From assembly GCA_964403725.1 (NCBI GenBank), contig CAYOHI010000003.1, forward strand, positions 14,374 through 78,373: a stretch of DNA of 64,000 bases. Reading direction: 5' to 3'. Shown one piece after another: positions 1-64,000 of this stretch. The DNA is from an uncultured Candidatus Saccharibacteria bacterium. Its GTDB lineage: Bacteria; Patescibacteriota; Minisyncoccia; Portnoybacterales; UBA2143. The translations under genes were made by a program, and so were the position numbers. The notes below the pieces were generated by a model that saw only the letters and a list, made by a program, of their open reading frames with translations, ran no database searches and had not been told where the DNA came from. The first letter of the stretch is position 1; each line of letters opens with the position of its first letter.

Positions 1-443
1 ATCGTCTTGTTAATCTTATGACGAACATGCAGATTCCTTTTCATTTTCTCTCTTCTGATATCTAAATATCTGTATTTCAATCTAATTTCTTCACCAGGCT
101 CTCCTTCATTGATTTCAAAAGGAGTAGTTTTAGCTTCGTTTAAGACTTTAAGTTGCTCTACTTCAATTTCAACCGTACCTGTAGGAATCTTATCATTAAT
201 CATTCCTTTAGGTCTTTCATTTACTTTACCGGTTACTTCAATAACCCATTCATTTCTTAGGGTATTAGCTAAATCATATGTTTCTTTCTTATCTGGTAGG
301 AAAACTAATTGAATCAGTCCGCTCTTGTCTCGAAGGTCAATGAAGATAATTTTTCCATGATCCCTTCTGACATGGACCCAACCGGCTAATCTAACTTGTT
401 CTCCCTGTTTTTTTATTGTTTTAACGTTTAAAATACGCTTCAT
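1..443 (-). CDS. aspS: aspartyl-tRNA synthetase, N-terminal part. The gene continues past the window start; the start codon is at 441-443 on the complement.
   Basis: The minus-strand translation begins MKRILNVKTIKKQGEQVRLAGWVHVRRDHGKIIFIDLRDKSGLIQLVF, which is an OB-fold anticodon-binding domain. It continues to the class II AspRS/AsnRS hallmark LKYRYLDIRR. Asp versus Asn specificity is not resolvable from the N-terminus alone. Confidence 0.8.
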   Translation of the reverse strand, partial: MKRILNVKTIKKQGEQVRLAGWVHVRRDHGKIIFIDLRDKSGLIQLVFLPDKKETYDLANTLRNEWVIEVTGKVNERPKGMINDKIPTGTVEIEVEQLKVLNEAKTTPFEINEGEPGEEIRLKYRYLDIRREKMKRNLHVRHKINKT

Positions 444-515
444 GTTTTTGTTTTATGAGCTTAATTAATGATATTATTTTATCACTTTATTGTTTATTAA
501 TCAATGTGGAAATGC

Positions 516-550
516 AAAAGCCCCGTGCATTGAACTACACGGGGCTTTTT
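516..550 (-). terminator. rho-independent terminator downstream of the HIT gene (hairpin is palindromic, so potentially bidirectional)
   Basis: A perfect 8-bp GC-rich stem (GCCCCGTG...CACGGGGC) is flanked by an A-run and a T-run. It lies directly 3' of the HIT gene stop on the minus strand. Confidence 0.6.
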
Positions 551-578
551 AACAGTTGGGTTCTGTCGAGTTGCTGAA

Positions 579-986
579 TTATCCCAGAAAATCTCCGATA
601 TCCCTTTTGAGATTCTCCAGAGACTCGTCGGTCATGATGGGCCTTTGTTCCTTTTTTAAGGGACGGAGGGGATCTGAGGAGAAGATGAGATGAATATGTA
701 GATGATCGCTGTGCGGTCCCGGTATTAGCTCCATTTTTGTGACCTTCGGGCCATACCCTCTTTCAAGCATCAGGTGTATAATGCGCCTGGCCGCCTTTTG
801 GATTCTCAGATATTTCGCCTCGCTCATCTCGAGAAATTCGCTATGAGAATCCGGTGAAATGAGGATATGCGCCGGCCTATCGCATTCCGGGTCTAAATCG
901 GGTCGAAAGCTGGTGTAAATTTTGAACCCATCGAATTTCCTCAAATAATACTTACCCTCTTCACACAAAAAACAGGGCTGTGACAT
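579..986 (-). CDS. HIT-family (histidine triad) nucleotide hydrolase/transferase
   Basis: The histidine-triad motif HLHIHLI is present. A strong Shine-Dalgarno AGGAGG precedes the start. The gene is G+C-richer than its neighbours. Confidence 0.7.
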   Translation of the reverse strand: MSQPCFLCEEGKYYLRKFDGFKIYTSFRPDLDPECDRPAHILISPDSHSEFLEMSEAKYLRIQKAARRIIHLMLERGYGPKVTKMELIPGPHSDHLHIHLIFSSDPLRPLKKEQRPIMTDESLENLKRDIGDFLG

Positions 987-1036
987 AACTATTCCTCCTT
1001 ATTTGGGTTAATTTTGCGTTTCTGAGTACTGGGAGT

Positions 1037-1065
1037 AATATACAATATATTTTGTTGTTAGTCAA
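1037..1065 (-). promoter_or_regulatory. sigma70-like promoter for the HIT gene
   Basis: On the minus strand: TTGACT, a 17-nt spacer, then TATATT, upstream of the AGGAGG-ATG of the HIT gene. Confidence 0.4.
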
Positions 1066-1077
1066 TGTGTGTTTATA

Positions 1078-1314
1078 TTATTCTCCCTTATGAAAGTCTA
1101 AAACCTCCTTATTAAAAGGTCCATCGTTATAGTGTGATTTGCATGGAAATTCATTGCAATCAAAACAGAATTCCATTCCTTTATTCTTAGCACATTTAGG
1201 CAAAGGACAAATATCTTCAGTGATTTTTGGAGAACATCCTTTACATTCATTGTTTATGAATTTATTGCATTTAAAGCAAGCTATACCGCAAACTCCTATT
1301 ATTTGATTGGTCAT
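1078..1314 (-). CDS. small cysteine-rich protein (DUF3795-like, putative metal-binding)
   Basis: 78 aa with 12 Cys arranged in CxxC and C-x-x-x-C pairs (CGIACFKCNKF...CKGCSP...CPLPKC...CFDCNEFPC). Its start overlaps the stop of the upstream GrpB gene (ATGA). Confidence 0.5.
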   Translation of the reverse strand: MTNQIIGVCGIACFKCNKFINNECKGCSPKITEDICPLPKCAKNKGMEFCFDCNEFPCKSHYNDGPFNKEVLDFHKGE

Positions 1315-1829
1315 ATTTCTATTCTCCTTAAAATATTATTAATAAATTTAATTTTGTTCTTATAATATTCTCTTAATGGTAAATTATTGCACTTTTGTTT
1401 TAATTTTTCATACTCTTTTAATGATTCTGGATTTTGTTTTAAATATTTTTCAAACTTAACTGAATCAAGCCAATCTTTTGATTCTTTATTAACCAAAAAT
1501 ATTTCTATCTTAATATCATCTATATATTTTACAAATCTCGCTCTTTTTAAAGAATAAACACTTCCTGGTTTTCCAAAATGACTAATTAGTATTTCTAAAT
1601 TTTTATTAAAGTCGTTTTCGATTACTGGAATATATAGATCGATTTCTCCTTGTCCTGAAATACCTAAAGCTGTAGAACCACGATGCTGTATATCTATATT
1701 GGGTAAAAATCCTTTAATTTCTTCTTTAATCTTATTAAATACCTCTTTTGTCTCTGGATTATATGGAATAATCTTTATTTTTTCAGTGCTTAGATGAGAT
1801 ATCCATTTTTCTTGGTCTTTAGTTAGCAT
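1311..1829 (-). CDS. GrpB-family nucleotidyltransferase-fold protein
   Basis: Motif HRGSTALGISGQGEIDLYIPV matches the nucleotidyltransferase GS...D.D signature of GrpB. Length is about 170 aa. Confidence 0.6.
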   Translation of the reverse strand: MLTKDQEKWISHLSTEKIKIIPYNPETKEVFNKIKEEIKGFLPNIDIQHRGSTALGISGQGEIDLYIPVIENDFNKNLEILISHFGKPGSVYSLKRARFVKYIDDIKIEIFLVNKESKDWLDSVKFEKYLKQNPESLKEYEKLKQKCNNLPLREYYKNKIKFINNILRRIEI

Positions 1830-1853
1830 ATGACATAAGAGTATATTTTATAC

Positions 1854-2429
1854 TTATTTCTTCACTAACATCTTAATAATCCCATGCTCATGTTTTCCAT
1901 CTGGACGATGATTGTCTTTAATGATCTTATCTTCTGTTTCCAAAATTATATTTTCAGAAAAATATTTCTTTAATTCTTCTACGGCAAAAAAGTGTTTTAA
2001 ATTTTTAGTTTCTTTTGAATAACTTGGATCTTTTTTAGAAAATACGGTTAAAAAGAATAATCCATCTTTTTTAAGTGATTTAATTACATTTCTTATTATT
2101 TCTCTAATATCTTTTAATTCTAAGAAATGCAAAACATTGATACAAGCTATCAAATCATATCCTTCCTTTGAAAAATTAAAATCTAAGATATTTTGATTTA
2201 AAGCATTTATTTTTGGATATTGTTTTTTAATTTCATCAATTACTTCCTTATCTGTATCTATGCAAGTTACTCTAAATCCTTGTTTATATAGAAATATACT
2301 ATTACCACCTAAACCCGTACCTAAATCTAAAATATTAGCATTTTTTGGTAATGTTTTTGCTAATGCTCTTATTTTTCCATTTACACCTTTGCCGAATTTG
2401 AGTTTGGTTATTTTTTTAAGTTTATTCAT
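1854..2429 (-). CDS. class I SAM-dependent methyltransferase (TehB-like)
   Basis: Motif I ILDLGTGLGGNS is present, and the acidic motif II CIDTD follows about 20 aa later. Length is 191 aa. Confidence 0.7.
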   Translation of the reverse strand: MNKLKKITKLKFGKGVNGKIRALAKTLPKNANILDLGTGLGGNSIFLYKQGFRVTCIDTDKEVIDEIKKQYPKINALNQNILDFNFSKEGYDLIACINVLHFLELKDIREIIRNVIKSLKKDGLFFLTVFSKKDPSYSKETKNLKHFFAVEELKKYFSENIILETEDKIIKDNHRPDGKHEHGIIKMLVKK

Positions 2430-2940
2430 TCCAATTTTTAATATATTTTTCTTTAGCTAATTTAATTAATTCCTCTCCTTTTTTACCCCAGTTAAGTTTT
2501 TCAGCTGCTTGGTCTGTTTTTATAATTACTCTGCCAATAGCTTTTTTATCTGGATCCTTTATTGGCTTGTCTATTAATTCTACTTTAGCTACTATTCTTA
2601 AGAAACAGTTTTGTTTTTTAGATTCTTTTTTGTTTGGATAATATATTTGTTCAAATCCTATTGTTTTCCAATCAATTAATTTTAATTGAGCTTCTTCAAT
2701 TAATTCTCTTTTGATTGTTGTTTCTATTGATTCTCCTTTTTCTATAGTTCCTCCTGGATTACCTAAGTATCCTTCTATATTTTTATAGAATACGATATTA
2801 TCTTTATCTAAAAAGCAGACCGCTTGAACTTGGTCTACTTTCGATAAATCACAATGATTATTTAGTGGATGTAATTCTAATTCATAATCATTGTTTTTCC
2901 ATTTTCCTTTTTCTGAGAATAGTGAGTTTTTAATATTCAT
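2422..2940 (-). CDS. Nudix hydrolase
   Basis: Nudix box GGTIEKGESIETTIKRELIEEAQL is present. The start was moved to the internal ATG at 2938-2940 (MNIKNS...) because the longer ORF overlaps the upstream phosphoesterase gene. Confidence 0.7.
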   Translation of the reverse strand: MNIKNSLFSEKGKWKNNDYELELHPLNNHCDLSKVDQVQAVCFLDKDNIVFYKNIEGYLGNPGGTIEKGESIETTIKRELIEEAQLKLIDWKTIGFEQIYYPNKKESKKQNCFLRIVAKVELIDKPIKDPDKKAIGRVIIKTDQAAEKLNWGKKGEELIKLAKEKYIKNWNE

Positions 2941-3517
2941 GTCCCTTCTGCTTGTTAAATTCAAATTCAATTTCTTTGAATTTCTTTTGTGATTCTTTAG
3001 TATTGGTCGTAATCCCGGAAAATTCAATTATTTCAGCATCATTTGTCTTTGTGTCATAAATTGCAAAGCTTGGATTGCCAGTTTTGTACGCTCCAATCTC
3101 ACCTGGATTTACAACTAAGCATTTGCCAATCTTTTCTTTATTTTTTGTATGATTATGCCCATAAAAAACCGCATCAAATTCTTTGGATTTAGCCATAGGT
3201 TTGGCTAAAATTGGAAAATGGGTTAAGAATATTTTTCTTTTATCAATTTCTATAATATCGTATGTCTCAAAACTGACTTCTAGATTACTATCCTTTTCAA
3301 GACTGAATTTAGTGATTAAGCTTTTATCTCCATCATTATTACCCCAGATTGCAAAAACAGGTATTGGCGAAGAGCATAAGAGATTAGCAATAGCAGCACC
3401 GGCAAAATCGCCTAAAAATAGGATTTTCTTGATGTTTTTATAACTATTGATTTTATCTAATGCCAGGACTAAGTTATGGGCATTATCATGGACATCAGCT
3501 ATGATTGCTATTTTCAT
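2930..3517 (-). CDS. YfcE/MJ0936-type metallophosphoesterase
   Basis: Calcineurin-like motifs IADVHDN, LGDF, GNNDGD and GHNH are present in the expected order. Confidence 0.75.
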   Translation of the reverse strand: MKIAIIADVHDNAHNLVLALDKINSYKNIKKILFLGDFAGAAIANLLCSSPIPVFAIWGNNDGDKSLITKFSLEKDSNLEVSFETYDIIEIDKRKIFLTHFPILAKPMAKSKEFDAVFYGHNHTKNKEKIGKCLVVNPGEIGAYKTGNPSFAIYDTKTNDAEIIEFSGITTNTKESQKKFKEIEFEFNKQKGHEY

Positions 3518-3531
3518 GAAACAATATTAAA

Positions 3532-3735
3532 TTAACATCTACTAGGTTTTTTTGTAACTTTATTTAAATTAGGGTAAATTGGTAGATTTAAAATTTTTTC
3601 TTCAATGGTAAAAGGCTTATCTTTTACTCTTTCATAATTTTTTTTCCTAATAATTCTTCCACTGGTAGAGATGTCATTTTTGATTATTATTCTGTATTTA
3701 TTAATTTTTGAATTTAAGTAATTTTTATTATGCAT
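3532..3735 (-). CDS. small basic hypothetical protein (67 aa)
   Basis: An ORF fills the gap between two flanking minus-strand genes. No recognisable motif. Confidence 0.25.
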   Translation of the reverse strand: MHNKNYLNSKINKYRIIIKNDISTSGRIIRKKNYERVKDKPFTIEEKILNLPIYPNLNKVTKKPSRC

Positions 3736-3757
3736 AATGTAATATATTATTTTTTAT

Positions 3758-4705
3758 TTAAGTAACACCATCTGTATCTTCATTGATATTTTCATGCTCT
3801 CCAGTTTGATCATCTTCAATCTGATTATTTTCTTCATAACAAATAAAATCTATAAAATTATCTATATTTTCTTCCATTAATAAATTAGATAACTCGCTTA
3901 TATTCATTTTATATTCCTGACTAATCGACTCTGGTTTTATGACATTTGGCAAAAACTTAGAAATAATATCATAATCAATTATATGACCGTGATCAGGACA
4001 TTCATTTACTAAATAATCAACCAATAAATTTCTTCTTTCTTTTGGTAAGTCGGAGTTAAAAATAGTTAATATTCTAGTTGCATATTTTTCACCAATATCG
4101 AGCTTTCTTTTTTTATTTCCTAGTTGATAAGGATTTATTTGTTTTAAAAGTGGTCCGTAAAATTTGTATAAATAGTCAAATATTTGCTTAGAAAGTTCTC
4201 CTCTTTTGATTCTCACTACTTTATTTTTATATAAATGATAGAACATCATTTGAAACATTTCTAATGATCTATTTTCAATTCTTTCTAATGATTTTTCATC
4301 TACCAAAGCACTTTCACGTTCATAATCAGGACTGTCTTCTCTTTCCTTAACTATTTGAACATCCAATGGGCCAAATTCACCAAAATCATCCATTATTATT
4401 TTTGAACCTCCCAAAGAGAGTAAAGTTGCAGCACTCTTTGCCCAGAAAGGAACAATAACATTAACCTTCTCAAAATTTTTCCTTAAAGTTCTGATGATTC
4501 TATATGCATCGCCAGGATCTCCTCCAGGGGAATTTATTATGAAATCAATTTCATTAACATTCTCTTTTCCGACAATAAACTCCTCAACCTTTTTCCTTAC
4601 AGTAATTACACTTTTAGGAAGTATTGGCGAAAGAAAAACAAATTGATCCTTCTCTCTAATTTCTGCGGTTTTTTTTATTTTATTTTTTAATTCTTCAATT
4701 GACAT
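3758..4705 (-). CDS. ClpP/crotonase-fold serine protease (S49 / SDH-proteinase-like)
   Basis: INSPGGDPGDAYRIIRTL...SAATLLSLGG is typical of SppA / serine-dehydrogenase-proteinase family active-site regions. Confidence 0.6.
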   Translation of the reverse strand: MSIEELKNKIKKTAEIREKDQFVFLSPILPKSVITVRKKVEEFIVGKENVNEIDFIINSPGGDPGDAYRIIRTLRKNFEKVNVIVPFWAKSAATLLSLGGSKIIMDDFGEFGPLDVQIVKEREDSPDYERESALVDEKSLERIENRSLEMFQMMFYHLYKNKVVRIKRGELSKQIFDYLYKFYGPLLKQINPYQLGNKKRKLDIGEKYATRILTIFNSDLPKERRNLLVDYLVNECPDHGHIIDYDIISKFLPNVIKPESISQEYKMNISELSNLLMEENIDNFIDFICYEENNQIEDDQTGEHENINEDTDGVT

Positions 4706-4772
4706 TATTCAATGTTAAAAAGTTAAAAGATTTCGATAAATTAGATATATGAGACAGGATTAATCTTCATAG

Positions 4773-4843
4773 TACCCCGCAAGGGAATCGAACCCCTATC
4801 AATTGGTTAAAAGCCAACTGCTCTACCACTGAGCTAGCGGGGC
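4773..4843 (-). tRNA. tRNA-Lys (anticodon UUU)
   Basis: The complement reads GCCCCGC-TA-GCTC-AGTGGTA-GAGC-A-GTTGG-CTTTTAA-CCAAT-...-TTCGATT-...-GCGGGGT-A. This is a cloverleaf with a TTCGATT T-loop and anticodon-loop CU-UUU-AA. No CCA is encoded. Confidence 0.8.
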
Positions 4844-4919
4844 ATGAGTACTTAAAATATTCTAACCTTATTCAAAATAAAAATCAAGCTAAAAACAAGC
4901 TTGATTGTCTCCACCCACC

Positions 4920-5474
4920 CTATTTCTTCCCATCCACCATCTTTTTCTTTCTCATCAATACCAAAACTAGAATTGGCAATGTAATCCAGATAAATTGAGC
5001 TTCAGGACCGATCAACAGCATCCTAATTACTGATCCTAAATTAGCTACTGCATCCTGAGGCAGAAACGAAAGAATAACCATGGCTAGTAAACCAACTTGA
5101 GCCACTGCCAATAGGAGTAATTGCCACCAAGATGCCAATCCCCTTTTTCTTAATCTAAATGTTGAAGTTAAAATTGATCTAGGAATTAGGAAATAGAATA
5201 AGAGGATAATTCCTAAAAAAAGAATTGTTTTCAAAGAAGATGATGGGTTTTGCTCAACTCCCAGCCAGCCAACTGAACTCAATTTCCACCAAGGAATTTT
5301 TTGAACAATTAAAAGTGAAAAATAGCTGCTAATAAGAAGGACTATCATTCTATTTCTTCCTAAGAACAATCCATAGACCAAAACAGCGACTAAGAAAACT
5401 ACGCCAATAAAAATATCCCAACCGGATGCATTGCCGATATTGAAACTGGATAAAAATGAATATATGGCAGCCAT
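4920..5474 (-). CDS. integral membrane protein (CvpA-like?)
   Basis: Four to five hydrophobic helices in a 184-aa protein. Weak resemblance to colicin-V-production CvpA topology. Confidence 0.4.
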   Translation of the reverse strand: MAAIYSFLSSFNIGNASGWDIFIGVVFLVAVLVYGLFLGRNRMIVLLISSYFSLLIVQKIPWWKLSSVGWLGVEQNPSSSLKTILFLGIILLFYFLIPRSILTSTFRLRKRGLASWWQLLLLAVAQVGLLAMVILSFLPQDAVANLGSVIRMLLIGPEAQFIWITLPILVLVLMRKKKMVDGKK

Positions 5475-6557
5475 TTAACTATTCTGTAATTCTTTAATTA
5501 ATTTTTTTTGTTGACGAGTCAATTTCTTTGGAACTTCAACTTGGATTTTAACAATTAAATCACCTTTTCCTCTGCTATACAGGCTAGGCATTCCCTTGTC
5601 TTTTAATTTTATCATACTCCCTGGCTGAGTTCCAGCAGGGATCTTTAATTTAACTTCACCCTCTAAAGTTGGTATCTGTATTTTATCACCTAATGTAGCT
5701 TGAGTGAAATTAATTGTTAAATCATATACTAAATTATCACTTATTCTTTCAAATTCCTTATGAGGCTTAACATGAATGTTTACAAACAGATCTCCAGCTT
5801 CTCCGCCATGTTTTCCTGCCTCACCCTGTCCATTCATCTTTAAAGTCTGGCCATCTTCAATTCCTTTAGGAACTTTAACTTTAATTTTGCTATCTTTTTT
5901 AATTCTTCCTTGACCATCACATTCTTTACATATCTTTTCTGGAATTTCTCCTCTGCCATGGCATTCTTCACAGATTCTTCTCTGGAATATCATTCCTAAA
6001 ATACTATTGTTTTGAACTTGCTGGTAGCCAGATCCGCCACAAATAGAACAAGTCTTTAATTTATCCCCTCCCTTGCCCTGACATTTATCGCAAGTAACTA
6101 ATTTTCTTAAATCAACTTCCTTTTCAAGCCCGTTATATACATCTTCTAAATTAATATTTAAATCAATAACAATATCTTGGCCATAAGAGTTAGCTTTTCT
6201 GGCCCTGCCGCCAAACATCTGTTCAAAAATACGTCCAAAGCCTAAATCTTCAAAAATATCTTCTCCGCCAAAAGCATCTTGGAAATGACTGAAATCTTGC
6301 TGTGAAAATCCCCTGCCGCCAAATCCTTGATTGTCAAAAGTCTGGCCAAATTGGTCATACTGGCTTTTCTTTTCCTTATCAGAAAGAACAGTGTAAGCTT
6401 CACTGATCTTTTTAAACTTCTCTTCGTATTCTTTCTTCTTATTCTCCGGTGCCTTATCCGGATGATATTTAAGCGCCAGTTTCCTATATGCTTTTTTAAT
6501 TTCAGAATCAGAAGCGTTCTCAGGCACTCCCAGTGTCTCGTAATATTCTTTAGCCAT
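5475..6557 (-). CDS. dnaJ: chaperone DnaJ
   Basis: J-domain with HPD (YHPDKAP), a G/F-rich linker, and four CxxCxGxG zinc-finger repeats ([32 protein letters not shown]). Confidence 0.95.
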
Positions 6558-6559
6558 AT

Positions 6560-7381
6560 TTATACCTCTATTATTTCCTTCAGAACTGCTTTTTCTTGAA
6601 TTTTAATTGCGCCTGAGGCAACTAGAATTTTAAAGATTACCCAAGTTAAGAAAATACTTATCCACATAAATGGAAAGCCAATGACTTTTAAGGCAAAGAA
6701 AATACCGACAGCTGAACCTAAAGTCAAATATTCCTTGTATGCCTGGCTCTGCTTGTTAATTTCAGAATTTATCTGGTTATACAAATCATCCTTAATTTCA
6801 TCACTGGCAATTGTCACATTCATATTTAAATCAATGCCGAATTGCTGGGCAACTTGATTAACTGGCAGGCTTCCCTCAATGTTTCCGATTATCGGACCGA
6901 TTACTTTGTCAAAAATTGGCCTTGGAATAGTAATTTGATTCTGGCCAGTTAAAGCTAAAGGAGAAAAGTAGTATGCTGTAGCAATTAACAGAGCTAGACC
7001 TGTCATAACTAGAGGCAATCCTCTTTTTAAGACCATGACTGCATCAATCTTAATTCTTCCTCTTTTCTCATCAACAGCTCTCTGTGATCCTAAATGAAAA
7101 AGAAGAAAAGCAACTATCAGGGCTAACAAGTATTCTACTTTAAATCCAAAAGGGAAAAGAAAGCTAATTAAGACAAAAAACAATGTAATTAAAAGAATTG
7201 TCTTTGATTTGGTTAAAAGCCAATTCAAACTTAAGAAAATTAACAGAACAAAAAAACCAATAACTGGTAAGACCCAATTGCCGTCTTTAGATAAGATATT
7301 TGACAGTCCAGCCCAAGCAGCAGTCGCTACTAAAGTGGTCAGACCGATAATAACTGATTGAGTAACCCTATTTTTTTGCAT
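6560..7381 (-). CDS. hypothetical polytopic membrane protein
   Basis: Multiple TM helices. No motif recognised. First gene downstream of the polysaccharide locus. Confidence 0.4.
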
Positions 7382-7402
7382 CTCAAGTATTATACTACAA
7401 AA

Positions 7403-8503
7403 TTAAGTATATTTCAAAACCAAACTCTCCACAATCTTATCCCAACTGTAGTGATGCCTGACATATTTCTTTAATTCTTTAGTTTTTCCTTTAGTAATTT
7501 TAGGATTCTTTAAAAGACAATCTAAAATTTCTTTTAAATCATTTGTATTCTTATTCTTAAAGAAGAATGGCAAGTCTTTTAAAATGAATTTATGGACTTT
7601 GATGTCTGATAAGAGAATTGGCCTGCCAAAGCTAGCTGCTTCTAAGACAACAATTGGCAATCCTTCTTGCTCTGAAGGATGGACGAAAAGATAGGCATTG
7701 CTGAACAGTTCCTGCATGACTTTGCCATGCTGTCCGCCTAGAAACATAATATTCTGGTTATCCCCTGCTATATCCTTTAATTTCTTCTCATATCCTTGAG
7801 TGTAGAATGGAGGCCCGACAATGACCAGTTTCTTATCAGTCTTAATTTGCTGATAAGCTTTAATTAGATATTGGATTCCTTTATGAGCAATTAGACGGCT
7901 GACTACGAAAATATATCCGTTTTTCTCTAATCCCCATTTCTTAATCAATTTAGCTGGAGTATATTCATCATGTCCTATGCCATTTGGAATGTAGGTTGCT
8001 CTTTGTTTAAATGTATCTAAAATGTATTCCTGGATTTCAGGAGAAACAGCAATAACTTCATCAGCGAAGAAACAGCCAATAGCTTCTCCTAATTTCAAAG
8101 AAAATCTGGCAAAGAAACCCCATTTCTGATGCTGGTAATCTCGGCAATGGAAAGTAAAGATAACTTTAGCCTGGGGATAGAATACTTTAGGAATCCAAGC
8201 ACATAGGGCTGGACCAATACCATGATAGTGAATAATATCAGGCTTGATTTTGAATAAGGAATGTATAGTTGAGAAAAATACGTGACTAATGGCATCTAAA
8301 TGCTTTGTCTTGATGCTTGGCATGTGAATCAGATTAACGCTTTTGTATTTCTTGGTTTCTTTAGATGTATAGTATGCTCTGACATAGGCGAAAACTTTGT
8401 AATTTTTCTTTTTAGCCAAACGTAAAGAAACCTCCTCCACATGTCGTTCAATTCCCCCGAAAAGAACAGGTATTCCTTTTTGACCGATCATTACTATTTT
8501 CAT
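7403..8503 (-). CDS. glycosyltransferase family 4 (GT-B)
   Basis: C-terminal EX7E-type motif EGLPIVVLEAASFGRPILLSDI. Confidence 0.75.
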   Translation of the reverse strand: MKIVMIGQKGIPVLFGGIERHVEEVSLRLAKKKNYKVFAYVRAYYTSKETKKYKSVNLIHMPSIKTKHLDAISHVFFSTIHSLFKIKPDIIHYHGIGPALCAWIPKVFYPQAKVIFTFHCRDYQHQKWGFFARFSLKLGEAIGCFFADEVIAVSPEIQEYILDTFKQRATYIPNGIGHDEYTPAKLIKKWGLEKNGYIFVVSRLIAHKGIQYLIKAYQQIKTDKKLVIVGPPFYTQGYEKKLKDIAGDNQNIMFLGGQHGKVMQELFSNAYLFVHPSEQEGLPIVVLEAASFGRPILLSDIKVHKFILKDLPFFFKNKNTNDLKEILDCLLKNPKITKGKTKELKKYVRHHYSWDKIVESLVLKYT

Positions 8504-9846
8504 CTATGATATATGACCCCCTCCCAGTCTTTTTTAATTACTTCTTCTAATTCAAGAATGGATTCTTGAATATTCTTGATAGAATATTTTACTGGCATTT
8601 CGTTAACACCTGGTTGTTTCTGGATTAGAATATTGTATTTCTCTTTGTATGATTCTGGCAGTAAGAATTTGAATTCAACTGTCTTTTCTTCTCCGGCTGG
8701 AACAATAATGTAATTGCCAAATGAAGTTCTGTTAAATTCATCAAAGAATCCTGTTTCATCTAATACTCCAATACTTTCAGTCAGATAGCTTCCCAATGGA
8801 ACGTAAACTCTTAGATAACACTTGTAATCATTGCTAAACCAATCTCTTTGCGCTCTTAAATGCTTGAATTTAATCTTTAAATTAGCTTCTGGTCTTTCTT
8901 TTGAATGATCAACAAAGTATTCTATTTCTCTTTCTAGATTAGCATTACTTTTAAGGCCCATCAAATTAGCTTCAACTAGTATTAGATAGTTTTCTTCATA
9001 ATCCTGATTTATTTCTCCACTCCAATTAAGCTTTGAAATGGTTTCTTGATCTTCAATATCTTTTAGAGATATTAATATATTCTTGTTGTCCAATTCACCG
9101 AGAATCAGATCACTGAATTCATTACTTTGCCAAATATTTTCTTTAGTTATCTTATCTAATATTTCACGGACCAGAGACTTGAAAATACTTTTTCTCTCAC
9201 CTGAAATGATGCCTCTGTCAATGTATCCTTTTTCAATCTCATATTCTACCTGGAACAAAACATCATCACTTTCAAATTCCTTATTAAATTCCTCTAAATA
9301 TATTGGTCCGGTTAATTTTAGCAATATTTGCAAAACAGTTGCATTGATTCCAATGACACCGTCAAATTCTTCTCTGCCACCTTGCAGATGATAGAAATGT
9401 TCTACTTGGCTAGCAGAAACCTGAAAATCAGGTGACCAGTTTCCATCTCTCATCTGCCAATTATCAATATTTAAATATGTTTTCAAGGCATATGGCGGTT
9501 CGGTGACTGTTTTTCCATAGCCGTCAAAGATATTAGTATCATGGACTTCAAAATTTATTGGCTTTCCATCCTTTACTTTCATTATTCCGAAAGTACCGAT
9601 GTATCCGCCAGTCGGTCTTAATTCTAAATTATTTTGGAAGAGTAATAGATAATTTCTTTCGCCTTCAAAGCCAGTTAATTTAGGAATTAATTTCAGAATT
9701 GATATTTTTTCAACTTTATCTTTAATATTGTCTGTTATTAAAGAAATTTTATTAAACCAGCCTTGCTGCCACATTAAAAGACCGCCTGTGATTAAAAAGA
9801 TTATAGTTAAAGATACTAATATTTTAATTATTTTTAATTCTTTCAT
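8500..9846 (-). CDS. DUF4012-domain membrane-anchored protein
   Basis: N-terminal TM helix followed by ERNYLLLFQNNLELRPTGGYIGTFGIMKV, which matches the DUF4012 core seen in cell-envelope polysaccharide loci. Confidence 0.65.
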   Translation of the reverse strand: MKELKIIKILVSLTIIFLITGGLLMWQQGWFNKISLITDNIKDKVEKISILKLIPKLTGFEGERNYLLLFQNNLELRPTGGYIGTFGIMKVKDGKPINFEVHDTNIFDGYGKTVTEPPYALKTYLNIDNWQMRDGNWSPDFQVSASQVEHFYHLQGGREEFDGVIGINATVLQILLKLTGPIYLEEFNKEFESDDVLFQVEYEIEKGYIDRGIISGERKSIFKSLVREILDKITKENIWQSNEFSDLILGELDNKNILISLKDIEDQETISKLNWSGEINQDYEENYLILVEANLMGLKSNANLEREIEYFVDHSKERPEANLKIKFKHLRAQRDWFSNDYKCYLRVYVPLGSYLTESIGVLDETGFFDEFNRTSFGNYIIVPAGEEKTVEFKFLLPESYKEKYNILIQKQPGVNEMPVKYSIKNIQESILELEEVIKKDWEGVIYHR

Positions 9847-11056
9847 AGGTTTTAATGAGTTTATTGTAATGCTTTTCTGGATTGTATTTCTCTAGAGATT
9901 CTTCTCTGGCTGTTTCTTTCATTTTCTTAATCTCTTTTGGATTATCAATAGCCCAATTTAATTTTTCAGCTAAATCATCTGAATCATTTAGCTTGAATAG
10001 CAGTCCTGTTTCTTTGTCTTTTATCATTTCTGTCATGCCGCCTATCTTAGAGGCTAGGACCGGTGTTTTTAAAGTTAGGCTTTCTAGGATTGAATATGGC
10101 AAATTTTCCGGCCAGACTGAAGGCATAACTGAAATATATGCATTATATATTAATTCTCTTAATTCTTTTCCTTTTTTCTTGCCTAAGAATTTAATTTGAT
10201 CACAATTTCTAGTTAATTCCTTTAATCTTTTCTCCTCTGGTCCATCTCCTACTATTTTCAAATCCATTTTAATGTCATTCTTTAAGTAAGTATTGATTAA
10301 TAGGTCTATTCCTTTCTCACTGCTTAGACGGCCGAAGTGCAGCATATATTTCAAATTGCTTTTTTCTAATTCTTTAGTATCTGAGAATTCCTCATTGACG
10401 AAATTTGGCAGATGGACAACCTTGTTTGCCGGAATTCCTGACTGGACAGCTTTTCTTTTGATGAAAAGGCTCGGGGCGATAAAGATGTCTATCTTATCAG
10501 CTGTTTTCAAGAAGTTCTTTTGCCAGACTCCTTCTAGATATCCTATTAGGCTTTTGGATTTTGAATTATCGATGCATTTCCTTTTCAAGCAAGATCTGAA
10601 ATTATTGTTTTTCAAGCATTTAAAGCAAATCTCGTTTTCAGAAAAGAATTTGTAATTAGGACACATTATCTTGTAATCATGCAATGTCATGACTACAGGA
10701 ATATTGTGCTTTTTCAGAGTAGAGATTATGGAAGGTGAAAAATGGCTGAAAATATTGTGCAGATGAGCGATATCAGGATTTTCCTTTTTGATCAGCTTTT
10801 CTAATTTTTTCTTAGCTTCCCTATTCCAGAATATTCTAATGACTTTCTTTAAATCTTTTTTAAATCCTTCTTTTCTTGAAAAATCACTGTACTCTGCAAA
10901 CAAATCTTCATTATTATATGGAAAATTCTTCATATTCTCAGTACTCCAAGCAATGACTTGGTGTTTCTTTTGGGATAAGAGTTCAGATAAATCGAAAAAA
11001 TACCTCTCGGATCCTCCTTTTAGAAAGAAAAATTTATTAATCTGGAGAATTTTCAT
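9824..11056 (-). CDS. glycosyltransferase family 4 (GT-B)
   Basis: ENLPYSILESLTLKTPVLASKIGGMTEMI matches the GT4 EX7E region. N-terminal Rossmann-like half is present. Confidence 0.75.
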   Translation of the reverse strand: MKILQINKFFFLKGGSERYFFDLSELLSQKKHQVIAWSTENMKNFPYNNEDLFAEYSDFSRKEGFKKDLKKVIRIFWNREAKKKLEKLIKKENPDIAHLHNIFSHFSPSIISTLKKHNIPVVMTLHDYKIMCPNYKFFSENEICFKCLKNNNFRSCLKRKCIDNSKSKSLIGYLEGVWQKNFLKTADKIDIFIAPSLFIKRKAVQSGIPANKVVHLPNFVNEEFSDTKELEKSNLKYMLHFGRLSSEKGIDLLINTYLKNDIKMDLKIVGDGPEEKRLKELTRNCDQIKFLGKKKGKELRELIYNAYISVMPSVWPENLPYSILESLTLKTPVLASKIGGMTEMIKDKETGLLFKLNDSDDLAEKLNWAIDNPKEIKKMKETAREESLEKYNPEKHYNKLIKTYERIKNN

Positions 11057-11058
11057 CT

Positions 11059-12138
11059 TTAGAAAAATGGATAAAAGAAACTATATTTCTTCTTTCTGAT
11101 GTTCTTCTTAATCCTGTTCTTAAACTTCTTGCCTTTGGTATAGAGACAGAACTTTTCCTTCAGTATCCATCTGATTACTTTTACAGCATGCTTTTTCATT
11201 GACTGGCGGGCCGTACAGATCATCCAGCTTGATGGATTCTTGGCATTTTGAATGATATCTCTAGTTCTCTCTGAGAAATCATTCCAGTTTCTGACGCTGT
11301 CTAAGTTACCGATTCCTAGGCTCCAGATATCTGAAGGATAAATCTTGCCCAATGGATCAATGAATATGGAACTTAGTCCAGAATAGTCCGGCAAGACTCT
11401 CTTGCCGGTTTGGATGAACTTGATCATACCCCAGGTAAAGTATGCTCTGAGCCATCTTTTTGGAGAATAGGTGCTTAATTCCTGTTCCATCAGCCACTTT
11501 AATTCATTGGTCATTTTCCTAATATTAGTGATAATATTGCTTTCTTTTTGGAAATAGTGGGATGAATTATGGTATACTGCTAGTGTGAACTCAACTCCTA
11601 ATTCTCTGCTTAAACGATAGATTCTTTTCAACTGATTAAAGTTCTTATCACCCATAGTAAAGGCAATCTTAATATCTTTGATTCCCAATTCTTTTAGTAA
11701 TTTGATAGTTTCTACAGCTAGACAGAAGCCACCTGGGAATCCTCTTAGTCTTTCATGAACTTTGCCAAAACCATCCAAGGAAATAGCTACGCCAATATTT
11801 TTTCTAAATTTGGCAACTCTGGTCATGGTTTGCTTGATTTTACTTGGTAAGAATCCATTGGTTGAGATGATAATTTTAGCCTTAGGACACTGACGGCTAA
11901 TGACTTTAATGATATCAACCAGATCATCTCTCATAAATGGCTCTCCGCCGCTTATGTTGACGTTTTTTAAATTATGTGGTAATTTTTTATAAGTCGTGGG
12001 TGAAATTGAGTTTTCTTCCTTGTTCTGCCAGATATTGCAGAATTGACAACGGCTGTTACATCTGTATGTCACAGCCAAAACGACATCTTCAATGAGATTT
12101 TTGGCTTTGTTATTAGTTTTAGATAAAAAGTTAAACAT
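11059..12138 (-). CDS. radical SAM domain protein
   Basis: CNSRCQFC (CxxxCxxC) lies near the N-terminus, with a GGEP glycine-rich motif. The start was moved from a TTG at 12162 to the ATG at 12138 (MFNFLS...). Confidence 0.7.
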   Translation of the reverse strand: MFNFLSKTNNKAKNLIEDVVLAVTYRCNSRCQFCNIWQNKEENSISPTTYKKLPHNLKNVNISGGEPFMRDDLVDIIKVISRQCPKAKIIISTNGFLPSKIKQTMTRVAKFRKNIGVAISLDGFGKVHERLRGFPGGFCLAVETIKLLKELGIKDIKIAFTMGDKNFNQLKRIYRLSRELGVEFTLAVYHNSSHYFQKESNIITNIRKMTNELKWLMEQELSTYSPKRWLRAYFTWGMIKFIQTGKRVLPDYSGLSSIFIDPLGKIYPSDIWSLGIGNLDSVRNWNDFSERTRDIIQNAKNPSSWMICTARQSMKKHAVKVIRWILKEKFCLYTKGKKFKNRIKKNIRKKKYSFFYPFF

Positions 12139-12167
12139 ATATTTATATCGATACTTTACCAAATATT

Positions 12168-13370
12168 ATGAAAAAAGTCAATACAAAAAGCGCTTTAAAT
12201 TTCTTGTTAATTCTAGTCCTGATTAGGCCTTCTTTGGATATTTTAAATAGATATGAGATTATTCCTTTTTTCAATTTTAGTACTTTGATTGGCGGATTAG
12301 TTTTCCTTATTGCTGCTTTCCTTTTGTTAAGAAATATTAAGAAAACTTATACTATTCCCCTATTCTATCCTATTCTAATATTCTTAATATTAGGATTTGT
12401 CAGTATTTTTTATTCAGTTAGCTATTCAGACAGCGTCAGGGAACTTATTAGGTTAACTAGTATTTTTGTATTGTATTTCTTGGCTTATAGGCTGGTTGAA
12501 AGCAAAGAAGATTTCTATCTATTATTAAAAGCTATTCTTTTCAGCTATATCATTCCTGCTTTAGTGGCTCTTATTCAATTGATTGGGGGCTGGGGCCTGC
12601 CTGATGACTTTGGCGGTTTTTTAAGGATTTATGGAACATTTGCCCATCCTAATCTTTTCGCCTTCTATACGTTCTTTGTCTTGGCCCTGACTCTTTCCTT
12701 ATTACTAGCCAAAAAGGAAGAAGTCAGATCATGGATTAGTAAGAATCCATATTTCTTGCCTGTTATTGGCATTACTTTGCTATTAGTCTTTACCTATACT
12801 AGAAGTGCTTTAGCATGCTTCTTTATCTTTATCCTCTTCTTTGGAATCTTTAAATACAGAAAACTGTTAATTTTTGGTTCTGTTTTCTTGATTCTATTGT
12901 ATTTTTCTTCTGAAATCTTTAGAGAAAGATTATTGGAATTATTCAGCCTGGATCCATATGGCTCAATTGTCTGGCGTTTTAGGCTTTGGAAAGACATGTT
13001 GCCAATGTTTTTATGGCAACCCTTATTCGGTCATGGACTAGGGACTTTCACTTATCTGGTTGAGTTTTACAGAGGATTCCAGTTTGGAAGCTTGGATCCG
13101 CATAATGACTATTTGAAAATATTGGTTGAAAACGGGATTGCCGGATTAATTTCATTCTTATCCATAGTTACTGGATTGTTGTTTTATCTCTGGAAAATAT
13201 TCAAAAAATCTTTAAACAAGGAAAAAATCCTTGGCTTGGGATTCTTAGTTATTGTCTTGAGCCTACTGATCGCTGGCAGCTTTGATAATATCTTAAGGAC
13301 CACTGCTCTGCAATGGAATCTATGGATTCTCTTAGGAGGTTGGCTGAAGATTAATAAATTTGGGAATTAA
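12168..13370 (+). CDS. O-antigen ligase / Wzy-like polymerase family membrane protein
   Basis: About 10 TM helices with a loop carrying YTRSALA. A large periplasmic loop with conserved H/R residues follows, as in Wzy_C proteins. Confidence 0.6.
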   Translation: MKKVNTKSALNFLLILVLIRPSLDILNRYEIIPFFNFSTLIGGLVFLIAAFLLLRNIKKTYTIPLFYPILIFLILGFVSIFYSVSYSDSVRELIRLTSIFVLYFLAYRLVESKEDFYLLLKAILFSYIIPALVALIQLIGGWGLPDDFGGFLRIYGTFAHPNLFAFYTFFVLALTLSLLLAKKEEVRSWISKNPYFLPVIGITLLLVFTYTRSALACFFIFILFFGIFKYRKLLIFGSVFLILLYFSSEIFRERLLELFSLDPYGSIVWRFRLWKDMLPMFLWQPLFGHGLGTFTYLVEFYRGFQFGSLDPHNDYLKILVENGIAGLISFLSIVTGLLFYLWKIFKKSLNKEKILGLGFLVIVLSLLIAGSFDNILRTTALQWNLWILLGGWLKINKFGN

Positions 13371-13371
13371 A

Positions 13372-13446
13372 AAAGCCCGAACTGGTTGTGTAACATGTTG
13401 CATTGTTTGCGTGTTTACAGTTACTTGCCCAGAACGGGCTCTTTTT
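13372..13446. terminator. bidirectional terminator region with nested hairpins
   Basis: The outer stem AGCCCGAACTGG / CCAGAACGGGCT encloses an inner GTAAC...GTTAC stem. It is flanked by an A-run on one side and a T-run on the other, between convergent genes. Confidence 0.45.
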
Positions 13447-13475
13447 ATATTTTAAATCCTCCTACCTCCTTTTTT

Positions 13476-14297
13476 TTATTTCTGCATATCGTAGCTTTTG
13501 GGGACCGTTCTCATCTCTCCCGTTTCGGTGTTTAACAGCCCTTCATAGGCCGGGTATCCCTCGACGTCCGGCGAGATCGGTTCGCTTTTCCGCATGTGCT
13601 TGTCCGCTTGGTTGATCCAACCAGGCTCGTCGAGAAGATTGTTGTACGTCCAGCCCCTGAACCAAATCCAGGGATTTTTCTTCTCGGGAAGTCTTACGAT
13701 GACTTCCAGTGATCCATCGGCGGTTTGCTGGCGGGTTACTCCGTTGGAGTAATTATCTCCCGTCGGAATAATGGGAATCCAGCTCTTACTATCAGTCCAG
13801 TGGATCCCGAAGAAAGACGTGAAGTTGTCCGGGTTTCCCCTGGAGATGTAATAGGGCATTTTGAACACCCCTTCTCCCCTTTGGACTTTCACGAGCTCAA
13901 ACGGCCCGGAGAAGCCTCCTGCTTCCGGCAGAACGATCCTCCCTTCATCGGGAGGAGGTTCCGATTCGAGGGCCATTGCTTCTGCTTCGGCATCGTGTTG
14001 TTCCACGCCCGCGGCGGCAAAAGAAGCATGTGCCGATGATAATGCCACACTAAACGCTTCTGAAGGAATCGCTCCTGCTGCCGCTGCTGCTTGAGCAGAT
14101 GAAAAAGCCGCTTCCATGGCTGCTTCTTTTTGAGCTTCTGTGGGATCCACAAAACTTTCCAAAGCACTCAAGTAACCGCTATTGGCAGCCGTCTGAATTT
14201 GCTCCGGACCCATTTCATCTTTTGTTTCCAACATCGCACACCCGCTCAGGAAAAATAGAGCGAGAACCCCTGCCAGTGAAAATCTTAACCATTTCAT
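13476..14297 (-). CDS. lipoprotein, Ala-rich (G+C-rich island gene 4)
   Basis: Signal peptide with lipobox MKWLRFSLAGVLALFFLSGC. SD GGAGGT is about 9 nt upstream of the ATG at 14295-14297. G+C is much higher than in flanking genes. Confidence 0.6.
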   Translation of the reverse strand: MKWLRFSLAGVLALFFLSGCAMLETKDEMGPEQIQTAANSGYLSALESFVDPTEAQKEAAMEAAFSSAQAAAAAGAIPSEAFSVALSSAHASFAAAGVEQHDAEAEAMALESEPPPDEGRIVLPEAGGFSGPFELVKVQRGEGVFKMPYYISRGNPDNFTSFFGIHWTDSKSWIPIIPTGDNYSNGVTRQQTADGSLEVIVRLPEKKNPWIWFRGWTYNNLLDEPGWINQADKHMRKSEPISPDVEGYPAYEGLLNTETGEMRTVPKSYDMQK

Positions 14298-14513
14298 CTT
14301 TCTATACCTCCACTTGTTGTAGTTACTAGTTAAAAGATATATATTTCTCAACAGAAACTATGTTTCCGGTAGAATCTCATATGACTTTGCCTATTATCCC
14401 AAACTTTTCATAAGCCATTTTGGCCTTTCCCGACATCTTGTCAAAGAACAGTTGGTGCCCATCTTGGGACTAATAATACACATTTTGTGTAAAATTATCA
14501 ACTGAAGAAAGCA

Positions 14514-15944
14514 TTAAGGACAATCTATGCAAAAGTCTTTCTTTGTTGGCGCAGTGATTTGCGAGGACCTATATGCCTTTATCAGTCCGCTGACCGATAA
14601 ATATCCAGAGATCCAGTGCCATTGGTCTCCATCTCCGCCCAAATTCTCTTTGTAATTCAGAGGAGAGACGGATAAGATATCCTCACCGTGCCAAGCCATG
14701 GTCAAACGAGGTCCGAATTGGATAAAATCCGGAGACTCTAAACCGTTTTCGTTGATATATGCCAAATTGACGCCAGGCGTCAACAGTAGGTTATCAGAGA
14801 TCTCAAAGTCATAGATATGCTGAGTTAAAGTAATCTCTAAGACCTGGTTGTTGTGCGGGTCAGGATCCAGAGGATTGCCATCCCAACTATGTTCATGTTT
14901 CTGATTGCTGGGTAAGGTAAACTCAACATTGAGTTCGGTCTTGGAAAACCCCTTTTCGCCTTGGACACGGCGATCATAGAGATTCACATGTGCCGAGGCT
15001 ACGAGAAGATCATCAGTCTGCTTGCTTCTGTACAGATTGATCTTCCCTTTGCTGACTTGTCTTCCCCAGCCTAAGTCAATGTCCATGTCCCAGTTGTCCT
15101 TGTGGCCGATTAACTTGAGCGACGGCCCGACAACGCCTTTCCACCAGTCATACAGATAATCTTCATCGTCTCCACCGCCGGTGGCGCCGAATCCGAATAC
15201 ACCCAGACAGGCAGAAATACGGTCAGTCACGTTGAATCCGAAAGGCCGAGCACGACCCTTGATCCAAGCGTACCAACCGTCATGGTAGTAATCCTTGTTG
15301 TTCGAGTTCATCCAGCGGTCGGTCTCGTAGATTCCGCCGCCAGTATAAAGGTCCAGACCACAGCTCTTCTTTTTCTTGAGCGCAGCTCCAGTCTCTTTGT
15401 ACCTCGGTACCGGTGGTAATACCGCCGCCTTAACCTTTGCTGGCTTCGGGAACGGGTTTTTCTTGTAGCGAAATCTCGGTACCGGCGGATATTCGGCAGC
15501 CGGTTTTGACTTCTTCCTGATTGCCCAGTTACCGCAGACAAGCGGGTACCAGAGTTCATACTCGTCATCGATGTCATAAACTCTGGCCATGACAGTCTTG
15601 TCAAAACCGACAACAATCGGCTCGTCTTGCCAAATCTTGTAGTTGCCGAAAATCATCTTTTCAAAGGTATCCCCGGTTTCAATCTGTCCCCACCGGGAAT
15701 TTCTGATTCGATGATTAGCGATGATTTCTTTTGCCTTCGTTTTGTCGAGACCAAGACGAATTAACGCCTTATAGTCTCGTCTCAGCTGTTGAGGTGAATA
15801 GAACTCCGGAGATTTCCGGAAGGAATTTCTTCCAGGCTCTTGCCAAATGCGTGCCTCTGCCGCGGAAGCGACAGAGAGCAACAGGATAATTAGCATACCT
15901 ACTGCTCGTTTCATCTGTCGCCTCCTTTGTTTTGCGATTTTCAT
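14514..15944 (-). CDS. large secreted protein of unknown function (island gene 3)
   Basis: N-terminal signal peptide (MKRAVGMLIILLLSVASAAEA). The C-terminal half is rich in G/D/N/W/Y, with alternating patterns reminiscent of beta-rich surface proteins. An alternative start at M11 (15914) is possible. Confidence 0.5.
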   Translation of the reverse strand: MKIAKQRRRQMKRAVGMLIILLLSVASAAEARIWQEPGRNSFRKSPEFYSPQQLRRDYKALIRLGLDKTKAKEIIANHRIRNSRWGQIETGDTFEKMIFGNYKIWQDEPIVVGFDKTVMARVYDIDDEYELWYPLVCGNWAIRKKSKPAAEYPPVPRFRYKKNPFPKPAKVKAAVLPPVPRYKETGAALKKKKSCGLDLYTGGGIYETDRWMNSNNKDYYHDGWYAWIKGRARPFGFNVTDRISACLGVFGFGATGGGDDEDYLYDWWKGVVGPSLKLIGHKDNWDMDIDLGWGRQVSKGKINLYRSKQTDDLLVASAHVNLYDRRVQGEKGFSKTELNVEFTLPSNQKHEHSWDGNPLDPDPHNNQVLEITLTQHIYDFEISDNLLLTPGVNLAYINENGLESPDFIQFGPRLTMAWHGEDILSVSPLNYKENLGGDGDQWHWISGYLSVSGLIKAYRSSQITAPTKKDFCIDCP

Positions 15945-16814
15945 CTATATCCTTACAAGCCTTCCGGCTTCAAGTTCCGTCCTAAAGACGGCTTCATCTT
16001 TTTTCAGAACGCCACCACTAGCTTTGGCTGCATCCTTGGCCTTTTCGTACAACACCCCCTTATACAAGGAAATAAACATACTGTCATCATCATTCCTTTG
16101 AGGAGTATAACGATAGGATTGGCCTTTGATCTTGAGCGGAAATGATTCTTGTACAGGTGATTGGACGTTCGGTTGAACTGTCGGCGGCGCTTGAACTTGA
16201 ATCTGATTATGATTATTCCCTCTCAGTGACCTGAGAAGAATAATGATTACGATAACCATTATCAAGGCAAATACAGCGCCTCCGATCATGAAGTACTTCA
16301 TGATTCTGTTTTCGGTCTGGTTGATTCTGGTCAGAAGATTATCACTACCCTTTTGGACCTGCCGCCTTAAACTAGCCTCGGTATCCTTTACTGCTGCCGC
16401 AACTTCTTGCTGGCCGTTTTGGATAGCGCGACCCGTGTCCTGAATAGTTCTGGTAGTTTGATATTGGCTGCTTTGGATAACACGACTCGTATCCTGAGCA
16501 GCTTGGCGTTGGCCAGAAATGATTTGTGCAGATTTCTCTGCTAAAACATCCCTAACCTCGGGTTGGATGTAATAGACGATTTCCTTGCCTTTCGGCAGGA
16601 TTCGCCAGTTTTTATTGATCCAAGGGTTCCACTCATGAATTTCCTTGGGTGAAGCCCCACAGAGTTTTCTAATCACGAGATAGATGTCACCAAGGGTCTC
16701 CCCTTTGGCGATAATATGGATTTTTCTCTCCCCTTCAGTTTGAGCGCTGACAAAGGGGCTAAGAGTTAACGTCAAAACACACGCTATTGCCAATATGATC
16801 GATGTTGCCTTCAT
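15945..16814 (-). CDS. LysM-domain membrane protein (island gene 2)
   Basis: Signal peptide MKATSIILAIACVLTL, then a LysM domain (HIIAKGETLGDIYLVIRKLCGASPKEIHEWNPWINKNWRILPKGKEIVYY). QDTxRxIQ repeats and one TM helix follow. The start was moved to the M preceded by GGAGGAGGA. Confidence 0.65.
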   Translation of the reverse strand: MKATSIILAIACVLTLTLSPFVSAQTEGERKIHIIAKGETLGDIYLVIRKLCGASPKEIHEWNPWINKNWRILPKGKEIVYYIQPEVRDVLAEKSAQIISGQRQAAQDTSRVIQSSQYQTTRTIQDTGRAIQNGQQEVAAAVKDTEASLRRQVQKGSDNLLTRINQTENRIMKYFMIGGAVFALIMVIVIIILLRSLRGNNHNQIQVQAPPTVQPNVQSPVQESFPLKIKGQSYRYTPQRNDDDSMFISLYKGVLYEKAKDAAKASGGVLKKDEAVFRTELEAGRLVRI

Positions 16815-16876
16815 TATTCCTCCTCCCCATCTTGGGATCTTCTCATCTTGAGGACTAATCATCCATCTTGGAGTAA

Positions 16877-17908
16877 TCAGTCTTTGAAAAGAAATAATTG
16901 GAATTTAAGCTCGTTGATGAGCTCTTGTTGTTTCAAAATTCGTTCATCGCGGTTTTTCAGAAGTTTCTTGTAGATCAGCACCATTTGCCTAAACAAAGGT
17001 GCTATTCGATAACGCAAAACCTCGGCCCGAGCAAAAGAGCCCGTCCAGCTGTCATCAACCCCGGCAACGATAGCATCGCTAGCCAGACTGACACCAGCTG
17101 AAGCCAAAAGCCCAATACCACTAAGCGGTAAGGCAATCAGCGGAACCTTGGCCCGTTTGAGGTAACGATCAACTCCGTTGAATCCGGGAATTTCAACCGC
17201 TGCCTTTTTAAACATCTCCAAAGGAAGAACGCCGCATCTGATTTCTCCATTGCCCATCTTGTAGTTATGAGGCATGATTCTGGACACCTTGTCCTTGTAA
17301 TCAAGCCAATCATCAGACGGAATGGAAATTTCCAGCATGCTGGACAAGTCAGTTGGCGGTTCAAGTCCCTTGTCTTTTAAATAATCGTGCCAGAATTGAT
17401 CGATTTGACTGATCATTTGGCCGTGATTATCAAAAAGAGACTTCCGATAGTCGTGGTTTTTGTCGAATTCTTTGGGATCATACTCAATCTGTTTCCCAAG
17501 AGGCGTGTAGGCAAACCCTGCATCTCTGTTGAAATACAGAATCTTGCCGCCTTGGATGTCCTTATAGGGACCCATGAAAACAAATTGAATCTGCCAGTCT
17601 CCCCAATAGGTAACGCTTGTCAAAAAAGCATCGCCGCTGAGGATCTCGCCGTAGGTGGTTTGGACCAAAAAAGACCATACTCCGCCGGCGTTTATGACCT
17701 CTACCCAAAGTCCAGGCTCCAATAACCCCTGGAAGGTTACAAATTTCTTAATTCCAGCTTTCTCAAGCTCGACCGGATGAAGGATTGATATCCCATCAGC
17801 CGGATCAAGGCGCGTATGTCCCGATATTTCTTTTGGAATATACTTATTGGGATTACTCGCGCATCCGATTAACAATAAGACGAATATCATTGCCAGTTTT
17901 TCTTTCAT
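16877..17908 (-). CDS. lipoprotein (island gene 1)
   Basis: Lipobox in MIFVLLLIGCAS. SD GAGGTG upstream. Higher G+C than flanking genes. Confidence 0.55.
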   Translation of the reverse strand: MKEKLAMIFVLLLIGCASNPNKYIPKEISGHTRLDPADGISILHPVELEKAGIKKFVTFQGLLEPGLWVEVINAGGVWSFLVQTTYGEILSGDAFLTSVTYWGDWQIQFVFMGPYKDIQGGKILYFNRDAGFAYTPLGKQIEYDPKEFDKNHDYRKSLFDNHGQMISQIDQFWHDYLKDKGLEPPTDLSSMLEISIPSDDWLDYKDKVSRIMPHNYKMGNGEIRCGVLPLEMFKKAAVEIPGFNGVDRYLKRAKVPLIALPLSGIGLLASAGVSLASDAIVAGVDDSWTGSFARAEVLRYRIAPLFRQMVLIYKKLLKNRDERILKQQELINELKFQLFLFKD

Positions 17909-18003
17909 TACTCACCTCTCTGTGTTTTTGTTTATCTTAGATTTCTAAGCCATTTCGGCTGTTTAGTTATTTAATTGACAAAGATCCTCTTAAAGCCTCC
18001 CTT

Positions 18004-18708
18004 TTACATAGAAACTTCGTTTCTATCCAAAGAGGAAGCTCCCTCATTATACCTGTAATCTTCCTTCATAGGAAGACTTTCAGGACTCTTGTCCTGAATC
18101 TTATCTTTCTTTATAAAAATCCAAGCTAAACTAATCAAAAACCCGAACAAAGCACCTAATAGGGTGCCTAGCCAGATATTAATAGTAACTGGATTTTGTG
18201 TAACTAAAGGCTTATCAATTACCTTAACTTCCACATTTTGGCCGCCACCATGGTAAAAGCCATGGTTTTTCTCTAAAGTCTTGGTAATAGCCCAGCTGAT
18301 TTGCTCAGCTTTTTCCTTTTCTGAATGCAAAACATCAATTTCCATGATTCCTAAATCACGGACAATAGATACTTTAACATCCTTTTTCCATTGTTTTCGT
18401 CTTTCTTTGGATTGGTTTGGAAAATCGCCTTCTTCAATCTTGTATCCTGATTTCAAGACACTTTCAAAGAAGATGTCTGAATAAACACCTTCTTGTAGGA
18501 TTTTTGTCAGATACTGGGCTGATTTTGAAACAGTATATATATCTTGACCGGAAGTCTGGTTCTGAACGACCAGTATTTTTGAGCTAGCCTTGTATTTCGG
18601 CTCTTGAATTACAGTCAGGTCGAAAAATAAAACTGCCCCCAAGACAGTTATCCAGAAAATTAACCATTTTTTCTGGTAAATTAATTTAATTGTTTGCTTT
18701 AAATCCAT
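18004..18708 (-). CDS. Wzz/chain-length-determinant-like (PCP family) protein
   Basis: An N-terminal TM helix, a roughly 150-aa extracytoplasmic domain and a C-terminal TM helix (WLGTLLGALFGFLISLAWIFI), as in the CpsC/YveK/Wzz topology. Its position beside the glycosyltransferases supports a polysaccharide role. Confidence 0.55.
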   Translation of the reverse strand: MDLKQTIKLIYQKKWLIFWITVLGAVLFFDLTVIQEPKYKASSKILVVQNQTSGQDIYTVSKSAQYLTKILQEGVYSDIFFESVLKSGYKIEEGDFPNQSKERRKQWKKDVKVSIVRDLGIMEIDVLHSEKEKAEQISWAITKTLEKNHGFYHGGGQNVEVKVIDKPLVTQNPVTINIWLGTLLGALFGFLISLAWIFIKKDKIQDKSPESLPMKEDYRYNEGASSLDRNEVSM

Positions 18709-18884
18709 TTATATAATTAAAAAGCCTGTCATTACAGGCAGCCATATACTACCAGAAATATATACTTTTTGTCAAGGGTTTTTTAAAGATGAATATACTC
18801 TGGACAAAAAATATTAAGCGTGCTATCGTAATCCCATCTTAAAAGATAATAAAGCTTCCTTAAAAATATGACATGGAGGGCATT

Positions 18885-19403
18885 ATGAAAACCTTTAGGT
18901 TTTTCTTGTTGACAGTTGTTTTCTTACTCTGGGCTTGTGAAAAGCCTGAGTTTGATCAGTTTTTAACCAGGCTTCAGGATCAGGGTTTTTCGACCAAAGT
19001 TGTTGAGATGATTGTCGGAGAAACAATCCCTGATGAGAAGAAAATTTCTTTCAGTCTTGACGGCGTAGATACCGCCAATATCTTTAAGCTCACCGGATAT
19101 CAGAACTTCCCTGTTTTGAAACTCCCTCTCGATGACGGGAATCCTGATTCTAATCTGGTAATTTTTAAAGATCTATGCGGCCGGGAAATGTACCTGGTTA
19201 AAACTGACAACGGCCAACGCAACGGCAAAATTACACACACTGTCAAGGTCAAAACCCAGTTTGTCATGTACATTGAAGAAATCCACAAAAGACTGGCTTT
19301 CGGTACCGATGTGGTTGCCAGCTACCCATCGGATGCCTGGAAGAAGATTGAATTCGATGATTTTGTTTTCATCGTCTTCATGCACAAACGCGAGAAAGCC
19401 TAA
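18885..19403 (+). CDS. secreted hypothetical protein (possible lipoprotein)
   Basis: Signal-like N-terminus MKTFRFFLLTVVFLLWAC. SD GGAGGG lies 5 nt upstream of the ATG at 18885. The ORF track's first ATG (18873) is inside the SD. Confidence 0.5.
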   Translation: MKTFRFFLLTVVFLLWACEKPEFDQFLTRLQDQGFSTKVVEMIVGETIPDEKKISFSLDGVDTANIFKLTGYQNFPVLKLPLDDGNPDSNLVIFKDLCGREMYLVKTDNGQRNGKITHTVKVKTQFVMYIEEIHKRLAFGTDVVASYPSDAWKKIEFDDFVFIVFMHKREKA

Positions 19404-19425
19404 AATAAACAAGAGGGCATCAAAA

Positions 19426-19459
19426 CAAAAAGGACACGTCAAACGACGTGCCCTTTTTG
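19426..19459. terminator. bidirectional rho-independent terminator between convergent genes
   Basis: GGACACGTC-AAAC-GACGTGCCC hairpin with an A-run upstream and TTTTTG downstream. Confidence 0.6.
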
Positions 19460-19473
19460 AATTTTCAAGTATT

Positions 19474-21324
19474 TTACTTCTCTTCTTTCTTTTCTTTCTT
19501 TACTTCCTCATATTCCCCTTCAACTGTCTCTTTCTTATCGTTTTTTCCCTTAATTTCAGGTTCTGATTGTTCAGCTTTTTCTTCTTCTACTTTTTGATAA
19601 AGCTGGGCGCCAATCTTCTGGATTACCTGAGATAATCCATCGATTGCTTTTTTAAGATCCTCAACATTGCTTTCATCTTTGAGTTTCTTAAGATTTTCCA
19701 ATTTCTCATCAACTTCCTTCCTATCTTCTTCCTTAACCTTATCACCTGCCTCTTTTAAGGCTTTTTCTGTTGAGAAAATTAGAGTATCAGCCTGGTTTCT
19801 GATTTCAATCAATTCTTTCTTCTTTCTATCCTCAGCTGCGTGCGATTCTGCTTCTTTTTTCATCTTTTCGATTTCTTCTTCAGACAAAGAAGATGAATCA
19901 GTAATGGTAATCTTCTGTTCTTTGCCGGTTCCTTTGTCCTTAGCGCTGACATTCATGATTCCGTTAGCGTCAATGTCAAAGGTAACCTCAATCTGAGGAA
20001 CTCCTCTTGGAGCTGGCGGAATGCCGTCTAGCATGAATCTACCCAAAGTCCTATTATCAGGAGCCATTGGCCTTTCGCCTTGCAGGACATGGATATCTAC
20101 AGCCGGCTGGTTATCAGCTGCTGTTGAGAAAACCTGGGATTTAGATGCAGGAATTGTAGTATTTCTTTCAATTAAAGGCGTCATTACCTGGCCCAAGGTT
20201 TCAATGCCCAGAGTCAATGGAGTAACGTCTAATAGGAGAACATCCTTGGTTTCTCCTGTCAGTATTCCGCCCTGAATTGCTGCTCCCATAGCTACTGATT
20301 CCATAGGATCAACTCCTCTTTCAATCTTCTTGCCAACGTAGTCTTCAACGAATTTTTGAACTACAGGCATTCTGGTCGGACCGCCAACCATAATGATCTT
20401 TGTAACATCATTAGGAGTCAGTTTGGCATCCTTTAGAGCCTGTTCTAAAGGGCTTTTGCACTTATCAACAACTGGTCTGACTAATTCTTCCAATTTAGCC
20501 CGTGTGATCTTCATGTTCAATTCCTTGTCTTGAGAGATGAAAGGAATGATAATATCTGTTTCAAGCGTGCTTGATAATTCGATCTTAGCCTTTTCAGCTG
20601 CATCCTTAATTCTTTCCATAGCTGTCTTATCTTCACTCAAATCAACATCATTTTGCTTTTTGAATTCTTCAACAACATATTTGACCAATATTTCATCCAT
20701 GTCCGTGCCACCCAATTGGGTGTCGCCTGAAGTTGATTTGACTTCAAAGACGCCTTCGCCAAAATCCATAACGGTGACATCCAGTGTTCCACCACCCAAG
20801 TCAAAGACCAGGATCTTTTCTTCTTGCCCTGCCTTGTCAACGCCGTAAGCCAGAGATGCTGCAGTTGGCTCATTGATGATACGATCAACTTCAAGCCCGG
20901 CAATCTTACCGGCATCTTTGGTAGCTTGCCTTTGTGAGTCATTAAAATATGCCGGTACGGTAATGACAGCTTTGCTAACTGCCTCGCCTAAGAAAGCTTC
21001 GGCATCCTTCTTGATCTTCTGCAGGACATACGCCGATAACTGTTCTGGCGTGTATTCCTTGCCGTTCAGCTTAATCTTATCCTTTGTTCCCATTTTGCGC
21101 TTGAAAGTGGAAACCGTGTTTTCCGGGTTGGTCACAGCCTGCCTTCTGGCTGGCTCGCCCACTAGTAAATTGCCATCTTTGTCAAAAGCGACATATGATG
21201 GGAACGCCTTTCCTCCGCCAACGACTGTTCCTTCAGCTGAAGGAATCATAGTTGGTTTTCCGGCCTCAACTACAGCCGCCGCTGAATTTGAGGTACCTAA
21301 ATCAATACCTATAATTTTACTCAT
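19474..21324 (-). CDS. dnaK: chaperone DnaK (Hsp70)
   Basis: [22 protein letters not shown] and VGGPTRMP ATPase signatures. A full substrate-binding domain and a charged C-tail are present. Confidence 0.97.
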
Positions 21325-21338
21325 AATTTTAATTTCCT

Positions 21339-21773
21339 TTATTTTATCTTAATGGGAATTTCTTTCCCTTTGGAAGCCTTGGCTACTTTTGGAATCGTCA
21401 CTTTCAAAACTCCGTTAACGCTTTCAGCCTTGGCTTTGCTGTCCTTGACCTGAACAGGCAGCTTGAGAGACCTCTTAAAGGATCCTCTCTTAATTTCTTT
21501 TCTCAGATAATCCTGTTCTTTGAGTTGCTTCTTTTCTTCAATCTTTCCTTCAATGGTTAAGATATTGTCTTCAATAGAAACTTTAACATCTTTGGGCTTG
21601 ATATTATTCAAAGATATCTCTATGTACAGGTTGCTTTTATCCTGGTAAATATCCAAAGCTGGTTCCTCAGCTCTGAAATGTGGGATAAAAGGAGCCCAGT
21701 CATCCTGACCTGGCATTTCAGGAAGCTGGAATGGGTTTCCTGAATCCCCAAATGGTTTCCATTTTATAGGCAT
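21339..21773 (-). CDS. Hsp20/alpha-crystallin small heat-shock protein
   Basis: The alpha-crystallin domain is recognisable: [38 protein letters not shown]...[10 protein letters not shown]...GVLKVTIPK. It sits between grpE and dnaK. Confidence 0.8.
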
Positions 21774-21786
21774 AGTTTTATTTTAT

Positions 21787-22272
21787 TTATTTACTTACTT
21801 TGACCTTGCTCGGTCTTAAAACTAAATTATTTAACAAATATCCTTTTTGGACTTCCTCAACGACAGTTCCTGATTTTTCTTTTGACTTGATCTGATCTAC
21901 GGCTTCATGGAATTCTGGATTAAATTCTTCACCTACTGACTTAATCTCTTTTAAGTCATACTTATCCAAAACATTTTTCATCTGTTCCTTTATCTGGCCG
22001 ATTCCTTCATTGTCTTTAGACCCCATTTCAAGACTGTCTAAGACCGGCAGTATCTCTTTTAATACGTTAGCCTGGCCGAAAGTTTTCAATTCTTCCAAGG
22101 CTTTTTCCTGTCTCTGGCGGTAATTAATTAAATCAGCCCGGGCACGCTGGGCCTGGGTCAAGTATTCCTCCTTTTCTTTTTGGCATTGCTTAAGCTTCTC
22201 TTTTAAGCCCTTTTTTTTCTTTTCATCCATACCTTCTTCAGAGATATATGTGATCTTTTTCTTCTTAATCAT
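21787..22272 (-). CDS. grpE: nucleotide exchange factor GrpE
   Basis: RARADLINYRQR, VLDSLE, FNPEFHEAV and QKGYLLNNLVLRPSKV match conserved GrpE blocks. Confidence 0.9.
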   Translation of the reverse strand: MIKKKKITYISEEGMDEKKKKGLKEKLKQCQKEKEEYLTQAQRARADLINYRQRQEKALEELKTFGQANVLKEILPVLDSLEMGSKDNEGIGQIKEQMKNVLDKYDLKEIKSVGEEFNPEFHEAVDQIKSKEKSGTVVEEVQKGYLLNNLVLRPSKVKVSK

Positions 22273-22281
22273 TCTTGTATC

Positions 22282-22309
22282 ATTGTATCACTTTTTTTAA
22301 AGTTGTCAA
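22282..22309 (-). promoter_or_regulatory. sigma70-like promoter of grpE-hsp20-dnaK (near-leaderless)
   Basis: On the minus strand: TTGACA, a 16-nt spacer, then TACAAT. Only about 9 nt separate it from the grpE ATG. No SD was found, and no CIRCE-like inverted repeat. Confidence 0.4.
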
Positions 22310-22323
22310 ATTTAATTAGCATA

Positions 22324-23274
22324 TTAATTATCTAAAATAACTTCTGCCTTTATTTCTAAAATACATATTTCTGAAGGGAAAATAAGCCCTTCTCCAGAGT
22401 TTTCAATACAGCGATCCTGGATAGAGATAATATCATAAAGAGAAATTTTCACCTGATTATTAAACTGTTCATAATTGCTTGGAAATACCATAATTTCAGT
22501 ATTTTTATTTCTTTCAATATCTCCAATCTTCGAAAAATTCTCGTCATTAATATACCCAATGACATATACTTCTTGATTGGATATCTTCTGTATTTCAAAC
22601 ATATAACTCCAAGCAAAAAAGTTTCTTTGACTACCATCAAATTTTAATCTTTCAATTCTTTCATCATTAACTGCACGTGATATATTACTATAACCGACAT
22701 AACCATATATTTCATCTGGCAATAAATTCAAAGATTCCTGAACTTCTAAAGATCTCACTAATCTTAAGTTATTATTTACAATCTCTGGTTTATCTGGTAC
22801 TCCTCCGTTATTTAAGGAATAAAAATAATAACCTATAGCAAAGCTAATTACTCCAGAGATGATTATCCCCAAAAAAGCTATAATCCACGGATTTTTCAGA
22901 AAATCAACTAGTTTACTAGTTCCTCTAAATAAATTCTTGGGTACATCTATTTTTTCATTTTCATCATAGACCTTAGTATATTTTTTACCATTATATCTCA
23001 CTTCAATAAACAATTTTTTTCTAACACGTTTAAACTCATCTGGAAATATATTATTGTAAATACCATCATAAAACAAAGTATTTCCGCTTATATTCTCAGA
23101 TAATTCCCTAGTTACATCTGTACCTTTGTTATCTAAATAACCTATTTTAGGATCATAATAAAAAGCTCTTACAAGCCTTAGACCTTTGGCAAATATAACA
23201 TATGATATTAACCAAATAATTAAAGCAGAACCTATTTCAACTACCCAAGAATTCATCATTATTTCTTTAAACAT
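22324..23274 (-). CDS. hypothetical membrane protein (2 TM)
   Basis: Two hydrophobic segments at about 10-30 and 135-155. No motif recognised. Confidence 0.4.
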   Translation of the reverse strand: MFKEIMMNSWVVEIGSALIIWLISYVIFAKGLRLVRAFYYDPKIGYLDNKGTDVTRELSENISGNTLFYDGIYNNIFPDEFKRVRKKLFIEVRYNGKKYTKVYDENEKIDVPKNLFRGTSKLVDFLKNPWIIAFLGIIISGVISFAIGYYFYSLNNGGVPDKPEIVNNNLRLVRSLEVQESLNLLPDEIYGYVGYSNISRAVNDERIERLKFDGSQRNFFAWSYMFEIQKISNQEVYVIGYINDENFSKIGDIERNKNTEIMVFPSNYEQFNNQVKISLYDIISIQDRCIENSGEGLIFPSEICILEIKAEVILDN

Positions 23275-23396
23275 ACTCTGATAATACCCCTTAAGTCAAT
23301 TTTAGTCAACGCTTAAAAACACCATTCTTAGCCCAAAACATTCCACTTGGTTAAAATATATGATAGAATAAATAAAAATATATGGAGGGTAAACTT

Positions 23397-24311
23397 ATGA
23401 AAAAAATGTCACATAATGATGTCACTTGGATTGACATCCAAAAACCAACCCAAAGCGATTTAGATAAATTAAAGAATGAATTTAAACTAAATCCCTTTAT
23501 TGAAGAGCAATTCTTGCCGCCTATTCACAGGCCTAAGATTGAAGAGTTCCCAGGCCAGCTGTTCATGGCCTTGCATTTCCCTGTTTACAAGAAAAATAGC
23601 AAAGATACAAGGAACGTTGAATTAGATCTAATTGTCCTAGAAAATACCTTGATTACAAGCCATGCCGGCTCTATCCCTGAATTGCAAAACTTCATTAAAG
23701 AATGCGAAGAAAAAGGATACCAACAAAGTCAATATTTCAAAAGCACAGGAACTTTGCTTTTTGAGCTTCTTGATCATTTAATTGACGAATGCCTGCCAAT
23801 GCTGGACCACATTGGAGAAAAGATTGAGAAGATTGAAAACAATGTCTTTAAAGGAAAAGAAAAAGAAATGGTTATGGAAATAGCTATGGTTAAAAAAGAC
23901 TTGATTGATTTTAGAAGAGCAATCAAGCCCCAACGTTCAGTTCTGGATATGCTAAACAGCAAATCAACCAGGCTATTTGATCCATCCATCAAGCCAATGG
24001 CCCAGGAAGTGGTCGGTTCGATTATCCGCGTCTGGAACGTTTTGGAAAACAACAGAGAACTGATCGGATCGATTGAAAGGACTAATAATTCGCTATTATC
24101 GCATAAGTTGAGCGATATTATGAAATTCCTGACTGTCGTGTCATTCATTACTTTCCCCCTTTCCGTCATTGTCGGATTCTTCGGAATGAACATATATACA
24201 GATGTGCCTTTTGTCAAAGAAAACCCTTTTGCCTGGCTATACATCCTTGGCTTGATGTTCGTTACCACAACAATTATGGTTGCTTACTTTAGAAAGAAAA
24301 AATGGCTTTAA
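23397..24311 (+). CDS. corA: CorA-family Mg2+/Co2+ transporter
   Basis: C-terminal VVGFFGMNIYTDVPF motif (GMN) and two C-terminal TM helices. The start was set at the ATG after SD GGAGGG. The ORF track's start at 23382 includes the SD. Confidence 0.8.
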   Translation: MKKMSHNDVTWIDIQKPTQSDLDKLKNEFKLNPFIEEQFLPPIHRPKIEEFPGQLFMALHFPVYKKNSKDTRNVELDLIVLENTLITSHAGSIPELQNFIKECEEKGYQQSQYFKSTGTLLFELLDHLIDECLPMLDHIGEKIEKIENNVFKGKEKEMVMEIAMVKKDLIDFRRAIKPQRSVLDMLNSKSTRLFDPSIKPMAQEVVGSIIRVWNVLENNRELIGSIERTNNSLLSHKLSDIMKFLTVVSFITFPLSVIVGFFGMNIYTDVPFVKENPFAWLYILGLMFVTTTIMVAYFRKKKWL

Positions 24312-25657
24312 AGATATATAATACTCTTACTCGAAAAAAGGAGGAATTCAAGCCTATCAATGGTAAGAAAGTAGGAATGTATGTCTGTGGCCCGACGGTC
24401 TACGATTCTGGCCATTTGGGACACGCCAAGACATACATCGTTTTTGATATCATTAGGAAATATCTGGAAGAATCAGGCTATGATGTAAAGTTCATTTCAA
24501 ATATCACTGATGTCCATGACAGCATCATCAATAGAGCTAAAAAAGAAAAAGCCACCGTTAAAGAAATCTCTGATAAATATACTGAGGAATTCTTAAAAGA
24601 AATTGATGAGTTGAAAATTAAAAGAGCCAGTGATTATCCAAGGGTTTCAGAATACGTTCCTCAAATCATTGAATTCATTAAGATCCTGGTTGATAAAGGT
24701 TATGCCTATGAAAAAGACGGCTCAGTATATTTCAGCGTTTCTAAGTTCAAGGAATACGGCAAGCTGTCCAGAAGAAAACTAGAGCAAGCCAAATCAGGCA
24801 CGCGCGTTGACCTGGATAAGCATGAAAAAGATGAAGCTGCTGATTTCGCTCTATGGAAAAAGACAGAAGATAGCGACAAAGGAGTCGAATCCAGCTGGGA
24901 TAGCCCCTGGGGACAAGGAAGACCAGGCTGGCATATCGAATGTTCAGTCATGTCCAAAGAGCTGTTAGGCGAGCAGTTCGATATCCATGCCGGCGCCAAT
25001 GATCTGACCTTCCCTCATCATGAAAATGAAGTTGCTCAAAGCGAAGCTGCTTCAGGCAAAAGCCCGTTTGTGAAATATTGGATGCATTCTGGACTTTTGA
25101 CTGTTGATGGGCAAAAGATGTCCAAATCACTTGGCAATTTCATTACCATTCCAGAAATTAAGGCTAAGGGATTCAATTTCTTAGCTCTAAGATATCTTTT
25201 CTTACAGGCCCATTACCGATCTCCCCAAAACTTCACCTGGGAACTGCTTGAAGCAGCCCAGAAGGGATACTTTAATCTTAAAAAACAAATTACAGAATTA
25301 GGAGATGAGATTGGAGATATCAATGAAGACTTAAAAAAAGAATTTAATGATAGAATGTCTGACGATTTCAACACTCCTCAGGCTCTGGTTATTCTCCAGA
25401 AAATACTGAAATCTGATTTAAAGAATGAAGATAAATTAGCCACTATCCTGTATTTTGATAAGATCTTAGGACTTGATTTAAAAGAGAAAGATAAGGTTGA
25501 AATCCCAGACAATATTCAAAAACTAACAGAAGAAAGAGAACAAGCAAGAAATGATAAGGATTTTAAAAAAGCAGACAAGCTAAGAAAAGAGATTGAAGAT
25601 AAGGGTTACCAAATAGAAGACACCGACAAAGGACCGAAAGTATCCCCAAAATACTAA
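24302..25657 (+). CDS. cysS: cysteinyl-tRNA synthetase
   Basis: YVCGPTVYDSGHLGHAKT (HIGH-type) and KMSKSLGNF (KMSKS) motifs. The zinc-binding Cys is present. Confidence 0.95.
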   Translation: MALKIYNTLTRKKEEFKPINGKKVGMYVCGPTVYDSGHLGHAKTYIVFDIIRKYLEESGYDVKFISNITDVHDSIINRAKKEKATVKEISDKYTEEFLKEIDELKIKRASDYPRVSEYVPQIIEFIKILVDKGYAYEKDGSVYFSVSKFKEYGKLSRRKLEQAKSGTRVDLDKHEKDEAADFALWKKTEDSDKGVESSWDSPWGQGRPGWHIECSVMSKELLGEQFDIHAGANDLTFPHHENEVAQSEAASGKSPFVKYWMHSGLLTVDGQKMSKSLGNFITIPEIKAKGFNFLALRYLFLQAHYRSPQNFTWELLEAAQKGYFNLKKQITELGDEIGDINEDLKKEFNDRMSDDFNTPQALVILQKILKSDLKNEDKLATILYFDKILGLDLKEKDKVEIPDNIQKLTEEREQARNDKDFKKADKLRKEIEDKGYQIEDTDKGPKVSPKY

Positions 25658-25729
25658 CAAGTTTTACCTTGCATTGATAAGGTGATATAATTTAGAATAT
25701 ATGGAGGAGGACCTCCATATTTTAATTCT

Positions 25730-27085
25730 ATGGCACAAAAAAAAGAAAAAGGAATACTTCCCCCTCAAAACATTGAAGCAGAACAATCTATTTTAGGCTC
25801 TTTAATGCTGGATAAAGAAGCTATTATTAGAATAGCTGATTCAATCCAGCCAGAAGATTTCTATAAAACGATCCATGGCAATATCTATCAAGCTATGCTT
25901 GATCTCTATGAAAAGAATGAGCCGATTGACCTACTGAGCTTAACTAACTGCTTAGAACAAAGAAAACAACTAGAAGAAGTTGGCGGCAATACATACTTGA
26001 CCAGTCTGGTTAATTCTGTTCCCACTGCTTCTCATGTCGGCCATTACGCTAAGATTGTCAAAAACAAAAAAGTCCTTCGTGATCTGATCGACAACTCAGC
26101 CCAAATCAGCCAATTAAGCTTTCAAGAACCAGAGGATATCGAAGAACTGGTTGACCAGGCTGAACAAAGAATATTCAGCATTTCTCAAAAATCAGTTGGC
26201 CAGAAATTCCATCATATCAAAGACAGCCTGGGAGGCGCTTTTGAAAGAATTGATAAATTACACAGAGGTGATGAAGTCATTCGTGGAGTTCCTACTGGAT
26301 TCATGGATTTAGACAATCATTTAGCCGGTTTCCAAAAAGCAGATATGATTGTTTTGGCAGCTAGACCTAGTTTGGGAAAAACTTCTCTAGCTTTAGACTT
26401 TGCCCGCCATGTTGTCACTAAAGAGAAAAAACCAGTAGCTATTTTTAGCATTGAAATGTCAAAAGAACAGTTAGTTGACAGATTGATTTGCTCTCAGGCC
26501 GGAGTTGATTCCTGGCGCATGAGAACAGGAAGACTATCTGGAGAGGGCCCGGATAATGACTTCCAGAAAATTCAACAGGCTTTAGACGAATTATCAAGCG
26601 CTCCTCTATACATTGACGACACGCCGTCTCCGACTGTCATGCAAATGAGGACCATGGCCAGGCGCCTTCAGTCAAAGAATGAATTAGGATTGATCGTTAT
26701 TGATTATCTGCAGATGATTCAGCCAAGAAGCGGCTTTGACTCGCCTGTCCAGCAAATGACTGAAATTTCCCGCAGCCTGAAAGCCTTAGCCCGTGAATTA
26801 GATGTTCCTGTCTTAGCCTTATCTCAGCTTAACAGGTCTGTTGAAAACAGATCCCCTGCTATTCCTAAATTATCTGATCTAAGGGAATCAGGCGCTATCG
26901 AACAGGACGCTGATGTAGTCCTATTCATTTATAGGGAGGATAAGGACAAGCCTAATCCTGAAAGAAGAAATATTGCTGAAATCCAGATAGCTAAGCATAG
27001 GAATGGTCCTACTGGGAAAATTGAACTGTTTTTCAATGAAAGCCAAATTAGCTTTAAGAACTTAGAAAGACATCTAGGAGAATAG
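25730..27085 (+). CDS. dnaB: replicative DNA helicase DnaB
   Basis: N-terminal primase-interaction domain. Walker A ARPSLGKTSLAL, plus H2/H3/H4 motifs (IVIDYLQM, ALSQLNR, IAKHRNGPTG). Confidence 0.95.
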   Translation: MAQKKEKGILPPQNIEAEQSILGSLMLDKEAIIRIADSIQPEDFYKTIHGNIYQAMLDLYEKNEPIDLLSLTNCLEQRKQLEEVGGNTYLTSLVNSVPTASHVGHYAKIVKNKKVLRDLIDNSAQISQLSFQEPEDIEELVDQAEQRIFSISQKSVGQKFHHIKDSLGGAFERIDKLHRGDEVIRGVPTGFMDLDNHLAGFQKADMIVLAARPSLGKTSLALDFARHVVTKEKKPVAIFSIEMSKEQLVDRLICSQAGVDSWRMRTGRLSGEGPDNDFQKIQQALDELSSAPLYIDDTPSPTVMQMRTMARRLQSKNELGLIVIDYLQMIQPRSGFDSPVQQMTEISRSLKALARELDVPVLALSQLNRSVENRSPAIPKLSDLRESGAIEQDADVVLFIYREDKDKPNPERRNIAEIQIAKHRNGPTGKIELFFNESQISFKNLERHLGE

Positions 27086-27095
27086 TTATTAACAC

Positions 27096-27124
27096 TTGAC
27101 AATATTATCGCACCACGTTAGTAT
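27096..27124 (+). promoter_or_regulatory. sigma70-like promoter of higBA (leaderless)
   Basis: TTGACA (27096-27101), a 17-nt spacer, then TAGTAT (27119-27124). The higB ATG follows 5 nt later, so the transcript would be leaderless. The overlapping ATATTAT/ATTATAT repeats could be the HigA operator. Confidence 0.45.
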
Positions 27125-27129
27125 TATAT

Positions 27130-27411
27130 ATGATAAAGAATTTTAAATGTAAAGAAACTAAAAAAATATTTAGTAGAGAATATTCCCGTAAATTTCCTCA
27201 TTTAATTCAAAGAATAGCTTTAAGAAAACTTTTAATGTTAGATGCTGCCTTAAAATTACAAGATCTTCGGATGCCGCCGTCTAATCATTTAGAAAAATTA
27301 AGCGGGAAAAGAAAAAGACAATATAGTATTCGCGTTAATAAGAAATGGAGAATATGCTTTCTTTGGCATCAAGGAAATGCTTTTGATGTTGAAATAGTTG
27401 ACTACCATTAA
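27130..27411 (+). CDS. higB: HigB toxin (RelE/ParE superfamily, 'plasmid maintenance system killer')
   Basis: C-terminal block KLSGKRKRQYSIRVNKKWRICFLWHQGNAFDVEIVDYH is the characteristic HigB signature (…QYSIRIN..WR.CF.W..G.A..VEIVDYH). Confidence 0.85.
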   Translation: MIKNFKCKETKKIFSREYSRKFPHLIQRIALRKLLMLDAALKLQDLRMPPSNHLEKLSGKRKRQYSIRVNKKWRICFLWHQGNAFDVEIVDYH

Positions 27412-27415
27412 AAAT

Positions 27416-27718
27416 ATGTCTAAGAAAATAAAAATAATACACCCTGGTGAAATTCTTAAAGAAGAATTCTTAAAGCCATTAAACATCACCGAATATCGAC
27501 TTTCTAAAGATATTGCCGTTTCCCCACGTAGAATAAATGAAATCACGCATGGAACAAGAGCAATTACTGCAAACACTGCCCTTCGTTTGGGTAAGTATTT
27601 TAGCGTTTCTCCACAATTCTGGTTAAATCTACAATCGCACTATGAATTAGAAATTCAGGCCGAACAATTGAATGATATTTTAGAAAACCAAGTGAAAACA
27701 TTGAATTACACGATGTAA
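27416..27718 (+). CDS. higA: HigA antitoxin (XRE-family HTH)
   Basis: MSKKIKIIHPGEILKEEFLKPLNITEYRLSKDIAVSPRRINEI is the canonical HigA N-terminus plus HTH. It begins 4 nt after the higB stop. An upstream ATG at 27398 overlaps higB and is less likely. Confidence 0.8.
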   Translation: MSKKIKIIHPGEILKEEFLKPLNITEYRLSKDIAVSPRRINEITHGTRAITANTALRLGKYFSVSPQFWLNLQSHYELEIQAEQLNDILENQVKTLNYTM

Positions 27719-27721
27719 TAT

Positions 27722-28309
27722 ATGTTTCCTCAATCAATCCAAGATTTAATTGATCAATTATCTAAATTACCAGATATTGGACCCCGGGCTGCTACCCGGC
27801 TGGTTTTTCATTTAATAAATCAAAATCAAGATGAATTAAATAACTTATCTGGTTCAATAAAGGAATTAAAATCAAAAATTAAACTATGTCCTAATTGTTT
27901 TAATTTAACTAATGACAATTTCTGCACTATTTGCTCAGATCAGAAAAGAGACAAAAGCACAATTTGTGTAGTTGAAACAATTTTAAATGTTCCAGTTATT
28001 GAAAAAACCAAACAATACGGTGGAGTTTACCATATCCTAGGCGGATTGATTTCTCCTGGTAACAATACTGGACCTAATAACTTAAGGATTCAGGAATTAG
28101 TTAATAGAGTTAAGAATAATTCTATTAAAGAGATTATATTCGCCCTATCTCCTACCACTGAAGGAGATACGACAACCTTATACATCGAAAAACTACTACA
28201 ACCTTTTAAAATTAAAACGAGCCGACTAGCACGTGGCTTAAGCGTCGGCTCGGATTTAGAATACGTTGATGAAAATACCCTTAGAAAAGCTCTAGAAGAT
28301 CGGCTTTAG
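27722..28309 (+). CDS. recR: recombination protein RecR
   Basis: N-terminal helix-hairpin-helix. C4 zinc finger CPNCFNLTNDNFCTIC. Toprim domain present. Confidence 0.9.
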   Translation: MFPQSIQDLIDQLSKLPDIGPRAATRLVFHLINQNQDELNNLSGSIKELKSKIKLCPNCFNLTNDNFCTICSDQKRDKSTICVVETILNVPVIEKTKQYGGVYHILGGLISPGNNTGPNNLRIQELVNRVKNNSIKEIIFALSPTTEGDTTTLYIEKLLQPFKIKTSRLARGLSVGSDLEYVDENTLRKALEDRL

Positions 28310-28571
28310 GTTTAGGTGCTTTAGGAATCGGTGCTTCAGAGACTCTTCCATAATGCTTATGAAGTAGATGAGTAACGCCGTAAAACACGGTCATTATGGC
28401 ATGGTAGTCGCAATGATCAGGTAATCCTGCTGCTATTGACGAACATCTCCATGCTAGTTTATCTAATTCTTTCCTAACATTGTGACCAGTTTTACGAAGA
28501 CGAGAGAGTTTACTAAACTCTCCGTTCAACTCATTTAATGACTTCTGGATTACTTCTCGAATTTCGTCCAT
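28281..28571 (-). CDS. hypothetical His/Cys-containing protein, G+C-rich
   Basis: SD AAAGGAGGGG directly precedes the ATG at 28569-28571. The ORF track's earlier ATG is part of the SD. It overlaps the recR 3' end convergently by 29 nt. No family recognised. Confidence 0.45.
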   Translation of the reverse strand: MDEIREVIQKSLNELNGEFSKLSRLRKTGHNVRKELDKLAWRCSSIAAGLPDHCDYHAIMTVFYGVTHLLHKHYGRVSEAPIPKAPKPKADLLELF

Positions 28572-28732
28572 GACCCCTCCTTTCATGAACGGATTCAGAA
28601 GGACTTCAACGGAATTGAGATCAGATTCAACTATTTCCTACAGGAACTCAACAACTACAGAAATGAATAATATTTATCCGGTTATCGTTTACCTACTGCC
28701 CTAGTCAAAAGTCTTTCATCCCTCCTTCCTTA

Positions 28733-29038
28733 TTATATTTTTAAAATTTCCACCTCCGTGAAGGGCTGCCTGTGCCCTTTTTTTACTTTATATCTTTTTT
28801 TAGCCTTGTATTTCAAAATAGTAACTTTCTTGTCCCTGTCCTGGGTCAGAACCTTAGCTTCAACTTTAGCGCCTTTGACAAAAGGAGTTCCGATCTTAGC
28901 ATCTTTTCCGTCAACTAAAAGAAGAACCTCTTTAAAGGTTATTTTCTTTCCTTCTTCTGCGTCCAGTTTCTCTACTTTAATTTTATCACCGGGGGAAACC
29001 AAATATTGCTTTCCGCCTGTTTTTATTACTGCAAACAT
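28733..29038 (-). CDS. rplU: 50S ribosomal protein L21
   Basis: MFAVIKTGGKQYLVSPGDKIKVEKL is the conserved bL21 N-terminus. Confidence 0.9.
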   Translation of the reverse strand: MFAVIKTGGKQYLVSPGDKIKVEKLDAEEGKKITFKEVLLLVDGKDAKIGTPFVKGAKVEAKVLTQDRDKKVTILKYKAKKRYKVKKGHRQPFTEVEILKI

Positions 29039-29060
29039 ATGTTTAAATATATCTTATTAA

Positions 29061-30155
29061 TCATTCATCGTCAAGGTCAAGCAACGGACGCTCAACGTCT
29101 TCAACCTCGATCTGAGGATTGCCATCGGTAATCTTAACCACGTCCTTATCGATTTTCTTGAATTCCTTGTTCGCCTTGTTGTAGCTATTAACAGTCGTGG
29201 TCAGATGATTGCCGACTTTTTTCATATAATCATTGTATGATCCCAAATGCCTTCCTAATTTCTCTACTTCCTTGATTATTCCCTGGGCTCTTTCAGAGAT
29301 CTGCTGCCTTCTCAATCCCTGCAGGACAGTCTGCAAATAAGCCAGGAAAGAAGTTGGCGAGACAATGACTACTTTCTTTTTAGCGGCATAGGAAATCAGA
29401 TCGTTGGTATTGCTGGTCACTGCTCCTACTTTGTTGATCAGCAAATCATAGTAAATTGCCTCAGATGGAATGAACATGAAGGCAAAATCCATTGTTTTTT
29501 CTTCCGGCTTTACATATTTGGAAGTCTCATCAATCCTGGTTTTCAGATCGCTGACAAAAGCAGATTCATGTTTCTTCTTCTCTTCAGGATTCTGAGCATC
29601 CAGTATCCTATTGTAATTCTCCAGTGAAAACTTTGAATCAACTGGAATGATCTGCTTATCAACGAAAACAACTGCGTCGACTATGACGCCGTTCTTGAAA
29701 GGATATTGGGTCTTGTAGGATCCTGGTGGCAGGACATTCTTCAAGACTGTTTCTAAATAGTATTCGCCTAAAACGCCGCGCTGTTTGGGATTCTTTAAGA
29801 TATCCTGTAAATTCTTCAATTGGTCAGCAAAGCTGATCACCTGCTTGTTGGTATTATCCAGATTAGTCAACTTCTCAGTAACGCTTTGGATAATCTTGCT
29901 GCTTTCCTTGAATTGGGTCTGGACCGATTTGGCTGACTCAGTCAGCTTGTTATCTACCACCTTGCCAAAATCATCAAACTTATCATAAGTCGACTTGATC
30001 GAATTATCTAAAGAATCTTTCAATTGGCCCATCTGCTGCTGCAGCAAAAGCATAGATTGGCCATCTTTTTTCTCAGGTTTTTTGAGTAATATTAAAATTG
30101 TTGAACCTAGTCCAATAATTACCAACATTAAGAGTGAAATGATAAATATTTCCAT
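29061..30155 (-). CDS. rmuC: DNA recombination protein RmuC
   Basis: N-terminal TM helix and coiled coil. The conserved RmuC core GVLGEYYLETVL...YKTQYPF...IIPVDSKF is present. Confidence 0.8.
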   Translation of the reverse strand: MEIFIISLLMLVIIGLGSTILILLKKPEKKDGQSMLLLQQQMGQLKDSLDNSIKSTYDKFDDFGKVVDNKLTESAKSVQTQFKESSKIIQSVTEKLTNLDNTNKQVISFADQLKNLQDILKNPKQRGVLGEYYLETVLKNVLPPGSYKTQYPFKNGVIVDAVVFVDKQIIPVDSKFSLENYNRILDAQNPEEKKKHESAFVSDLKTRIDETSKYVKPEEKTMDFAFMFIPSEAIYYDLLINKVGAVTSNTNDLISYAAKKKVVIVSPTSFLAYLQTVLQGLRRQQISERAQGIIKEVEKLGRHLGSYNDYMKKVGNHLTTTVNSYNKANKEFKKIDKDVVKITDGNPQIEVEDVERPLLDLDDE

Positions 30156-30195
30156 AAATGTATTTTAGCAGATATGTATTATTTAAACAAACGCA

Positions 30196-30234
30196 AAGCC
30201 CGGTCTGTTACGGACCGGACCGAGCTTTTGTCTT
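30196..30234 (-). terminator. putative terminator after the 30244-30525 ORF
   Basis: CCGGTC-CGTAAC-GACCGG hairpin on the minus strand, followed by a moderately U-rich tract. Confidence 0.35.
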
Positions 30235-30243
30235 TATTAATTA

Positions 30244-30525
30244 TTAAAGAAATTCAGGCTTCACAGGCTCTCTTTTTTTAATCTCTTCAATTGCATCTAC
30301 CCAGAAATCTGCCACATCAAGACACCTGTGTGTCTTGCAATTTTGCACAGCGATTAGGACAAATTGCCGTGCTTCCAAAAGTTCCTTTGTCCATTCTTCT
30401 ATGGCAGAGGAATATTCCTGGAAAGCCAAGTCTTGACGCCGTTGATTTTGATACTGTTGATAAAAAACAAAACTAGCCACCAACAAAGATACAACCGATG
30501 CAACTACGACCAATTTTTTAACCAC
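30244..30525 (-). CDS. small membrane-anchored hypothetical protein
   Basis: 93 aa. N-terminal TM helix (LVVVASVVSLLVASFVFY) plus a soluble domain containing CxxxxC. Confidence 0.4.
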   Translation of the reverse strand: MVKKLVVVASVVSLLVASFVFYQQYQNQRRQDLAFQEYSSAIEEWTKELLEARQFVLIAVQNCKTHRCLDVADFWVDAIEEIKKREPVKPEFL

Positions 30526-30597
30526 CAGATATCCCCTTATATATGAGTTATAGATAAGTTGTTAACTTGCTTCTAATATCAAAACACAAAACATAAA

Positions 30598-31548
30598 TTA
30601 AATCAATAGTTCAGCTACAACAAACAAGACATACAGTATTAACAAAACAGCAGCTTCATTCTTGGTAATCCTTCTCCCTGTCCTGATGAATAGCAAGAAA
30701 AATACAGCTGAAACTATTAAAAACAACCTGCCGATGACAAAAGGAGAAAAATCATTGATAATAATCGGATGAATCAAGGCATCTATTCCTAAAACCAAAG
30801 TTACTGGGAAAATGATAGCACCCATCAGGTTGCCAGCCACCATCCAGCTTTTTCCTTTTTTGGCTGCCTGGATACTGAAAAATATTTCAGGCAAAGCATT
30901 GCCTAGGCTAACTACCAAGATTCCAATCAAAACCAATGGCAAGTTTAAGAAACTGGAAAAATACGTGGCTGAGCGGACAATTCCTTCAGCAGCCAGTAAA
31001 AGCAAAGTTATGGCAAAGATAATTCTAAACAGATGCCCAAATACATCTTTAAATCCCAGCCTTTCTTCCATCTTGTTATACACCTTGCTAAACCTGTCTT
31101 TCTTTCCAAAAAGCCAGAAAGAATACACTAGGAAGGCGAAAATTAAAATTAATCCGTCTTCCCTAGAAATTTCCTTGTCAATCACCAAGGCCATTGGCAG
31201 AAGGGATAATAATAATGTAAAGACAGCTGTTCCCTGGACTGTCTTGCTAGCCAGTCTCAAGCCGTTCTTTGAAACCAAGACTGCCAGGGCCATAGCAATA
31301 GTGAGGTCGATGATATTGCCGCCGATAATTTCACTGAAAGACAGCTGAGGGATGCCATGTAAAGAAGAGCTGATTCCGATTGAAAGGTTCGGCAAAGTAG
31401 AAGCCATAGCCATAGTAAAGAAAGCTACCACAAATTCTTTCCAACCCAAGAATTTGGCCATGATCGTCAAAGAACCGACCAATTTCTTAGAAGCATAGGC
31501 CAAGATGAAAAATGAGATTATGAAGATTAGTAAATATGATAAGATCAT
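30598..31548 (-). CDS. Na+/Ca2+ exchanger family (CaCA, YrbG-like) membrane protein
   Basis: Two alpha-repeat regions, including GNALPEIFFS (similar to GNSAPE). About 10 TM helices. The stop overlaps the start of the upstream P-type ATPase gene. Confidence 0.7.
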   Translation of the reverse strand: MILSYLLIFIISFFILAYASKKLVGSLTIMAKFLGWKEFVVAFFTMAMASTLPNLSIGISSSLHGIPQLSFSEIIGGNIIDLTIAMALAVLVSKNGLRLASKTVQGTAVFTLLLSLLPMALVIDKEISREDGLILIFAFLVYSFWLFGKKDRFSKVYNKMEERLGFKDVFGHLFRIIFAITLLLLAAEGIVRSATYFSSFLNLPLVLIGILVVSLGNALPEIFFSIQAAKKGKSWMVAGNLMGAIIFPVTLVLGIDALIHPIIINDFSPFVIGRLFLIVSAVFFLLFIRTGRRITKNEAAVLLILYVLFVVAELLI

Positions 31549-34199
31549 GTCTCGTGCCTGGCAATAAAGTAATATTTAGTCATTTCAATCAGGAATATAT
31601 TCAGAACCCCTAATCCTAAGATTAGTCCCCAATCAAACATATTCAAAGGAACGGTTTTTAGCAGATTCTGCAAAGGCTCCAGATATATGGCGGCCCAAAG
31701 CATAATTATGCCAAACAACCAGGCTCCGATCAGCAGTCTATTTGAAAAAGGATTGATCTGCCAGATATTCCTTCTTAGGCTCTTGCATGAAAAGACATAG
31801 AACAAGGAATCGATAGTCAAGGCAGCAAATATGATGGAACGGATATGAGCTATCTCATAACCAGAATATTTCAATAAGTAATAGAATAGGCCCAATAGAA
31901 GAACATCTGTGATTATGCCGATTAAAAAGATTAATGTTTTCATTTCTCTGGTTAATAGAGGAACTTTATCGCTCTGTGGTTTTTGCTTCATCAAATCCTT
32001 TTCTTTTGATTCGAAGGCCAAAGCGACATTAGGCAAGCCATCTTCAATCAGATTGACCCACAGGATCTGGACAGCAATAATCGGCAAAGGCCAGCCAAAA
32101 AGCAGACTCACAGCGATTAAGATGATTTCAGTAAAGCTATCTGATAAAAGATATGTGATTACTTTCCTGGTATTATCGATAATGGCCCTGCCTTCTTCTA
32201 CAGCAGCGACAATGATACTGAAGTTATCCGTTAGCAAAACCAAATCAGAGACTTCCCTGGCTACATCCGTGCCTGATCCTAAGGCTACGCCAATATCAGC
32301 TTGCCTTAGGGCTGGCGCATCATTGATTCCATCCCCGGTCATAGCTACGACCTCTCCTCTTTTCTGCCAGGCCTCGACAATCCTTAATTTCTGCTTCGGC
32401 TCAACCCGAGCATAAATCTGGATATCCTTAATCTTCTTTTCCAATTCCTTATCAGACAGTTTAACCAAATCCTTTCCTTCTAGGATATTCTCTTTAGTAA
32501 CCTTAAAGCCAAGCTTTGTAGCTACGGCTTGAGCCGTCAGCTTATGATCTCCTGTGACAATGATCGGCTTCATGCCAGCCTGACGGCACAATTCGATAGA
32601 TTTCTTAGTTTCTTTTCTGATCGGGTCATGCAGGGCAAAGAATCCGACAAAGACCATTCTCTTATCCTTTTCTTCCTTTTCCCTATTAATCTTATCTTCT
32701 TTAGTCTTTCTGTATGAAACAGCCAATATTCTTAATCCTTGCTTGGTCAGATCCTCATATTCTCTCTTTAACTTCTTCAAGTCAGCTAGAAGCAGATCTT
32801 TTTTGTTTCCATTGATATCAATAAAGGAAGACATTTCTAAAATTCTCTCTGGGGAGCCGAGCATGTATAAAACATTGGCCTTATCTGATTTATGCAGCGT
32901 AGCAGCATATTTGTAATTTGAATCAAAGAGAAGCTGATCGATCTTAGGTCGTTCTTTTTCTAATTTCTCCTTAGATATGCCAGCTTGGACCCCGGCCAGA
33001 AACAGAGCCTTCTCAGTCGGCCGTCCCCTGATGATCCACTCTTCAGTCGGTTCTTCAAAGTTCTCAATGAATGATTCGTTGCAAAGCATGCCGATCTTCA
33101 AGATCTTGTCCTTATCATCTGGATCAGTCTCTTTTCCGATAATCTCTGAAGCGGTATGGATTCCAGCCACTTCCATCTTGGCCTCGGTCAAAGTCCCCGT
33201 CTTATCAGTCAGGATTATCGAAGTGCTGCCCAAAGTCTCGGCTGAAGCCAGTTTCCTAACCAATCCTTTTCTTCTCAAGATCCTTTCCATGCCAATAGCC
33301 AAAATGACAGTCATAGCCACAGGCAAACCCTCAGGAATAGCTGCTACAGCCACAGCAATGGATGTCTTGAGCATCATAATGAATCCTTCACCCGTAATCA
33401 GGCCTTCAAAGAAAATCATCAGAGACACAAAGGCGACAATGATGCCAATTGTCTTGCTCAGGATGGATATTTTCCTTTGATAAGGTGTTTTCTTCTCTTC
33501 TGTTTCCTTGACTAGCTTGGCTACTTGTCCCAGTTCTGTTCTTTTCCCCGTACTGACTACTACAGCCTTGCCCCAGCCAGATTCAATAACGGTTCCTAAA
33601 TAGACCATATTATCCCTGTCAGCCAGAGAGATACCCTTATCCAAAGATTCTGTTTTCTTTTCAGCTGCCAGCCATTCGCCAGTCAAAGCTGACTCGTTAA
33701 CCTTTAGGTCATTAGATTCGATTATCCTGGCATCAGCCGATACCTTATTCCCTGCTCGCAGAAGAATGACATCTCCCGGCACGACATATTTCTGAGGAAT
33801 TTCTTTTTCGCTTCCATCTCTAATGACGACTGTTTTTAATTGCAGGAATTTTTTCAATTTATTCAAAGCCTGATTGGCTTTGCTTTCTTGCAGGTATCCA
33901 ACAATAGTATTTAAAAAAACAGCACCGAAAATTACGATACTGTCCGTATATTCCCTCAAAACCAAAGTCACTATTCCAGCAATTAACAGAATGTAAATCA
34001 GAGGGCTTGTTAATTGTCCTAAAAATATCTTTAGTCTAGAAAAGGATTTTTCCACAGGTAATCTATTCAAGCCGAATTTTCTCAATCTTTTCTTAACTTC
34101 TGATTGGTCCAATCCCTTCTTATTTGATTTTAATTCTTGAAAAGTTTTTTCAACTGAAAAACTATGCCAGTTATTTTGCATATGCATATATTGTATCAT
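31545..34199 (-). CDS. P-type ATPase, cation-transporting (P2-type, Ca2+-ATPase-like)
   Basis: DKTGTLT phosphorylation motif, TGES-like actuator region, hinge [22 protein letters not shown], and 10 TM helices. Co-operonic with the CaCA exchanger. Confidence 0.9.
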   Translation of the reverse strand: MIQYMHMQNNWHSFSVEKTFQELKSNKKGLDQSEVKKRLRKFGLNRLPVEKSFSRLKIFLGQLTSPLIYILLIAGIVTLVLREYTDSIVIFGAVFLNTIVGYLQESKANQALNKLKKFLQLKTVVIRDGSEKEIPQKYVVPGDVILLRAGNKVSADARIIESNDLKVNESALTGEWLAAEKKTESLDKGISLADRDNMVYLGTVIESGWGKAVVVSTGKRTELGQVAKLVKETEEKKTPYQRKISILSKTIGIIVAFVSLMIFFEGLITGEGFIMMLKTSIAVAVAAIPEGLPVAMTVILAIGMERILRRKGLVRKLASAETLGSTSIILTDKTGTLTEAKMEVAGIHTASEIIGKETDPDDKDKILKIGMLCNESFIENFEEPTEEWIIRGRPTEKALFLAGVQAGISKEKLEKERPKIDQLLFDSNYKYAATLHKSDKANVLYMLGSPERILEMSSFIDINGNKKDLLLADLKKLKREYEDLTKQGLRILAVSYRKTKEDKINREKEEKDKRMVFVGFFALHDPIRKETKKSIELCRQAGMKPIIVTGDHKLTAQAVATKLGFKVTKENILEGKDLVKLSDKELEKKIKDIQIYARVEPKQKLRIVEAWQKRGEVVAMTGDGINDAPALRQADIGVALGSGTDVAREVSDLVLLTDNFSIIVAAVEEGRAIIDNTRKVITYLLSDSFTEIILIAVSLLFGWPLPIIAVQILWVNLIEDGLPNVALAFESKEKDLMKQKPQSDKVPLLTREMKTLIFLIGIITDVLLLGLFYYLLKYSGYEIAHIRSIIFAALTIDSLFYVFSCKSLRRNIWQINPFSNRLLIGAWLFGIIMLWAAIYLEPLQNLLKTVPLNMFDWGLILGLGVLNIFLIEMTKYYFIARHET

Positions 34200-34213
34200 T
34201 TTTTAAAGAAACA

Positions 34214-34245
34214 AAAAAGCAGCGGAACTTCATGTTTCGCTGCTT
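34214..34245 (-). terminator. rho-independent terminator after the GC-rich small-protein unit
   Basis: The minus strand has an AGCAGCG...CGCTGCT hairpin followed by TTTTTTGTTTCTTT. Confidence 0.55.
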
Positions 34246-34270
34246 TCTCTTTGAGATTCCTCCTCATTAC

Positions 34271-34501
34271 TTATTTTTGAGATTTTTCAATTGCCCTAAA
34301 GGCATCGGCAATAGCCACCGGTAATCCCGGTGCTTTTGTCGAAGCGCCACCAGAAGTGCAAATTCGAACAGCGCGACCCAACGTTCCTTCCCCCTTAGGA
34401 ACCACAGCAGCATACCAATCGCCGTTACCGCCGATACCGATAACTAGCTCATGAGGATTGCGAGCATCCCTGTCATCGGTTAAATACCTTACTTCGCTCA
34501 T
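34271..34501 (-). CDS. small Gly-rich protein with double-glycine-like N-terminal segment (76 aa)
   Basis: Own SD (GAGAGGGAA). N-terminal 25 aa end in ...HELVIGIGG, followed by a Gly/Ala-rich 51-aa tail. G+C-rich. No family recognised. Confidence 0.45.
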   Translation of the reverse strand: MSEVRYLTDDRDARNPHELVIGIGGNGDWYAAVVPKGEGTLGRAVRICTSGGASTKAPGLPVAIADAFRAIEKSQK

Positions 34502-34502
34502 G

Positions 34503-34778
34503 CTAATTCCCTCTCTTATGTGTTACTACGCCAAAAGGTTGTTTTTTTGCCTCGGGATGATCCCCCCGATATTCAAACTCAGCGATACATCCGGGACAAT
34601 TAACATTGACTGTACTACTCATCAAAGTGATCATAATCTTCATTGATCTCCCGCAAGCAGTGATCTCATCTGGAACAGAGCCAATACAAATAATGCCAGA
34701 ACTTTCAACAGTACAACCCAGCCAAGGCGAAAAATCTGGCAATGGACCGATTTTAATAACTTTTTCCTTATCCGACAT
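34503..34778 (-). CDS. small Cys-containing hypothetical protein (91 aa)
   Basis: Own SD TAGGAGTG. Cys residues at GCTV, CIGS, ACGR and NCPGC. G+C-rich. Its stop is 1 nt before the next gene's start. Confidence 0.45.
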   Translation of the reverse strand: MSDKEKVIKIGPLPDFSPWLGCTVESSGIICIGSVPDEITACGRSMKIMITLMSSTVNVNCPGCIAEFEYRGDHPEAKKQPFGVVTHKRGN

Positions 34779-34798
34779 CTTATCACTCCTACTTTGAT

Positions 34799-35425
34799 CT
34801 AAAAGTTTATCACCCCAACCTTGGGCCCAACAGTCAACGTATCAAAGGTATCAGGAAACCAGATGGATTTGCGCGATGACTTTATGCCAGCTTGATTCAG
34901 ATATTCAGCTACGCCTGGTTTTTTCAGTAGTTCATTAGCAGGTGTCGAGGGAGCCCAGATATTACAGTCTTCACAGCTATCACTCAACATTATCGGAAAA
35001 TCTGTGCAATTGATTGTTCCTTCATCGCCAGCATAGGTCCAAGGAGTTCCCTCAATTGAATCGAAGAAGGGTTTTAAACATGAAGGTGAACAATTAATAC
35101 GCCGGACATCTCCGATAAAACCTTTGGCATATTCCGATATTTCAAGAAAAGACATAACAGTACAGCCATGTTTTGAGCGACATCCGTAAAAATACCAAAC
35201 GCCGTTTTTAATATGGAGAATTTCCAGGTGCCAGTACTTTCCTTTGAAGCCTGCTAATCTGGACATCTCGAAGATAAGATGATCAGGGTTGCTTTTAGCT
35301 CCAATTAAAACCAGATATACTCCATCGGTTAACCATTCATCACTTGATTGAGTTTGAAACCAGGCACAGCCAGACATCAAGACAAACACTAAAAAGACCA
35401 TTAAAGATCTTTTGAAATAAAGCAT
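34799..35425 (-). CDS. Cys-rich lipoprotein
   Basis: Lipobox VFVLMSGC. 13 Cys in the mature part. Perfect SD AGGAGG 5 nt upstream. G+C-rich. Confidence 0.55.
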   Translation of the reverse strand: MLYFKRSLMVFLVFVLMSGCAWFQTQSSDEWLTDGVYLVLIGAKSNPDHLIFEMSRLAGFKGKYWHLEILHIKNGVWYFYGCRSKHGCTVMSFLEISEYAKGFIGDVRRINCSPSCLKPFFDSIEGTPWTYAGDEGTINCTDFPIMLSDSCEDCNIWAPSTPANELLKKPGVAEYLNQAGIKSSRKSIWFPDTFDTLTVGPKVGVINF

Positions 35426-35459
35426 GATTACCTCCTGAATTCTGTTTTGAAGTTATATA

Positions 35460-36149
35460 TCAAGTCCGATTATCTTTTTGTAAAAAAACAAATACTCCTA
35501 ATATGATAATTAAACCAATCCATTGGCTAGAAGTCAAGTTTAGGTATCTTGGATCCCCATATCTAAAGAATTCCAAGAAAAATCTTGAAATACTGTAATA
35601 TGTTAAAAATATCAAAAAAAGATATCCTGGTTTTTGAAATCTATCCCTTAAAAACCACAATATTAAAAACAAAATCAAGCCATTGACGGATAAATATAAA
35701 GCTACAGGATGACGTACTATTCCATCAGGCCATAAAATACCCCAAGGCAGATTAGTAATAGTTCCTGGATGATCTTTAATGAAAAAACAGCCCATTCGGC
35801 CGAAAAATATTCCCAGAGCCACGCTTGGCGCGAATAAATCTGCTAATTTTAAGAATTCTTTCTTATTTCTCAAATAATATAGACCTATCAAAACAGCACC
35901 GAATAATCCTCCATAGAACATAAAGCCATGGATTTCAAAAAACAACAAAGAGAATAAACGGGCAAACACAATACTGAATAAGAATATTAGAACAGTTAAG
36001 ATTAAAATTTTGTTTTCTTCAATTCCCTTTTTCTTTCCTTTAAATAGGGCTAATAAGTATCCAAGGAAAAAACCGAGGCCTACCATTAAGCCCCAGGTAT
36101 ATATGGTAATTGACCCTAAATTAAATTGGGTAAACGTGAAATATGGCAT
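35460..36149 (-). CDS. lgt: prolipoprotein diacylglyceryl transferase
   Basis: Seven TM helices. Lgt signature region FFGRMGCFFIKDHPG. N-terminal ...YTWGLMVGLGFFLG. Confidence 0.8.
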   Translation of the reverse strand: MPYFTFTQFNLGSITIYTWGLMVGLGFFLGYLLALFKGKKKGIEENKILILTVLIFLFSIVFARLFSLLFFEIHGFMFYGGLFGAVLIGLYYLRNKKEFLKLADLFAPSVALGIFFGRMGCFFIKDHPGTITNLPWGILWPDGIVRHPVALYLSVNGLILFLILWFLRDRFQKPGYLFLIFLTYYSISRFFLEFFRYGDPRYLNLTSSQWIGLIIILGVFVFLQKDNRT

Positions 36150-37054
36150 TACTTTTTCATCTTAGGAGAATATTTGATCATCAATTCCTTAGCTTTAATT
36201 AATGATTCCTCAAGTATTTCATCTTTTCCTCTGATTAAGATGCTGGGTCCTGGGAAACCTTTGGGTTCAATTACAACATCTCCCTTGATTTTTAATTCTT
36301 GAATCTCTTCATTCTCTTCCTTGTTCCTTCCGACTAGAACTAGATTATCATTAATCCAGAAATGCCTGCCAATTCTCAATAATTTTACATCATGACCTTG
36401 GCAGTCAGGCCAATTGCTCAACATTTCTTTGAATCTTTTAGCAAACTGTATTTCTGTTAAAAGACAGCCTCCAGCTGGCGTTGGATATTCCTTGATTCCA
36501 TATTCATCCGCCAGTTTCATTTGCGGCTTCCTATTCCTGCCTGAAATATCCATTAATTCATCCCTATCAATTAATCCTTTTTCCTCAATAATAGTCGGAT
36601 TCAATAATTTAGCTGATAAGGGCCTTAGGAGATATCCTTTAAGTCCTGATTCTTTTTCAATCAAATTCAAAGCTTCTTTGTTCTGAGACATAGGCCGTTC
36701 GCCCAAGACTTCACCTGTGGCCACAAAGTCGAAATTCTCTTCTTCCATGATGACTTTGGCTTTCTTAAGCATTAAAAGATGGCAATCGATACATGGATTG
36801 ATCGCCTTGCCGTATCCGCGAGGCGGATTTTTGACTATCTCTAAATGGTCATCTGAAAAATCAAATTCCCTGAACTTAATATTTAAATCATTAGCTGCTT
36901 TTTTTGCCTGTTTAGAGGAAAAAAAATAACTGACAAAACTTATGCCAGTCACATCTATACCCTGGTTTTGCAATATTTTTACAGCTAAAATAGAATCCAA
37001 GCCACCTGATAAAAGCACCAGAGCTCTGGCTTCTTCTTTTTTTGTTTTCATCAT
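36149..37054 (-). CDS. PP-loop ATP pyrophosphatase (ThiI-like C-terminal domain, no THUMP), probable tRNA thiolation or sulfur-transfer enzyme
   Basis: PP-loop LLSGGLDS. ATGEVLGERPMSQ resembles ThiI ATGESLGQVASQT. A CxxC (CIDC) is also present. Confidence 0.55.
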   Translation of the reverse strand: MMKTKKEEARALVLLSGGLDSILAVKILQNQGIDVTGISFVSYFFSSKQAKKAANDLNIKFREFDFSDDHLEIVKNPPRGYGKAINPCIDCHLLMLKKAKVIMEEENFDFVATGEVLGERPMSQNKEALNLIEKESGLKGYLLRPLSAKLLNPTIIEEKGLIDRDELMDISGRNRKPQMKLADEYGIKEYPTPAGGCLLTEIQFAKRFKEMLSNWPDCQGHDVKLLRIGRHFWINDNLVLVGRNKEENEEIQELKIKGDVVIEPKGFPGPSILIRGKDEILEESLIKAKELMIKYSPKMKK

Positions 37055-37065
37055 TTAAATCTTGA

Positions 37066-37320
37066 TTATTTCGCAATAAAGACTTGATCGCCTTCTCTGA
37101 CTTGCTGATCAACCTTCAATCCGACTGAATCGCCCTTCTTAGCTTTTTCTACGTTCTCGTGCTCTACCTGCATCGAATCGATTGATTGCTCGAAATCGCT
37201 AGTCGCGCCCTTAACATGGATCTTATCTCCCACACTCAAGCCGCCCTCAGTCATTTCAACCACAGCTACGCCAATATTTGTGAAATAATGGGTAATCTTA
37301 CCAACTAATTTTTCTTCCAT
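37066..37320 (-). CDS. small EF-Tu-domain-2-like beta-barrel protein
   Basis: 84 aa. HYFTNIGVAVVEMTEGGLSVGDKIHVKG resembles the translation-factor beta-barrel (GTP_EFTU_D2-like) small-protein family. Confidence 0.45.
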   Translation of the reverse strand: MEEKLVGKITHYFTNIGVAVVEMTEGGLSVGDKIHVKGATSDFEQSIDSMQVEHENVEKAKKGDSVGLKVDQQVREGDQVFIAK

Positions 37321-37345
37321 TTTTACATAATCACCCCCTTTCGGG

Positions 37346-37417
37346 CAGCCCCACGGGGAATCGAACCCCGGTTACCAGAATGAGAATCTGGCGTCCTAGC
37401 CACTAGACGATGGGGCC
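37346..37417 (-). tRNA. tRNA-Glu (anticodon CUC)
   Basis: The complement reads GGCCCCA-TC-GTCT-AGTGGCTAG-GACG-C-CAGAT-TCTCATT-CTGG..CGGGG-TTCGATT-CCCCG-TGGGGCT-G. The anticodon loop is UU-CUC-AU. No CCA is encoded. Confidence 0.8.
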
Positions 37418-37456
37418 ATAGGATTTAAAACTAACATAAATTATTTAATTTGTCTA

Positions 37457-38725
37457 TTAGACTAATAATTTGCCCGCTTTTTCAGGATGAAGCATAATCT
37501 CTTTTGTAACTTTCTCCATCCTAATGCCACGAGACCCTTTAATTAATACCAAATCACCTTCTTGAATTTCTTCTTGGACTGGAATAGCTGCATCTTCCGA
37601 TTGTGAAAATTCAAATACATTTTCCATGCCTTGCTTTCTAGCCTCTTCAGCCATAAAGATCGATCTTTCACCAACGGCAAAAAGAATATTGGCAACCTCA
37701 GCTGCTTTTTTGCCGACCTGCCTGTGTCCTTCTTCCATATTTTCCCCTAATTCCAGCATATCACCCAAAGCTGCTATTCTCCTGCCTTCACAAGGAAAAT
37801 TCTTCAAAATATCCAAAGCACCCAAAACTGATAATGGAGATGCGTTGTATGAGTCATCAATCAGCCAAGTTTTCTTAATTCCTTTCAGTAGCCTGGTTCT
37901 TCCGGCAATAGTCCTGTATTTTCTCAAAGCGCCGGAAATCTGGACCAGATTAAGGCCGAAATATAGTCCTACTGCTGCAGCTGAAGCTGTAATAGAGGCC
38001 TGGTGCCTGCCCATTACCCTTATTAGCCTGACTGGCACAGTGCTTCCCTCGTGTTCCAGTTTGAAATTAACTCCGAAATCCTTCTTATTCAAATCACCTA
38101 CTGTTAATTCATAATTGCTAATATTCAAGTCAGCCCCATCATCAAAGCCGAAATACATTTTCTTGATCTTATCAGATAATTTTTCACCTGATTCTTTAAT
38201 CGACGGGTCATCATAATTCAAGACCGCTAATCCATCTTTTGGAACAGATTCTACTAACTTAGCCTTTTCTCCAACTAAGCTGCTTTTCCCCGGAAAATGC
38301 TTCATATGGACTGGAAACTGGCCGATTGACGTAAAAACCCCTACTTTGATTGGTATAAAGCTCATTAAATATTCCATATCCCCCGGTTTGGCAATGCCCA
38401 TTTCTAAAACTAGGATTTCCGGATAGTTAGGCTGGTAGATTATCGTAAGCACCGATCTTGTAAATATCTTAAACCAACCCCATAATCCCTTGAAATTAGT
38501 TGAAGGAGAGACATATGAACCAAGGACCGTCAAAGGAACGCCTACCTCATTGTTGTAATTCTTAATATTCCTTCTGACCTTGAATCTTTTCTTTAAAACG
38601 TGGTAAATGGCTTCTTTAGTTCCTGTCTTGCCAGCGCTGCCAGTCACAGCAACAATGGCCGGCCTGTATCGCCAGATAACGATCTTTGCAAATATTTTTA
38701 AAATATATTCTAGTGTCTTTCTCAT
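37457..38725 (-). CDS. murF: UDP-N-acetylmuramoyl-tripeptide--D-alanyl-D-alanine ligase
   Basis: P-loop VAVTGSAGKTGTKE and C-terminal IDDSYNASPLS (matches MurF IDDSYNANP). Confidence 0.9.
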   Translation of the reverse strand: MRKTLEYILKIFAKIVIWRYRPAIVAVTGSAGKTGTKEAIYHVLKKRFKVRRNIKNYNNEVGVPLTVLGSYVSPSTNFKGLWGWFKIFTRSVLTIIYQPNYPEILVLEMGIAKPGDMEYLMSFIPIKVGVFTSIGQFPVHMKHFPGKSSLVGEKAKLVESVPKDGLAVLNYDDPSIKESGEKLSDKIKKMYFGFDDGADLNISNYELTVGDLNKKDFGVNFKLEHEGSTVPVRLIRVMGRHQASITASAAAVGLYFGLNLVQISGALRKYRTIAGRTRLLKGIKKTWLIDDSYNASPLSVLGALDILKNFPCEGRRIAALGDMLELGENMEEGHRQVGKKAAEVANILFAVGERSIFMAEEARKQGMENVFEFSQSEDAAIPVQEEIQEGDLVLIKGSRGIRMEKVTKEIMLHPEKAGKLLV

Positions 38726-38726
38726 A

Positions 38727-40451
38727 TTATTGCGGTGGTATTTCTAAATAGTTGAATAGGTATTCAGCTAATCTCTTAAAGACAGGACTAACTGAATCCG
38801 AGGCAAAGCGGATGCCTTGAGGCTTGTCTAATTTTACTAAAATGACAAATTCTGGATCAAAAGCGGGAGCATAGCCGACAAAACTGTGGATTGTCTCTTC
38901 TGAATAGCCTCCCTGCTCCATATCAGCCATTTGGGCTGTTCCCGTTTTACCAGCAATATCATAGCCTGTCAAACGTGCTGGTTTCCCATATCCGTTTTCT
39001 ACTACGCTGACCAGCATCTCACTTATCTCTTCTGATGTCTCAGGAGTGATGACCCGGTCAATCAATTCAGGCTGGATGTCTGTTTCTTCTCCATCTGAGT
39101 AGATGATTTTTTCAACTACATAGGGCCTCATCAGCTTGCCGTCATTAGCCAGGGCTCCTATGGCTGCAACCAGTCCTAGCGGAGTCATTGTTATTCCCTG
39201 CCCGAAAGAAATGGTAGCTAAGTTGATTTCTCTGCCCGTGAACAAGTTGTTAATATTCCCTCCTATCTCACCTACCAGATCAACGCCGGTCGGCTGGTCG
39301 AAATTGAATCTCTGGACGTAATTTTGGAAAATCTCTTCACCTACCAATTGCTGGACATAGACTGCTCCGGTATTGAGAGATTTTTCCAATACCTGGGTCA
39401 TGGTTTGCTCGTTATATACCTTCCCGTCAACATTGCTGATATTGCTTCCCTTTATCTGCAGATATCCCCTGTCCATATATACTGAATCTGGGGTGACTTT
39501 GTCAGCATCCAGGCCAATAGCCATAGTAATCGGCTTGAATACAGAGCCTGGCTCATACACTTCTGAGATGGATGGATTAAGAAAGACATCAATGTTTTCT
39601 ACCTTGCCATATTCATTAGGGTCAAATACCGGCCAATTAGCCATAGCCCTGATAGCGCCAGTTTTTGGATCCATGATGATGATGGTGCCGCTTTCAGCTT
39701 TCCATTTCTCAGCCACTTCTTTCAATTCTTTTTCGGCCCTGAACTGAATGTTCTCATCAAGGGTCAAAATGATATCAGCTCCATCTTGAGCCGGTTCAAC
39801 CTGCCTGTTAAGCGAAGGTATCCAATAGCCAGCGGTATCTTTTTCTCCAGCTAAGAATCCAAATCTTCCTTTCAAGTCGTTCTCATAATATCCTTCCAAT
39901 CCATATTGCCCGATTTTTTTCTTATCAACCATACCGACAAAGCCTGTTATATGGCTAGCCAGCGTATTATTCGGATAATATCGCCATTCCTCAGAAGTCA
40001 GGCCAACGCCCGCAGCTTCCAGTTCCTTGACCTTGTCAGCTATTTCCTGATCTACCTTGTATTTCAAAGGTTCATAAGGGTCATCTTTCTTATTGATCCT
40101 TCTTGAAACATCTTCTTTGTCCAAATCGAGTATTTCGACCAGCTTATTGGCCAAACCATCCTTTTCTTCTTCATTGATATCTTGAGGAACCAGATATATT
40201 CTTTGGAATTCCTTGTTGACAGCTAAGGGACAATGATGGTCTTCTTCTCTCTGCTGGCTGGATAGGTCCTGCATGAATATCTCGCCCCTTTGAGGGAAAA
40301 GGGTTGCATAAAGCTTATGCTGGCCTTGGGCTAGGGCGTAATAGTTGTCATATTGAAGGATCTGGAGAATAAACAAGCGGGCAAATACCCCGCTCCCTAA
40401 AAGAAAAATGATGGTTATTAAGAAATATATGCGCCAATTACTTGCCTTCAT
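38727..40451 (-). CDS. ftsI: penicillin-binding protein 2 / FtsI-type transpeptidase
   Basis: N-terminal TM helix. SxxK (GSVFKP), SxN (SLN) and KTG (AGKTGTA) motifs. Positioned between ftsL and murF. Confidence 0.9.
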   Translation of the reverse strand: MKASNWRIYFLITIIFLLGSGVFARLFILQILQYDNYYALAQGQHKLYATLFPQRGEIFMQDLSSQQREEDHHCPLAVNKEFQRIYLVPQDINEEEKDGLANKLVEILDLDKEDVSRRINKKDDPYEPLKYKVDQEIADKVKELEAAGVGLTSEEWRYYPNNTLASHITGFVGMVDKKKIGQYGLEGYYENDLKGRFGFLAGEKDTAGYWIPSLNRQVEPAQDGADIILTLDENIQFRAEKELKEVAEKWKAESGTIIIMDPKTGAIRAMANWPVFDPNEYGKVENIDVFLNPSISEVYEPGSVFKPITMAIGLDADKVTPDSVYMDRGYLQIKGSNISNVDGKVYNEQTMTQVLEKSLNTGAVYVQQLVGEEIFQNYVQRFNFDQPTGVDLVGEIGGNINNLFTGREINLATISFGQGITMTPLGLVAAIGALANDGKLMRPYVVEKIIYSDGEETDIQPELIDRVITPETSEEISEMLVSVVENGYGKPARLTGYDIAGKTGTAQMADMEQGGYSEETIHSFVGYAPAFDPEFVILVKLDKPQGIRFASDSVSPVFKRLAEYLFNYLEIPPQ

Positions 40452-40455
40452 ATGT

Positions 40456-40794
40456 CTATTCTCTAATTGCTACTGCTTTATCTTCACCCAAATATGTTAT
40501 TTCTCCTACTTCAATCATTTTCAGAGAACCAACTAATCTTTCCAAATTAGCTGGTGATTGCCATTGGGCGATATCTATCTCCATTCTTTCTGCTTCAACT
40601 TCAAGCTGACTTATTTTTTTCTGGTGGTCCCTAATTTCAAAATTACAACTAACCAAACTATTGGTTTGGAATAGATAGAGGAATGATAAGGCGACAACTG
40701 AAAAAGTAATCAAAACGCTTAATATGGCTAAACCGCGATTATGTTTAGATCCACAGAATTTTTTTGATTTGATACAGTGATTTTTGACAGTCAT
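40456..40794 (-). CDS. ftsL: cell division protein FtsL
   Basis: 112 aa. A single TM helix followed by a coiled coil (KKISQLEVEAERMEIDIAQ). Canonical position between rsmH and ftsI. Confidence 0.7.
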   Translation of the reverse strand: MTVKNHCIKSKKFCGSKHNRGLAILSVLITFSVVALSFLYLFQTNSLVSCNFEIRDHQKKISQLEVEAERMEIDIAQWQSPANLERLVGSLKMIEVGEITYLGEDKAVAIRE

Positions 40795-40795
40795 C

Positions 40796-41659
40796 TTATA
40801 TCCTTATTCCGGCCCGGAGTTTGGCGCTCCGGCTCCTCTTATTTATTTCAATTTCCTCTGGGCTTGGCCCAATTGGTTTTTTAGTTAAGATTTTTAAATG
40901 ATCCTTGCGGGCTGATTCTCTGAAGAAATTCTTAACGATCCTGTCTTCTAAAGAATGAAATGAAATTACTACCAGTCGCCCACCTTTTTCTAAAAGTTCC
41001 AGAGCCTGCGGCAAGGCTTTCTCTAGATTATTCAATTCATCATTAACTGCTATTCTCAAAGCCTGGAAGGTTTTGGTAGCAAAATGTATCTTGCCATGCC
41101 TGTATCCGCTCGGAACCGCTCTTTTGATAAGATCTACTAATTGGTCAGTTGTCTTGATTTGCCTATTCTGTCTTTCTCTGTGAATTATCTCAGCGATCCT
41201 TCTGGCAAACCTTTCTTCTCCATATTCTCTAAATATTCTAATTAATTCATCCTTGGTCCATTGGTTAATGATATCCTCAGCTGTTAATCCGTGATCTGAG
41301 CAATTCATTTTCAATGGCTCGTCTACCTTAAAAGTGAATCCCCGACCACTTTTATCAAAGTGCCAAGACGAGATACCAAGGTCCAGCAATATACCGTTAA
41401 TTCTATGAAATTCATTTTTCTCTGCTATTTCCTTTAAATTATTGAAATTGTCTTTTATTAAAACCAGTCTTTCATTTTTAGGGGCTTGTTTTAGGACTTC
41501 CTTGTCTTGTTCTATTCCTAAAACTTTTCCATCGGGCTTGCTCTTTTCTAAAATTGCCAAACTATGCCCACCGAATCCAAAAGTGCAATCTATGAAATTC
41601 TCGTTACTCTTTGGATCAAGATATTCTAAGGTTTCTTTTAATAGGGCTGGTACGTGCAT
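40796..41659 (-). CDS. rsmH: 16S rRNA (cytosine1402-N4)-methyltransferase
   Basis: MHVPALLKETLEYL...DCTFGFGGHS is the conserved RsmH/MraW N-terminus and SAM motif. Confidence 0.95.
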   Translation of the reverse strand: MHVPALLKETLEYLDPKSNENFIDCTFGFGGHSLAILEKSKPDGKVLGIEQDKEVLKQAPKNERLVLIKDNFNNLKEIAEKNEFHRINGILLDLGISSWHFDKSGRGFTFKVDEPLKMNCSDHGLTAEDIINQWTKDELIRIFREYGEERFARRIAEIIHRERQNRQIKTTDQLVDLIKRAVPSGYRHGKIHFATKTFQALRIAVNDELNNLEKALPQALELLEKGGRLVVISFHSLEDRIVKNFFRESARKDHLKILTKKPIGPSPEEIEINKRSRSAKLRAGIRI

Positions 41660-41660
41660 A

Positions 41661-42092
41661 TTACAGACCCAACTCTCCTAATTTACCTGCCAGATCTCCA
41701 ACTTCTTTTTCAGCTTTTTGCCTGTAATTATCCCATTTGTCTTCTGACCAGATTTCCAGACGATTATACAGACCAATGACAACCGCATTCTTTTTCAAAG
41801 ATGCATATTTTTTTAAGTAATCTGGGATTAGGATTCTTCCTAATCTATCAAAGTTTACAGACATCGCTCCGGCTAGCATGACTCTGGCAAAGCTCCTGGC
41901 TTCAACCTGGCTAGCTGGCAGCTTGCCTAACTTGTCAGCCATGTTTTCCCATTCTTTTAAAGAGTATAAAACCAGACAATTATCAATTCCACGGGTAATG
42001 ACAGCTCCCTTGCTAAAGGAAGGCCTAAATTTAGCTGGAACAGCCAATCTTTTCTTAGTGTCTATTGTATGTTTGTATTCTCCTATGAGCAT
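41661..42092 (-). CDS. mraZ: transcriptional regulator MraZ
   Basis: Two MraZ (SpoVT/AbrB-like) repeats (DTKKRLAVPAKFR and DRLGRILIPDYLKK). The start was set at the ATG (MLIGEYKH), matching canonical MraZ N-termini. The ORF track's TTG start is 15 nt upstream. Confidence 0.85.
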   Translation of the reverse strand: MLIGEYKHTIDTKKRLAVPAKFRPSFSKGAVITRGIDNCLVLYSLKEWENMADKLGKLPASQVEARSFARVMLAGAMSVNFDRLGRILIPDYLKKYASLKKNAVVIGLYNRLEIWSEDKWDNYRQKAEKEVGDLAGKLGELGL

Positions 42093-42097
42093 GTTAG

Positions 42098-42289
42098 TTA
42101 TCCACAATTACCCTTGTTTATCCCCACTTTTATCCACAATTGATTACCTTACATCCATTATATGTTACTAATTATTCCCTGTCAAACACTCAAAACCCAC
42201 TTATTTTGCTGTTAAGAAAAATACAAAAATGGCTTATTCAAGCCATTTTATGTAAAAACACCGTATTTTCTATCCACATATTATCCCCA
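42098..42289 (+). promoter_or_regulatory. cluster of DnaA-box-like 9-mers (TTATCCACA) upstream of mraZ. Candidate DnaA-regulated dcw promoter, MraZ operator, or replication-related element.
   Basis: TTATCCACA at 42098-42106 and 42130-42138 are perfect matches to the E. coli consensus. TTATCCCCA at 42118-42126 and 42281-42289, and CTATCCACA at 42270-42278, match at 8 of 9 positions. All are in the same orientation and separated by AT-rich DNA. Confidence 0.5.
42229..42248 (-). terminator. rho-independent terminator of the 42281-42730 gene
   Basis: AATGGCTT-ATTC-AAGCCATT is a perfect 8-bp hairpin. The minus strand then continues TTTTTGTATTTTT. Confidence 0.6.
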
Positions 42290-42730
42290 TTTACGCTTCA
42301 AGGCGTAAAAAGAGATTAAAATTATCAATATTAAGGCTGGCAAACCTTGCCAAAAACTCAATCCAGACCAATAGTGGATAGTATTGTGAAAACCTATCAA
42401 TGGTTTTAATGATTCTAAATTTAAATTAACATAGGCAAAATTAAGGAAATCAGGAAAGATCGACACCCCAGCACCAAGAAATATTAATTCTCTTTTCTTT
42501 CTAGGATATTTTAAAGATAACAATATTACTATAATTATTCCTATTAAAAGATCTATCCCTATCTTGATCAAATCATTAAAGCCTTCTAAAGCAACCTTAT
42601 CTAGATAATCCCAATGAGGTAGAAAGTCTAATAAGTAATGACTCGCTAAAGCCAAAATAAAAACGGACCAGACTCTTTTGGCCCGTATTCCAACAACTGA
42701 ACCAACTAACATATGTGGAAAAAGTATCAT
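42281..42730 (-). CDS. membrane-bound metal-dependent hydrolase-like protein (DUF457/YdjM-like)
   Basis: Small polytopic membrane protein with conserved His residues (HMLVGS..., SHYLLDFLPHWD) typical of the YdjM family. Confidence 0.45.
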   Translation of the reverse strand: MILFPHMLVGSVVGIRAKRVWSVFILALASHYLLDFLPHWDYLDKVALEGFNDLIKIGIDLLIGIIIVILLSLKYPRKKRELIFLGAGVSIFPDFLNFAYVNLNLESLKPLIGFHNTIHYWSGLSFWQGLPALILIILISFYALKRKWG

Positions 42731-42763
42731 AATACAAAACGCAAACGCTGATCTAATCGTCCT

Positions 42764-43339
42764 TTAAATTTTTAACCTATTGATTAATTTCTCATGGGGC
42801 TTTTCCAAGACATCCCTTAAGAACCGATCAAACATATCATATCGATATTTAAAGTCTTCGCTTGAAAGAAGCACATAATCGATTTCCTTACCTACTTCTG
42901 CTTCTAAATCTCTTAGAAAACCAGAGAGATTTTTCTTCTTAACACTATCCCCGACTATTAAAAGATCTACTCTTGTGTTATCAGCATCAACAAAGATACC
43001 AGAGAGGATAGCTAAGCTAATTTTCCCGATACTTCTTAATCTCTTTAATATTCTTTCTTTAGAAGCAGGACTAGACTTTAGAACTAGGGTTTTTAGTTCC
43101 TTGTAAAAGACAAACCCGGGATTTATTGAATAATACTTCTTATTCCTCTTAACTCGACTATTGATGAATTTGATGCTTTCTAATTTCTTAATTTGTCTCT
43201 GACAGGCGGATGAATCACTCCTGATTCTTTTAGCTATCTCCTGTAAGTAAAAAGATTGACCTTTGTTGCGCAAAAACAACTTTAGCAATCTAACTTTAAC
43301 TGGAGAATCAAAAAGCTGTTCCAAGATTTCTTTACCCAT
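42764..43339 (-). CDS. winged-helix transcriptional regulator with C-terminal nucleotidyltransferase-like domain
   Basis: N-terminal ArsR/MarR-like wHTH (LQEIAKRIRSDSSACQRQIKKLESIKFI). The C-terminal part has a G..D.D-like pattern (LSGIFVDADNTRVDLLIVGD). Confidence 0.45.
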   Translation of the reverse strand: MGKEILEQLFDSPVKVRLLKLFLRNKGQSFYLQEIAKRIRSDSSACQRQIKKLESIKFINSRVKRNKKYYSINPGFVFYKELKTLVLKSSPASKERILKRLRSIGKISLAILSGIFVDADNTRVDLLIVGDSVKKKNLSGFLRDLEAEVGKEIDYVLLSSEDFKYRYDMFDRFLRDVLEKPHEKLINRLKI

Positions 43340-43430
43340 AATACTCCCTTCTCCTCCTTATATATAAATTAAACCTACTATCTCTAGTAGGTTTAATTCT
43401 ATCAAAATATTTGATTTGATTCAATAAGAA

Positions 43431-43868
43431 TTACTTCAAATCAACACCGGCACCAGCTTCTTCTAATTTCTTCTTCATCTCTTCGGCTTCTTCTTTCTTG
43501 ACTCCTTCTTTTAGAGTCTTAGGAGCTCCGTCAACTAAATCTTTGGCTTCTTTTAGACCAAGACCGGTAATTTCTTTAACTACCTTGATTACAGCGATCT
43601 TTTGGTCTCCAGCGCTAGTTAATTCAACATTGAACTCGCTTTTTTCTTCAGCGGCTTCACCGCCATCAGCAGCGCCAGCTGCTGGAGCTGCAGCCATAGG
43701 CACAGCACTAACACCGAACTTTTCTTCTAAGACTTTGACTAATTCAGCTAAGTCCAATACGCTAAGCTCTTCAATTTGTTTTACTAAATCTTTAAACTTA
43801 GAAGGAACTTTGACTTCCTTAGTTTCTTCCTTAGTTTCTTCTTTTTTCTCTTTTTTTTCTTCTGCCAT
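43431..43868 (-). CDS. rplL: 50S ribosomal protein L7/L12
   Basis: The C-terminal domain [31 protein letters not shown] is canonical. An Ala-rich hinge is present. Confidence 0.95.
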
Positions 43869-43924
43869 TTTTTTATTGAAACCTATATCTTATCTATTTC
43901 ATTAATTAATGAAATAGATAAGAT

Positions 43925-44446
43925 TTAAGCTTCCTTCTTTATATTACTTAATACAAAAACTAATTTTCTCAAATTACCCTGCAAAGCATTGGCTAATCCA
44001 TACATAGGGCTTGAAATATTGCCTACTAGCTTGGATAGAAGCTCTTGCTTTGATGGCAATTTGGCTAAACTAATTATTGCTTCATTTTCTAAATGATTTC
44101 CTTCAATAATACCTGTTAAAATCTTTACTTCTTCATTTTCTTTAGAAAACTCATGTAAGATCTTAGCTGGGATAACTTCATCTTCATAACCTAAAATTAA
44201 AGCAACTTGGCCAGGCACTTCCTTGATTTTCTCGGGAATCTTCAAACCAGCTTTTTCTAAAGACAAGTCAATTAAGGTTTTCTTAATTACCTGACAATCA
44301 ATTCCTTCTTCTCTTAATTTACCTCTTAATTCTTGGAATTGATCTACTTTAAGGCCGGTATAGTCAAAAAACACAACTGCTTTATGACGATTCAGCTTAT
44401 CGACTAAATCACTGATTAATTCTTTTTTCTTGTCTTTTGTAATCAT
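43925..44446 (-). CDS. rplJ: 50S ribosomal protein L10
   Basis: The uL10 N-terminus AVVFFDYTGLKVDQFQELRGKLRE is present, and the gene lies immediately upstream of rplL. Confidence 0.9.
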   Translation of the reverse strand: MITKDKKKELISDLVDKLNRHKAVVFFDYTGLKVDQFQELRGKLREEGIDCQVIKKTLIDLSLEKAGLKIPEKIKEVPGQVALILGYEDEVIPAKILHEFSKENEEVKILTGIIEGNHLENEAIISLAKLPSKQELLSKLVGNISSPMYGLANALQGNLRKLVFVLSNIKKEA

Positions 44447-44596
44447 ATTTTTTAGATTAAAAAATCCGTGACCACAGACACGGACTACTCCTCAAAGAAT
44501 TTTGAGTTTTCGCCTCTATAGGGTTTATTGGATACCTATGGTCTATGGCATTTATTTGATTATCTCTATCTTATTGTATCTATATTGATATGTCAA
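44447..44596 (-). promoter_or_regulatory. rplJL promoter plus structured leader with attenuator-like hairpin (putative L10 leader)
   Basis: On the minus strand: TTGACA, a 17-nt spacer, then TAAGAT. A roughly 115-nt leader follows, containing CCGTG-TCTGTGGT-CACGG and then UUUUUU, 15 nt before the rplJ ATG. Known L10(L12)4 autoregulation acts on such leaders. Confidence 0.4.
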
Positions 44597-44600
44597 GAGT

Positions 44601-45590
44601 CTACCTCAAGTACTTATTCTTATTCGCCACGTGCTCTTCAAAGGTTCTACTGTAAATAGTTTGTCCCCCTGGAGCTGAAAGGAAGAAATAGTAATCTGTA
44701 TCAATTGGATAAACAGCTGCTTTAATCGACAGTATTCCAGGGTTATTAATCGGGCCAGGAGGCAGTCCCTTGTTCTGATATGTATTGTATGGTGATTCAA
44801 TCTTTGTATCTTCAGTTGAATAGATCCATTTATCCACCCCTAGGATATATGCGATCGTCGCACATGACTGCAAAGGATAATTATCTCCTATCCTGTTCCA
44901 GAAAATTCCTGAAATTATTCTCTTGTCATAATACAAAGGCAGTTCCTTTTCAATAATACTGGCCATAGCTATAATTTCTTTGATCGTCTTGCCCTGTCTT
45001 TCAATTTCAGCAACTAAATTCTTGCTCAATTTCTTATCGAAATTATCCATCATAGTGACTATAATTTCATCGACAGTTGCATCTTTTTCAAAATCATATG
45101 TATCAGGAAACAGATACCCTTCAAGTTCCGGCCTAGCCAATATTTCACCTGGTTCAATCAATCCCTTACTAGCCAATCTGGCATCAATCTGTTTGTTTGT
45201 AAATCCTTCAGGAATGGTTACTCTAATTTCATTGGTCAGAGTATCTCCTCCTACGATCTTGCGGGAAATCTGACGAATGCTTAAAGCAGAGCTTAAGACG
45301 TATTCTCCTGCTTGCAGTTTGGCAGCCCAGCCTTTATACATGATATATCCGGTAAACCATATTTTGCCCCGTATTAGACCAGCTTCGTCTAGATTCTCTG
45401 AAATCTCTTTCAATCCTTGGCCTTGCTCGATATTGAAGGTTTGATTAGCGCCGTTCATGAATAAGGGAGTATCAAGCTGATAGTCAATTACAAAAACAAT
45501 ATTTAAAGAATAGAAGAAGATCACAAAAAGGCTTATTAGTAAAATAAACCTTTTTTTGTTTTCAATTTTTATCCTGTTAATAAATTTCAT
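44601..45590 (-). CDS. mltG: endolytic murein transglycosylase MltG (YceG-like)
   Basis: N-terminal TM helix, YceG core (...GEYVLSSALSIRQISRKIVGG...) and C-terminal FLSAPGGQTIYSRTFEEHVAN. Confidence 0.8.
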   Translation of the reverse strand: MKFINRIKIENKKRFILLISLFVIFFYSLNIVFVIDYQLDTPLFMNGANQTFNIEQGQGLKEISENLDEAGLIRGKIWFTGYIMYKGWAAKLQAGEYVLSSALSIRQISRKIVGGDTLTNEIRVTIPEGFTNKQIDARLASKGLIEPGEILARPELEGYLFPDTYDFEKDATVDEIIVTMMDNFDKKLSKNLVAEIERQGKTIKEIIAMASIIEKELPLYYDKRIISGIFWNRIGDNYPLQSCATIAYILGVDKWIYSTEDTKIESPYNTYQNKGLPPGPINNPGILSIKAAVYPIDTDYYFFLSAPGGQTIYSRTFEEHVANKNKYLR

Positions 45591-46210
45591 TTATTTACCA
45601 GAGGCACGAAAGAAAATCCTGGATATTCAATACTTTCAAACTTATTCTTACTTTTTTTAATTAATAGCCAAATGCTGCTTTTGACTGGCGTGACCAGTCG
45701 TCCACCAATTTTTAATTGTTCTTTCCAGGTGTTTGGAATTTCTTTGGCTGAAGCAGCTGCAATGATCTTGTCAAAAGGCGCTTCGCTGGGCAAGCCTTTT
45801 GATCCATCACCTGTAATGAATTCCACATTTTTAAAATTATACTTATCCACGTTCTTTTCTCCAAATTCTTTCAGTTCTGGAATTAACTCAATTGCATAGA
45901 CAAAGCCTTTTTTTGCAATCTGGCAAAGCATGGCTGTCTGCCAACCAGATCCAGAACCAATATCTAGAATTTTATCATTTTTTTGTGGCTGGAGCAATTC
46001 CAACATGAAGGCTAAAGTCAAAGGCTGGGATATTGTTTGTTTAAAACCAATAGGAATAGGCGCGTTATATTGGTTAACAAACTCTTTTCCCTTATCCTTT
46101 ATTATCTTCTTCGGCAAAAAATTAGCCCTTTCAATTTTTCTGAAAGCTTTGATGATACTTTTAGTCTTGAGATATTTCTGCTCAATGAGTTGGTTTACTA
46201 ATTTAGGCAT
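45587..46210 (-). CDS. pcm: protein-L-isoaspartate O-methyltransferase
   Basis: TISQPLTLAFMLELL and the SAM motif ILDIGSGSGWQTAML. Confidence 0.85.
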   Translation of the reverse strand: MPKLVNQLIEQKYLKTKSIIKAFRKIERANFLPKKIIKDKGKEFVNQYNAPIPIGFKQTISQPLTLAFMLELLQPQKNDKILDIGSGSGWQTAMLCQIAKKGFVYAIELIPELKEFGEKNVDKYNFKNVEFITGDGSKGLPSEAPFDKIIAAASAKEIPNTWKEQLKIGGRLVTPVKSSIWLLIKKSKNKFESIEYPGFSFVPLVNK

Positions 46211-46227
46211 AATAGTATCTTAACATA

Positions 46228-46373
46228 TTGACTTTTAAGTAACAATGATATATAATGCAAATACACGTAAGTTTCTCTAAAAGTTTTCTCTTTCCTTATG
46301 CTTGTGCGTAAGTCAAAAAAAGAAACCATAAAAGAAGAAAGTCGACTTACGCTTTAACAACACGAAAGAACAT
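46228..46373 (+). promoter_or_regulatory. promoter (TTGACT, 17-nt spacer, TATAAT) and long structured 5' UTR of the RRM-protein gene
   Basis: Perfect -10 at 46251-46256. The roughly 110-nt leader contains a 9-bp long-range stem GCGTAAGTC (46306-46314) / GACTTACGC (46344-46352), plus a repeated CGTAAGT. Confidence 0.4.
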
Positions 46374-46667
46374 ATGAATAAGAAATTATATGTAGGTGGT
46401 CTACCTTATGAAACCACCGAAGATGAGTTGAAGGAAGCCTTTGCTAAGGCCGGTACCGTTGAGTCAGCAGTTATTATTACTGACAAAATGACTGGTCGTT
46501 CAAAAGGATTTGGCTTTGTTGAGATGTCTTCTGAAGAAGAAGCTCAAGCAGCCATTGAAATGTGGAATGGCAAAGAGTTTGGTGGTCGCAACTTGACCGT
46601 CAACGAAGCCCGTCCAATGAAGGAACGCCCACAAGGCAACTTCAACCAAGATAACAAAAATTGGTAA
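46374..46667 (+). CDS. RRM-type RNA-binding protein
   Basis: RNP2 LYVGGL and RNP1 KGFGFVEM motifs. 97 aa. Confidence 0.85.
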   Translation: MNKKLYVGGLPYETTEDELKEAFAKAGTVESAVIITDKMTGRSKGFGFVEMSSEEEAQAAIEMWNGKEFGGRNLTVNEARPMKERPQGNFNQDNKNW

Positions 46668-46686
46668 ATTTATTTATCGATATATC

Positions 46687-46712
46687 AAAAACAGCCCATC
46701 TGGGCTGTTTTT
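46687..46712. terminator. bidirectional rho-independent terminator
   Basis: CAGCCCA-TC-TGGGCTG hairpin with flanking A-run and T-run, between convergent genes. Confidence 0.65.
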
Positions 46713-46733
46713 GAATTCAAGATTTAATTAATA

Positions 46734-47678
46734 TTAATCTAATTCCCTAATTGGAGTAAGAACTTCTTTTTTTAAATGATCCTCGATGCTTTTTTCAATA
46801 CATTGATTACCCTTTTCATGCGGCCAGATTTCCCTATAATATTCATATCTAGAATTATCATCATCTAAATTAGAAGTTCTGAAATTAGCACACAGTTCAA
46901 AATCAGTCTCACTTAAAACACTGTATTCATAATTTGTCTTTGTCTCTGGATCAGTTACTGTTTCTGAAGTTATGAATTTAATCTTTTCACTTAAAACAGA
47001 CAGATCTTCTGGCAATTTTTCATTAGAACTATAATATTGATTTATCCCGTCATTGATCATGTTGAAATTATTTAGAACAGCCTGATCTAATTTCCTGTCT
47101 CTGGCTTCCATTGGGCTTTCTCCAAAAATTAAGGCTGAAGGCAAGACTATTAGAACAATAATTAAAGAAACGAAGAAATATGTTCTAATAATACCATCTT
47201 TAACGCCTAGGATATTCCTGCGGCGGATGTCATACAGATAGAAGCTAAAGATTAGACCTGAAATGATAATTGAGGTTAAAGCCTTCAAGCCGAATTTAAG
47301 GGTTAATTCCCCTCCTAAGAAAATATTAACTAAGCCGATGAACCAGCCTAGAATAACAATTGAAGAAATCAGAAGAATGAAATAGTTTAAGACTTTCCTG
47401 ACTTTCGAATCTTCAGCTAAAGCTCCTTTAAAAAGATTCTTGTGGATGAAGTAATTAACAACAAAGAATACTGGAGCAGCCACTATCAAGGCTGAAACAG
47501 CAAAGCGCAATGCCTCAGGATCAAAGCTATACCTGAACTGATTAATGGCGTCAGGAATATATTTATTAATAATTTGAAAAACAATCATGCCTACTGAAAA
47601 ACCAGTAAATCCTAGAGAAACTAAGGAAAGCATGTATAGGAAAGCGTATTTTGGTGAATCGTAATTATTTGTATCCAT
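46734..47678 (-). CDS. hypothetical membrane protein (N-terminal multi-TM domain plus C-terminal soluble domain)
   Basis: About 6 TM helices, then a Cys-containing acidic domain. No family recognised. Confidence 0.4.
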   Translation of the reverse strand: MDTNNYDSPKYAFLYMLSLVSLGFTGFSVGMIVFQIINKYIPDAINQFRYSFDPEALRFAVSALIVAAPVFFVVNYFIHKNLFKGALAEDSKVRKVLNYFILLISSIVILGWFIGLVNIFLGGELTLKFGLKALTSIIISGLIFSFYLYDIRRRNILGVKDGIIRTYFFVSLIIVLIVLPSALIFGESPMEARDRKLDQAVLNNFNMINDGINQYYSSNEKLPEDLSVLSEKIKFITSETVTDPETKTNYEYSVLSETDFELCANFRTSNLDDDNSRYEYYREIWPHEKGNQCIEKSIEDHLKKEVLTPIRELD

Positions 47679-47695
47679 ATTTTTATCTTAATTAT

Positions 47696-48436
47696 CTATT
47701 TAATCATACCATCTTGCCTAATTTTTTCATAGATAATGATGGCTGCGCTAACCCCGACATTAAGAGAATCGATTTCCCTATTCATTGGAATAGATATTTT
47801 TTTATCACAGCGGCTTGATACTTTTTCTGAAACGCCTTCTCCTTCAGCGCCCAGAACAAAAGCAGTCGGACCCGTGAAATCTTCTTTGAAATATGAATTG
47901 CCGCCCATCTGGAGAGAAACAGTCCTAACTCCATATTTTTTTAATTCTTTTAGAGACTCAAAAATACTCATCTTAACCAAAGGGATTCTGGCAATAGCGC
48001 CCATTGAGAAATGAAGGGTTTCGTCATTTAAGAAACGGTCTTGTTCACCTTGAAAAATTAAACCGTTTATGCCAGCAGCAAAGGCAGTCCTGGCAATCAC
48101 ACCAACATTACTGGTATACCCCACTCTGTTTATTAAGAGAAAAAACGGATCTTCATTTTTCTTTTCAAGATTATTTAAAATTTCCTTAAGCGGAAAGATA
48201 TTCTTAGGAACCATGTATGCTACTAAGCCTTCTCTGGTATTCCCGCTTCTTCCTTTGGCCATTTTGCGACGAAGCATTTTTTCAACAGGAATATTTTGGC
48301 TATGAGCGATAGATAAGATATCTCTTATCTGATTATCTTTTCTCAAATCATCTGCCAGAGTAATCCTTTCAAAATGAGCTTTATCTTTTAGAAGTTCTAG
48401 TAAAGCATTTTTATTTCTAACTTTTATTGTTTTCAT
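47696..48436 (-). CDS. SpoU/TrmH-family RNA 2'-O-methyltransferase (RlmB-like)
   Basis: N-terminal L7Ae-like substrate-binding domain. C-terminal SPOUT motifs (LLINRVGYTSNVGVIARTA...ISIPMNREIDSLNVGVSAAIIIYE). Confidence 0.75.
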   Translation of the reverse strand: MKTIKVRNKNALLELLKDKAHFERITLADDLRKDNQIRDILSIAHSQNIPVEKMLRRKMAKGRSGNTREGLVAYMVPKNIFPLKEILNNLEKKNEDPFFLLINRVGYTSNVGVIARTAFAAGINGLIFQGEQDRFLNDETLHFSMGAIARIPLVKMSIFESLKELKKYGVRTVSLQMGGNSYFKEDFTGPTAFVLGAEGEGVSEKVSSRCDKKISIPMNREIDSLNVGVSAAIIIYEKIRQDGMIK

Positions 48437-48512
48437 ATATTTAATGTTATCATGAATGGGTTTGTTAGTCTATTTTGGATATGAAAAAACCGAAGGTTTA
48501 AATCAATAAGAT

Positions 48513-50675
48513 TCATTTTGTGAAATTCCTTATTCTTAAGCTATTGCCGATCACAGAAACGCTACTAAAGCTCATGGCAGCAGCTGCAATCATGGGACTA
48601 AGCAAACCAACAGCAGCTAGAGGAATAGCTATAATGTTATAGAAAAAAGCAAAAAATAGGTTTTGTTTGATTGTGGTAAAAGTTTTCTTAGATAAGTCAA
48701 TCGCTTGCACGATTTTTAAGGGATCCCCCTTCATCAAAACAATACTGCCAGCTTCAATAGCGATATCCGTACCACTGCCAACGGCCATGCCTAAATCAGC
48801 CTGAGCCAGAGCTGGCGCATCGTTTATTCCATCACCTACAAAGGCTACCGTCTTATTGCCTCGCTGTAGCTTTTTAATGGCATCTGCCTTCTGATCAGGC
48901 AATACACCAGCTACAATGTACTCAATTCCTAATTGCTCCCCAATGGCTTGGGCTGTCGTTTTATGATCTCCAGTAACCATATACACCGCAATTCCCTTTT
49001 GTCTCAATTGCGCTACAGCTTGAGCCGAGTTTCCACGCACAACGTCAGCCACACCGATAACCCCCTGAATTTGCTTGCCTCTGATAAAAAACATGGCTGT
49101 TTTGCCTTGGCTAGCATACTCATTAAATATACTTCTTTGAACTGAATTCAAATCAATGCCTTGGTCTTCAATTAACGCTCTATTACCTATCAAAATCTCC
49201 TCATTATTAATATATCCACTCAAACCTTTGCCAGATATAGCTTTGATATTTGTTGCATTTGTTAAGTTTAAATTATTGTCTTTGGCATATTTACTAAAAG
49301 CATTGGCTAATGAATGCTCGCTGTTCTTTTCTATAGAACAGGCCAATTCCATCATTTTCTTTTCAGATAAACTATCATTTAAGACCTGTATATCTGTAAT
49401 TTGAGGTTCGCCCTTAGTCAAAGTACCAGTCTTATCAAAAACTACTGTATCTATTTTATGAGCGGTTTCTAAGCTTTGAGATTCTTTAATCAATATCCCC
49501 TTTTCAGCGCCTTTGCCGCTGCTTACCATTATGGCTGTAGGCGTGGCAAGACCAAGAGCGCATGGACAAGCGATGACAAGCACTGCCACAGCGTTAACCA
49601 AGCTATTTTCAAATCCTCCGCTTCCAAATATTTGCCAAGCTAAAAATGTAGCTGTGGCAACAATCATAACAATGGGCACAAATATTCCAGCTACTTTGTC
49701 TGCTAATTTTTGGATAGGAGCCTTAGAACTTTGAGCGTCTTCTACTAATTTAATAATTTGGGCCAGTACTGTATCTTGGCCAATTTTAGTTACTTTGACT
49801 TTAATTGCGCCGTTATTGTTCATGGTTGCTCCATAAACAGTGTCACCCCGCCTTTTTTCTACAGGCATGCTTTCGCCCGTTAGCATAGATTCATCAATGG
49901 AAGTCTCACCTTCAATAATTCGGCCATCTAAAGGAATTTTTTCGCCAGGCTTAATCAATATGATGTCATCAATTTTTACCAAATCAATATCAATTTCTTG
50001 AATTTTGCCTTTTTTAATAACTCTAGCTTTTTTAGCAGCCAACGTTAGCAGCTTTTTAATAGCCATAGAAGCCCGGCCTTTGCTTTTTTCTTCCAAGTAT
50101 TTGCCAAGCAGTATTAAAGTAATTATGACTGCAGCTGTCTCATAATATATATGGGAGTTGTTAAGCATGGCGTATAAGCTATAGAAGTAAGCGGATAATG
50201 TGCCAATAGAAATTAAGGTATCCATATTGGCTTTAAATCTTTTAAGCTGCTTGAGCATACCAGAGTGAAATTGCCAGCCGATAATAAATACCACAATGAA
50301 GGTCAAATTATGCAAAATCCAATTTTTTACACTAACTCCTAAGAATTGCCTGGGCAGATCATATGAAATGAACATTGATGAAAAAACGGGAATTGTAATT
50401 ATTAACGCCCAGATAAATTTACGGAATGATTTATTGACCGTATCGTCTCCTTGTTCATCATTTGCCTTAACAATTTGATAATCTCCAGCTTTTGAAATTG
50501 CCTTTTGAATCTTGTCTTGGCTAGTTAGATTTTCATCAAATTCTAAATAGGCCTTACCTAAACCATAATTAACATTGGCGCTTTTCACGCCTTTTTCCTT
50601 TTTCAGGGCTTTTTCAATATTAATTGCACAAGCTGCACAGTGCATTCCCTTAATTTTAAAGTCTTTTTTTATCAT
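48513..50675 (-). CDS. copA: copper-translocating P1B-type ATPase
   Basis: N-terminal HMA domain [15 protein letters not shown]. Also CPC ([11 protein letters not shown]), DKTGTLT, HP and [10 protein letters not shown] motifs. Confidence 0.92.
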
Positions 50676-50678
50676 ATA

Positions 50679-52094
50679 TTAATTGCTACATTCATTAATA
50701 ACACAATATTGAACTTCAGGCGGATCAGCTGATTCTCGGTTAATTGATCCATCTTCCGATTCTATAACAAACTTGCCCCAAACCATTTGCATCCAGCAAG
50801 AAAATTTAATTTCTCCAGTTCCTTTTGGTAAAAACTCAATAATATTTTCTCCTTTTGTTAATTCCTGTCTAATATCGTAGTCACTTAATAATATTTCATC
50901 TGTGCACCCTGTCATTTGCTTAACATTAATAATCCAACGCACAGGGATGCCTTGTCTAATGTGCAATACATTTGGGCTGTATCCTTTATATGAAAGCTCC
51001 ATATTTATTACCTGATACTCCATATCATCAGAAATCATATATTCTGACTGGCCAATCTGATCAGAGGCTGATATGCCCCGAAATCCATAACCAAAATTAA
51101 TTAATCCTCGATTAAACATGAATAAACCCAAGACTATTACTATAATGCCAGAAACTTTCATTATCTGCTTAATTCTGTGTTGGCTAATTAATGTTACAAA
51201 ACTTCCAAAACCAAACATTAATGGAACAGTTCCTAGGCCATAAATTCCCATAGACAAAGCACCGCTAATAATACTGCCTGAAGCAAGAGCGTATAGCTGC
51301 ATAGCTTGTAAAGGACCACATGGCATAAATCCATTTAAAAGTCCTATAACAAATGGTCCTTTGGGACTCTTGCTGTAACGCTGATTGTAAAGATAACGAG
51401 CAATAAAGGACGGCGTTCTTAATTTAATAATTTCCAACCATTTAAAATTAGTTACCAATGATAATCCTAGTAAAGCCATAAAAATGCCAGCTCCTATGGT
51501 AACTATGCCAGTAAATATGGAGTTAATTGCAAAAAAAGAGCCAAAACCACCTAAGATAGCGCCAATAACTGCATATGAAATTATTCTACCCAGATTATAT
51601 TGCCAGTGCCTAATATATTTACCATGGCATTTAGAGCTTTGGTTAACGCTATAGGCAACAACCAATCCTCCACACATACCAATACAATGAAATCCTGCTA
51701 ACAGGCCAATAACCAAGATTAACCAATAACTGATTTTCTGTTCATCTAATATTGAAAATATCTCAAGCAAACCATAATCACGAATTAACTGATAAGCAAT
51801 GATAAATAGGAAGATTAGGATCAAGCTAATTAGAATATTTCTGAATAAATGACCTGGTTTTCTCTTTTTTTGATTCGGCAAATCATGTTCCATTTCATAG
51901 CCAAGCTCTTTAACTCTTTTGGCAATATTTTTTTGACTAATCTTATCATCATCATACTCAATTTGAGCCTGTCCAGTTTGATGATTTACTTTAATGTGAT
52001 TGACGCCTTTAAGCGCGTCCAGTTCTGATTCCAAAAGTATTTTACAGCTTTTACAATAGATGCCTTGGATATGTCCTTTGATTTTTTTAAGCAT
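50679..52094 (-). CDS. three-module metal-handling membrane protein: HMA-like domain, polytopic membrane domain, and C-terminal Cys/Met-containing extracytoplasmic domain
   Basis: N-terminus IYCKSCKILLESELDAL resembles an HMA domain with CxxC. The membrane core carries GFHCIGMCGG. The C-terminal roughly 110 aa contain GCTDE and SCWMQM (Cys/Met, cupredoxin-like?). Confidence 0.5.
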   Translation of the reverse strand: MLKKIKGHIQGIYCKSCKILLESELDALKGVNHIKVNHQTGQAQIEYDDDKISQKNIAKRVKELGYEMEHDLPNQKKRKPGHLFRNILISLILIFLFIIAYQLIRDYGLLEIFSILDEQKISYWLILVIGLLAGFHCIGMCGGLVVAYSVNQSSKCHGKYIRHWQYNLGRIISYAVIGAILGGFGSFFAINSIFTGIVTIGAGIFMALLGLSLVTNFKWLEIIKLRTPSFIARYLYNQRYSKSPKGPFVIGLLNGFMPCGPLQAMQLYALASGSIISGALSMGIYGLGTVPLMFGFGSFVTLISQHRIKQIMKVSGIIVIVLGLFMFNRGLINFGYGFRGISASDQIGQSEYMISDDMEYQVINMELSYKGYSPNVLHIRQGIPVRWIINVKQMTGCTDEILLSDYDIRQELTKGENIIEFLPKGTGEIKFSCWMQMVWGKFVIESEDGSINRESADPPEVQYCVINECSN

Positions 52095-52096
52095 AA

Positions 52097-52417
52097 TTAA
52101 TTTAAATCCTTTTTCTTTTCTTCAAATTCTTTCTTATCTATCTCGCCCCTAACATAGCGCTTTTTTAAAATATCCAAAGCACTATTATTAACTTCTTCAT
52201 TCTTCGGGCCCACGGCCCATCTAATAATTAGAACCACTCCAATAATCAGCAAAGGCCAGAACAATATTGATGAAACGAATCCATGGCTTCCCATAAGAAA
52301 ATCCCCCATCATAGAATCCATGGCAAAATGATTGTTATTAGAATCACCGTGGGCCAATAATACTGACGGCAGGATCAAAAGAAAACCCAGAACTATGATT
52401 GATATTGTTATTTTCAT
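52097..52417 (-). CDS. small membrane protein with Met/His-rich segment and SHOCT-like C-terminus
   Basis: HFAMDSMMGDFLMGSHG, then a TM helix, then ALDILKKRYVRGEIDKKEFEEKKKDL (SHOCT-like). Confidence 0.45.
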   Translation of the reverse strand: MKITISIIVLGFLLILPSVLLAHGDSNNNHFAMDSMMGDFLMGSHGFVSSILFWPLLIIGVVLIIRWAVGPKNEEVNNSALDILKKRYVRGEIDKKEFEEKKKDLN

Positions 52418-52422
52418 ATTTA

Positions 52423-52947
52423 CTAAAACAAGTCAGCTACCTGTTCAAGTTCTGACTCATTTATTATTATCTTTCCATTATCGACTTTCAAATTAGGGTT
52501 AATTGGCCCTGGATTGCAGCCGCCTTTTTCTGTGGCAATTTTTTCTAGTGGATATTTATTGCCACAAGTGGCACAAACCATGAAATTACCCTCTTGAGTA
52601 AAGCCCATTCTGGCACCATAGCAAACCTGACAAGCATTAGCCGCAGCCCGATAAACACCAGACCGATCTTTAACAACAAAGTAATAAATAGTCTTACCTG
52701 AAGACAGCTTAGTGTTATAGTATTGGACTATATTATCATCTAACTTGTCTGCAGATAGAACGACCTGGCCATTAGTCAACTCCACACTTTGTCCATTTTT
52801 ACCAGTAAATTCAACTTCACTAACTTGATCTTGTCTTTGGCCATTTGGTTCAGCTAACTTGCTATTACCGGTATTTTTTAACAAGATATAGCCGCCAGCC
52901 AAGATAATAATGCCAATTAGGATATAATTTACAGTTTTGCTATTCAT
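52423..52947 (-). CDS. membrane-anchored zinc-ribbon protein (DUF2318-like)
   Basis: N-terminal TM helix. ACQVCYGARMGF...CATCGNKY (CxxC...CxxC). Confidence 0.45.
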   Translation of the reverse strand: MNSKTVNYILIGIIILAGGYILLKNTGNSKLAEPNGQRQDQVSEVEFTGKNGQSVELTNGQVVLSADKLDDNIVQYYNTKLSSGKTIYYFVVKDRSGVYRAAANACQVCYGARMGFTQEGNFMVCATCGNKYPLEKIATEKGGCNPGPINPNLKVDNGKIIINESELEQVADLF

Positions 52948-52956
52948 AGATTTCTA

Positions 52957-53229
52957 TTATTTATTTGCTAATTTGGTTACTTTTAAGATTTCTTGTATCA
53001 TCTCCTGCTTCCTTTTCTCGTTATTGGTTGACATTGCTTTCCTAAAACAATGATTGAGATGATTTTCCATTAACATTTGATGCGCTGACTTTAATAGCCC
53101 AATAGCAGCTAAGTTTTGCTGCATAATATCTATACAATACTCATTGTCATCTGACATTCTAATTAGTTTAGCTAGAAGACTCTGAGCTTTTTTAAAGTTT
53201 ATTGATGTTTTTTGTTTGTACTTTTCCAT
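52957..53229 (-). CDS. csoR: CsoR/RcnR-family metal-sensing repressor
   Basis: 90 aa helical protein with the C-H-C ligand pattern (YCIDIMQQ...SAHQ...NHCF) at CsoR spacing. First gene of the copper operon. Confidence 0.7.
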   Translation of the reverse strand: MEKYKQKTSINFKKAQSLLAKLIRMSDDNEYCIDIMQQNLAAIGLLKSAHQMLMENHLNHCFRKAMSTNNEKRKQEMIQEILKVTKLANK

Positions 53230-53250
53230 AATTGTTTAAAGTTTATTTAT

Positions 53251-53278
53251 TATACCCTGACCATAGGTATAGGTATAT
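53251..53278 (-). promoter_or_regulatory. candidate CsoR operator
   Basis: TATACCCTGACCATAGGTATAGGTATAT, with ATACC...GGTAT inverted symmetry, 22 nt upstream of the csoR start. Confidence 0.3.
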
Positions 53279-53332
53279 ACACTTTATCTCTTATAGAAAT
53301 TCTTGTCAAGCTCCCATCTCTTCTAAATAAAA

Positions 53333-53360
53333 AAACCGCCTAATACAGCGGTTTTTCTAT
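53333..53360 (-). terminator. terminator downstream of tRNA-Trp
   Basis: ACCGC-TGTATTAG-GCGGT hairpin on the minus strand, followed by UUUUUUU. Confidence 0.5.
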
Positions 53361-53372
53361 AAACATACTATA

Positions 53373-53447
53373 TGGCAGGCGCGGAGGGACTCGAACCCCC
53401 AGGATCGGTTTTGGAGACCGACCGTTTACCAGTTAACGGACGCGCCC
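53373..53447 (-). tRNA. tRNA-Trp (anticodon CCA), with the 3' CCA encoded
   Basis: The complement reads GGGCGCG...TCGGT-CTCCAAA-ACCGA...GGTTCGAGTCC...CGCGCCT-G-CCA. The anticodon loop is CU-CCA-AA. Confidence 0.8.
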
Positions 53448-53450
53448 ATA

Positions 53451-53795
53451 TTACTCATTCCAGTCTCTTCTTGTAACTTTACCGTAATTTTTTAAAGCAA
53501 ATCCTTTGGGATGTCTTTTATTCAGTTTTTTTATATTCTCATCCATCACTTCCTGTAAATCCCATCCATAAGAATTGCAAATCATTGCCATATACCATAA
53601 GGTATCACCTAGGTTTTCCCGGGTACCTTTTCTTTCATCGCTTCCCCTACCATGGCCATGGGTCTTTTTGATGCATCCGGCAACATCGCCAGCTTCTCCA
53701 GCAATGCCTAATCCCCAGATGAGAATCTCCTTTTCTTTGTCCTTGTACTTCTTAGCAGTTCTTTTACAAAGTTTTTGGTATTCTCTTAAATCCAT
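53451..53795 (-). CDS. MazG-like nucleoside triphosphate pyrophosphohydrolase (small all-alpha NTP-PPase)
   Basis: LGIAGEAGDVAGCIKK...ENLGDTLWYMAMICNSYGWDL matches the MazG EExxE/D...LGD.LWY pattern. Confidence 0.65.
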   Translation of the reverse strand: MDLREYQKLCKRTAKKYKDKEKEILIWGLGIAGEAGDVAGCIKKTHGHGRGSDERKGTRENLGDTLWYMAMICNSYGWDLQEVMDENIKKLNKRHPKGFALKNYGKVTRRDWNE

Positions 53796-53796
53796 A

Positions 53797-53955
53797 TTAC
53801 TTCTTCATTTCTTTATGAGGAGTATGTTTTTTGCACCATTTGCAAAACTTCTTCAGTTCTAATTTATCCTGAGTTGTTTTTTTGTTTTTACGAGACCAAT
53901 AATTGATTCTCTTGCATTCAGTGCATTGAAATTTTACTAAAAAATCTTGTGACAT
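53797..53955 (-). CDS. rpmG: 50S ribosomal protein L33 (52 aa, below the ORF-track size cutoff)
   Basis: The minus-strand translation MSQDFLVKFQCTECKRINYWSRKNKKTTQDKLELKKFCKWCKKHTPHKEMKK has the bL33 CxxC...CxxC zinc ribbon and NY..RKN/LELKK blocks. Confidence 0.85.
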   Translation of the reverse strand: MSQDFLVKFQCTECKRINYWSRKNKKTTQDKLELKKFCKWCKKHTPHKEMKK

Positions 53956-53979
53956 ATTTTTATCTTTCTTTTTACCTCC

Positions 53980-54261
53980 TGGAGCCGATGGTGAGAGTCG
54001 AACTCACGACCTACTCCTTCTCTTGCACCTCTATTTATTTAAATACATATTAGAGGAATAGACTGTATCTTAGACATATCTTTTTTAAGACTTAGTCTCC
54101 CTTGTCAGTCGTTCGAGCGCTTCAAATTGATTGGCGCTACGGTCTGAACCTTGTATCAGGCCTTTAACCGTAATTCGGGATTCAATTAGATGTTTCTATC
54201 TAAATGGGCAGAGATCGAGGAGATCTACCATGGAGGTGCTCTACCACTGAGCTACATCGGC
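53980..54261 (-). tRNA. tRNA-Thr (anticodon GGU), interrupted in the anticodon loop by a roughly 207-nt intron, with the 3' CCA encoded
   Basis: Exon 1 (54261 down to 54227) reads GCCGATG-TA-GCTC-AGTGGTA-GAGC-A-CCTCC-ATGGT. Exon 2 (54019 down to 53980) reads AA-GGAGT-AGGTC-GTGAG-TTCGACT-CTCAC-CATCGGC-T-CCA. Joined, they form a complete cloverleaf with a perfect 7-bp acceptor stem. This closely resembles bacterial tRNA-Thr(GGU). Confidence 0.7.
54020..54226 (-). mobile_element. putative group I self-splicing intron in the tRNA-Thr anticodon loop (boundaries ±2 nt)
   Basis: It follows U36 of the tRNA and ends in G. Internal elements resemble group I cores: UACGG...CCGUA (P4-like), GAGACUA...AGUCU (P7 with G-site-like GACUA), UCUUA...UAAGA (P8-like), and CCUCUA...UAGAGG (P9-like). 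Size is comparable to the smallest known tRNA group I introns. Confidence 0.55.
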
Positions 54262-54845
54262 TTATATATTGTTAACATTTCGTTTATTATATCTCTTAAC
54301 TTCTTATTACTATAATAAACAGTTAAAACACCATATTTTGATTTCTTTTTATAACTTCCTAAACCACGAGAAGGCGTCACTATTACTTTTTGGAATTGAT
54401 CTGATTTAACATTCAATCTATTTTTCCAAAATTTCAGCGCTTTATTCGGGTCTGTATCGCTAAAAATCTGTAATCCAAATCTTAATTTGCTAATTTGAAT
54501 ATTGCATATTTTCACAAGAAATTCAATAAATTTATTTATCAAGTCGGGATCACTATTACCAAGTCTAATTGAATCCTTATTTCTTTTTGTACCTTCACCC
54601 CAATAAAGACCCAATCCTAAACCCTTCAATTCTTTCTCTTGTGAAGTTAATCTATTTTTAATCTTAAACGGATCACCTTTTGGATTTCTTTTTATATAAG
54701 TAGCTTCACTTCTTGATCTCCTAGGAATACTGTATCTTCGCATCCAATAAGCAATCTTTGAATGACTTAAACCAGTCTTATCTGATATTTCTTTCATTGA
54801 TAAGCCATTACTATATAAATCTTCTAATTTTTCTTTATTTACCAT
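54252..54845 (-). CDS. free-standing LAGLIDADG-family homing endonuclease-like protein with N-terminal HTH
   Basis: LKGLGLGLYWGEGTK is a LAGLIDADG-type motif (single copy, so homodimer class). N-terminal HTH (LSMKEISDKTGLSHSKIAYWMRRY). The stop codon overlaps the first nucleotides of the intron-containing tRNA-Thr. Confidence 0.6.
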   Translation of the reverse strand: MVNKEKLEDLYSNGLSMKEISDKTGLSHSKIAYWMRRYSIPRRSRSEATYIKRNPKGDPFKIKNRLTSQEKELKGLGLGLYWGEGTKRNKDSIRLGNSDPDLINKFIEFLVKICNIQISKLRFGLQIFSDTDPNKALKFWKNRLNVKSDQFQKVIVTPSRGLGSYKKKSKYGVLTVYYSNKKLRDIINEMLTIYKPM

Positions 54846-55167
54846 CCCTCAATGATTTCTTTTTTGTTTTCTTCTTAATAAAGCTCTTACCTACCATAAC
54901 TGATACTATTACAGAAAGCAAGGTTATGGCTAAGGAATAGAATATCTTATCAGATAAGAGATCTAAATCACCAAATAGTCTGATATATATTTCCTTTAAG
55001 GTGCTGTCCCAAGCTAGAGCTGTGACAATACCTAAAGAAGCAATAATCAGAGTGACTACTCTTCTTCTGAATTCATCTTCAACCTTATCAATCCTATAAT
55101 CCTTAAGGAATTCTTTAATATCCTTAACGCTGATTCTTAAATCTTTAATATTCTTTAAATTTTTCAT
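54835..55167 (-). CDS. small two-TM hypothetical protein
   Basis: The start was set at the ATG at 55165-55167 (MKNLKNIKDL...). The longer ORF-track N-terminus is a translation of tRNA-Tyr. Two hydrophobic helices. Confidence 0.35.
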   Translation of the reverse strand: MKNLKNIKDLRISVKDIKEFLKDYRIDKVEDEFRRRVVTLIIASLGIVTALAWDSTLKEIYIRLFGDLDLLSDKIFYSLAITLLSVIVSVMVGKSFIKKKTKKKSLRDGK

Positions 55168-55171
55168 AATG

Positions 55172-55253
55172 TGGGCGGTGAGGGACTCGAACCCCCGTAG
55201 TCCGAAGACGTCAGGTTTACAGCCTGATGCAATTGCCGCTATGCGAACCGCCC
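55172..55253 (-). tRNA. tRNA-Tyr (anticodon GUA), type II with long variable arm
   Basis: The complement reads GGGCGGT...TCAGG-CTGTAAA-CCTGA-CGTCTTCGGACTACG-GGGGG-TTCGAGT-CCCTC-ACCGCCC-A. Confidence 0.8.
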
Positions 55254-55259
55254 ATAGAA

Positions 55260-56045
55260 TCAAGAATTCTTATATTCCCAATTACTGATTAAACTAGCAT
55301 ATTTCTCTTCTAATTTCAAATAATCTTCTTTTAAGATTAACAAAAGATCTAAATCAGGATACTTTTTCCTAAATTCCCTATCTCTTCTTTTTGAATAATC
55401 ATTGAGGAAATTTTTAACTTCTACATAGAAATCATATTCTGGTAAATAAAAGTCTGGAGTATAGTTTTGAAAACCTAAGTCAAAAACCTTCGGCTGGTGT
55501 ATCCATTTAATTTTTAAAAAATCACATAATCGCGCTATATTTGCTTCCCATCTGCTATAAAAATATGTACTTTTATCTATGTCATTTCTAATACCAGCTT
55601 TACCTCTTGCTGCTTTTGGAGATGTAGGATTACCTCCAATTGTTTTCATAGCACAATCAACACTACAATATTTCCTATTCATCCAACGCTTCTCTAAAAA
55701 AGATTTCCCGCAATTAACACAAATTATTTCCTCTTTTGGTATTTTTTCAATCCCTTTATACGGATTTTCTCTTCCTTTTAGAGATTTTGATATTTTTAAC
55801 TTCGTTTCTTTTGATCTAGATCCTCTGTTTTTATTACTAACCTTTGCAGCACAACTATGACAACAATAAACCTTAGGATCACTAGGCTTTATTTCAAAAG
55901 AATTACTACAACCCTTTCTTTTACAAATTCTTTTCTCTTTCTTCAAATGAAAATTAAATATGCCTTTCTCCCAATTCTTTTTCATTAAAGAACTCTGTTT
56001 TTCTCTATACTCTTTTGACTTATAAAAGCTATAAGGCATAGTCAA
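55260..56045 (-). CDS. homing-endonuclease-like protein: NUMOD3 motifs, two Cys4-type zinc-finger candidates, and a C-terminal PD-(D/E)xK-like nuclease motif
   Basis: SKETKLKISKSLKGRENPYKG and SKEYREKQSSLMKKNWEKG are NUMOD3-like. CKRKGC...CCHSC and CVNCG...CSVDC are Cys pairs. C-terminal YTPDFYLPEYDFYVEVK fits PD...(D/E)xK. The gene is wedged between two tRNAs with gaps of 7 nt or less. Confidence 0.5.
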   Translation of the reverse strand: MTMPYSFYKSKEYREKQSSLMKKNWEKGIFNFHLKKEKRICKRKGCSNSFEIKPSDPKVYCCHSCAAKVSNKNRGSRSKETKLKISKSLKGRENPYKGIEKIPKEEIICVNCGKSFLEKRWMNRKYCSVDCAMKTIGGNPTSPKAARGKAGIRNDIDKSTYFYSRWEANIARLCDFLKIKWIHQPKVFDLGFQNYTPDFYLPEYDFYVEVKNFLNDYSKRRDREFRKKYPDLDLLLILKEDYLKLEEKYASLISNWEYKNS

Positions 56046-56052
56046 CTTCTAG

Positions 56053-56126
56053 AGCCGAGGAGAGGATTCGAACCCCCAAAACCTTCGCTTTACAAAAGCG
56101 CTGCTCTACCGTTGAGCTACCTCGGC
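56053..56126 (-). tRNA. tRNA-Thr (anticodon UGU)
   Basis: The complement reads GCCGAGG-TA-GCTC-AACGGTA-GAGC-A-GCGCT-TTTGTAA-AGCGA-...-TTCGAAT-CCTCT-CCTCGGC-T. The anticodon loop is UU-UGU-AA. The variable/T-stem region is slightly atypical. Confidence 0.7.
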
Positions 56127-56129
56127 TAA

Positions 56130-56813
56130 CTACTTAATATCTGATTTTTTAATCTCTTCTAAAGTTTCTTTTACTTTCTTATCTTTACAGCCAAGCTTAA
56201 TAGCCATTTCTAAAGAAGATTTAGCATCAATGTAGTTGTGCTGTTTGAAGTAAAGCAATCCTAGGAATTTGTATGCCGTAATATTTTTAGGATCTTCAAC
56301 TATTAAATCAATCCATTTCTGTTCTTCTTTGATCGGCTTTTTCAATTCGCTGATTGGCAACTCATCATCATCTTCAATAGTTTCTTGCTTGATTTCTTCT
56401 TTCTTTTCTTCCTTGTTAATCTTAACAAAAACTGGCTCATCTGTCTCTTTTTTGCCCTCCTTAGACTTATTCCTTTTCTCTTCTCTTTGCCTGATCCATT
56501 CTTTGGATTTCTGAGTCATAATCTGGGAACGGTTTCTCAGAAAAACAATACACTTACTAAGCAAGTTCTCTATCTTGAGAAAAACTATCTTTATCTTCCT
56601 TAAAAGCTTTTCTAGAGCAATTATGAAATTAAGCCAGTGCTGCTTGTAATCAACTTCTCTAATCTTTTGAACAATACCCTTTTTTCTACTTAAAATAGAT
56701 ATCTCCTCATCTGAGAGACGAGCTAATGCTGGAATCTTGTGATAGACAATGACTGCTAAGCCAATTATACTAGAGGCTATCAAGAAATATAGGATAATGT
56801 TTAGATTAGACAT
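56130..56813 (-). CDS. membrane-anchored TPR-repeat protein
   Basis: N-terminal TM helix, a Lys/Glu-rich linker, and a C-terminal TPR-like repeat (AYKFLGLLYFKQHNYIDAKSSLEMAIKLG). Confidence 0.45.
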   Translation of the reverse strand: MSNLNIILYFLIASSIIGLAVIVYHKIPALARLSDEEISILSRKKGIVQKIREVDYKQHWLNFIIALEKLLRKIKIVFLKIENLLSKCIVFLRNRSQIMTQKSKEWIRQREEKRNKSKEGKKETDEPVFVKINKEEKKEEIKQETIEDDDELPISELKKPIKEEQKWIDLIVEDPKNITAYKFLGLLYFKQHNYIDAKSSLEMAIKLGCKDKKVKETLEEIKKSDIK

Positions 56814-56815
56814 CT

Positions 56816-57265
56816 TTATATCGCTATTCGAGAAAACTTGCCTATTTTAATATTCTCCCCTAGTTTGCCAACTAATTCTTTGACCAAGCCATCAACAGTC
56901 TTTTCCGGGTCCTTGATGAAAGGCTGTTCAGCTAATTCTTTTTCATCTTTTGGATCCATAGCTGCAATATGCATGGCAATATCATGGGCTAAAGATTTAA
57001 ATTCTTCATTTTTAGCAACAAAGTCAGTTTCGCAGTTCAGTTCAAAAAGAACACCAACTTTGCCATTGTTATGAATATATGGCTCGATTGTTCCTTGCTT
57101 AGCTTCCCTATCTGATTTTTTAAGAGCTTTTTCTGCTCCTTTTGCTTCTAGAACTTTAATAGCTTTTTTTTCGTCTCCTTCAGCTTCCTCCAGGGCTTTC
57201 TTGCATTCCATGATTGAGAAGCCTGTCTTCTGACGAAATTCTTTGATTTGGTCCATTGAAATCAT
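56816..57265 (-). CDS. tsf: elongation factor Ts (short form)
   Basis: N-terminal UBA-like FRQKTGFSIMECKKALEEAEGDEKKAIKVLEAKG. Core GKVGVLFELNCETDFVAKNEEF. Confidence 0.85.
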   Translation of the reverse strand: MISMDQIKEFRQKTGFSIMECKKALEEAEGDEKKAIKVLEAKGAEKALKKSDREAKQGTIEPYIHNNGKVGVLFELNCETDFVAKNEEFKSLAHDIAMHIAAMDPKDEKELAEQPFIKDPEKTVDGLVKELVGKLGENIKIGKFSRIAI

Positions 57266-57275
57266 AGTTTTCTCC

Positions 57276-58028
57276 CTATTTATTAATTACTTTGACAATT
57301 GATCCCAAAATTAGCTTTAATGCAGAGATTGCATCATCGTTAGTTGGAATAGGATAATCAATAATAGTCGGATCAGCATTAGTATCGCATAGGCCAACAA
57401 CTGGAATATTCTTCATTTTGGCTTCTTTAACAGCTGCTTTTTCTTTGTGTGTGTCAATGACAAATATTGCATCTGGTAATTTAGTCATTTCCTTGATTCC
57501 GCCAAACTGTCTGTTCAGTTTCTGTATTTCAATATTGAAATCATGCTGTTCCTTCTTAGTATATTTCTTCAATTCGCCAGATTTTTGCTTTTCTTCCAGA
57601 TCTCGGATATGCTCCAGTCTTTTAGAGATAACTTTGAAATTTGTCAAAGTACCGCCAATCCATCTTTCTGTGACATAGAACATCTTAGTCTCTTCTGCTG
57701 TTTCTTTGACAATTTCCTTAGCTGCCACTTTTGTGCCGACAAAGATAATCTTGCCTTTTTTCTGTACAACCTCATAAAGAAATTCCAAGGCTTTTTTGAA
57801 TTTTTCCTCAGTTTTCTCCAAATCAAGAATATGCACATTATTACGCGTAGTATGGATATATTCCTTCATTTTGGCATTCCATTTGGATGTGCGATGACCA
57901 AAATGAACCCCGGCCTTCAGCATCTCTTCAAGGCTTGGAGTTATCTTATCTAACTTAGATTGACTAATCTTTTTGATTTTGACAACCTTTTCTTCTTTTT
58001 GTTTTTTTGTCTTTTTTTCTTCAGCCAT
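57276..58028 (-). CDS. rpsB: 30S ribosomal protein S2
   Basis: MLKAGVHFGHRTSKWNAKMKEYI is the conserved uS2 N-terminus, and the gene lies upstream of tsf. Confidence 0.95.
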   Translation of the reverse strand: MAEEKKTKKQKEEKVVKIKKISQSKLDKITPSLEEMLKAGVHFGHRTSKWNAKMKEYIHTTRNNVHILDLEKTEEKFKKALEFLYEVVQKKGKIIFVGTKVAAKEIVKETAEETKMFYVTERWIGGTLTNFKVISKRLEHIRDLEEKQKSGELKKYTKKEQHDFNIEIQKLNRQFGGIKEMTKLPDAIFVIDTHKEKAAVKEAKMKNIPVVGLCDTNADPTIIDYPIPTNDDAISALKLILGSIVKVINK

Positions 58029-58154
58029 AATTTAAAAACCAAAGATGTGTAACTACATCCTTGTTGCTTTACTTTGAATTAAGATTAGTATATCATATTG
58101 TAAAATTAAATCAAGAGTATTGCCATAATTAATTCAATCTGCTATTATAAAACC

Positions 58155-58421
58155 ATGAAAAAAGACATTCATCCAAAATATTTTAAAAAAGCTAAAGCTA
58201 AATGCGCCTGTGGCGCCACTTTTGATATTGGCTCAACCAAAGAAAATACAGAAGTGGAAATCTGTTCTCAGTGTCATCCTTTCTACACTGGCAAAGAAAA
58301 AATCATTGAAACTGGCCAAGTAGAGAAATTCAGAGCTAGATTAGCTAAAAAGCAGGAAAACAAGCCTAAAAAAGAAAAGCGAAAAAAGATAAAGGCAAAA
58401 AAGAAGAAGAAAAATGAGTAA
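58155..58421 (+). CDS. rpmE: 50S ribosomal protein L31 (Cys4 type) with Lys-rich C-terminal extension
   Basis: [22 protein letters not shown]...[11 protein letters not shown]. Confidence 0.9.
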
Positions 58422-59148
58422 AGCTATCATTATTGAAATACGAGCTGGTGCTGGTGGTGACGAAGCAGCACTTTTTGCCGCTGATCTTTTCAGAATGTAT
58501 TCCCGCTTTGCCGAAAAAAACGACTGGAAAACTTCTTTGATTAACAGCAATCAAATCGGCATTGGCGGATACAAGGAATTAATCTTTGAAATTAAAGGTG
58601 AAGACGCCTTTGAAAAGCTTCAATATGAAGGTGGTGTTCATCGTGTCCAAAGAATCCCATCAACTGAAAAATCTGGGAGAATCCACACTTCTACTGTTTC
58701 AGTTGCCATCATGCCCCAGGCCACTGAAACTGAAGTTAAAATCAATCCATCAGAAATCAGAATTGATGTCCTGCGAGCTTCTGGTCCTGGAGGCCAGCAT
58801 GTTAACAAAACTGAATCAGCTGTCCGAATCACTCACCTAGCTACTGGTATAATGGTCACTTGTCAGGAAGAAAGGCATCAAATACAAAATAGAGAACGAG
58901 CCATGAATGTACTACGAGCTCGTTTACTTGATAGAAAAAGAAAAGAAGAGCTTACTGCCAGAGGTGATGAAAGAAAAAACCAGATTGGAACTGCTGATCG
59001 GAGTGAAAAAATTAGGACTTACAATTACCCTCAAAACAGGATTACTGATCACCGTATCAAAAAATCCTGGCATAATTTGGAAAAAATCATGGATGGCGAC
59101 CTAAAACCCATCCTCAAAGCTTTTAATAAATTAAAAAAGAAAAGGTAA
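58414..59148 (+). CDS. prfA: class I peptide chain release factor, RF1-like, lacking N-terminal domain 1
   Basis: It begins at the domain-2 block [23 protein letters not shown]. It has the decoding tripeptide region [14 protein letters not shown] (PST, compared with RF1 PAT) and GGQ ([19 protein letters not shown]). The roughly 105-aa N-terminal domain present in canonical RF1 is absent. The start overlaps the rpmE stop. Confidence 0.7.
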
Positions 59149-59149
59149 C

Positions 59150-60127
59150 ATGAAAAAAAGAATCTTTAGCGGCATTCAGCCAACCGGTTCAATCCATATC
59201 GGCAATTATCTAGGTGCCATAAAGAACTGGGTTGAACTCCAGGAGGAATATGATTCAATTTTCTGTGTGGTTGATCTGCACGCTTTAACTAATCCTGAAG
59301 CTTCCAAAGGATTACAGAAGAATATCTATGATTTAGCTACTGATTTAATGGCATCCGGGCTAGATCCTAAAAAATGCACTCTTTTTGTCCAATCGCACGT
59401 TCCAGAACATACTGAACTGACTTGGCTTTTAAATACTATTACTCCTATCGCTGAATTAGAAAGGATGACCCAATTCAAAGACAAGGCTAAGCAGTTTAAA
59501 AATAGTATTAATATGGGATTGTTTGGCTATCCTGTCCTAATGGCTGCTGATATTCTAATTTACCAGACAAATACTGTACCAGTTGGCGAAGACCAGAAAC
59601 AACACGTTGAATTAGCCAGAATTATTTCCAGGAAATTCAATAACCAATTTGGAGAAATGTTTACCGTTCCTGAATCATTAGTTTACAAAAGCGGAGCTAG
59701 AATAATGTCTCTAGCTGATCCATCTAAGAAGATGTCTAAAAGCGTTCCTCAAGGATGTTTAGAAATGAATGATTCCCCTAGTGTTATTGAAGAAAAGATT
59801 AAAAAAGCAGTAACTGATTCAGAGCAAGGCATTGAATACAATCCCAAAAAACCAGCTATCGCTAACTTAATGACAATCTATTCAATTTTCTCAAAGCTAT
59901 CATTTGATGAGATTGAAAAGAAATACAAGGATAAAGGATATGCTGAATTCAAGAAAGATTTGGCAGATGTAGTAATTAAAGGATTAAAACCATTCCAAGA
60001 CAAGAAAAAGGAATTAGATAAGAATCCTGATTATGTTAAGAAATCACTGGCAGATGGAGCCAAAAAAGTCCAGAAAATTGCTCAAAAGAATCTATTGGAA
60101 GCAAAAAAGAAAATGGGCCTTGTATAG
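59150..60127 (+). CDS. trpS: tryptophanyl-tRNA synthetase
   Basis: IFSGIQPTGSIHIGNYLGA (HIGH-type) and KMSKS motifs. Confidence 0.95.
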   Translation: MKKRIFSGIQPTGSIHIGNYLGAIKNWVELQEEYDSIFCVVDLHALTNPEASKGLQKNIYDLATDLMASGLDPKKCTLFVQSHVPEHTELTWLLNTITPIAELERMTQFKDKAKQFKNSINMGLFGYPVLMAADILIYQTNTVPVGEDQKQHVELARIISRKFNNQFGEMFTVPESLVYKSGARIMSLADPSKKMSKSVPQGCLEMNDSPSVIEEKIKKAVTDSEQGIEYNPKKPAIANLMTIYSIFSKLSFDEIEKKYKDKGYAEFKKDLADVVIKGLKPFQDKKKELDKNPDYVKKSLADGAKKVQKIAQKNLLEAKKKMGLV

Positions 60128-60145
60128 CCCACTTGAATATCTATT

Positions 60146-60172
60146 AAAAACTACCCTCCGGGGTAGTTTTTT
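60146..60172. terminator. bidirectional rho-independent terminator after trpS
   Basis: CTACCC-TCCG-GGGTAG hairpin followed by TTTTTT. Confidence 0.65.
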
Positions 60173-60956
60173 ATTTTCTTTCTCTAAAATATTCCAACAG
60201 AAACTTAGCTAATAGTTCCCCACCAAGTTCATCTTCCTTATGATCAACAAAATATTCTGCCTCTACTCTTTTAGGATCAACTGTTACTCCCTTGCCCACT
60301 TGAAGCATTTCTGCATCATTATAGTTATTCCCTGTGGTCATAATCTGTTTTGGATCAATTTTTAGCTGCTTGGCTAAGTTTTCAATAGCTACTCCCTTAG
60401 ACATTATTTTACTACCAATATCATATCCTTCATTAGTCCATAGACAATACAATTCATCTTTCCCAATATCTTTGACCAAATTTGGAATCTCTTCCATTTC
60501 TTCACAATGGACTGTTAAAAGAAGAAGTTTTGGTTCAAATCCCCTAATTCTTTTATCAGTTTTTTTCATTTCCCTTATTTTAATCTTTAAATCTCTTAAT
60601 TTATTAAAATATTCATTATTATAAACAGGATGAGTTATTTTGTTATCCAACAAGGTAATATTTCCATTCTCAGCTTGAAGAATAGTATTTTCATCAAAAA
60701 TCTGATTAGTCAGAGTTTTTAAGTATAGAATATTCCTACCTGATGAAAAATTCAATCTGACATGTTTTTCTAATTCTTTTAAATTATCAATGAATTCATC
60801 TGATAGTTTTTTTGATTCCATATATAGATCAATACTATCTTCATCTATAGTTTCTTTAACTATTGTCCCCGTATGAGCAATAACGCCATCAATATCAAAA
60901 GTAATAACCTTAATATTGTCTAATTCCTCTTTTGTAATTTCTTTAATATTTTTCAT
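60171..60956 (-). CDS. HAD-superfamily hydrolase (Cof/IIB-like)
   Basis: Motif I FDIDGV and motif IV GNNYNDAEML. The start was set at 60956 (MKNIKEIT), preceded by an extended -10 (TGGTATAAT). The longer ORF would run into the upstream terminator. Confidence 0.7.
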   Translation of the reverse strand: MKNIKEITKEELDNIKVITFDIDGVIAHTGTIVKETIDEDSIDLYMESKKLSDEFIDNLKELEKHVRLNFSSGRNILYLKTLTNQIFDENTILQAENGNITLLDNKITHPVYNNEYFNKLRDLKIKIREMKKTDKRIRGFEPKLLLLTVHCEEMEEIPNLVKDIGKDELYCLWTNEGYDIGSKIMSKGVAIENLAKQLKIDPKQIMTTGNNYNDAEMLQVGKGVTVDPKRVEAEYFVDHKEDELGGELLAKFLLEYFRERK

Positions 60957-60986
60957 ATTTACATTATACCAAAATCTCAAGGATTG

Positions 60987-61025
60987 AAAAAGGACCGTCG
61001 CTTTGACGCGCATCGGTCCTTTTCG
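60987..61025 (-). terminator. rho-independent terminator of the 36-aa peptide gene
   Basis: The minus strand reads AAAAGGACCG-...-CGGTCCTTTTT, a long GC-rich hairpin followed by UUUUU. Confidence 0.6.
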
Positions 61026-61058
61026 TTTGTATAGCCATTCCTAGGCCTCCTTTTCTTC

Positions 61059-61169
61059 TCATTGAGTTTGTGTTTCTTCTTTCCGTTTACGATGAACAAG
61101 GTCATAGACCAGGACGTAAACGGAAAGCGCGAAAGTCAGCAGCCATAATGCGCTGATGAGCAGTTCCAT
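61059..61169 (-). CDS. 36-aa hydrophobic peptide with charged C-terminal tail (type I toxin-like or small membrane peptide)
   Basis: MELLISALWLLTFALSVYVLVYDLVHRKRKEETQTQ. A strong SD AAGGGGGTG lies 7 nt upstream. It has its own promoter and terminator. G+C-rich. Too short for the ORF track. Confidence 0.5.
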   Translation of the reverse strand: MELLISALWLLTFALSVYVLVYDLVHRKRKEETQTQ

Positions 61170-61197
61170 TTCTTCACCCCCTTCTGCAAAGAATTAT

Positions 61198-61230
61198 CTA
61201 TATCATACATCATAAAGTATGTTTTGTCAA
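61198..61230 (-). promoter_or_regulatory. sigma70-like promoter of the 36-aa peptide gene
   Basis: On the minus strand: TTGACA, a 17-nt spacer, then TATGAT. About 30 nt separate it from the SD. Confidence 0.45.
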
Positions 61231-61239
61231 TCATAAACA

Positions 61240-61269
61240 AGAAAAACCTGACAGATTTTTCTTGTCAGG
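61240..61269 (-). terminator. terminator of the 61265-61669 gene
   Basis: CCTGACA...TGTCAGG hairpin overlapping the stop codon. On the minus strand it is followed by TTTTTCTTGTTT. Confidence 0.5.
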
Positions 61270-61669
61270 CTTCTTTCCTCATTTCCACCTCCCTTTTCAC
61301 GAAAATATGGGCTTCGATGATATCAATGATATCCTGGAAGCATCCTTCCAGAATCGCCTTCATATCCACATATCTCACTCCATTATTGTACTCTTCCTTC
61401 CAATCAGCTCCAAATTTCAATAATGTAGGATCGCTCTCCCCGTTTATCATATATACATCAATCATGTGCTGACCGGGCTTGAAGTTATAGAAGCCATCAA
61501 GAGTTGCCTTAACGCCGATAGCGACGAAGAAATTGTCGCTCCCTTCAGGATTGAAATCAAATAGTCTTTGATAAAAATCCCTTAATCTTGTATTTTTTAC
61601 GGCTTTTATTTCTTCCTGGTCGACATATCCATCTATCAGATATCCCCTATTTCTTTTTTTGATTTTCAC
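61265..61669 (-). CDS. hypothetical cytoplasmic protein (134 aa)
   Basis: Good coding potential and no TM helix. No recognised motif. Confidence 0.45.
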   Translation of the reverse strand: MKIKKRNRGYLIDGYVDQEEIKAVKNTRLRDFYQRLFDFNPEGSDNFFVAIGVKATLDGFYNFKPGQHMIDVYMINGESDPTLLKFGADWKEEYNNGVRYVDMKAILEGCFQDIIDIIEAHIFVKREVEMRKEA

Positions 61670-61692
61670 ATTGTCCTCCTTATAAAAAGGTG

Positions 61693-62928
61693 CTATCCAA
61701 AAACCAAAAAATCTGGTTTAAATATCATTAATAATCCTAGTAGGATAATTAACAATCCCCCAATCAATGTGCTCCATTTTGTATATTTATCAGTAAACCC
61801 TATTTTCTTCAAAGTTACAAGAGCAATAGCAAAAACTATCATATCATCCAGCATGAAAATGACTGTGTATAGCAGGAGGTATAGGTAATAGCTAAGCGGG
61901 CTCAAATTACTCAAAGACAAGACTTTTGCATAAATAGCCGGCAGACCGGCTGAGCAGAAGAACTCAACTAAATTAACAGCAAAAGCCAGAACTATTATGC
62001 CTAAGATAGATAAGATCATAACTGGGTTGTTAACAATCTTTTCAGCTTGATTCTGCAAACCACTCTTGATCTTAGATCCATCAGGCGCTATCTCGCAAAC
62101 CCCAGGCTTGAAAGTAATGAATTTCTTGATTTGCCATATTCCAAAAAACAAAGCTGCCCCACCGATAAGATACCTGGTCAATTTAACATAGCTGATAGCT
62201 AAGAATAGATTCAGCCAAGCTGATAAAAGCAAGAAATATACGATTCCAGAAACTAGAATAAAGGTACCGGCAATCAGCCAGATTTTCTTGCGTGATTGAA
62301 TATTAATCAACATAGCCAGAAGGAAAAACAAAATCCACATAGCGCATGGATTAAATCCATCAAGCGTAGCCAAGGCGATTGTCAAAACAGGCAAGGATAA
62401 TTTTGAAATATTTAATTCTCCGATAAATGGGTATGAAATGATTTCATCCTCTTGACTATTAGCCTGACAAGTACAAGTTTGGCAATGACACAACTCCCCT
62501 TGTTCACCTTCGCATTGGCATAACTCACATTCATCCATTTTATCTAAAGGATCAGGACACTCGTTTTCCAAACACTCATCAATCCTGTTCTCAATAGCCC
62601 TGCCCGTTATCTGATCACTCATATATCCCCTGATCGCCTCTTGGCCGATAAAAATAGCCGGTACTCTGGCTATTTGCTTCTCATCACAGGCTTCTAGAAA
62701 TTTTAAAAGCAGATCTGCATTTTCTTTGTTATCAAAAACCTCATAGGAAATGATTTCCAACTGAGGATATTTCTCTTCCATCTGTTCTAGGAAGGCAGAT
62801 GCTTTCTTGCAATGAGGACAGCCATCGCCATAGAAATAGTGGAGCTTTACTTTGTCTTCAGCCAATGCAAAATTAGCTATGCCTAAGAAAACAAATAATA
62901 TTAGAAGTATGATAATTAATTTCTTCAT
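61693..62928 (-). CDS. thioredoxin-fold domain fused to DsbD/CcdA-like membrane domain, joined by a Cys-rich linker
   Basis: Signal/TM helix, then GCPHCK (CxxC thioredoxin motif). The linker is ECLENECPDPLDKMDECELCQCEGEQGELCHCQTCTCQ. The membrane domain has GFNPCAMW (DsbD-type) and a second Cys, FFCSAG. Confidence 0.6.
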   Translation of the reverse strand: MKKLIIILLILFVFLGIANFALAEDKVKLHYFYGDGCPHCKKASAFLEQMEEKYPQLEIISYEVFDNKENADLLLKFLEACDEKQIARVPAIFIGQEAIRGYMSDQITGRAIENRIDECLENECPDPLDKMDECELCQCEGEQGELCHCQTCTCQANSQEDEIISYPFIGELNISKLSLPVLTIALATLDGFNPCAMWILFFLLAMLINIQSRKKIWLIAGTFILVSGIVYFLLLSAWLNLFLAISYVKLTRYLIGGAALFFGIWQIKKFITFKPGVCEIAPDGSKIKSGLQNQAEKIVNNPVMILSILGIIVLAFAVNLVEFFCSAGLPAIYAKVLSLSNLSPLSYYLYLLLYTVIFMLDDMIVFAIALVTLKKIGFTDKYTKWSTLIGGLLIILLGLLMIFKPDFLVFG

Positions 62929-64000
62929 TCTATTATCCCCCCTCCTAAACAGCTGTCACCCTGATAAAAGACAGCCCATTGTCCAGGTGTTACTGCCTTT
63001 TGCGGCTTTTCAAAAACTAATTTCAATTTTTTTCCTTTTGGCGGATAAATCTTAGCCGTAGCCAGTTTCTGATGATATCTGGTTTTTGCTTCAACCTCAA
63101 TTACTTTTTTAGGATTCTGACCGGAAACAAATTGGAAATCAGTAATATTGATTTCGCTTGTGTAAAGCGCAGAATCATTTTCATCATTAGTTACGACTAA
63201 ATGATTCTTTTCTTTGTCTAATTTAATCACCCACCAAGGACCGTCTGGCAGGCCAACTCCTTTTCTCTGGCCGATAGTATAGAAATGAAGTCCCTGGTGC
63301 TGACCCAAGACTTTTCCTTTCTTATTAACAATATCACCCGGTTCAAAGCCAATTTCTTCTTCTAAATATGATCCAATCGATTGTTTGGCTACAAAGCATA
63401 AATCCTGGCTTTGCTTTATCTTGCTAAAAAACTGAAATCCTTCCTTCTGGGCAATCTTATATACATTTTCCTTGTTATAGCTCCCTAATGGGAAAATTAT
63501 CTTACTCAGCTGGTTTTGCTTTAAAAGACACAGGAAATATGACTGGTCTTTTCTTTCATCCTTGCCTTTTAATAATTCAAATTTCTTAGTATCTTTGTTT
63601 TTAAAAACTCTGGCATAATGCCCAGTGGCTACATATTTAGCTCCTTTTTTCTTAGCAAAATCAAATAGTTTGTTAAATTTAACCATCTTGTTGCATACCA
63701 AGCATGGATTAGGCGTTTTCTTATCCTTTAAGACTTTTAAGAAATATCCAATAACCTTATCTTTAAAGTCCAATTCATGGTCTATGATATGGTATGGCAC
63801 ATTCAATTCCTTGCAGATATTCTTGGCAATATTAAAAGAAGCTTCAGAACAGCAGACATTTTCCTTTAAAATATTCTTTCTGTTTTCCCAAACTGAATAT
63901 TTTAAGGAAACGCCAATCGGCTCATATCCTTGTTTTTTGAGCAATAATAAAGAAACGGAGGAATCAACTCCGCCTGAAAGACCCACTACTACTTTCCTAT
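62925..64000 (-). CDS. mnmA: tRNA-specific 2-thiouridylase MnmA, C-terminal and central part. The N-terminus lies beyond the window end.
   Basis: PP-loop (V)GLSGGVDSSV at the window edge. Catalytic cysteine region NPCLVCNKMVKF and ATGHYAR are present. Confidence 0.85.
   Translation of the reverse strand, partial: RKVVVGLSGGVDSSVSLLLLKKQGYEPIGVSLKYSVWENRKNILKENVCCSEASFNIAKNICKELNVPYHIIDHELDFKDKVIGYFLKVLKDKKTPNPCLVCNKMVKFNKLFDFAKKKGAKYVATGHYARVFKNKDTKKFELLKGKDERKDQSYFLCLLKQNQLSKIIFPLGSYNKENVYKIAQKEGFQFFSKIKQSQDLCFVAKQSIGSYLEEEIGFEPGDIVNKKGKVLGQHQGLHFYTIGQRKGVGLPDGPWWVIKLDKEKNHLVVTNDENDSALYTSEINITDFQFVSGQNPKKVIEVEAKTRYHQKLATAKIYPPKGKKLKLVFEKPQKAVTPGQWAVFYQGDSCLGGGIIE

What the first reader, a model, noticed from the sequence alone, without database searches (positions are those of the whole stretch)
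54252..56126. Two homing-endonuclease-like genes wedged between tRNA genes of the conserved thrU-tyrU-thrT-rpmG cluster
The minus strand reads tRNA-Thr(UGU), then a 7-nt gap, then a NUMOD3/zinc-finger/PD-(D/E)xK-like ORF (261 aa), then a 6-nt gap, then tRNA-Tyr, a small 2-TM ORF, a LAGLIDADG ORF (197 aa) and the intron-containing tRNA-Thr(GGU). The LAGLIDADG stop overlaps the first nucleotides of tRNA-Thr(GGU). LAGLIDADG and NUMOD-containing nucleases are almost always intron-, intein- or phage-borne. Here both are free-standing, packed against tRNAs, and one sits directly upstream of an intron-bearing tRNA. That suggests a trans-acting or collaborative homing arrangement, or degenerate remnants of it. 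tRNA-Gly, which normally lies between tRNA-Tyr and tRNA-Thr(GGU) in bacteria, is absent. The inserted genes occupy its position.
Basis: partly seen in the sequence, partly recalled or inferred. Interest (0 to 1): 0.75.

Follow-up and report, generated by a model that had tools for sequence, protein, structure and literature searches.

The report
Mobile nuclease genes wedged between tRNAs
Two selfish-looking nuclease genes and a self-splicing-type intron have been inserted into a normally compact tRNA gene cluster of a tiny (Patescibacteria/CPR) bacterium, and comparison with relatives suggests that one nuclease moves together with the intron of the tRNA gene it sits against.

Summary
On the minus strand the order is tRNA-Thr(UGU), ORF261, tRNA-Tyr, a 2-TM DUF5654 ORF, ORF197, tRNA-Thr(GGU) split by a 207-nt intron, rpmG, MazG, tRNA-Trp.

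The closest relatives (L33 83-92%, EF-Ts 70-79% identical) have empty sites. There, the three tRNAs lie 1 and 12-15 nt apart, with no intron.

ORF197 belongs to a CPR-wide family that always abuts the 5' end of tRNA-Thr(GGU) and usually takes its stop codon from tRNA nucleotides 8-10. It is patchy: absent from 7/7 genomes sampled through rpmG.

The intron occurs in 53/81 ORF197-bearing loci and in 0/7 loci without it.

Best reading: both are free-standing homing-endonuclease genes. ORF197 and the ORF-less intron form a trans ("collaborative") homing pair, known so far from phages. No cleavage was tested. The idea that the genes replaced a tRNA-Gly is not supported. I rate this a new variant of a known kind, of moderately high interest.

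The parts
56052..56126 (-). tRNA-Thr(UGU). No CCA is encoded here, whereas relatives encode CCA.
   Evidence: ARAGORN; Rfam 59.1 bits; comparison with relatives
55260..56045 (-). ORF261: NUMOD3 + two Cys4-type zinc ribbons + C-terminal PD-(D/E)xK nuclease (D198, E209, K211). Putative free-standing homing endonuclease. The likely true start is the ATG at 56039.
55171..55253 (-). tRNA-Tyr(GUA)
   Evidence: ARAGORN; Rfam 55.5 bits
54835..55167 (-). DUF5654 small 2-TM ORF (110 aa). Its stop overlaps the ORF197 start by 11 nt. It is part of the inserted block and is not seen with ORF197 in other loci.
   Evidence: Pfam DUF5654 5.8e-11; sequence; no tblastn hit in L001-L080; absent from relatives
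54252..54845 (-). ORF197: N-terminal HTH (residues ~4-53) + single LAGLIDADG domain (~68-192; motif GLGLGLYWGEG, E84). Putative homodimeric free-standing homing endonuclease. Its stop codon is tRNA nucleotides 8-10.
54227..54261 (-). tRNA-Thr(GGU) exon 1 (positions 1-36, ends ...CCTCC-ATGGU)
   Evidence: ARAGORN -i; sequence
54020..54226 (-). ORF-less 207-nt intron at tRNA position 36/37 (follows U, ends in G). Member of the 'divergent group I intron' family of Patescibacteria tRNA-Thr.
   Evidence: No Rfam hit; homologous intron in 52/80 loci, nhmmer; 41 consensus pairs, 28 with compensatory changes; literature PMC13011429
53980..54019 (-). tRNA-Thr(GGU) exon 2 (positions 37-76 including CCA)
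53797..53955 (-). rpmG (ribosomal protein L33), the conserved downstream neighbour used as an unbiased anchor
   Evidence: Pfam 1.5e-19
53451..53795 (-). MazG-like 114-aa gene, a further insertion between rpmG and tRNA-Trp (11-18 nt apart in relatives)
   Evidence: Pfam MazG 1.7e-10; relatives
53373..53447 (-). tRNA-Trp(CCA)

Best explanation
Both ORFs are free-standing homing-endonuclease-type selfish genes that have colonised the tiny spacers of a compact tRNA cluster.

ORF197 is a member of a Patescibacteria-wide family of HTH + single-LAGLIDADG proteins. These genes are always inserted flush against the 5' end of tRNA-Thr(GGU). The proposed mechanism has four steps.
1. The enzyme, probably a homodimer, cuts the uninterrupted anticodon-arm DNA of naive tRNA-Thr(GGU) genes. 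That arm (...TCC-ATGGT^AA-GGA...) is a natural 17-bp pseudo-palindrome, and its centre is the 36/37 intron insertion site, about 35 bp downstream of the nuclease gene.
2. Repair of the break from a donor copies in the nuclease gene and, where present, the ORF-less group I-like intron.
3. The intron, or divergence of the anticodon stem, destroys the site and protects the carrier.
4. This amounts to trans or 'collaborative' homing.

ORF261 is a second, independent element. Its family always lies directly 3' of tRNA-Thr(UGU). Here it sits exactly in what is a 1-nt spacer in relatives, and it presumably targets that tRNA or junction.

All genes are co-oriented with gaps too small for promoters, so they are probably transcribed with the tRNAs. 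RNase P processing would then cut ORF197 mRNA off from its stop codon, which may keep expression low.

Shown: the folds and motifs, the conserved junctions, the empty sites in the nearest relatives, the patchy distribution, and the intron-ORF197 association.
Inferred: nuclease activity, the target site, the homodimer, immunity, co-transcription and the expression effect.
For: Fold and motif of ORF197:
- GLGLYWGEG has E84 invariant in 81/81 copies, whether or not the intron is present.

ORF261:
- NUMOD3 is above the Pfam cut-off.
- More than 511 relatives of the nuclease domain lie on viral contigs.

Mobility:
- The nearest relatives (L172-L179; EF-Ts 70-79%, L33 83-92% identical) carry tRNA-Thr(UGU), 1 nt, tRNA-Tyr, 12-15 nt, intronless tRNA-Thr(GGU), rpmG, 11-18 nt, tRNA-Trp.
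- Across 7 distinct genomes sampled through rpmG, 0/7 have ORF197, ORF261 or the intron.
- ORF261 is present in only 1/80 ORF197-anchored loci.

Site fidelity:
- ORF197 relatives abut tRNA-Thr(GGU) in 79/80 loci from all CPR lineages, although the rest of the gene order varies.
- The stop codon is tRNA nucleotides 8-10 in about 45 loci and nucleotides 19-21 in 7.
- Paralogues (23-29% identical) abut tRNA-Trp or tRNA-Tyr in the same way.
- A 26%-identical relative lies inside a jumbo-phage tRNA cluster.

Link to the intron:
- The intron is found in 53/81 loci with ORF197 and 0/7 without it (Fisher p=0.0013). It was found nowhere else in 1.24 Mb of fetched DNA.

Immunity pattern:
- The uninterrupted TCC-ATGGTAA-GGA arm occurs in 5/7 nuclease-less alleles but only 2/23 nuclease-bearing intronless alleles (p=0.0027).
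- 50/51 intron-bearing alleles have this arm.

Signs of horizontal spread:
- ORF197 is more similar between genomes than EF-Ts (mean 55.5% vs 50.7%) and correlates only weakly with host markers (rho about 0.33-0.38).
- The best genome match to the window copy (L001, 65%) has one of the most divergent EF-Ts (38%) and another gene order.
- Intron state needs at least 18 changes on the ORF197 tree.

Precedent: collaborative homing in phages (PMC3984707; PMC2790892, PMC6083498).
Against: - No biochemical test of cleavage, target or splicing was possible.
- Pfam LAGLIDADG_3 is below threshold (13.7 vs 22.5 bits). Foldseek and sequence profiles against the PDB find only the HTH.
- Every copy seen is intact, and the family is as conserved as ribosomal proteins. 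That is unusual for selfish endonucleases, which normally decay. The 80 loci were, however, the best matches and so are biased towards intact copies.
- 28/81 nuclease-bearing loci have no intron, and two of them (L012, L079) keep the presumed target arm uninterrupted.
- The TCC/GGA association could partly reflect RNA constraints of the intron: a CUCC upstream of the conserved UGCCC could pair with exon GGAG as P10 (my reading). It could also reflect shared ancestry. The nuclease-less sample is small (7 genomes) and drawn from relatives of the window.
- Viral relatives of ORF261 are not next to tRNAs (0/80). Its closest named phage relatives are annotated as resolvase or endonuclease I.
Confidence: 0.6

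Rival explanations
1. ORF197 is mainly a maturase: an RNA chaperone that the sequence-divergent tRNA-Thr intron needs for splicing, as for the LAGLIDADG maturases of fungal mitochondria. It could also have both activities, like I-AniI.
For: The intron is strictly associated with ORF197 (53/81 vs 0/7). The intron is too divergent for Rfam group I models (PMC13011429). Self-splicing of this tRNA-Thr intron was not among the introns tested in that paper. The gene is immediately upstream and probably co-transcribed.
Against: 28/81 loci keep an intact, fully conserved ORF197 without any intron. The catalytic-position Glu is invariant, whereas pure maturases and WhiA have usually lost it (established knowledge). 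The extra domain is a DNA-type HTH. Paralogues abut intronless tRNA-Trp and tRNA-Tyr.
Confidence: 0.15
2. ORF197 (and perhaps ORF261) is a domesticated host factor, for example a WhiA-like transcription regulator of the tRNA/ribosomal-protein operon or a DNA-repair nuclease. On this view it is inherited vertically from the CPR ancestor and lost in some lineages.
Against: It is absent from 7/7 rpmG-anchored genomes, including the four nearest relatives, which have clean 12-15-nt spacers. It is therefore dispensable, and precise repeated loss is less parsimonious than gain. The architecture differs from WhiA: one domain, an N-terminal HTH, and the acidic residue retained. The nearest ORF197 relatives are not the nearest genomes.
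Confidence: 0.12
3. ORF261 is not a homing enzyme but a structure-specific or defence-type nuclease (T7 endonuclease I / resolvase-like, with zinc-ribbon DNA binding). On this view it was acquired from a phage and merely landed next to a tRNA.
For: Sequence matches are to T7 endonuclease I (1.4e-3), to PHROG 'Holliday junction resolvase' (6.8e-15), and to phage proteins annotated endonuclease I or resolvase. There is no partner intron. Viral relatives are not tRNA-linked.
Against: The CPR family is fixed at one site, directly 3' of tRNA-Thr(UGU), in all loci examined (L021, L082-L089). It is patchily present. It carries NUMOD3, a homing-endonuclease DNA-binding motif. It is more conserved than EF-Ts of the same genomes (60-65% vs 42-57%).
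Confidence: 0.12

Closest known systems
Collaborative (trans) homing in phages: F-CphI next to the ORF-less psbA intron of cyanophage S-PM2 (Zeng, Bonocora & Shub 2009), and T4 mobE with the nrdB intron / I-TevIII (PMC2790892); reviewed in PMC3984707
   Same: A free-standing endonuclease gene lies beside a gene that carries an ORF-less group I-type intron. Nuclease and intron co-occur. The intron insertion site is the plausible target and the intron the plausible immunity.
   Different: Here the host is a cellular (Patescibacteria) chromosome and the target is a tRNA gene. The enzyme is LAGLIDADG + HTH rather than Endo VII-like or HNH. The nuclease gene is fused to the tRNA 5' end and uses tRNA nucleotides 8-10 as its stop codon. 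The family is spread over a whole phylum, and a third of copies have no intron. Cleavage is untested.
Single-motif homodimeric LAGLIDADG homing endonucleases (I-CreI, I-CeuI, I-MsoI, I-Vdi141I) and I-DmoI / intein endonucleases
   Different: Not intron- or intein-encoded. It has an additional N-terminal HTH domain. The first beta hairpin is short, and an extra helix lies between strands in the model. Pfam LAGLIDADG models do not reach threshold.
Phage T4 SegB, a free-standing GIY-YIG endonuclease inside the T4 tRNA gene cluster (own knowledge; T4 mobile elements are reviewed in PMC2988022, listed and not read here)
   Same: A free-standing homing endonuclease gene is inserted between tRNA genes and (for SegB) cuts a tRNA gene region of a related genome.
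   Different: Different nuclease families, a phage rather than a cellular genome, no intron partner, and no ORF-tRNA overlap.
PD-(D/E)xK and EDxHD homing endonucleases (I-Ssp6803I in the cyanobacterial tRNA-fMet intron; I-Bth0305I), and NUMOD3-bearing phage endonucleases
   Different: ORF261 is free-standing, 3' of the tRNA rather than inside an intron. It has two zinc ribbons. By sequence, its nuclease domain is closest to the T7 endonuclease I / phage resolvase group.
'Divergent group I introns' at position 36/37 of tRNA-Thr(GGU) in Patescibacteria (Nakagawa et al. 2026, PMC13011429)
   Same: Same tRNA, same insertion site, same length range. Both escape RF00028, and ARAGORN miscalls them as tRNA-Arg(GCG).
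   Different: That paper reports 3 cases in 95 complete genomes. It states that most tRNA introns lack endonuclease genes and that mobility is therefore limited. It does not mention the flanking LAGLIDADG gene found here next to 53 such introns.

Membership tests
LAGLIDADG homing endonuclease (ORF197) | LAGLIDADG helix ending in a conserved acidic residue followed by Gly | tested here: met
   GLGLGLYWGEG, with G83-E84-G85 invariant in 40/40 and 81/81. Paralogues also keep E-G.
LAGLIDADG homing endonuclease (ORF197) | LAGLIDADG alpha/beta core fold | tested here: met
LAGLIDADG homing endonuclease (ORF197) | Match to a curated LAGLIDADG sequence model | tested here: not met
   Pfam LAGLIDADG_3 E=0.079, 13.7 bits vs cut-off 22.5. 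10/40 family members hit it weakly, best 6.4e-4. A profile search against PDB sequences found only the HTH.
LAGLIDADG homing endonuclease (ORF197) | Site-specific double-strand cleavage of a long target | not testable with these tools
   Needs purified protein and substrates.
Homing / selfish mobile gene (both ORFs) | Presence/absence polymorphism at a fixed site, with clean empty sites in close relatives | tested here: met
   L172-L179 and L185-L189: tRNAs 1 and 12-15 nt apart, with no ORF197, ORF261 or intron. The fixed junctions are documented.
Collaborative (trans) homing pair | ORF-less group I intron in the gene adjacent to a free-standing endonuclease gene, with the two co-occurring | tested here: met
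   The 207-nt intron has no ORF. Intron in 53/81 loci with ORF197 vs 0/7 without it, p=0.0013.
Collaborative (trans) homing pair | [quoted passage not shown] | tested here: inconclusive
   Indirect evidence only. The uninterrupted TCC-ATGGTAA-GGA arm occurs in 5/7 nuclease-less alleles vs 2/23 nuclease-bearing intronless alleles (p=0.0027). This is confounded by ancestry and by possible intron P10 constraints.
PD-(D/E)xK nuclease with NUMOD3 (ORF261) | D...(D/E)xK catalytic residues in a restriction-endonuclease-like fold | tested here: met
PD-(D/E)xK nuclease with NUMOD3 (ORF261) | NUMOD3 DNA-binding motif | tested here: met
   Pfam PF07460 22.2 bits vs cut-off 20.4, residues 78-98. Several homologues carry the precomputed hit.
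Group I intron (insert in tRNA-Thr(GGU)) | Match to Rfam group I covariance models | tested here: not met
   No hit at E<=1 over 52000-58000 nor at gathering score over the whole window. PMC13011429 reports the same.
Group I intron (insert in tRNA-Thr(GGU)) | Conserved structured core, U before the 5' splice site, G at the 3' end | tested here: met
   In the window the exon ends ...GGU and the intron ends ...G. 41 consensus pairs, 28 with compensatory changes, in 33 introns.
Group I intron (insert in tRNA-Thr(GGU)) | Guanosine-dependent self-splicing | not testable with these tools
WhiA-type domesticated LAGLIDADG regulator | Two degenerate LAGLIDADG domains without catalytic acids, a C-terminal HTH, and near-universal presence in the lineage | tested here: not met
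   ORF197 has a single domain, an N-terminal HTH and an invariant Glu. It is absent from 7/7 rpmG-anchored genomes.

The most novel reading that the evidence does not exclude
The HTH-LAGLIDADG proteins form a previously unrecognised class of tRNA-gene-specific mobile elements in Patescibacteria and their jumbo phages. Their reading frame is physically fused to the tRNA, with the stop codon supplied by tRNA nucleotides 8-10, so that expression is gated by tRNA 5' processing. Paralogues would serve tRNA-Thr, tRNA-Trp and tRNA-Tyr. The tRNA-Thr lineage would drive the spread and maintenance of the ORF-less 'divergent group I intron' in trans. [quoted passage not shown]
Probability: 0.3. Interest if true: 0.8.

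Novelty: new variant of a known kind. Interest (0 to 1): 0.65.

Why it matters
- **Intron persistence.** The recent survey of tRNA introns in Patescibacteria concluded that they mostly lack endonuclease genes, so that mobility is limited, and proposed a regulatory benefit to explain their persistence. A flanking trans-acting endonuclease offers a simpler, testable explanation for the tRNA-Thr intron.
- **Origin of mobile introns.** Collaborative homing has so far been documented in phages. A phylum-wide example in cellular tRNA genes would show that this stage is common and long-lived.
- **Tools.** The family is a source of very small (about 195 aa) LAGLIDADG enzymes with an added HTH and a naturally pseudo-palindromic target. 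That may interest meganuclease engineers.
- **Annotation.** More than 2000 'hypothetical proteins' can be named. Gene callers also routinely run these ORFs through tRNA genes, and the split tRNA-Thr is missed by default tools.

Tried and rejected
- Rfam at E<=1 on the region and at gathering score on the whole window gave no group I or other family for the intron.
- Foldseek of the ORF197 model against the PDB gave no significant hit. The top rows (OmpA-like, IspF) have TM about 0.3 and were rejected.
- A profile of the ORF197 family against PDB sequences found only HTH matches.
- The metagenome scan with the single ORF261 sequence used patterns that were too specific. ORF261 context was recovered from exact-protein look-ups instead.
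- ORF197 has no match in 50,697 sequenced phage genomes.
- Viral relatives of ORF261 are not next to tRNAs, so a general 'phage tRNA-cluster nuclease' origin for ORF261 was dropped.
- The idea that ORF197 is a universal CPR housekeeping gene arose from its conservation. It was rejected after the rpmG-anchored sample.
- I considered a recognition site spanning the spacer/tRNA 5' junction. It is less likely because the upstream spacer is not conserved between lineages, while the nuclease family is.
- The high-GC stretch at 13-21 kb was checked for rRNA and introns. It is protein-coding, with no rRNA in the window.
Full report
**1. What is in the window.**
The window is AT-rich (about 32-36% GC around the locus). 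It comes from a Patescibacteria (CPR) genome. The closest L33 proteins are annotated Patescibacteria or Candidatus Portnoybacteria.

On the minus strand the order is:
- rpsB, a short tsf, and a 227-aa TPR-like ORF
- tRNA-Thr(UGU), 56052-56126
- ORF261, 55260-56045
- tRNA-Tyr, 55171-55253
- a 110-aa DUF5654 ORF, 54835-55167
- ORF197, 54252-54845
- a split tRNA-Thr(GGU), 53980-54261
- rpmG, 53797-53955
- a MazG-like gene, 53451-53795
- tRNA-Trp, 53373-53447

The ORF197 stop codon TAG is tRNA nucleotides U8-A9-G10. The DUF5654 stop overlaps the ORF197 start by 11 nt.

Default ARAGORN and Rfam miss the split tRNA. ARAGORN with intron search finds it. Read directly, exon 1 ends ...CCTCC-AUGGU at position 36. 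The 207-nt insert ends in G, and exon 2 begins AA-GGAGU.

**2. What the two proteins are.**
*ORF197.* Sequence models give an N-terminal helix-turn-helix and only a sub-threshold LAGLIDADG_3 hit (E=0.079). Of 40 family members, 10 hit it weakly, best 6.4e-4.

- then PI-PfuI, I-CeuI, I-Vdi141I, I-CvuI and I-MsoI

Foldseek and sequence profiles against the PDB did not see this relationship. The motif GLGLGLYWGEG places an invariant Glu-Gly where LAGLIDADG enzymes have their metal-binding acid. There is one such domain per chain, so a homodimer is expected. That is an inference from I-CreI-type enzymes.

*ORF261.* It has a NUMOD3 motif just above the Pfam cut-off (22.2 vs 20.4 bits) and two Cys-rich ribbons. 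Its C-terminal PD-(D/E)xK domain has D198, E209 and K211 invariant.

More than 511 relatives of this domain lie on IMG/VR viral contigs. Those are not next to tRNAs.

**3. Both belong to large families tied to particular tRNA genes.**
ORF197 has more than 2000 relatives at E<=1e-3; the 120 best listed are about 54-78% identical, the exact copy aside. In a library clustered at 50% identity, 145 representatives score E<=1e-30.

I examined 80 species-level genome loci spanning Saccharibacteria, Peribacteria, Paceibacterota, Doudna-, Morani- and Wolfebacteria and other lineages. The relative lies immediately upstream of tRNA-Thr(GGU) in 79; the remaining locus (L031) ends at the contig edge within exon 1. 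The remaining gene order varies.

In about 45 loci the stop codon is tRNA nucleotides 8-10, exactly as in the window. In 7 more it is the TAG at nucleotides 19-21.

Paralogues (23-29% identical) lie in the same way before tRNA-Trp (L044, L066; stop on nucleotides 8-10) and before tRNA-Tyr (L058). A 26%-identical relative lies inside the tRNA cluster of two jumbo-phage contigs.

ORF261 has 410 relatives at E<=1e-3; the 120 best listed are 59-69% identical, the exact copy aside. In every locus recovered, the gene follows tRNA-Thr(UGU) by 12-72 nt, after rpsB, tsf and a small ORF (L021 and L082-L089).

**4. The decisive comparison: empty sites.**
I used rpmG as an anchor that does not depend on either nuclease gene, and fetched loci of the closest L33 proteins.

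The nearest relatives of the window genome have EF-Ts 70-79%, the TPR-like ORF 62-70% and L33 83-92% identical. They show this layout:
- tsf and the TPR-like ORF
- tRNA-Thr(UGU)
- 0-1 nt
- tRNA-Tyr
- 12-15 nt
- intronless tRNA-Thr(GGU)
- rpmG
- 3-18 nt
- tRNA-Trp

The window therefore carries four insertions relative to its kin: ORF261; DUF5654 + ORF197; the intron; and MazG.

Two relatives (L175/L177, and a decayed copy in L179) carry a different small gene in the tRNA-Tyr/tRNA-Thr spacer, a 23S_rRNA_IVP-family protein. These spacers thus look like a hot spot for insertions.

Over 7 distinct rpmG-anchored genomes with tRNA-Thr(GGU) in view, none has ORF197, ORF261 or the intron. Conversely, ORF261 is in only 1 of 80 ORF197-anchored loci.

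Both genes are therefore dispensable, patchy and site-specific. That is the signature of homing elements and not of housekeeping genes.

**5. The intron and its link to ORF197.**
The insert is homologous to inserts at the same position in 52 of the 80 loci. An nhmmer profile of it finds nothing else in 1.24 Mb of fetched DNA.

An alignment of 33 copies gives 41 consensus pairs, 28 of them with compensatory changes. Invariant cores include CGAACGACUGACAAGGG and AAGAUACAGUCUA.

It matches the 'divergent group I introns' at 36/37 of tRNA-Thr(GGU) described for Patescibacteria. Those also escape RF00028, and ARAGORN miscalls them as tRNA-Arg(GCG) (PMC13011429). I saw the same miscalls.

That paper states that most tRNA introns lack endonuclease genes and that mobility is limited, and it suggests a regulatory benefit. 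In my text search of the paper, 'free-standing' does not occur.

In my data the intron occurs in 53/81 loci with ORF197 and 0/7 without it (Fisher p=0.0013). On a neighbour-joining tree of ORF197, the intron state needs at least 18 changes, against a mean of 23 for shuffled states. Intron gain and loss is thus frequent relative to the nuclease gene, although the tree is poorly resolved at this depth.

**6. Where the enzyme may cut.**
The anticodon arm of tRNA-Thr(GGU) is, as DNA, a 5+7+5 pseudo-palindrome centred on position 35. A homodimeric LAGLIDADG enzyme cutting the central four base pairs would cut across the 36/37 insertion site. This is inference.

Three counts fit an immunity model:
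- 50/51 intron-bearing alleles have NNTCC-(A/T)TGGT | AA-GGANN.
- Nuclease-less intronless alleles mostly keep that arm uninterrupted: 5/7, two of them identical to the commonest intron-bearing arms.
- Nuclease-bearing intronless alleles almost never do: 2/23 (p=0.0027).

Caveats apply. The nuclease-less sample is small and consists of relatives of the window. In addition, the GGA requirement could come from the intron RNA itself. A CUCC just upstream of the conserved UGCCC could pair with exon GGAG as P10. This is my reading and was not tested.

**7. Vertical or horizontal?**
ORF197 pairs are on average 55.5% identical, against 50.7% for EF-Ts of the same genomes. The range is narrow (47-65%), and the correlation with host markers is weak (rho 0.33 with EF-Ts, 0.38 with L33).

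The best genome match of the window's copy (L001, 65%) belongs to a genome whose EF-Ts is only 38% identical and whose gene order differs. Genomes with 70-79% identical EF-Ts lack the gene altogether. This favours horizontal spread with strong functional constraint.

All 81 copies are intact and keep every invariant residue, irrespective of intron state. That argues against 'degenerate remnants'. It is also unusual for selfish endonucleases, although the sample is biased towards good matches.

**8. Mechanism proposed, and what is shown versus inferred.**
Shown:
- the folds and motifs
- the fixed junctions
- the empty sites in the nearest relatives
- the patchy distribution
- the intron-nuclease association
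- the arm-sequence pattern

Inferred:
- ORF197 is an active homodimeric endonuclease that cleaves naive tRNA-Thr(GGU) genes at or near 36/37.
- Repair from a donor co-converts the nuclease gene (35 bp upstream of the break) and the intron.
- The intron or stem divergence protects carriers.
- ORF261 acts likewise on the tRNA-Thr(UGU) region.
- The whole cluster is one transcript, because the gaps are too short for promoters.
- RNase P cleavage would remove the ORF197 stop codon, limiting expression.

The closest precedents are collaborative or trans homing in phages: F-CphI with the psbA intron, and mobE with I-TevIII (PMC3984707; PMC2790892 and PMC6083498). T4 SegB in a tRNA cluster is a further precedent, cited from my own knowledge.

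**9. Rivals.**
- *Maturase role for ORF197.* The association with a divergent intron fits. Against it are the 28 intronless carriers, the invariant acid, and the paralogues next to intronless tRNAs. A dual role remains possible.
- *Domesticated regulator.* The conservation and the WhiA similarity fit. Against it are the absence from all nearest relatives and the retained catalytic motif.
- *ORF261 as a resolvase-like or defence nuclease.* Its best sequence matches fit this. Its fixed tRNA-linked site, patchiness and NUMOD3 motif argue for homing.

**10. Verdict.**
It is wrong on tRNA-Gly replacement and on degeneracy.

It is a phylum-wide family of tRNA-abutting LAGLIDADG genes coupled to an ORF-less tRNA intron. 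I found this coupling neither in the one directly relevant paper nor in full-text searches.

I rate it a new variant of a known kind, with interest 0.65. The main weakness is that no cleavage or splicing could be tested.

Noticed in passing
window 53451-53795 (-): A 114-aa MazG-like gene sits between rpmG and tRNA-Trp, which are only 11-18 nt apart in the nearest relatives. It is a fourth insertion in this tRNA cluster. In L044, L059 and L066 the same spacer is occupied by ORF197 paralogues instead.
   Followed up: partly
window 54835-55167 (-): The DUF5654 two-TM ORF begins 3 nt after tRNA-Tyr, and its stop overlaps the ORF197 start by 11 nt. It is absent from the relatives' empty site and from all 80 other ORF197 loci. 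It may be cargo of the inserted block.
   Followed up: partly
L175 2782-3264, L177 2531-3013, L179 2956-3425: In three relatives the tRNA-Tyr/tRNA-Thr(GGU) spacer holds a different insert, a 115-aa 23S_rRNA_IVP-family (four-helix-bundle) gene. It is intact in L175 and L177. In L179 it is visibly decayed, with in-frame stops and a deletion. The spacer is a recurrent insertion site.
   Followed up: partly
L044 5112-5786, L066 5527-6192, L059 2794-3468, L058 4794-5447: Paralogues of ORF197 (23-29% identical; 39-45% among the tRNA-Trp group) lie directly before tRNA-Trp or tRNA-Tyr. In L044 and L066 they also take their stop codon (TAA/TAG) from tRNA nucleotides 8-10. All keep the E-G of the motif.
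   Followed up: partly
L090 and L091 2980-3669 (IMG/VR contigs of 497 kb and 372 kb): A 26%-identical HTH-LAGLIDADG relative (motif LGLGLYWGEGSK) lies between two tRNA-Asn and two tRNA-Glu genes of jumbo-phage-sized contigs. The tRNAs are on the opposite strand.
   Followed up: partly
window 54835-55263 (-); proteins P0008, P0018, P0109, P0128, P0157, P0176: Mechanical ORFs and database gene calls run through tRNA genes. Examples are N-termini such as ...GLRGFESL... and C-termini such as ...AQLVEH...GSIP... or ...GSSPTAG.... Many database entries for both families therefore have spurious extensions, and the tRNAs may be masked in annotation.
   Followed up: no
L082 3977-4000, L084 3942-4000, L086 3981-4000, L088 3929-4000: ORF261 homologues have a TATAAT-like box (often TGGTATAAT or GATATAAT) ending only 5-7 nt before the ATG. 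This suggests their own promoter and a leaderless mRNA. The window copy lacks this box.
   Followed up: no
L061 1685-1972 (-): A tRNA-Asp(GUC) with a 213-nt intron lies about 2 kb from the ORF197 locus. The tRNA-Thr intron profile does not match it, so it belongs to a different intron family. No LAGLIDADG paralogue was detected beside it.
   Followed up: partly
window 56816-57265 (-) and 58414-59148 (+): EF-Ts is only 149 aa, and the RF-1-like release factor only 244 aa. Both are much shorter than typical bacterial versions. The nearest relatives share these lengths (146-149 aa and about 242-245 aa), while other CPR loci have a 194-aa EF-Ts and a 348-350-aa RF-1.
   Followed up: no
window 53980-54261 (-): Position 27-43 of the tRNA-Thr(GGU) anticodon stem is a C-U mismatch in the window. 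The nearest relatives also have a mismatch there (C-A, C-U, U-C).
   Followed up: no

Follow-up and report, generated by a model that had tools for sequence, protein, structure and literature searches.

The 64-kb window, by which we mean the whole stretch of DNA that was analyzed, carries the genes rpmE, prfA and trpS in that order, encoding ribosomal protein L31, a peptide chain release factor 1 (RF1) of 244 aa and tryptophanyl-tRNA synthetase (Table 1). The L31 protein ends in a Lys-rich tail of ~20 aa, and the rpmE stop codon falls within the first codons of prfA. This overlap had been reported in the initial annotation and measures 8 nt; it suggests that translation of the two genes may be coupled. 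The trpS gene starts 1 nt past the prfA stop, an order that is repeated in an independent assembly (L039), and probably belongs to one operon with prfA. The stretch that is open in frame 5' of the prfA ATG comprises 7 codons only, beginning at 58393, and the DNA further 5' is occupied by rpmE and then by a 126-nt divergent promoter region common to rpsB. A promoter-like site in this region likely marks the start of an rpmE-prfA-trpS transcription unit, judging by its match to the consensus in a region where the count of such sites is not above the shuffled expectation. Terminator-like sites in the region number 7, with 1.9 expected, and one of them follows trpS. The picture of an rpmE-prfA-trpS operon is accordingly drawn at the level of sequence patterns. 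An A-AAA-AAG heptamer in the A-rich tail of rpmE was considered as a possible site for an L31-RF1 fusion made by frameshifting; this candidate was rejected because prfA sits in the +1 frame, and a −1 shift at the heptamer leads into the wrong frame and an immediate stop.

Table 1. Features of the rpmE-prfA-trpS locus, in coordinates of the window.
Feature	Coordinates	Strand	Basis
Promoter-like site TTGCCA-17-TATTAT with upstream TG	58120..58148	+	Consensus scan, 10/12 matches; pattern only
rpmE, ribosomal protein L31, 88 aa	58155..58421	+	Pfam Ribosomal_L31 6e-27; NCBIfam L31 1e-26
rpmE/prfA start-stop overlap, 8 nt, ATGAGTAA	58414..58421	+	prfA ATG and rpmE TAA
prfA (RF1, domains 2, 3 and 4 only, 244 aa)	58414..59148	+	ATG start, TAA stop; Pfam, NCBIfam, alignment to T. 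thermophilus RF1
G14-G15-D16-E17 codons	58453..58464	+	Gapless alignment to T. thermophilus RF1
PST, RF1 PxT "anticodon" tripeptide, residues 82-84	58657..58665	+	Alignment; equivalent to T. thermophilus P184-x-T186
GGQ, peptidyl-tRNA hydrolysis motif, residues 126-128	58789..58797	+	Sequence and alignment
trpS, tryptophanyl-tRNA synthetase, 325 aa	59150..60127	+	Pfam tRNA-synt_1b 1.8e-76
Terminator-like hairpin followed by a T-run, 3' of trpS	60146..60171	+	Pattern scan

The prfA ORF is an RF1 variant, and it is filed as a variant because one canonical feature, domain 1, is absent while the codon-recognition superdomain with the GGQ domain inserted in it, the RF1-type specificity residues and orthology are all there. 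Domain 1, a helical domain at the N terminus, links RF1 to RF3 as well as to the L11/GTPase-associated region of the ribosome. In the 244-aa protein the Pfam PCRF match is confined to model positions 100-194 of 194 (8e-45), and the RF-1 domain is complete (positions 2-116 of 116, 1e-42). The two RF1 models of NCBIfam begin to match at a corresponding point, NF001859 covering positions 104-342 of 347 (400.2 bits, cutoff 400) and TIGR00019 positions 112-351 of 361 (395.1 bits, cutoff 423.25), and these scores lie at or under their cutoffs because ~105-110 N-terminal model positions are absent. Residues 107-344 of Thermus thermophilus RF1 align to the protein without gaps at 56% identity, and the absent segment is exactly domain 1, a helical domain of ~105 aa. 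The initial annotation had described an RF1 lacking the whole of domain 1, starting on the overlap with rpmE and forming the sole class I release factor in the window; the coverage of the models, which match from ~104-112 onward, and a tblastn search over the 64 kb with the 244-aa RF1, which returned no second class I release factor, agree with that description. Identity as RF2 was rejected, the tripeptide being PST and not SPF and the score against TIGR00020 (250.2 bits) lying under the cutoff of 370.

All of the residues with which RF1 reads stop codons (T. thermophilus G116, E119, Q181, P184, T186, I192, H193 and T194), together with GGQ, are kept in the 244-aa protein, extending the observation of the initial annotation that PST and GGQ are both retained. 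The first base of the stop codon is read by T. thermophilus G116 and E119, at the helix alpha5 tip, whose counterparts here are G14 and E17; Q79, I90, H91 and T92, near the PST tripeptide, correspond to Q181, I192, H193 and T194. In an alignment of 54 sequences (53-90% identity) the decoding residues and GGQ are invariant, except for the equivalent of I192, which is not among the invariant or near-invariant columns. The AlphaFold2 model of the protein (mean pLDDT 85.3, pTM 0.71) superimposes on ribosome-bound RF1 of T. thermophilus and E. coli with TM scores of ~0.9 (0.90 for T. thermophilus) and an rmsd of ~2.5 Å; the match to closed RF1 crystal forms is poorer, with a TM score of ~0.6. The short prfA is under strong purifying selection, with pairwise dN/dS values against relatives of 0.035-0.106; most of these pairs are close to synonymous saturation, and 0.035 is the value for L003/L004, the pair furthest from it. 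A comparison of short and long RF1s for compensatory changes yielded seven weakly discriminating columns, mostly E-to-K/Q drift, and no convincing signature. On the strength of the retained residues, we infer that the 244-aa protein should remain competent for UAA and UAG recognition in the A site and for peptide release.

When one genome per GTDB species was scanned, 38 Patescibacteria-type loci were recovered, 37 of them with complete RF1 ORFs. In 34 of these 37 related loci rpmE lies directly upstream of prfA on the same strand, whatever the length of the RF1, which identifies the short gene as the ortholog, by position, of full-length prfA. Of the 20 short-form genes (those of 19 loci and that of the window), 15 are spaced −14 to +18 nt from rpmE. 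At one locus (L026) an rpmE-prfA gap of 363 nt was considered as a remnant of domain 1 and rejected, as it consists of an N run and a tandem repeat. In a neighbor-joining (NJ) tree, P0116 and P0117 (344 aa, 66-68% identity), the closest proteins of full length, form the sister group of the window's short clade, which comprises more than 120 sequences.

The lengths of the 37 RF1 ORFs form a graded series, with 19 proteins of 228-255 aa, six of 274-307 aa, five of 324-326 aa and seven of 339-360 aa; the sample is biased to relatives of the query RF1, and these proportions are therefore not population estimates. Coverage of the Pfam PCRF model shrinks in step with RF1 length. Proteins of 295-326 aa begin at PCRF position ~41-49, with the first helices gone, and those of 255 aa or less begin at position ~92-100. 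In two RF1s of 274-286 aa (L007 and L009) the match begins at PCRF position ~96-98 and is preceded by 35-40 aa of unrelated sequence. A further form, P0099 (287 aa), retains only the first ~45 residues of domain 1, which run straight into domain 2; in the NJ tree that includes P0116 and P0117 it branches among short sequences. When the shared RF1 core was analyzed by NJ with 200 bootstraps, the clade of the window's RF1 was uniformly short (100% bootstrap). Short proteins also occur elsewhere in the tree: L017 (240 aa) is nested among forms of 324-326 aa (95%), and L033 (248 aa) and L037 (255 aa) group with Levybacteria/Daviesbacteria-type forms of 281-339 aa (75-84%). Because the long forms carry a recognizable canonical domain 1, this branching pattern implies that complete loss of the domain must have taken place in at least three separately supported lineages. 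Three is a lower bound, as the deep nodes of the RF1 tree are weak (16-61%).

The absence of domain 1 could in principle be an artifact, with an assembly error, a frameshift or a wrongly chosen start having removed the N-terminal part, or the gene could be decaying. One window taken by itself is compatible with such an error, and the TIGR00019 score is below its cutoff. Against this, an identical 244-aa gene, called as PCRF plus RF-1 and overlapping an 88-aa L31, is found in the independent JGI assembly L039, and genes that flank the locus turn up again in assemblies of other samples (ENA and Logan). Among the 120 closest database proteins (66-100% identity), which come from many samples and from contigs of up to 744 kb, 117 have 15 or fewer residues before the EIRAG block; several of these relatives are named [quoted passage not shown] by NCBI, and others, from Parcubacteria or Portnoybacteria, are named "peptide chain release factor 1". 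The DNA upstream is filled by rpmE, and with only 7 codons open in frame there is therefore no N-terminal extension hidden by a wrong start or a frameshift; remnants of domain 1 are present in no frame, in keeping with the earlier statement that no upstream or frameshifted N-terminal part exists. Decay is likewise at odds with dN/dS values of 0.04-0.1 and with invariant catalytic and decoding residues. An artifact or pseudogene is accordingly given almost no weight here, and the suggestion in the initial annotation that the truncation is a feature of the lineage holds across the close homologs, across 19 of the 37 species-representative loci and in L039. A second alternative, which we regard as improbable though less so than an artifact, is that the gene is a specialized paralog, a rescue or auxiliary factor without domain 1, with a canonical full-length prfA elsewhere in the genome. 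Bacteria do keep release-factor paralogs of this kind, PrfH and ArfB (PMC1586002, PMC6514570). The gene nevertheless holds the same position behind rpmE as the full-length RF1 of related genomes, and it branches within RF1, beside full-length forms. PrfH itself was rejected as an identity: the score against TIGR03072 is 106.3 bits, far under the cutoff of 166.65, the locus has no RtcB neighbor, and every RF1 stop-codon-reading residue is kept, whereas those of PrfH are altered. ArfB was rejected also, with 47.7 bits against a cutoff of 100, the model covering the GGQ region alone and the codon-recognition domain being present in our protein. By tblastn, exactly one release-factor gene lies within ±10 kb in each of 36 related loci, the sole doubled case being a pair of fragments (L020/L038) of one MAG. 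From these observations we infer that a second, full-length prfA is absent from the genome.

It is also conceivable that the gene has been split, with domain 1 made as a separate polypeptide elsewhere and associating with the 244-aa core. Searches by tblastn with nine domain-1 sequences from long Patescibacteria RF1s gave no match in the window better than E = 0.29, and in the window and all short-form loci they returned only chance coiled-coil matches (E ≥ 0.02). This covers the 64-kb window, ~19 kb of extra flanks and ±10 kb around the 19 other short genes, in none of which a domain-1-like ORF was seen, and the intermediate forms described above show progressive deletion rather than fission. 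A split gene is on these grounds very unlikely. A database search with domain 1 of P0116 (residues 1-101) gave zero matches and is uninformative, because the parent protein was itself not returned. Relocation of domain 1 to the C terminus by circular permutation was considered and rejected: the C-terminal extensions seen on RF1 cores among cluster representatives are PrmC_N or bPH fragments that arise as run-on or edge gene calls, and none contains PCRF positions 1-95. The last alternative, raised in part by the initial annotation, is that decoding has changed, the truncated factor reflecting a reassigned stop codon or an omnipotent RF1 that replaces RF2. The absence of prfB from the window and from the fetched flanks would fit such a change. 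The stop codons themselves speak against it, as the 66 non-overlapping ORFs of at least 100 aa in the window end in TAA (41), TAG (14) and TGA (11), so that UAG and UGA both terminate genes. TGA closes two full-length P-type ATPases of the window at their natural C-termini and ends the short prfA itself in two relatives, no in-frame TGA or TAG was observed within conserved genes, and the PxT tripeptide and all other specificity residues are of the RF1 type. Stop-codon reassignment thus finds no support, altered decoding in either form is a highly implausible reading, and the genetic code is standard. RF1 is accordingly needed for UAG, and the use of TGA as a stop suggests that a distinct RF2, with its gene lying beyond the window, reads UGA.

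Neither an RF2 nor an RF3 gene was found in the window, in the 36 related loci or in the extra contig flanks, and the ten largest ORFs of the window (at least 422 aa each) include no translational GTPase. A scan of AT-rich metagenomic prfB genes (120 loci) gave none assignable to Patescibacteria and none cleanly without domain 1. Among the prfB genes, there were four, on contigs from short-read metagenome assemblies (SPAdes-type or equivalent), in which one additional C separates the Ser codon from the Gly codon in R-A-S-G-A-G-G-Q. These contigs represent two species (L116, L125 and L136; and L143), at least one of them (L136) is labeled as human gut, and the canonical CTT TGA C site is retained as well in all four. 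Strong purifying selection acts on the +1 frame beyond the additional C (dN/dS 0.026 at dS 1.37), and UCN-CGG-A resembles a second, conserved site at which a +1 shift is required. Such a second site is unmentioned in a 2025 survey of prfB frameshifting (PMC12421855).

The reading that we favor, and consider likely, is that the gene is the organism's orthologous and functional RF1, from which domain 1 was lost in the course of reductive evolution in the Patescibacteria, and that it probably acts independently of RF3. In this scheme, domain 1 would lose its main job in a phylum without RF3, and genome streamlining may then whittle it down repeatedly. The remaining core factor, in which domains 2 and 4 form the codon reader and domain 3 carries the GGQ hydrolase, would decode UAA and UAG and hydrolyze peptidyl-tRNA. 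Without domain 1, RF3 would neither be stimulated by RF1 nor recycle it, and the short RF1 would leave the ribosome alone or during recycling driven by RRF and EF-G. Experimental precedent for such a core factor exists. According to the account of Mora et al. (2003) given by Baranov et al. (2006), deletion or swapping of the N-terminal domain leaves codon specificity unchanged, the domain is unneeded for peptide release in vitro, and truncated E. coli RF1 works in vivo; the domain is, by the same account, required to stimulate nucleotide exchange on RF3 (PMC1586002). Burroughs and Aravind (2019) name domain 1 the "GTPase-interacting domain" (PMC6514570). The gene for RF3, prfC, is non-essential and is not found in small genomes (PMC1586002). 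The initial annotation had proposed that the loss implies a different recycling mechanism; the loss does predict RF3-independent recycling, but this is not a new mechanism, since many bacteria with small genomes already work in this way (PMC1586002).

The lineage of the window is probably without RF3, and absence of the gene from it is a prediction of the favored reading. A comparison is offered by Southlakia epibionticum, a cultured Saccharibacterium with a complete genome, whose gene table lists RF1, RF2, PrmC and RRF (PMC10633639). The term "release factor 3" occurs in none of the eight supplementary files of that study, yet its RF1 is full length at 355 aa (1068 nt), next to an RF2 of 360 aa (1083 nt) (PMC10633639), so that absence of RF3 alone does not force the loss of domain 1. 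A broader interpretation, which we put forward tentatively and hold to be less probable than its opposite, is that the erosion and repeated loss of domain 1 constitute a systematic trait of the Patescibacteria, marking RF3-free termination that proceeds without help from the L11 stalk and that perhaps co-evolved with the unusual CPR ribosome. If this were so, the phylum would supply RF1s that are minimal by nature, with which the actual contribution of domain 1 could be dissected.

Full-text literature searches returned no description of an RF1 without domain 1 in the CPR/Patescibacteria, and such a protein is unmentioned in those passages of the 2019 survey of release-factor diversity (PMC6514570) that match the search terms. 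The short RF1, which occurs naturally and is under strong selection, parallels the laboratory RF1 that works without domain 1, and the finding supports the view of this domain as an accessory for RF3-assisted recycling and not as core termination machinery. The series of lengths, at 360, 325, 295, 275 and 244 aa, also provides a data set for the stepwise loss of a domain from an essential translation factor. There is a practical consequence for annotation as well. The curated RF1 model TIGR00019 misses the short RF1s, and the label that they receive at NCBI is "PCRF domain-containing protein", so that automated pipelines can erroneously score prfA as missing from many Patescibacteria, and such false absences could mislead inferences about gene content or stop-codon reassignment.

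Compared with canonical RF1 (T. thermophilus, PDB 4V63, and E. coli), the 244-aa protein matches in domains 2, 3 and 4 and has the same predicted fold (TM 0.90). The PxT tripeptide, GGQ, the tip of helix alpha5 and the switch-loop region are all kept, the rpmE-prfA context is common to the short gene and to the canonical RF1 of related Patescibacteria, and the difference lies in the ~105-aa domain 1, which canonical RF1 has and the 244-aa protein does not. A parallel in architecture is the engineered, truncated E. coli RF1 of Mora et al. (2003), which, as summarized in PMC1586002, likewise consists of domains 2-4 only, and which keeps codon specificity, release in vitro and function in vivo while failing to promote the exchange of nucleotide on RF3. 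The E. coli construct is an artificial deletion made in a host that bears RF3, whereas the 244-aa RF1 is a natural, lineage-wide and selected form, known from sequence. PrfH (RFH) is a class I release-factor homolog that naturally lacks domain 1 and, like the 244-aa protein, keeps the codon-recognition and GGQ domains, and the start of its gene is tightly coupled to the gene upstream, as that of the short prfA may be. PrfH differs in that its recognition residues are altered and in that it is a rescue factor for damaged ribosomes, paired with RtcB2, whereas the 244-aa protein has RF1 residues and rpmE and trpS as neighbors. The ArfB/ICT1/C12orf65 proteins also share with it a GGQ domain in the absence of domain 1, but they have no codon-recognition domain and probe the empty mRNA channel with a basic C-terminal tail, while in the 244-aa protein the codon-recognition domain is intact.

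At two related patescibacterial loci, L007 and L009, domain 1 of RF1 is replaced by an unrelated acidic, Trp-containing peptide of 35–40 aa carrying the motif …FTAEDWKNY/KKY…, giving RF1 proteins of 286 and 274 aa, respectively. The rpmE gene lies on the opposite strand at both loci. Four database homologs of the short RF1 (P0130, P0145, P0231 and P0245, each the representative of a 50%-identity cluster) combine an RF1 core lacking domain 1 with C-terminal PrmC_N or bacterial PH fragments. The most probable origin of these entries is run-on or contig-edge gene calling across prfA-prmC, and entries of this type raise the apparent count of N-terminally short RF1s outside the Patescibacteria.

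The L31 protein encoded upstream of the short prfA ends in a Lys-rich C-terminal tail. Across the related loci the length of L31 spans 69–111 aa and does not obviously track that of RF1. At the related locus L026, rpmE and the short prfA are separated by 363 nt, the one large gap of this kind. It consists of a masked N run and a tandem repeat whose minus-strand translation reads (IRI)n; it is a scaffold gap or repeat and was rejected as a relic of domain 1.

Coordinates of the features discussed
Feature	Location	Strand	Description
476-aa ORF	window 14514-15944	-	amid cell-envelope and glycosyltransferase genes
Copper-handling gene pair	window 48513-52094	-	
EF-Ts	window 56816-57265	-	only 149 aa
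L31 C-terminal tail	window 58355-58418	+	Lys-rich, ~20 aa
Replaced RF1 N-terminus	L007:6403-6530		
Replaced RF1 N-terminus	L009:2206-2320		
rpmE-prfA gap	L026:2676-2918		
prfB with extra C	L116:4300-5600		contig OBLG01000001.1, 767,504 bp

A scan for AT-rich prfB genes, which encode RF2, yielded four short-read metagenome contigs from two AT-rich species (L116, L125 and L136 from one, L143 from the other; at least one contig is labelled human gut) in which a single extra C directly precedes the GGQ-coding region. In one species the site reads AGA GCA TCA C GGA GCA GGA GGT CAA, in the other ...TCT C GGA GCA GGG GGG CAA; both also retain the canonical frameshift site, CTT TGA C. Past the extra C, the 0 frame meets a stop after 8–14 codons and the +1 frame encodes an intact C-terminal half of RF2, with a dN/dS of 0.026 (dS 1.37) between the two species. 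The codon CGG is seldom used at these loci, and TGA terminates only one of 26 long ORFs. From the sequence, the extra C may represent a second programmed +1 frameshift in prfB, of which no mention was found in PMC12421855.

Elsewhere in the window, the 476-aa ORF had no Pfam match at E ≤ 0.001. The copper-handling pair comprises a 720-aa P-type ATPase with an HMA domain and, after it, a 471-aa protein in which HMA, DsbD_2 transmembrane and cupredoxin-like regions are fused.

Judged by its sequence, the EF-Ts adjoining the short RF1 is another pared-down translation factor, and the same 149-aa gene is called in an independent assembly of this locus (L039). EF-Ts of E. coli is 282 aa long. When aligned to the 196-aa EF-Ts of T. 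thermophilus, the window protein matches only residues 2-116 and 152-192, and therefore ~36 residues are deleted internally. Compared with the Thermus-type EF-Ts, the window protein thus carries an internal deletion on top of a form that is already short.

What the first reader, a model, noticed from the sequence alone, without database searches (positions are those of the whole stretch)
60987..61230. Self-contained transcription unit for a 36-aa hydrophobic peptide (type-I-toxin-like)
Between a HAD hydrolase gene and a hypothetical gene lies an unannotated 111-nt ORF. It has a near-consensus promoter (TTGACA, 17-nt spacer, TATGAT), a very strong Shine-Dalgarno (AAGGGGGTG), and a strong GC-rich terminator hairpin with a U-tract. 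The peptide, MELLISALWLLTFALSVYVLVYDLVHRKRKEETQTQ, is one TM helix plus a charged tail. That is the architecture of type I toxins (Fst/Ldr/TisB/BsrG-like) and other small membrane regulators. The unit is G+C-richer than its surroundings. The terminator of the upstream gene overlaps its -35 region. No antisense RNA could be identified by eye, but the region is compact enough to hide one.
Basis: seen in the sequence. Interest (0 to 1): 0.6.

Follow-up and report, generated by a model that had tools for sequence, protein, structure and literature searches.

The report
Orphan 36-residue membrane peptide gene
A complete miniature gene for a 36-amino-acid membrane peptide sits in a strain-specific DNA insert of an uncultivated Patescibacteria (CPR) bacterium, but it has no relatives anywhere and nothing beyond its shape supports calling it a toxin.

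Summary
On the minus strand, 61230-60985 contains a TTGACA-17-TATGAT promoter, the Shine-Dalgarno AAGGGGGTG five bases before ATG, a 36-codon ORF (61169-61059) for one hydrophobic helix plus a basic tail, and a -20 kcal/mol terminator. This combination occurs 4 times (3 distinct units) in 482 kb of this lineage and 0 times in each of 10 shuffles.

The type I toxin reading is not supported beyond peptide shape.
- The best opposite-strand promoter matches only 8/12.
- The ribosome site is not sequestered, and the 5' UTR is about 26 nt.
- No Pfam, NCBIfam, PADLOC, PHROGs or Rfam family matches.
- The unit is single-copy in the window.

The peptide and the neighbouring 134-aa gene are orphans. They are absent from 55 related loci and from about 1.8 billion protein representatives. 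Together they form a roughly 720-bp insert between a DsbD-like gene and a HAD gene. These two genes are directly adjacent in many relatives and hold other unrelated small cargo in others.

New findings are a perfect 13-bp hairpin inside the ORF (never reproduced in 4000 synonymous recodings), a second strong RBS whose mini-ORF runs through the terminator, and two assemblies that break exactly at the unit's upstream edge.

Verdict: a real, probably translated orphan small-membrane-protein gene on recently acquired DNA. Modest interest.

The parts
60973..61692 (-). Strain-specific insert of about 720 bp between the stop codon of the DsbD-like gene (p411) and the extended -10 box of the HAD gene. 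It carries the 134-aa gene and the peptide unit.
   Evidence: In many relatives p411 and HAD are only 20-50 nt apart. The insert has no DNA or protein similarity to any related locus. A 'TTTTGG(A)TA' motif occurs at both edges.
61265..61669 (-). 134-aa orphan gene (p134) with a GTG start and the SD AAGGAGG. It is a separate transcription unit upstream of the peptide.
   Evidence: The only database hit is itself. No Pfam, NCBIfam or PADLOC family matches; the only PHROGs hit is a non-significant E=0.039 to phrog_2981. The AF2 model has pLDDT 51, and the fold search on it is meaningless.
61237..61269 (-). Terminator of p134: hairpin CCTGACA..TGTCAGG plus a T-tract. The opposite strand also scores as terminator-like.
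   Evidence: plus-strand hit at 61247-61269; I3, I11; -13.2 kcal/mol.
61202..61230 (-). Sigma-70-type promoter: -35 TTGACA (61230-61225), 17-nt spacer, -10 TATGAT (61207-61202). The transcription start near 61195 is inferred.
61175..61183 (-). Shine-Dalgarno AAGGGGGTG, 5 nt upstream of ATG. It is displayed in the loop of a weak 8-bp hairpin (-6 kcal/mol).
61059..61169 (-). 36-codon ORF plus TGA stop, encoding MELLISALWLLTFALSVYVLVYDLVHRKRKEETQTQ: one hydrophobic helix (about residues 3-25) and a basic/polar C-terminal tail.
   Evidence: GC3 is 0.47.
61079..61127 (-). Perfect 13-bp inverted repeat inside the ORF, CTTTCCGTTTACG / CGTAAACGGAAAG with a 23-nt loop, -20.5 kcal/mol. It spans codons 15-31.
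   Evidence: I4. It formed with probability above 0.99 in the ensemble. It was never reached in 2000 host-usage plus 2000 uniform synonymous recodings, and only 4 places in the 64 kb have such a repeat.
60964..61052 (-). Second strong RBS, AAGGAGG (61052-61046), 7 nt before an ATG at 61038. It opens a 24-codon mini-ORF (MAIQTKRTDARQSDGPFSILEILV) that runs through the terminator hairpin and stops inside the HAD -10 box.
   Evidence: No homologue in related loci.
60985..61027 (-). Intrinsic terminator of the peptide unit: AAAAGGACCG..CGGTCCTTTT with an inner GCG/CGC stem, then UUUUUC. It is symmetric, so it could work in both directions.
   Evidence: I8; -20.2 kcal/mol.
60954..60990 (-). The HAD gene's own promoter: TTTTCA, 16-nt spacer, TG-n-TATAAT (-10 at 60968-60963), with the HAD ATG at 60956 only 6 nt downstream. 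This is a leaderless-type arrangement and marks the downstream limit of the insert.
   Evidence: The arrangement is conserved in relatives.
61231..61232 (.). Breakpoint shared by two independent assemblies. One contig ends at 61231 and another starts at 61232, immediately upstream of the -35 box.
   Evidence: Other assemblies run through this point.

Best explanation
This is a genuine stand-alone micro-gene carried on a recently acquired, strain-specific insert in a Parcubacteria-like Patescibacteria genome.

Proposed mechanism:
- It is transcribed from its own near-consensus sigma-70 promoter as a monocistronic mRNA of about 210 nt, ending at a strong intrinsic terminator.
- It is translated from an exposed, near-perfect Shine-Dalgarno site into a 36-residue peptide.
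- The peptide inserts into the cytoplasmic membrane as a single helix. By the positive-inside rule, the HRKRK tail would face the cytoplasm.
- The perfect 13-bp hairpin inside the ORF and the terminator hairpin make the mRNA unusually structured. They most likely act on mRNA stability or decoding speed.
- The peptide acts at the membrane.

Nothing found here shows that it is a toxin held in check by an antisense RNA. It is best filed as an orphan small membrane protein on mobile or variable cargo.

Shown: the sequence signals, their joint non-randomness, the hairpin, the orphan status, and the insertion into a variable junction. Inferred: transcription, translation, membrane topology, and the role of the hairpin.
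For: - Signals: promoter 11/12, SD, ORF and terminator lie in the correct order and spacing.
- Non-randomness: the composite scan found 4 units (3 distinct) in 482 kb and 0 in each of 10 shuffles. This is the only such intergenic ORF in the window.
- Accessible start: P(unpaired) is 0.78 for the AUG and about 0.5 for the SD core.
- Structure beyond coding: the hairpin exceeds what the amino-acid sequence requires, and the transcript folds with z = -2.8.
- Foreign style: GC3 is 0.47 (peptide) and 0.44 (p134) against 0.22 for the HAD gene. All three starts in the insert have AAGGAGG-type SDs, whereas only 26 of 71 large ORFs in the window have any SD-like motif.
- Variable junction: p411 and HAD are adjacent in many relatives, while others carry unrelated cargo of 0.2-3.3 kb.
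- Analogues: two unrelated units with the same layout occur in relatives. One sits at the same junction (L037/L022, 29 aa). The other follows an ORF I read as IS30-like (not family-scanned) and is missing from all other fetched loci, including the same-lineage L019/L040 (L018, 28 aa).
Against: - No comparative support for translation. Every copy found is 100% identical, so purifying selection cannot be tested.
- No homologue in 55 related loci, 1.84 billion protein representatives, the 5.8-billion-cluster word index, phages, plasmids or viral contigs.
- Gene callers did not call the ORF.
- The strong intragenic hairpin and the second RBS could point to an RNA-level function instead.
- No expression data are available.
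Confidence: 0.55

Rival explanations
1. Type I toxin-antitoxin locus. The peptide would be a membrane-depolarising toxin. A cis-antisense RNA would start near 61156 on the plus strand from the weak CGGAAA-17-CATAAT promoter. It would end at the plus-strand hairpin 61247-61269, cover the start codon, SD and 5' UTR, and so block translation.
For: - The peptide size and layout (TM helix plus charged tail) and the roughly 210-nt mRNA fit the T1TA definition (PMC8594479, PMC12648545).
- The unit lies on strain-specific, foreign-looking DNA at a variable junction.
- The mRNA is highly structured.
- A plus-strand terminator-like hairpin exists at 61247-61269.
- The hypothetical 125-nt antisense RNA would present the anti-SD and anti-start stretch unpaired.
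Against: - The best antisense promoter is 8/12, below the scan threshold, with no extended -10.
- The plus-strand 'terminator' tail, CTTCTTTCCT, is poor.
- The SD and AUG are accessible and the 5' UTR is only about 26 nt, unlike the translationally inert primary transcripts of known systems.
- A near-consensus promoter on an unrepressed toxin would be lethal.
- No toxin family (Pfam, NCBIfam) and no antitoxin RNA family (Rfam) matches.
- There are no paralogous copies in the window.
- No paper in the searched library (PMC open-access plus bioRxiv) mentions type I TA together with Patescibacteria or CPR.
Confidence: 0.12
2. The unit is primarily a structured small RNA, or a dual-function RNA. 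The three hairpins and the purine-rich single-stranded stretches would be the functional parts, and the ORF would be incidental or secondary.
For: - The perfect 13-bp hairpin is not explained by coding.
- The transcript folds with z = -2.8.
- In relatives L043 and L057 the same junction carries a promoter-to-terminator unit with no convincing ORF.
- The ORF is an orphan with no evidence of selection.
Against: - A near-perfect 9-nt SD lies exactly 5 nt from an ATG that opens a 36-codon frame encoding a clean TM helix. That is unlikely to be incidental: AAGGGGGTG occurs only 3 times on both strands of the 64 kb, and the composite test gave 0 in each of 10 shuffles.
- No Rfam family matches.
Confidence: 0.12
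3. The unit is a non-functional passenger. It would be an intact expression cassette brought in with foreign DNA, or an ORF born from a palindrome. Reading a palindrome in frame tends to give hydrophobic residues from one arm and basic or polar residues from the other. The unit would have no selected role in this host.
For: - There are no homologues anywhere.
- It is absent from all relatives.
- The codon usage looks foreign.
- The two hairpin arms encode LSVY and RKRK.
- The second RBS opens a mini-ORF with no stop before the terminator, which looks like a truncated remnant.
Against: - All signals are intact and near-consensus.
- The identical sequence is found in at least four assemblies from several samples.
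- CPR genomes are small and streamlined, so neutral DNA is expected to be lost. This is general knowledge, not tested here.
Confidence: 0.14
4. A two-gene module with p134. The 134-aa protein would neutralise or regulate the membrane peptide, for example as a type V-like (GhoS/GhoT-style) RNA-cleaving antitoxin that recognises the ORF-internal hairpin, or as a protein partner.
For: - Both genes arrived together in one insert and share G+C content and SD style.
- The order, a larger protein followed by a small membrane peptide, resembles ghoS-ghoT (from memory).
- A conspicuous hairpin in the peptide mRNA could serve as a protein recognition site.
- L042 and L043 also show a 150-175-aa orphan followed by a small unit at this junction.
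Against: - p134 has its own terminator and the peptide has its own promoter.
- p134 matches no family or fold and is unrelated to the L042 and L043 proteins.
- Two assemblies break exactly between the two genes, which suggests they are separable modules.
Confidence: 0.04
5. A regulatory leader for the downstream HAD gene. Translation of the mini-ORF that overlaps the terminator would melt the hairpin (pyrBI-style coupling), letting the strong upstream promoter read into HAD.
For: A strong RBS (AAGGAGG, 7 nt, ATG) opens a 24-codon ORF that spans the whole terminator hairpin and stops 6 nt upstream of the HAD ATG, inside the HAD -10 box.
Against: - HAD keeps its own conserved extended -10, leaderless-type promoter, and it functions without any such leader in all relatives.
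- The unit is strain-specific.
- Nothing ties the 36-aa peptide to this role.
Confidence: 0.03

Closest known systems
Type I toxin-antitoxin toxins with one TM helix and a short charged tail (Fst, LdrD, PepA1, TisB, TimP type)
   Same: - A small protein of 20-60 aa (here 36) with one hydrophobic helix and a charged C-terminal tail.
- A short dedicated mRNA, predicted at about 210 nt against 150-400 nt for known systems.
- Its own promoter and terminator, and a structured mRNA.
- A location on variable, foreign-looking DNA (PMC8594479, PMC12648545).
   Different: - No detectable antisense RNA gene.
- The RBS is not sequestered and the 5' UTR is very short.
- No sequence membership in any toxin family or Rfam antitoxin family.
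- Single copy.
- Toxicity unknown.
Non-toxic bacterial small membrane proteins (regulators of transporters, kinases and respiratory complexes, such as AcrZ, MgtS, MgrB, CydX)
   Same: A single-pass peptide of fewer than 50 aa with a strong RBS, missed by gene callers, predicted to act within the membrane (PMC12648545).
   Different: Those proteins are usually conserved within a lineage and are often co-transcribed or co-regulated with their partner. This one is an orphan on a strain-specific insert, with no conserved neighbour that would suggest a target.
Analogous stand-alone micropeptide units in related Patescibacteria (L037/L022 at the same junction; L018 next to an ORF I read as IS30-like)
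   Same: A promoter of at least 11/12, a strong SD, a 28-29-aa hydrophobic ORF and an intrinsic terminator, each strain- or lineage-specific. One occupies exactly the same p411|HAD junction.
   Different: - No sequence similarity to the window peptide.
- The L037 unit has a 76-nt structured 5' UTR.
- Neither unit shows excess intragenic structure.
Type V GhoS/GhoT module (comparison from memory)
   Same: A larger soluble protein gene followed by a small membrane peptide gene.
   Different: GhoST is one operon, and GhoS has a defined RNase fold. Here there are two separate transcription units, and p134 has no recognisable fold or family.

Membership tests
Type I toxin-antitoxin system | Small (20-60 aa) hydrophobic protein with one TM helix | tested here: met
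   The peptide has 36 aa, and the best 17-residue Kyte-Doolittle window averages 2.24. Definition from PMC8594479 and PMC12648545.
Type I toxin-antitoxin system | Dedicated toxin mRNA of about 150-400 nt | tested here: inconclusive
   The promoter and terminator positions predict about 210 nt. No transcript data are available.
Type I toxin-antitoxin system | Antisense or divergent RNA antitoxin (60-200 nt) that base-pairs with the toxin mRNA | tested here: not met
   No plus-strand promoter of at least 9/12 lies in 60990-61260; the best is 8/12. No significant complementary segment occurs elsewhere in the window; the longest matches are 14 nt with E=0.06. Absence of a consensus promoter is not proof of absence.
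Type I toxin-antitoxin system | Toxin mRNA folded so that the RBS is occluded until processing | tested here: not met
   P(unpaired) is about 0.5 for the SD core and 0.78 for the AUG. The 5' UTR is about 26 nt.
Type I toxin-antitoxin system | Expression is toxic to the cell | not testable with these tools
   Needs inducible expression.
Known type I toxin or antitoxin sequence families (Pfam/NCBIfam toxins; Rfam antitoxin RNAs) | Significant match to a family model | tested here: not met
   Pfam gave 0 hits at E<=0.1. The best NCBIfam hit was an unrelated MnhG model at E=0.13. Rfam gave nothing at gathering score, and only chance-level hits at E<=10. PADLOC and PHROGs gave 0 for the peptide.
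Bacterial small membrane protein gene (generic class) | ORF of 50 codons or fewer with a functional-looking RBS and a predicted TM segment | tested here: met
   AAGGGGGTG lies 5 nt before ATG, and residues 3-25 are hydrophobic.
Bacterial small membrane protein gene (generic class) | Evidence of translation or conservation under purifying selection | tested here: not met
   No homologue exists, and all copies are identical. Translation cannot be tested here.
Independent sigma-70 transcription unit | A -35/-10 promoter upstream and an intrinsic terminator downstream, insulated from neighbouring genes | tested here: met
   The promoter matches 11/12 and is preceded by the p134 terminator. The unit's own terminator is -20.2 kcal/mol and is followed by the HAD promoter.

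The most novel reading that the evidence does not exclude
Patescibacteria may carry a so far undescribed class of mobile, family-less 'promoter, SD, single-TM micropeptide, terminator' cassettes. These would land in particular intergenic junctions or travel with IS elements, and would act as membrane-active addiction or defence toxins. Their control would differ from classical type I systems, for example through an intragenic hairpin, a weak or non-canonical antisense promoter, or a protein partner such as p134. The window unit, the L037/L022 unit at the same junction and the unit in L018 next to an IS30-like ORF would be three unrelated members.
Probability: 0.12. Interest if true: 0.6.

Novelty: new member of a known kind. 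Interest (0 to 1): 0.3.

Why it matters
If the peptide is made, it adds an uncalled small membrane protein to a CPR genome. That group is poorly understood, has tiny genomes, and depends on membrane and surface functions for its lifestyle.

The locus also shows that one conserved junction, between a DsbD-like gene and a HAD gene, repeatedly captures unrelated small cargo in this lineage. Some of that cargo consists of complete micro-genes with near-consensus signals.

No type I toxin-antitoxin system in Patescibacteria turned up in the searched literature. A demonstrated case would extend that biology to a new part of the tree, but the present evidence does not reach that far.

Practically, the case is a reminder that 'one TM helix plus a charged tail' is not enough to call a toxin.

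Tried and rejected
**Homologue searches for the peptide (all negative)**
- An exact look-up found no record of it as a called gene.
- phmmer against 1.84 billion representatives gave 0 hits.
- The word-index search with the 44-aa stop-to-stop translation found no candidate.
- tblastn against plasmids found nothing, and against phages only noise at E=6.
- tblastn against 55 related loci found nothing.

**DNA-level searches**
- blastn of the insert against phages and plasmids found nothing.
- Sensitive blastn of the insert against related loci found nothing clearly above chance (best E=8.6e-4, 73 nt at 71% identity in L015); tblastx found nothing.
- The hairpin pattern and a degenerate YDLVHRKRK pattern had no match in viral contigs.

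**p134**
- Only itself was found in the protein database, and it has no relative in viral contigs.
- The AF2 model had pLDDT 51, so the Foldseek hits on it are meaningless.
- It has no similarity to the other cargo proteins at the junction, and those proteins have no Pfam hits either.

**Other ideas that led nowhere**
- A hoped-for slightly diverged strain (P0001, listed as 99% identical) turned out to be DNA-identical. The difference was only the GTG start, so no test of selection was possible.
- The idea that excess intragenic RNA structure is a shared property of the three micropeptide units was rejected. Only the window unit shows it.
- Known RNA genes at the junction in relatives: none.
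- A paralogous family within the window: none.
- UGA recoding (code 25) was considered and set aside. Large ORFs stay intact when TGA is read as a stop. This is an inference, not a formal test.
Full report
**1. What is in the sequence**

The feature lies on the minus strand. Reading 5' to 3':
- The upstream 134-aa gene (p134, 61669-61265) ends with its own hairpin terminator (61269-61247 plus a T-tract).
- After a gap of 6-10 nt comes TTGACA (61230-61225), a 17-nt spacer and TATGAT (61207-61202). This scores 11/12 in the promoter scan.
- About 20 nt further on is AAGGGGGTG (61183-61175), followed 5 nt later by ATG (61169).
- The 36-codon ORF ends in TGA at 61059 and encodes MELLISALWLLTFALSVYVLVYDLVHRKRKEETQTQ.
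- Thirty-five nt downstream is a hairpin, AAAAGGACCG..CGGTCCTTTT, followed by UUUUUC. Folded alone it is -20.2 kcal/mol.

All coordinates were re-checked base by base. The one correction is that the upstream terminator abuts the -35 box rather than overlapping it.

**2. Is it more than chance?**

Taken alone, the promoter is not remarkable. The 64-kb window has six sites of at least 11/12 on both strands, about what I estimate from base composition. In the 3.5 kb scanned, promoter-like sites equalled the shuffle expectation.

The combination is what counts. I scanned the window plus 53 related loci (482 kb, both strands) for four features together: a promoter of at least 11/12 within 150 nt, an SD motif, a 20-60 aa ORF with a hydrophobic 17-mer, and a hairpin with a T-tract within 90 nt. 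This found four units (three distinct). Ten shuffles of the same DNA gave none. Within the window, this is the only SD-led hydrophobic small ORF in intergenic space. AAGGGGGTG occurs only three times on both strands.

**3. Organism and context**

Neighbouring genes are mnmA, a thioredoxin-fold/DsbD-like membrane protein (p411), a HAD hydrolase, trpS and a release factor. Relatives of the HAD gene found in GTDB genomes are titled Patescibacteria group or Parcubacteria group. Portnoybacteria and Wildermuthbacteria appear at 61-68% identity. The host is therefore an uncultivated CPR bacterium.

Identical sequence occurs in one JGI and several ENA metagenome assemblies.

**4. The unit sits in a strain-specific insert at a variable junction**

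I retrieved 38 metagenomic and 17 genomic related loci by their HAD gene (58-85% identity). In none of them does tblastn find the peptide, p134 or the mini-ORF described in section 7. Sensitive blastn and tblastx of the insert found nothing clearly above chance; the best was one 73-nt blastn match at 71% identity, E=8.6e-4, in L015.

In many relatives the p411 stop codon and the HAD promoter are only 20-50 nt apart, as in '...TTTGGATAATATGGTATAAT...ATG'. The window carries about 720 bp (61692-60973) inserted exactly between the p411 stop and the TGGTATAAT box of HAD. A TTTTGG(A)TA motif occurs at both edges.

Other lineages carry different, mutually unrelated cargo at the same point, 0.2-3.3 kb in size.

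The insert is richer in G+C at third codon positions than its host neighbour: 0.47 for the peptide and 0.44 for p134, against 0.22 for HAD. All three starts in the insert use AAGGAGG-type SDs, whereas only 26 of 71 large ORFs in the window show any SD-like motif. This points to recent acquisition from elsewhere.

**5. Orphan status**

p134 finds only itself among 5.8 billion protein clusters and has no relative in viral contigs. It has no Pfam, NCBIfam or PADLOC family, and its only PHROGs hit is non-significant at E=0.039. Its single-sequence AlphaFold model is unreliable at pLDDT 51, and fold matches on it are noise.

For the peptide:
- phmmer against 1.84 billion representatives gave 0 hits at E<=0.001. 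With 36 residues, only relatives above roughly 60-65% identity could have passed; this is my estimate.
- The word-index search found no candidate.
- Plasmids gave nothing, phages gave only noise, and viral contigs gave nothing.
- Gene callers did not call it on any contig.

Because every copy is identical, selection on the ORF cannot be tested.

**6. New feature: a perfect hairpin inside the ORF**

Codons 15-31 contain a perfect 13-bp inverted repeat, CTTTCCGTTTACG / CGTAAACGGAAAG, with a 23-nt loop (I4). It is -20.5 kcal/mol and paired with probability above 0.99 in the ensemble.
- With the amino-acid sequence held fixed, none of 2000 recodings using host codon usage and none of 2000 uniform recodings reached 13 bp; the maxima were 11 and 12.
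- The ORF's MFE has z = -3.55 against host-usage recodings.
- Only four places in the 64 kb hold such a repeat.
- The pairing forces rare codons: CGT and CGG for Arg, at 9% and 5% usage, and TCC for Ser.

So either RNA or DNA structure has been selected here in addition to coding, or the ORF grew out of a palindrome. The arms read LSVY and RKRK. The two analogous units in relatives do not show excess intragenic structure, so this is not a class property.

**7. New feature: a second RBS**

Seven nt after the stop codon lies AAGGAGG (61052-61046). Seven nt further on is an ATG (61038) that opens MAIQTKRTDARQSDGPFSILEILV. This frame runs through the whole terminator hairpin and stops inside the HAD -10 box.

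If transcription ends at the terminator, this ORF has no stop codon. It therefore looks like one of two things:
- a remnant of a second gene from the donor; or
- a device by which translation could oppose termination. I regard this as unlikely, because HAD has its own conserved leaderless-type promoter in all relatives.

**8. Testing the type I toxin reading**

A type I system is defined as a 150-400-nt mRNA for a toxic 20-60-aa protein, plus a 60-200-nt antisense RNA that pairs with it (PMC8594479). Most such toxins have one TM helix with short extensions (PMC12648545).

The peptide and the predicted mRNA length fit. The rest does not:
- The best opposite-strand promoter in 60990-61260 is CGGAAA-17-CATAAT at 8/12, with no extended -10.
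- No significant complementary stretch lies elsewhere in the window.
- The RBS is reasonably open and the 5' UTR is only about 26 nt. Together with a near-consensus promoter, this predicts constitutive synthesis, which is hard to reconcile with an unguarded toxin.
- No toxin or antitoxin family matches.
- There are no extra copies.

One hypothetical antisense RNA cannot be excluded without RNA data. It would run from about 61156 to the plus-strand hairpin at 61247-61269 and would expose an anti-SD and anti-start stretch.

In the searched library, no paper links type I TA with Patescibacteria or CPR.

**9. Analogous units elsewhere**

- At the same junction, L037/L022 carry TTGACA-16-TATTAT, a structured 76-nt 5' UTR, GGGAGGGG, a 29-aa ORF (MEKKLALCILISCMAFACYWLIPSFLVIQ) and a terminator.
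- L018 has TTGACA-17-TACAAT, AAGGAGG, a 28-aa ORF (MDNKMNRKVLSAWAGLFVVVIWIIIFAL) and a terminator. It lies directly after an ORF I read as IS30-like from its sequence; this ORF was not family-scanned. The 900-bp segment is missing from all other fetched loci, including L019/L040 of the same lineage.
- L043 and L057 carry a promoter-to-terminator unit without a convincing ORF at the junction, and it has no Rfam match.

Complete small transcription units, some encoding single-TM micropeptides, are therefore recurrent strain-variable cargo in this lineage.

**10. A shared assembly breakpoint**

One contig (SCRA20-1 scaffold_7927) ends at window 61231, and another (SUTE22-1 scaffold_2024) starts at 61232. 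This point is immediately upstream of the -35 box. Other assemblies run through it.

This suggests a population polymorphism exactly at the upstream edge of the peptide unit, such as an insertion or a module swap. It would also mean that p134 and the peptide unit are separable. Reads are needed to resolve it.

**11. Conclusion**

The most economical reading is a genuine, probably translated, orphan small-membrane-protein gene on recently acquired DNA. Its mRNA carries an unusually strong internal hairpin.

My confidences:

| Reading | Confidence |
|---|---|
| Orphan small membrane protein gene (best explanation) | about 0.55 |
| Non-functional passenger | about 0.14 |
| Type I toxin | about 0.12 |
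| Mainly RNA-level function | about 0.12 |
| Pairing with p134 | about 0.04 |
| Leader role for HAD | about 0.03 |

In kind, it is a new and unclassifiable member of the known class of bacterial small membrane proteins. Interest is modest. It would rise if transcript data revealed an antisense partner, or if such cassettes proved to be a common mobile class in CPR genomes.

Noticed in passing
window 61231-61232: Two independent metagenome assemblies break at the same dinucleotide. One contig ends at 61231 and another starts at 61232, just upstream of the peptide promoter's -35 box. Other assemblies are continuous there. This suggests an insertion or module-swap polymorphism.
   Followed up: partly
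window 60964-61052 (minus strand): A second strong RBS (AAGGAGG, 7 nt, ATG at 61038) opens a 24-codon mini-ORF. It reads through the terminator hairpin and stops inside the HAD -10 box. No homologue was found.
   Followed up: partly
window 60954-60990, and the same position in L004-L057: The HAD gene has a conserved TG-n-TATAAT box only 6-9 nt before its ATG and no SD. This is a leaderless-type start, conserved across the relatives.
   Followed up: partly
L037 3967-4216 and L022 1620-1869: An unrelated stand-alone unit sits at the same p411|HAD junction. It has TTGACA-16-TATTAT, a 76-nt structured 5' UTR, GGGAGGGG, a 29-aa hydrophobic ORF and a terminator. The transcript's z-score is -3.3.
   Followed up: partly
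L018 1666-1752 (minus strand), next to ORF 1824-2810: A 28-aa hydrophobic peptide unit with an 11/12 promoter, AAGGAGG and a terminator lies directly downstream of an ORF I read as IS30-like (not family-scanned). The 900-bp segment matches no other fetched locus, including L019/L040 of the same lineage.
   Followed up: partly
L043 4716-4973 and L057 4817-4974: A shared promoter (CCTTGACAAGGAATTCC..TATGAT/TATAAT) is followed by a 140-240-nt transcript with a 5' AACGGRCTGGAT segment, a complementary ..CCRGYCCGTT segment that appears to carry compensating changes, and a common terminator. This is a candidate unknown small RNA at the same junction, with no Rfam match. My alignment of the two was poor.
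   Followed up: partly
L042 4814-4969: Another promoter-like (TTGACT) to terminator unit follows a 174-aa orphan gene at the junction. Its nature, RNA or peptide, was not determined.
   Followed up: no
window 42098-42185 (minus-strand promoter at 42185): The only perfect 12/12 promoter in the window (TTGACA-17-TATAAT) is followed by two perfect DnaA boxes (TTATCCACA at 42098 and 42130). This may be an oriC or dnaA-type control region.
   Followed up: partly
window 13476-17908: A G+C-rich block (45-50% G+C, GC3 about 0.5, against about 0.33 elsewhere) holds four ORFs of 291-476 aa with no Pfam hits. At least two of them have strong SDs and signal-peptide-like N-termini. It looks like another foreign orphan island.
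   Followed up: partly
window ~43290-43480, ~43850-43990, ~46620-46770: These are the only other places in the window with perfect inverted repeats of at least 13 bp and a loop of 40 nt or less. They were not examined. An 11/12 promoter lies at 46228 on the plus strand nearby.
   Followed up: no
L028, L031, L036, L039, L056, about 40-60 nt upstream of the HAD start: In the more distant relatives, DnaA-box-like TTGTGGATAAC motifs lie between a divergent gene and the HAD promoter, instead of the p411 junction.
   Followed up: no
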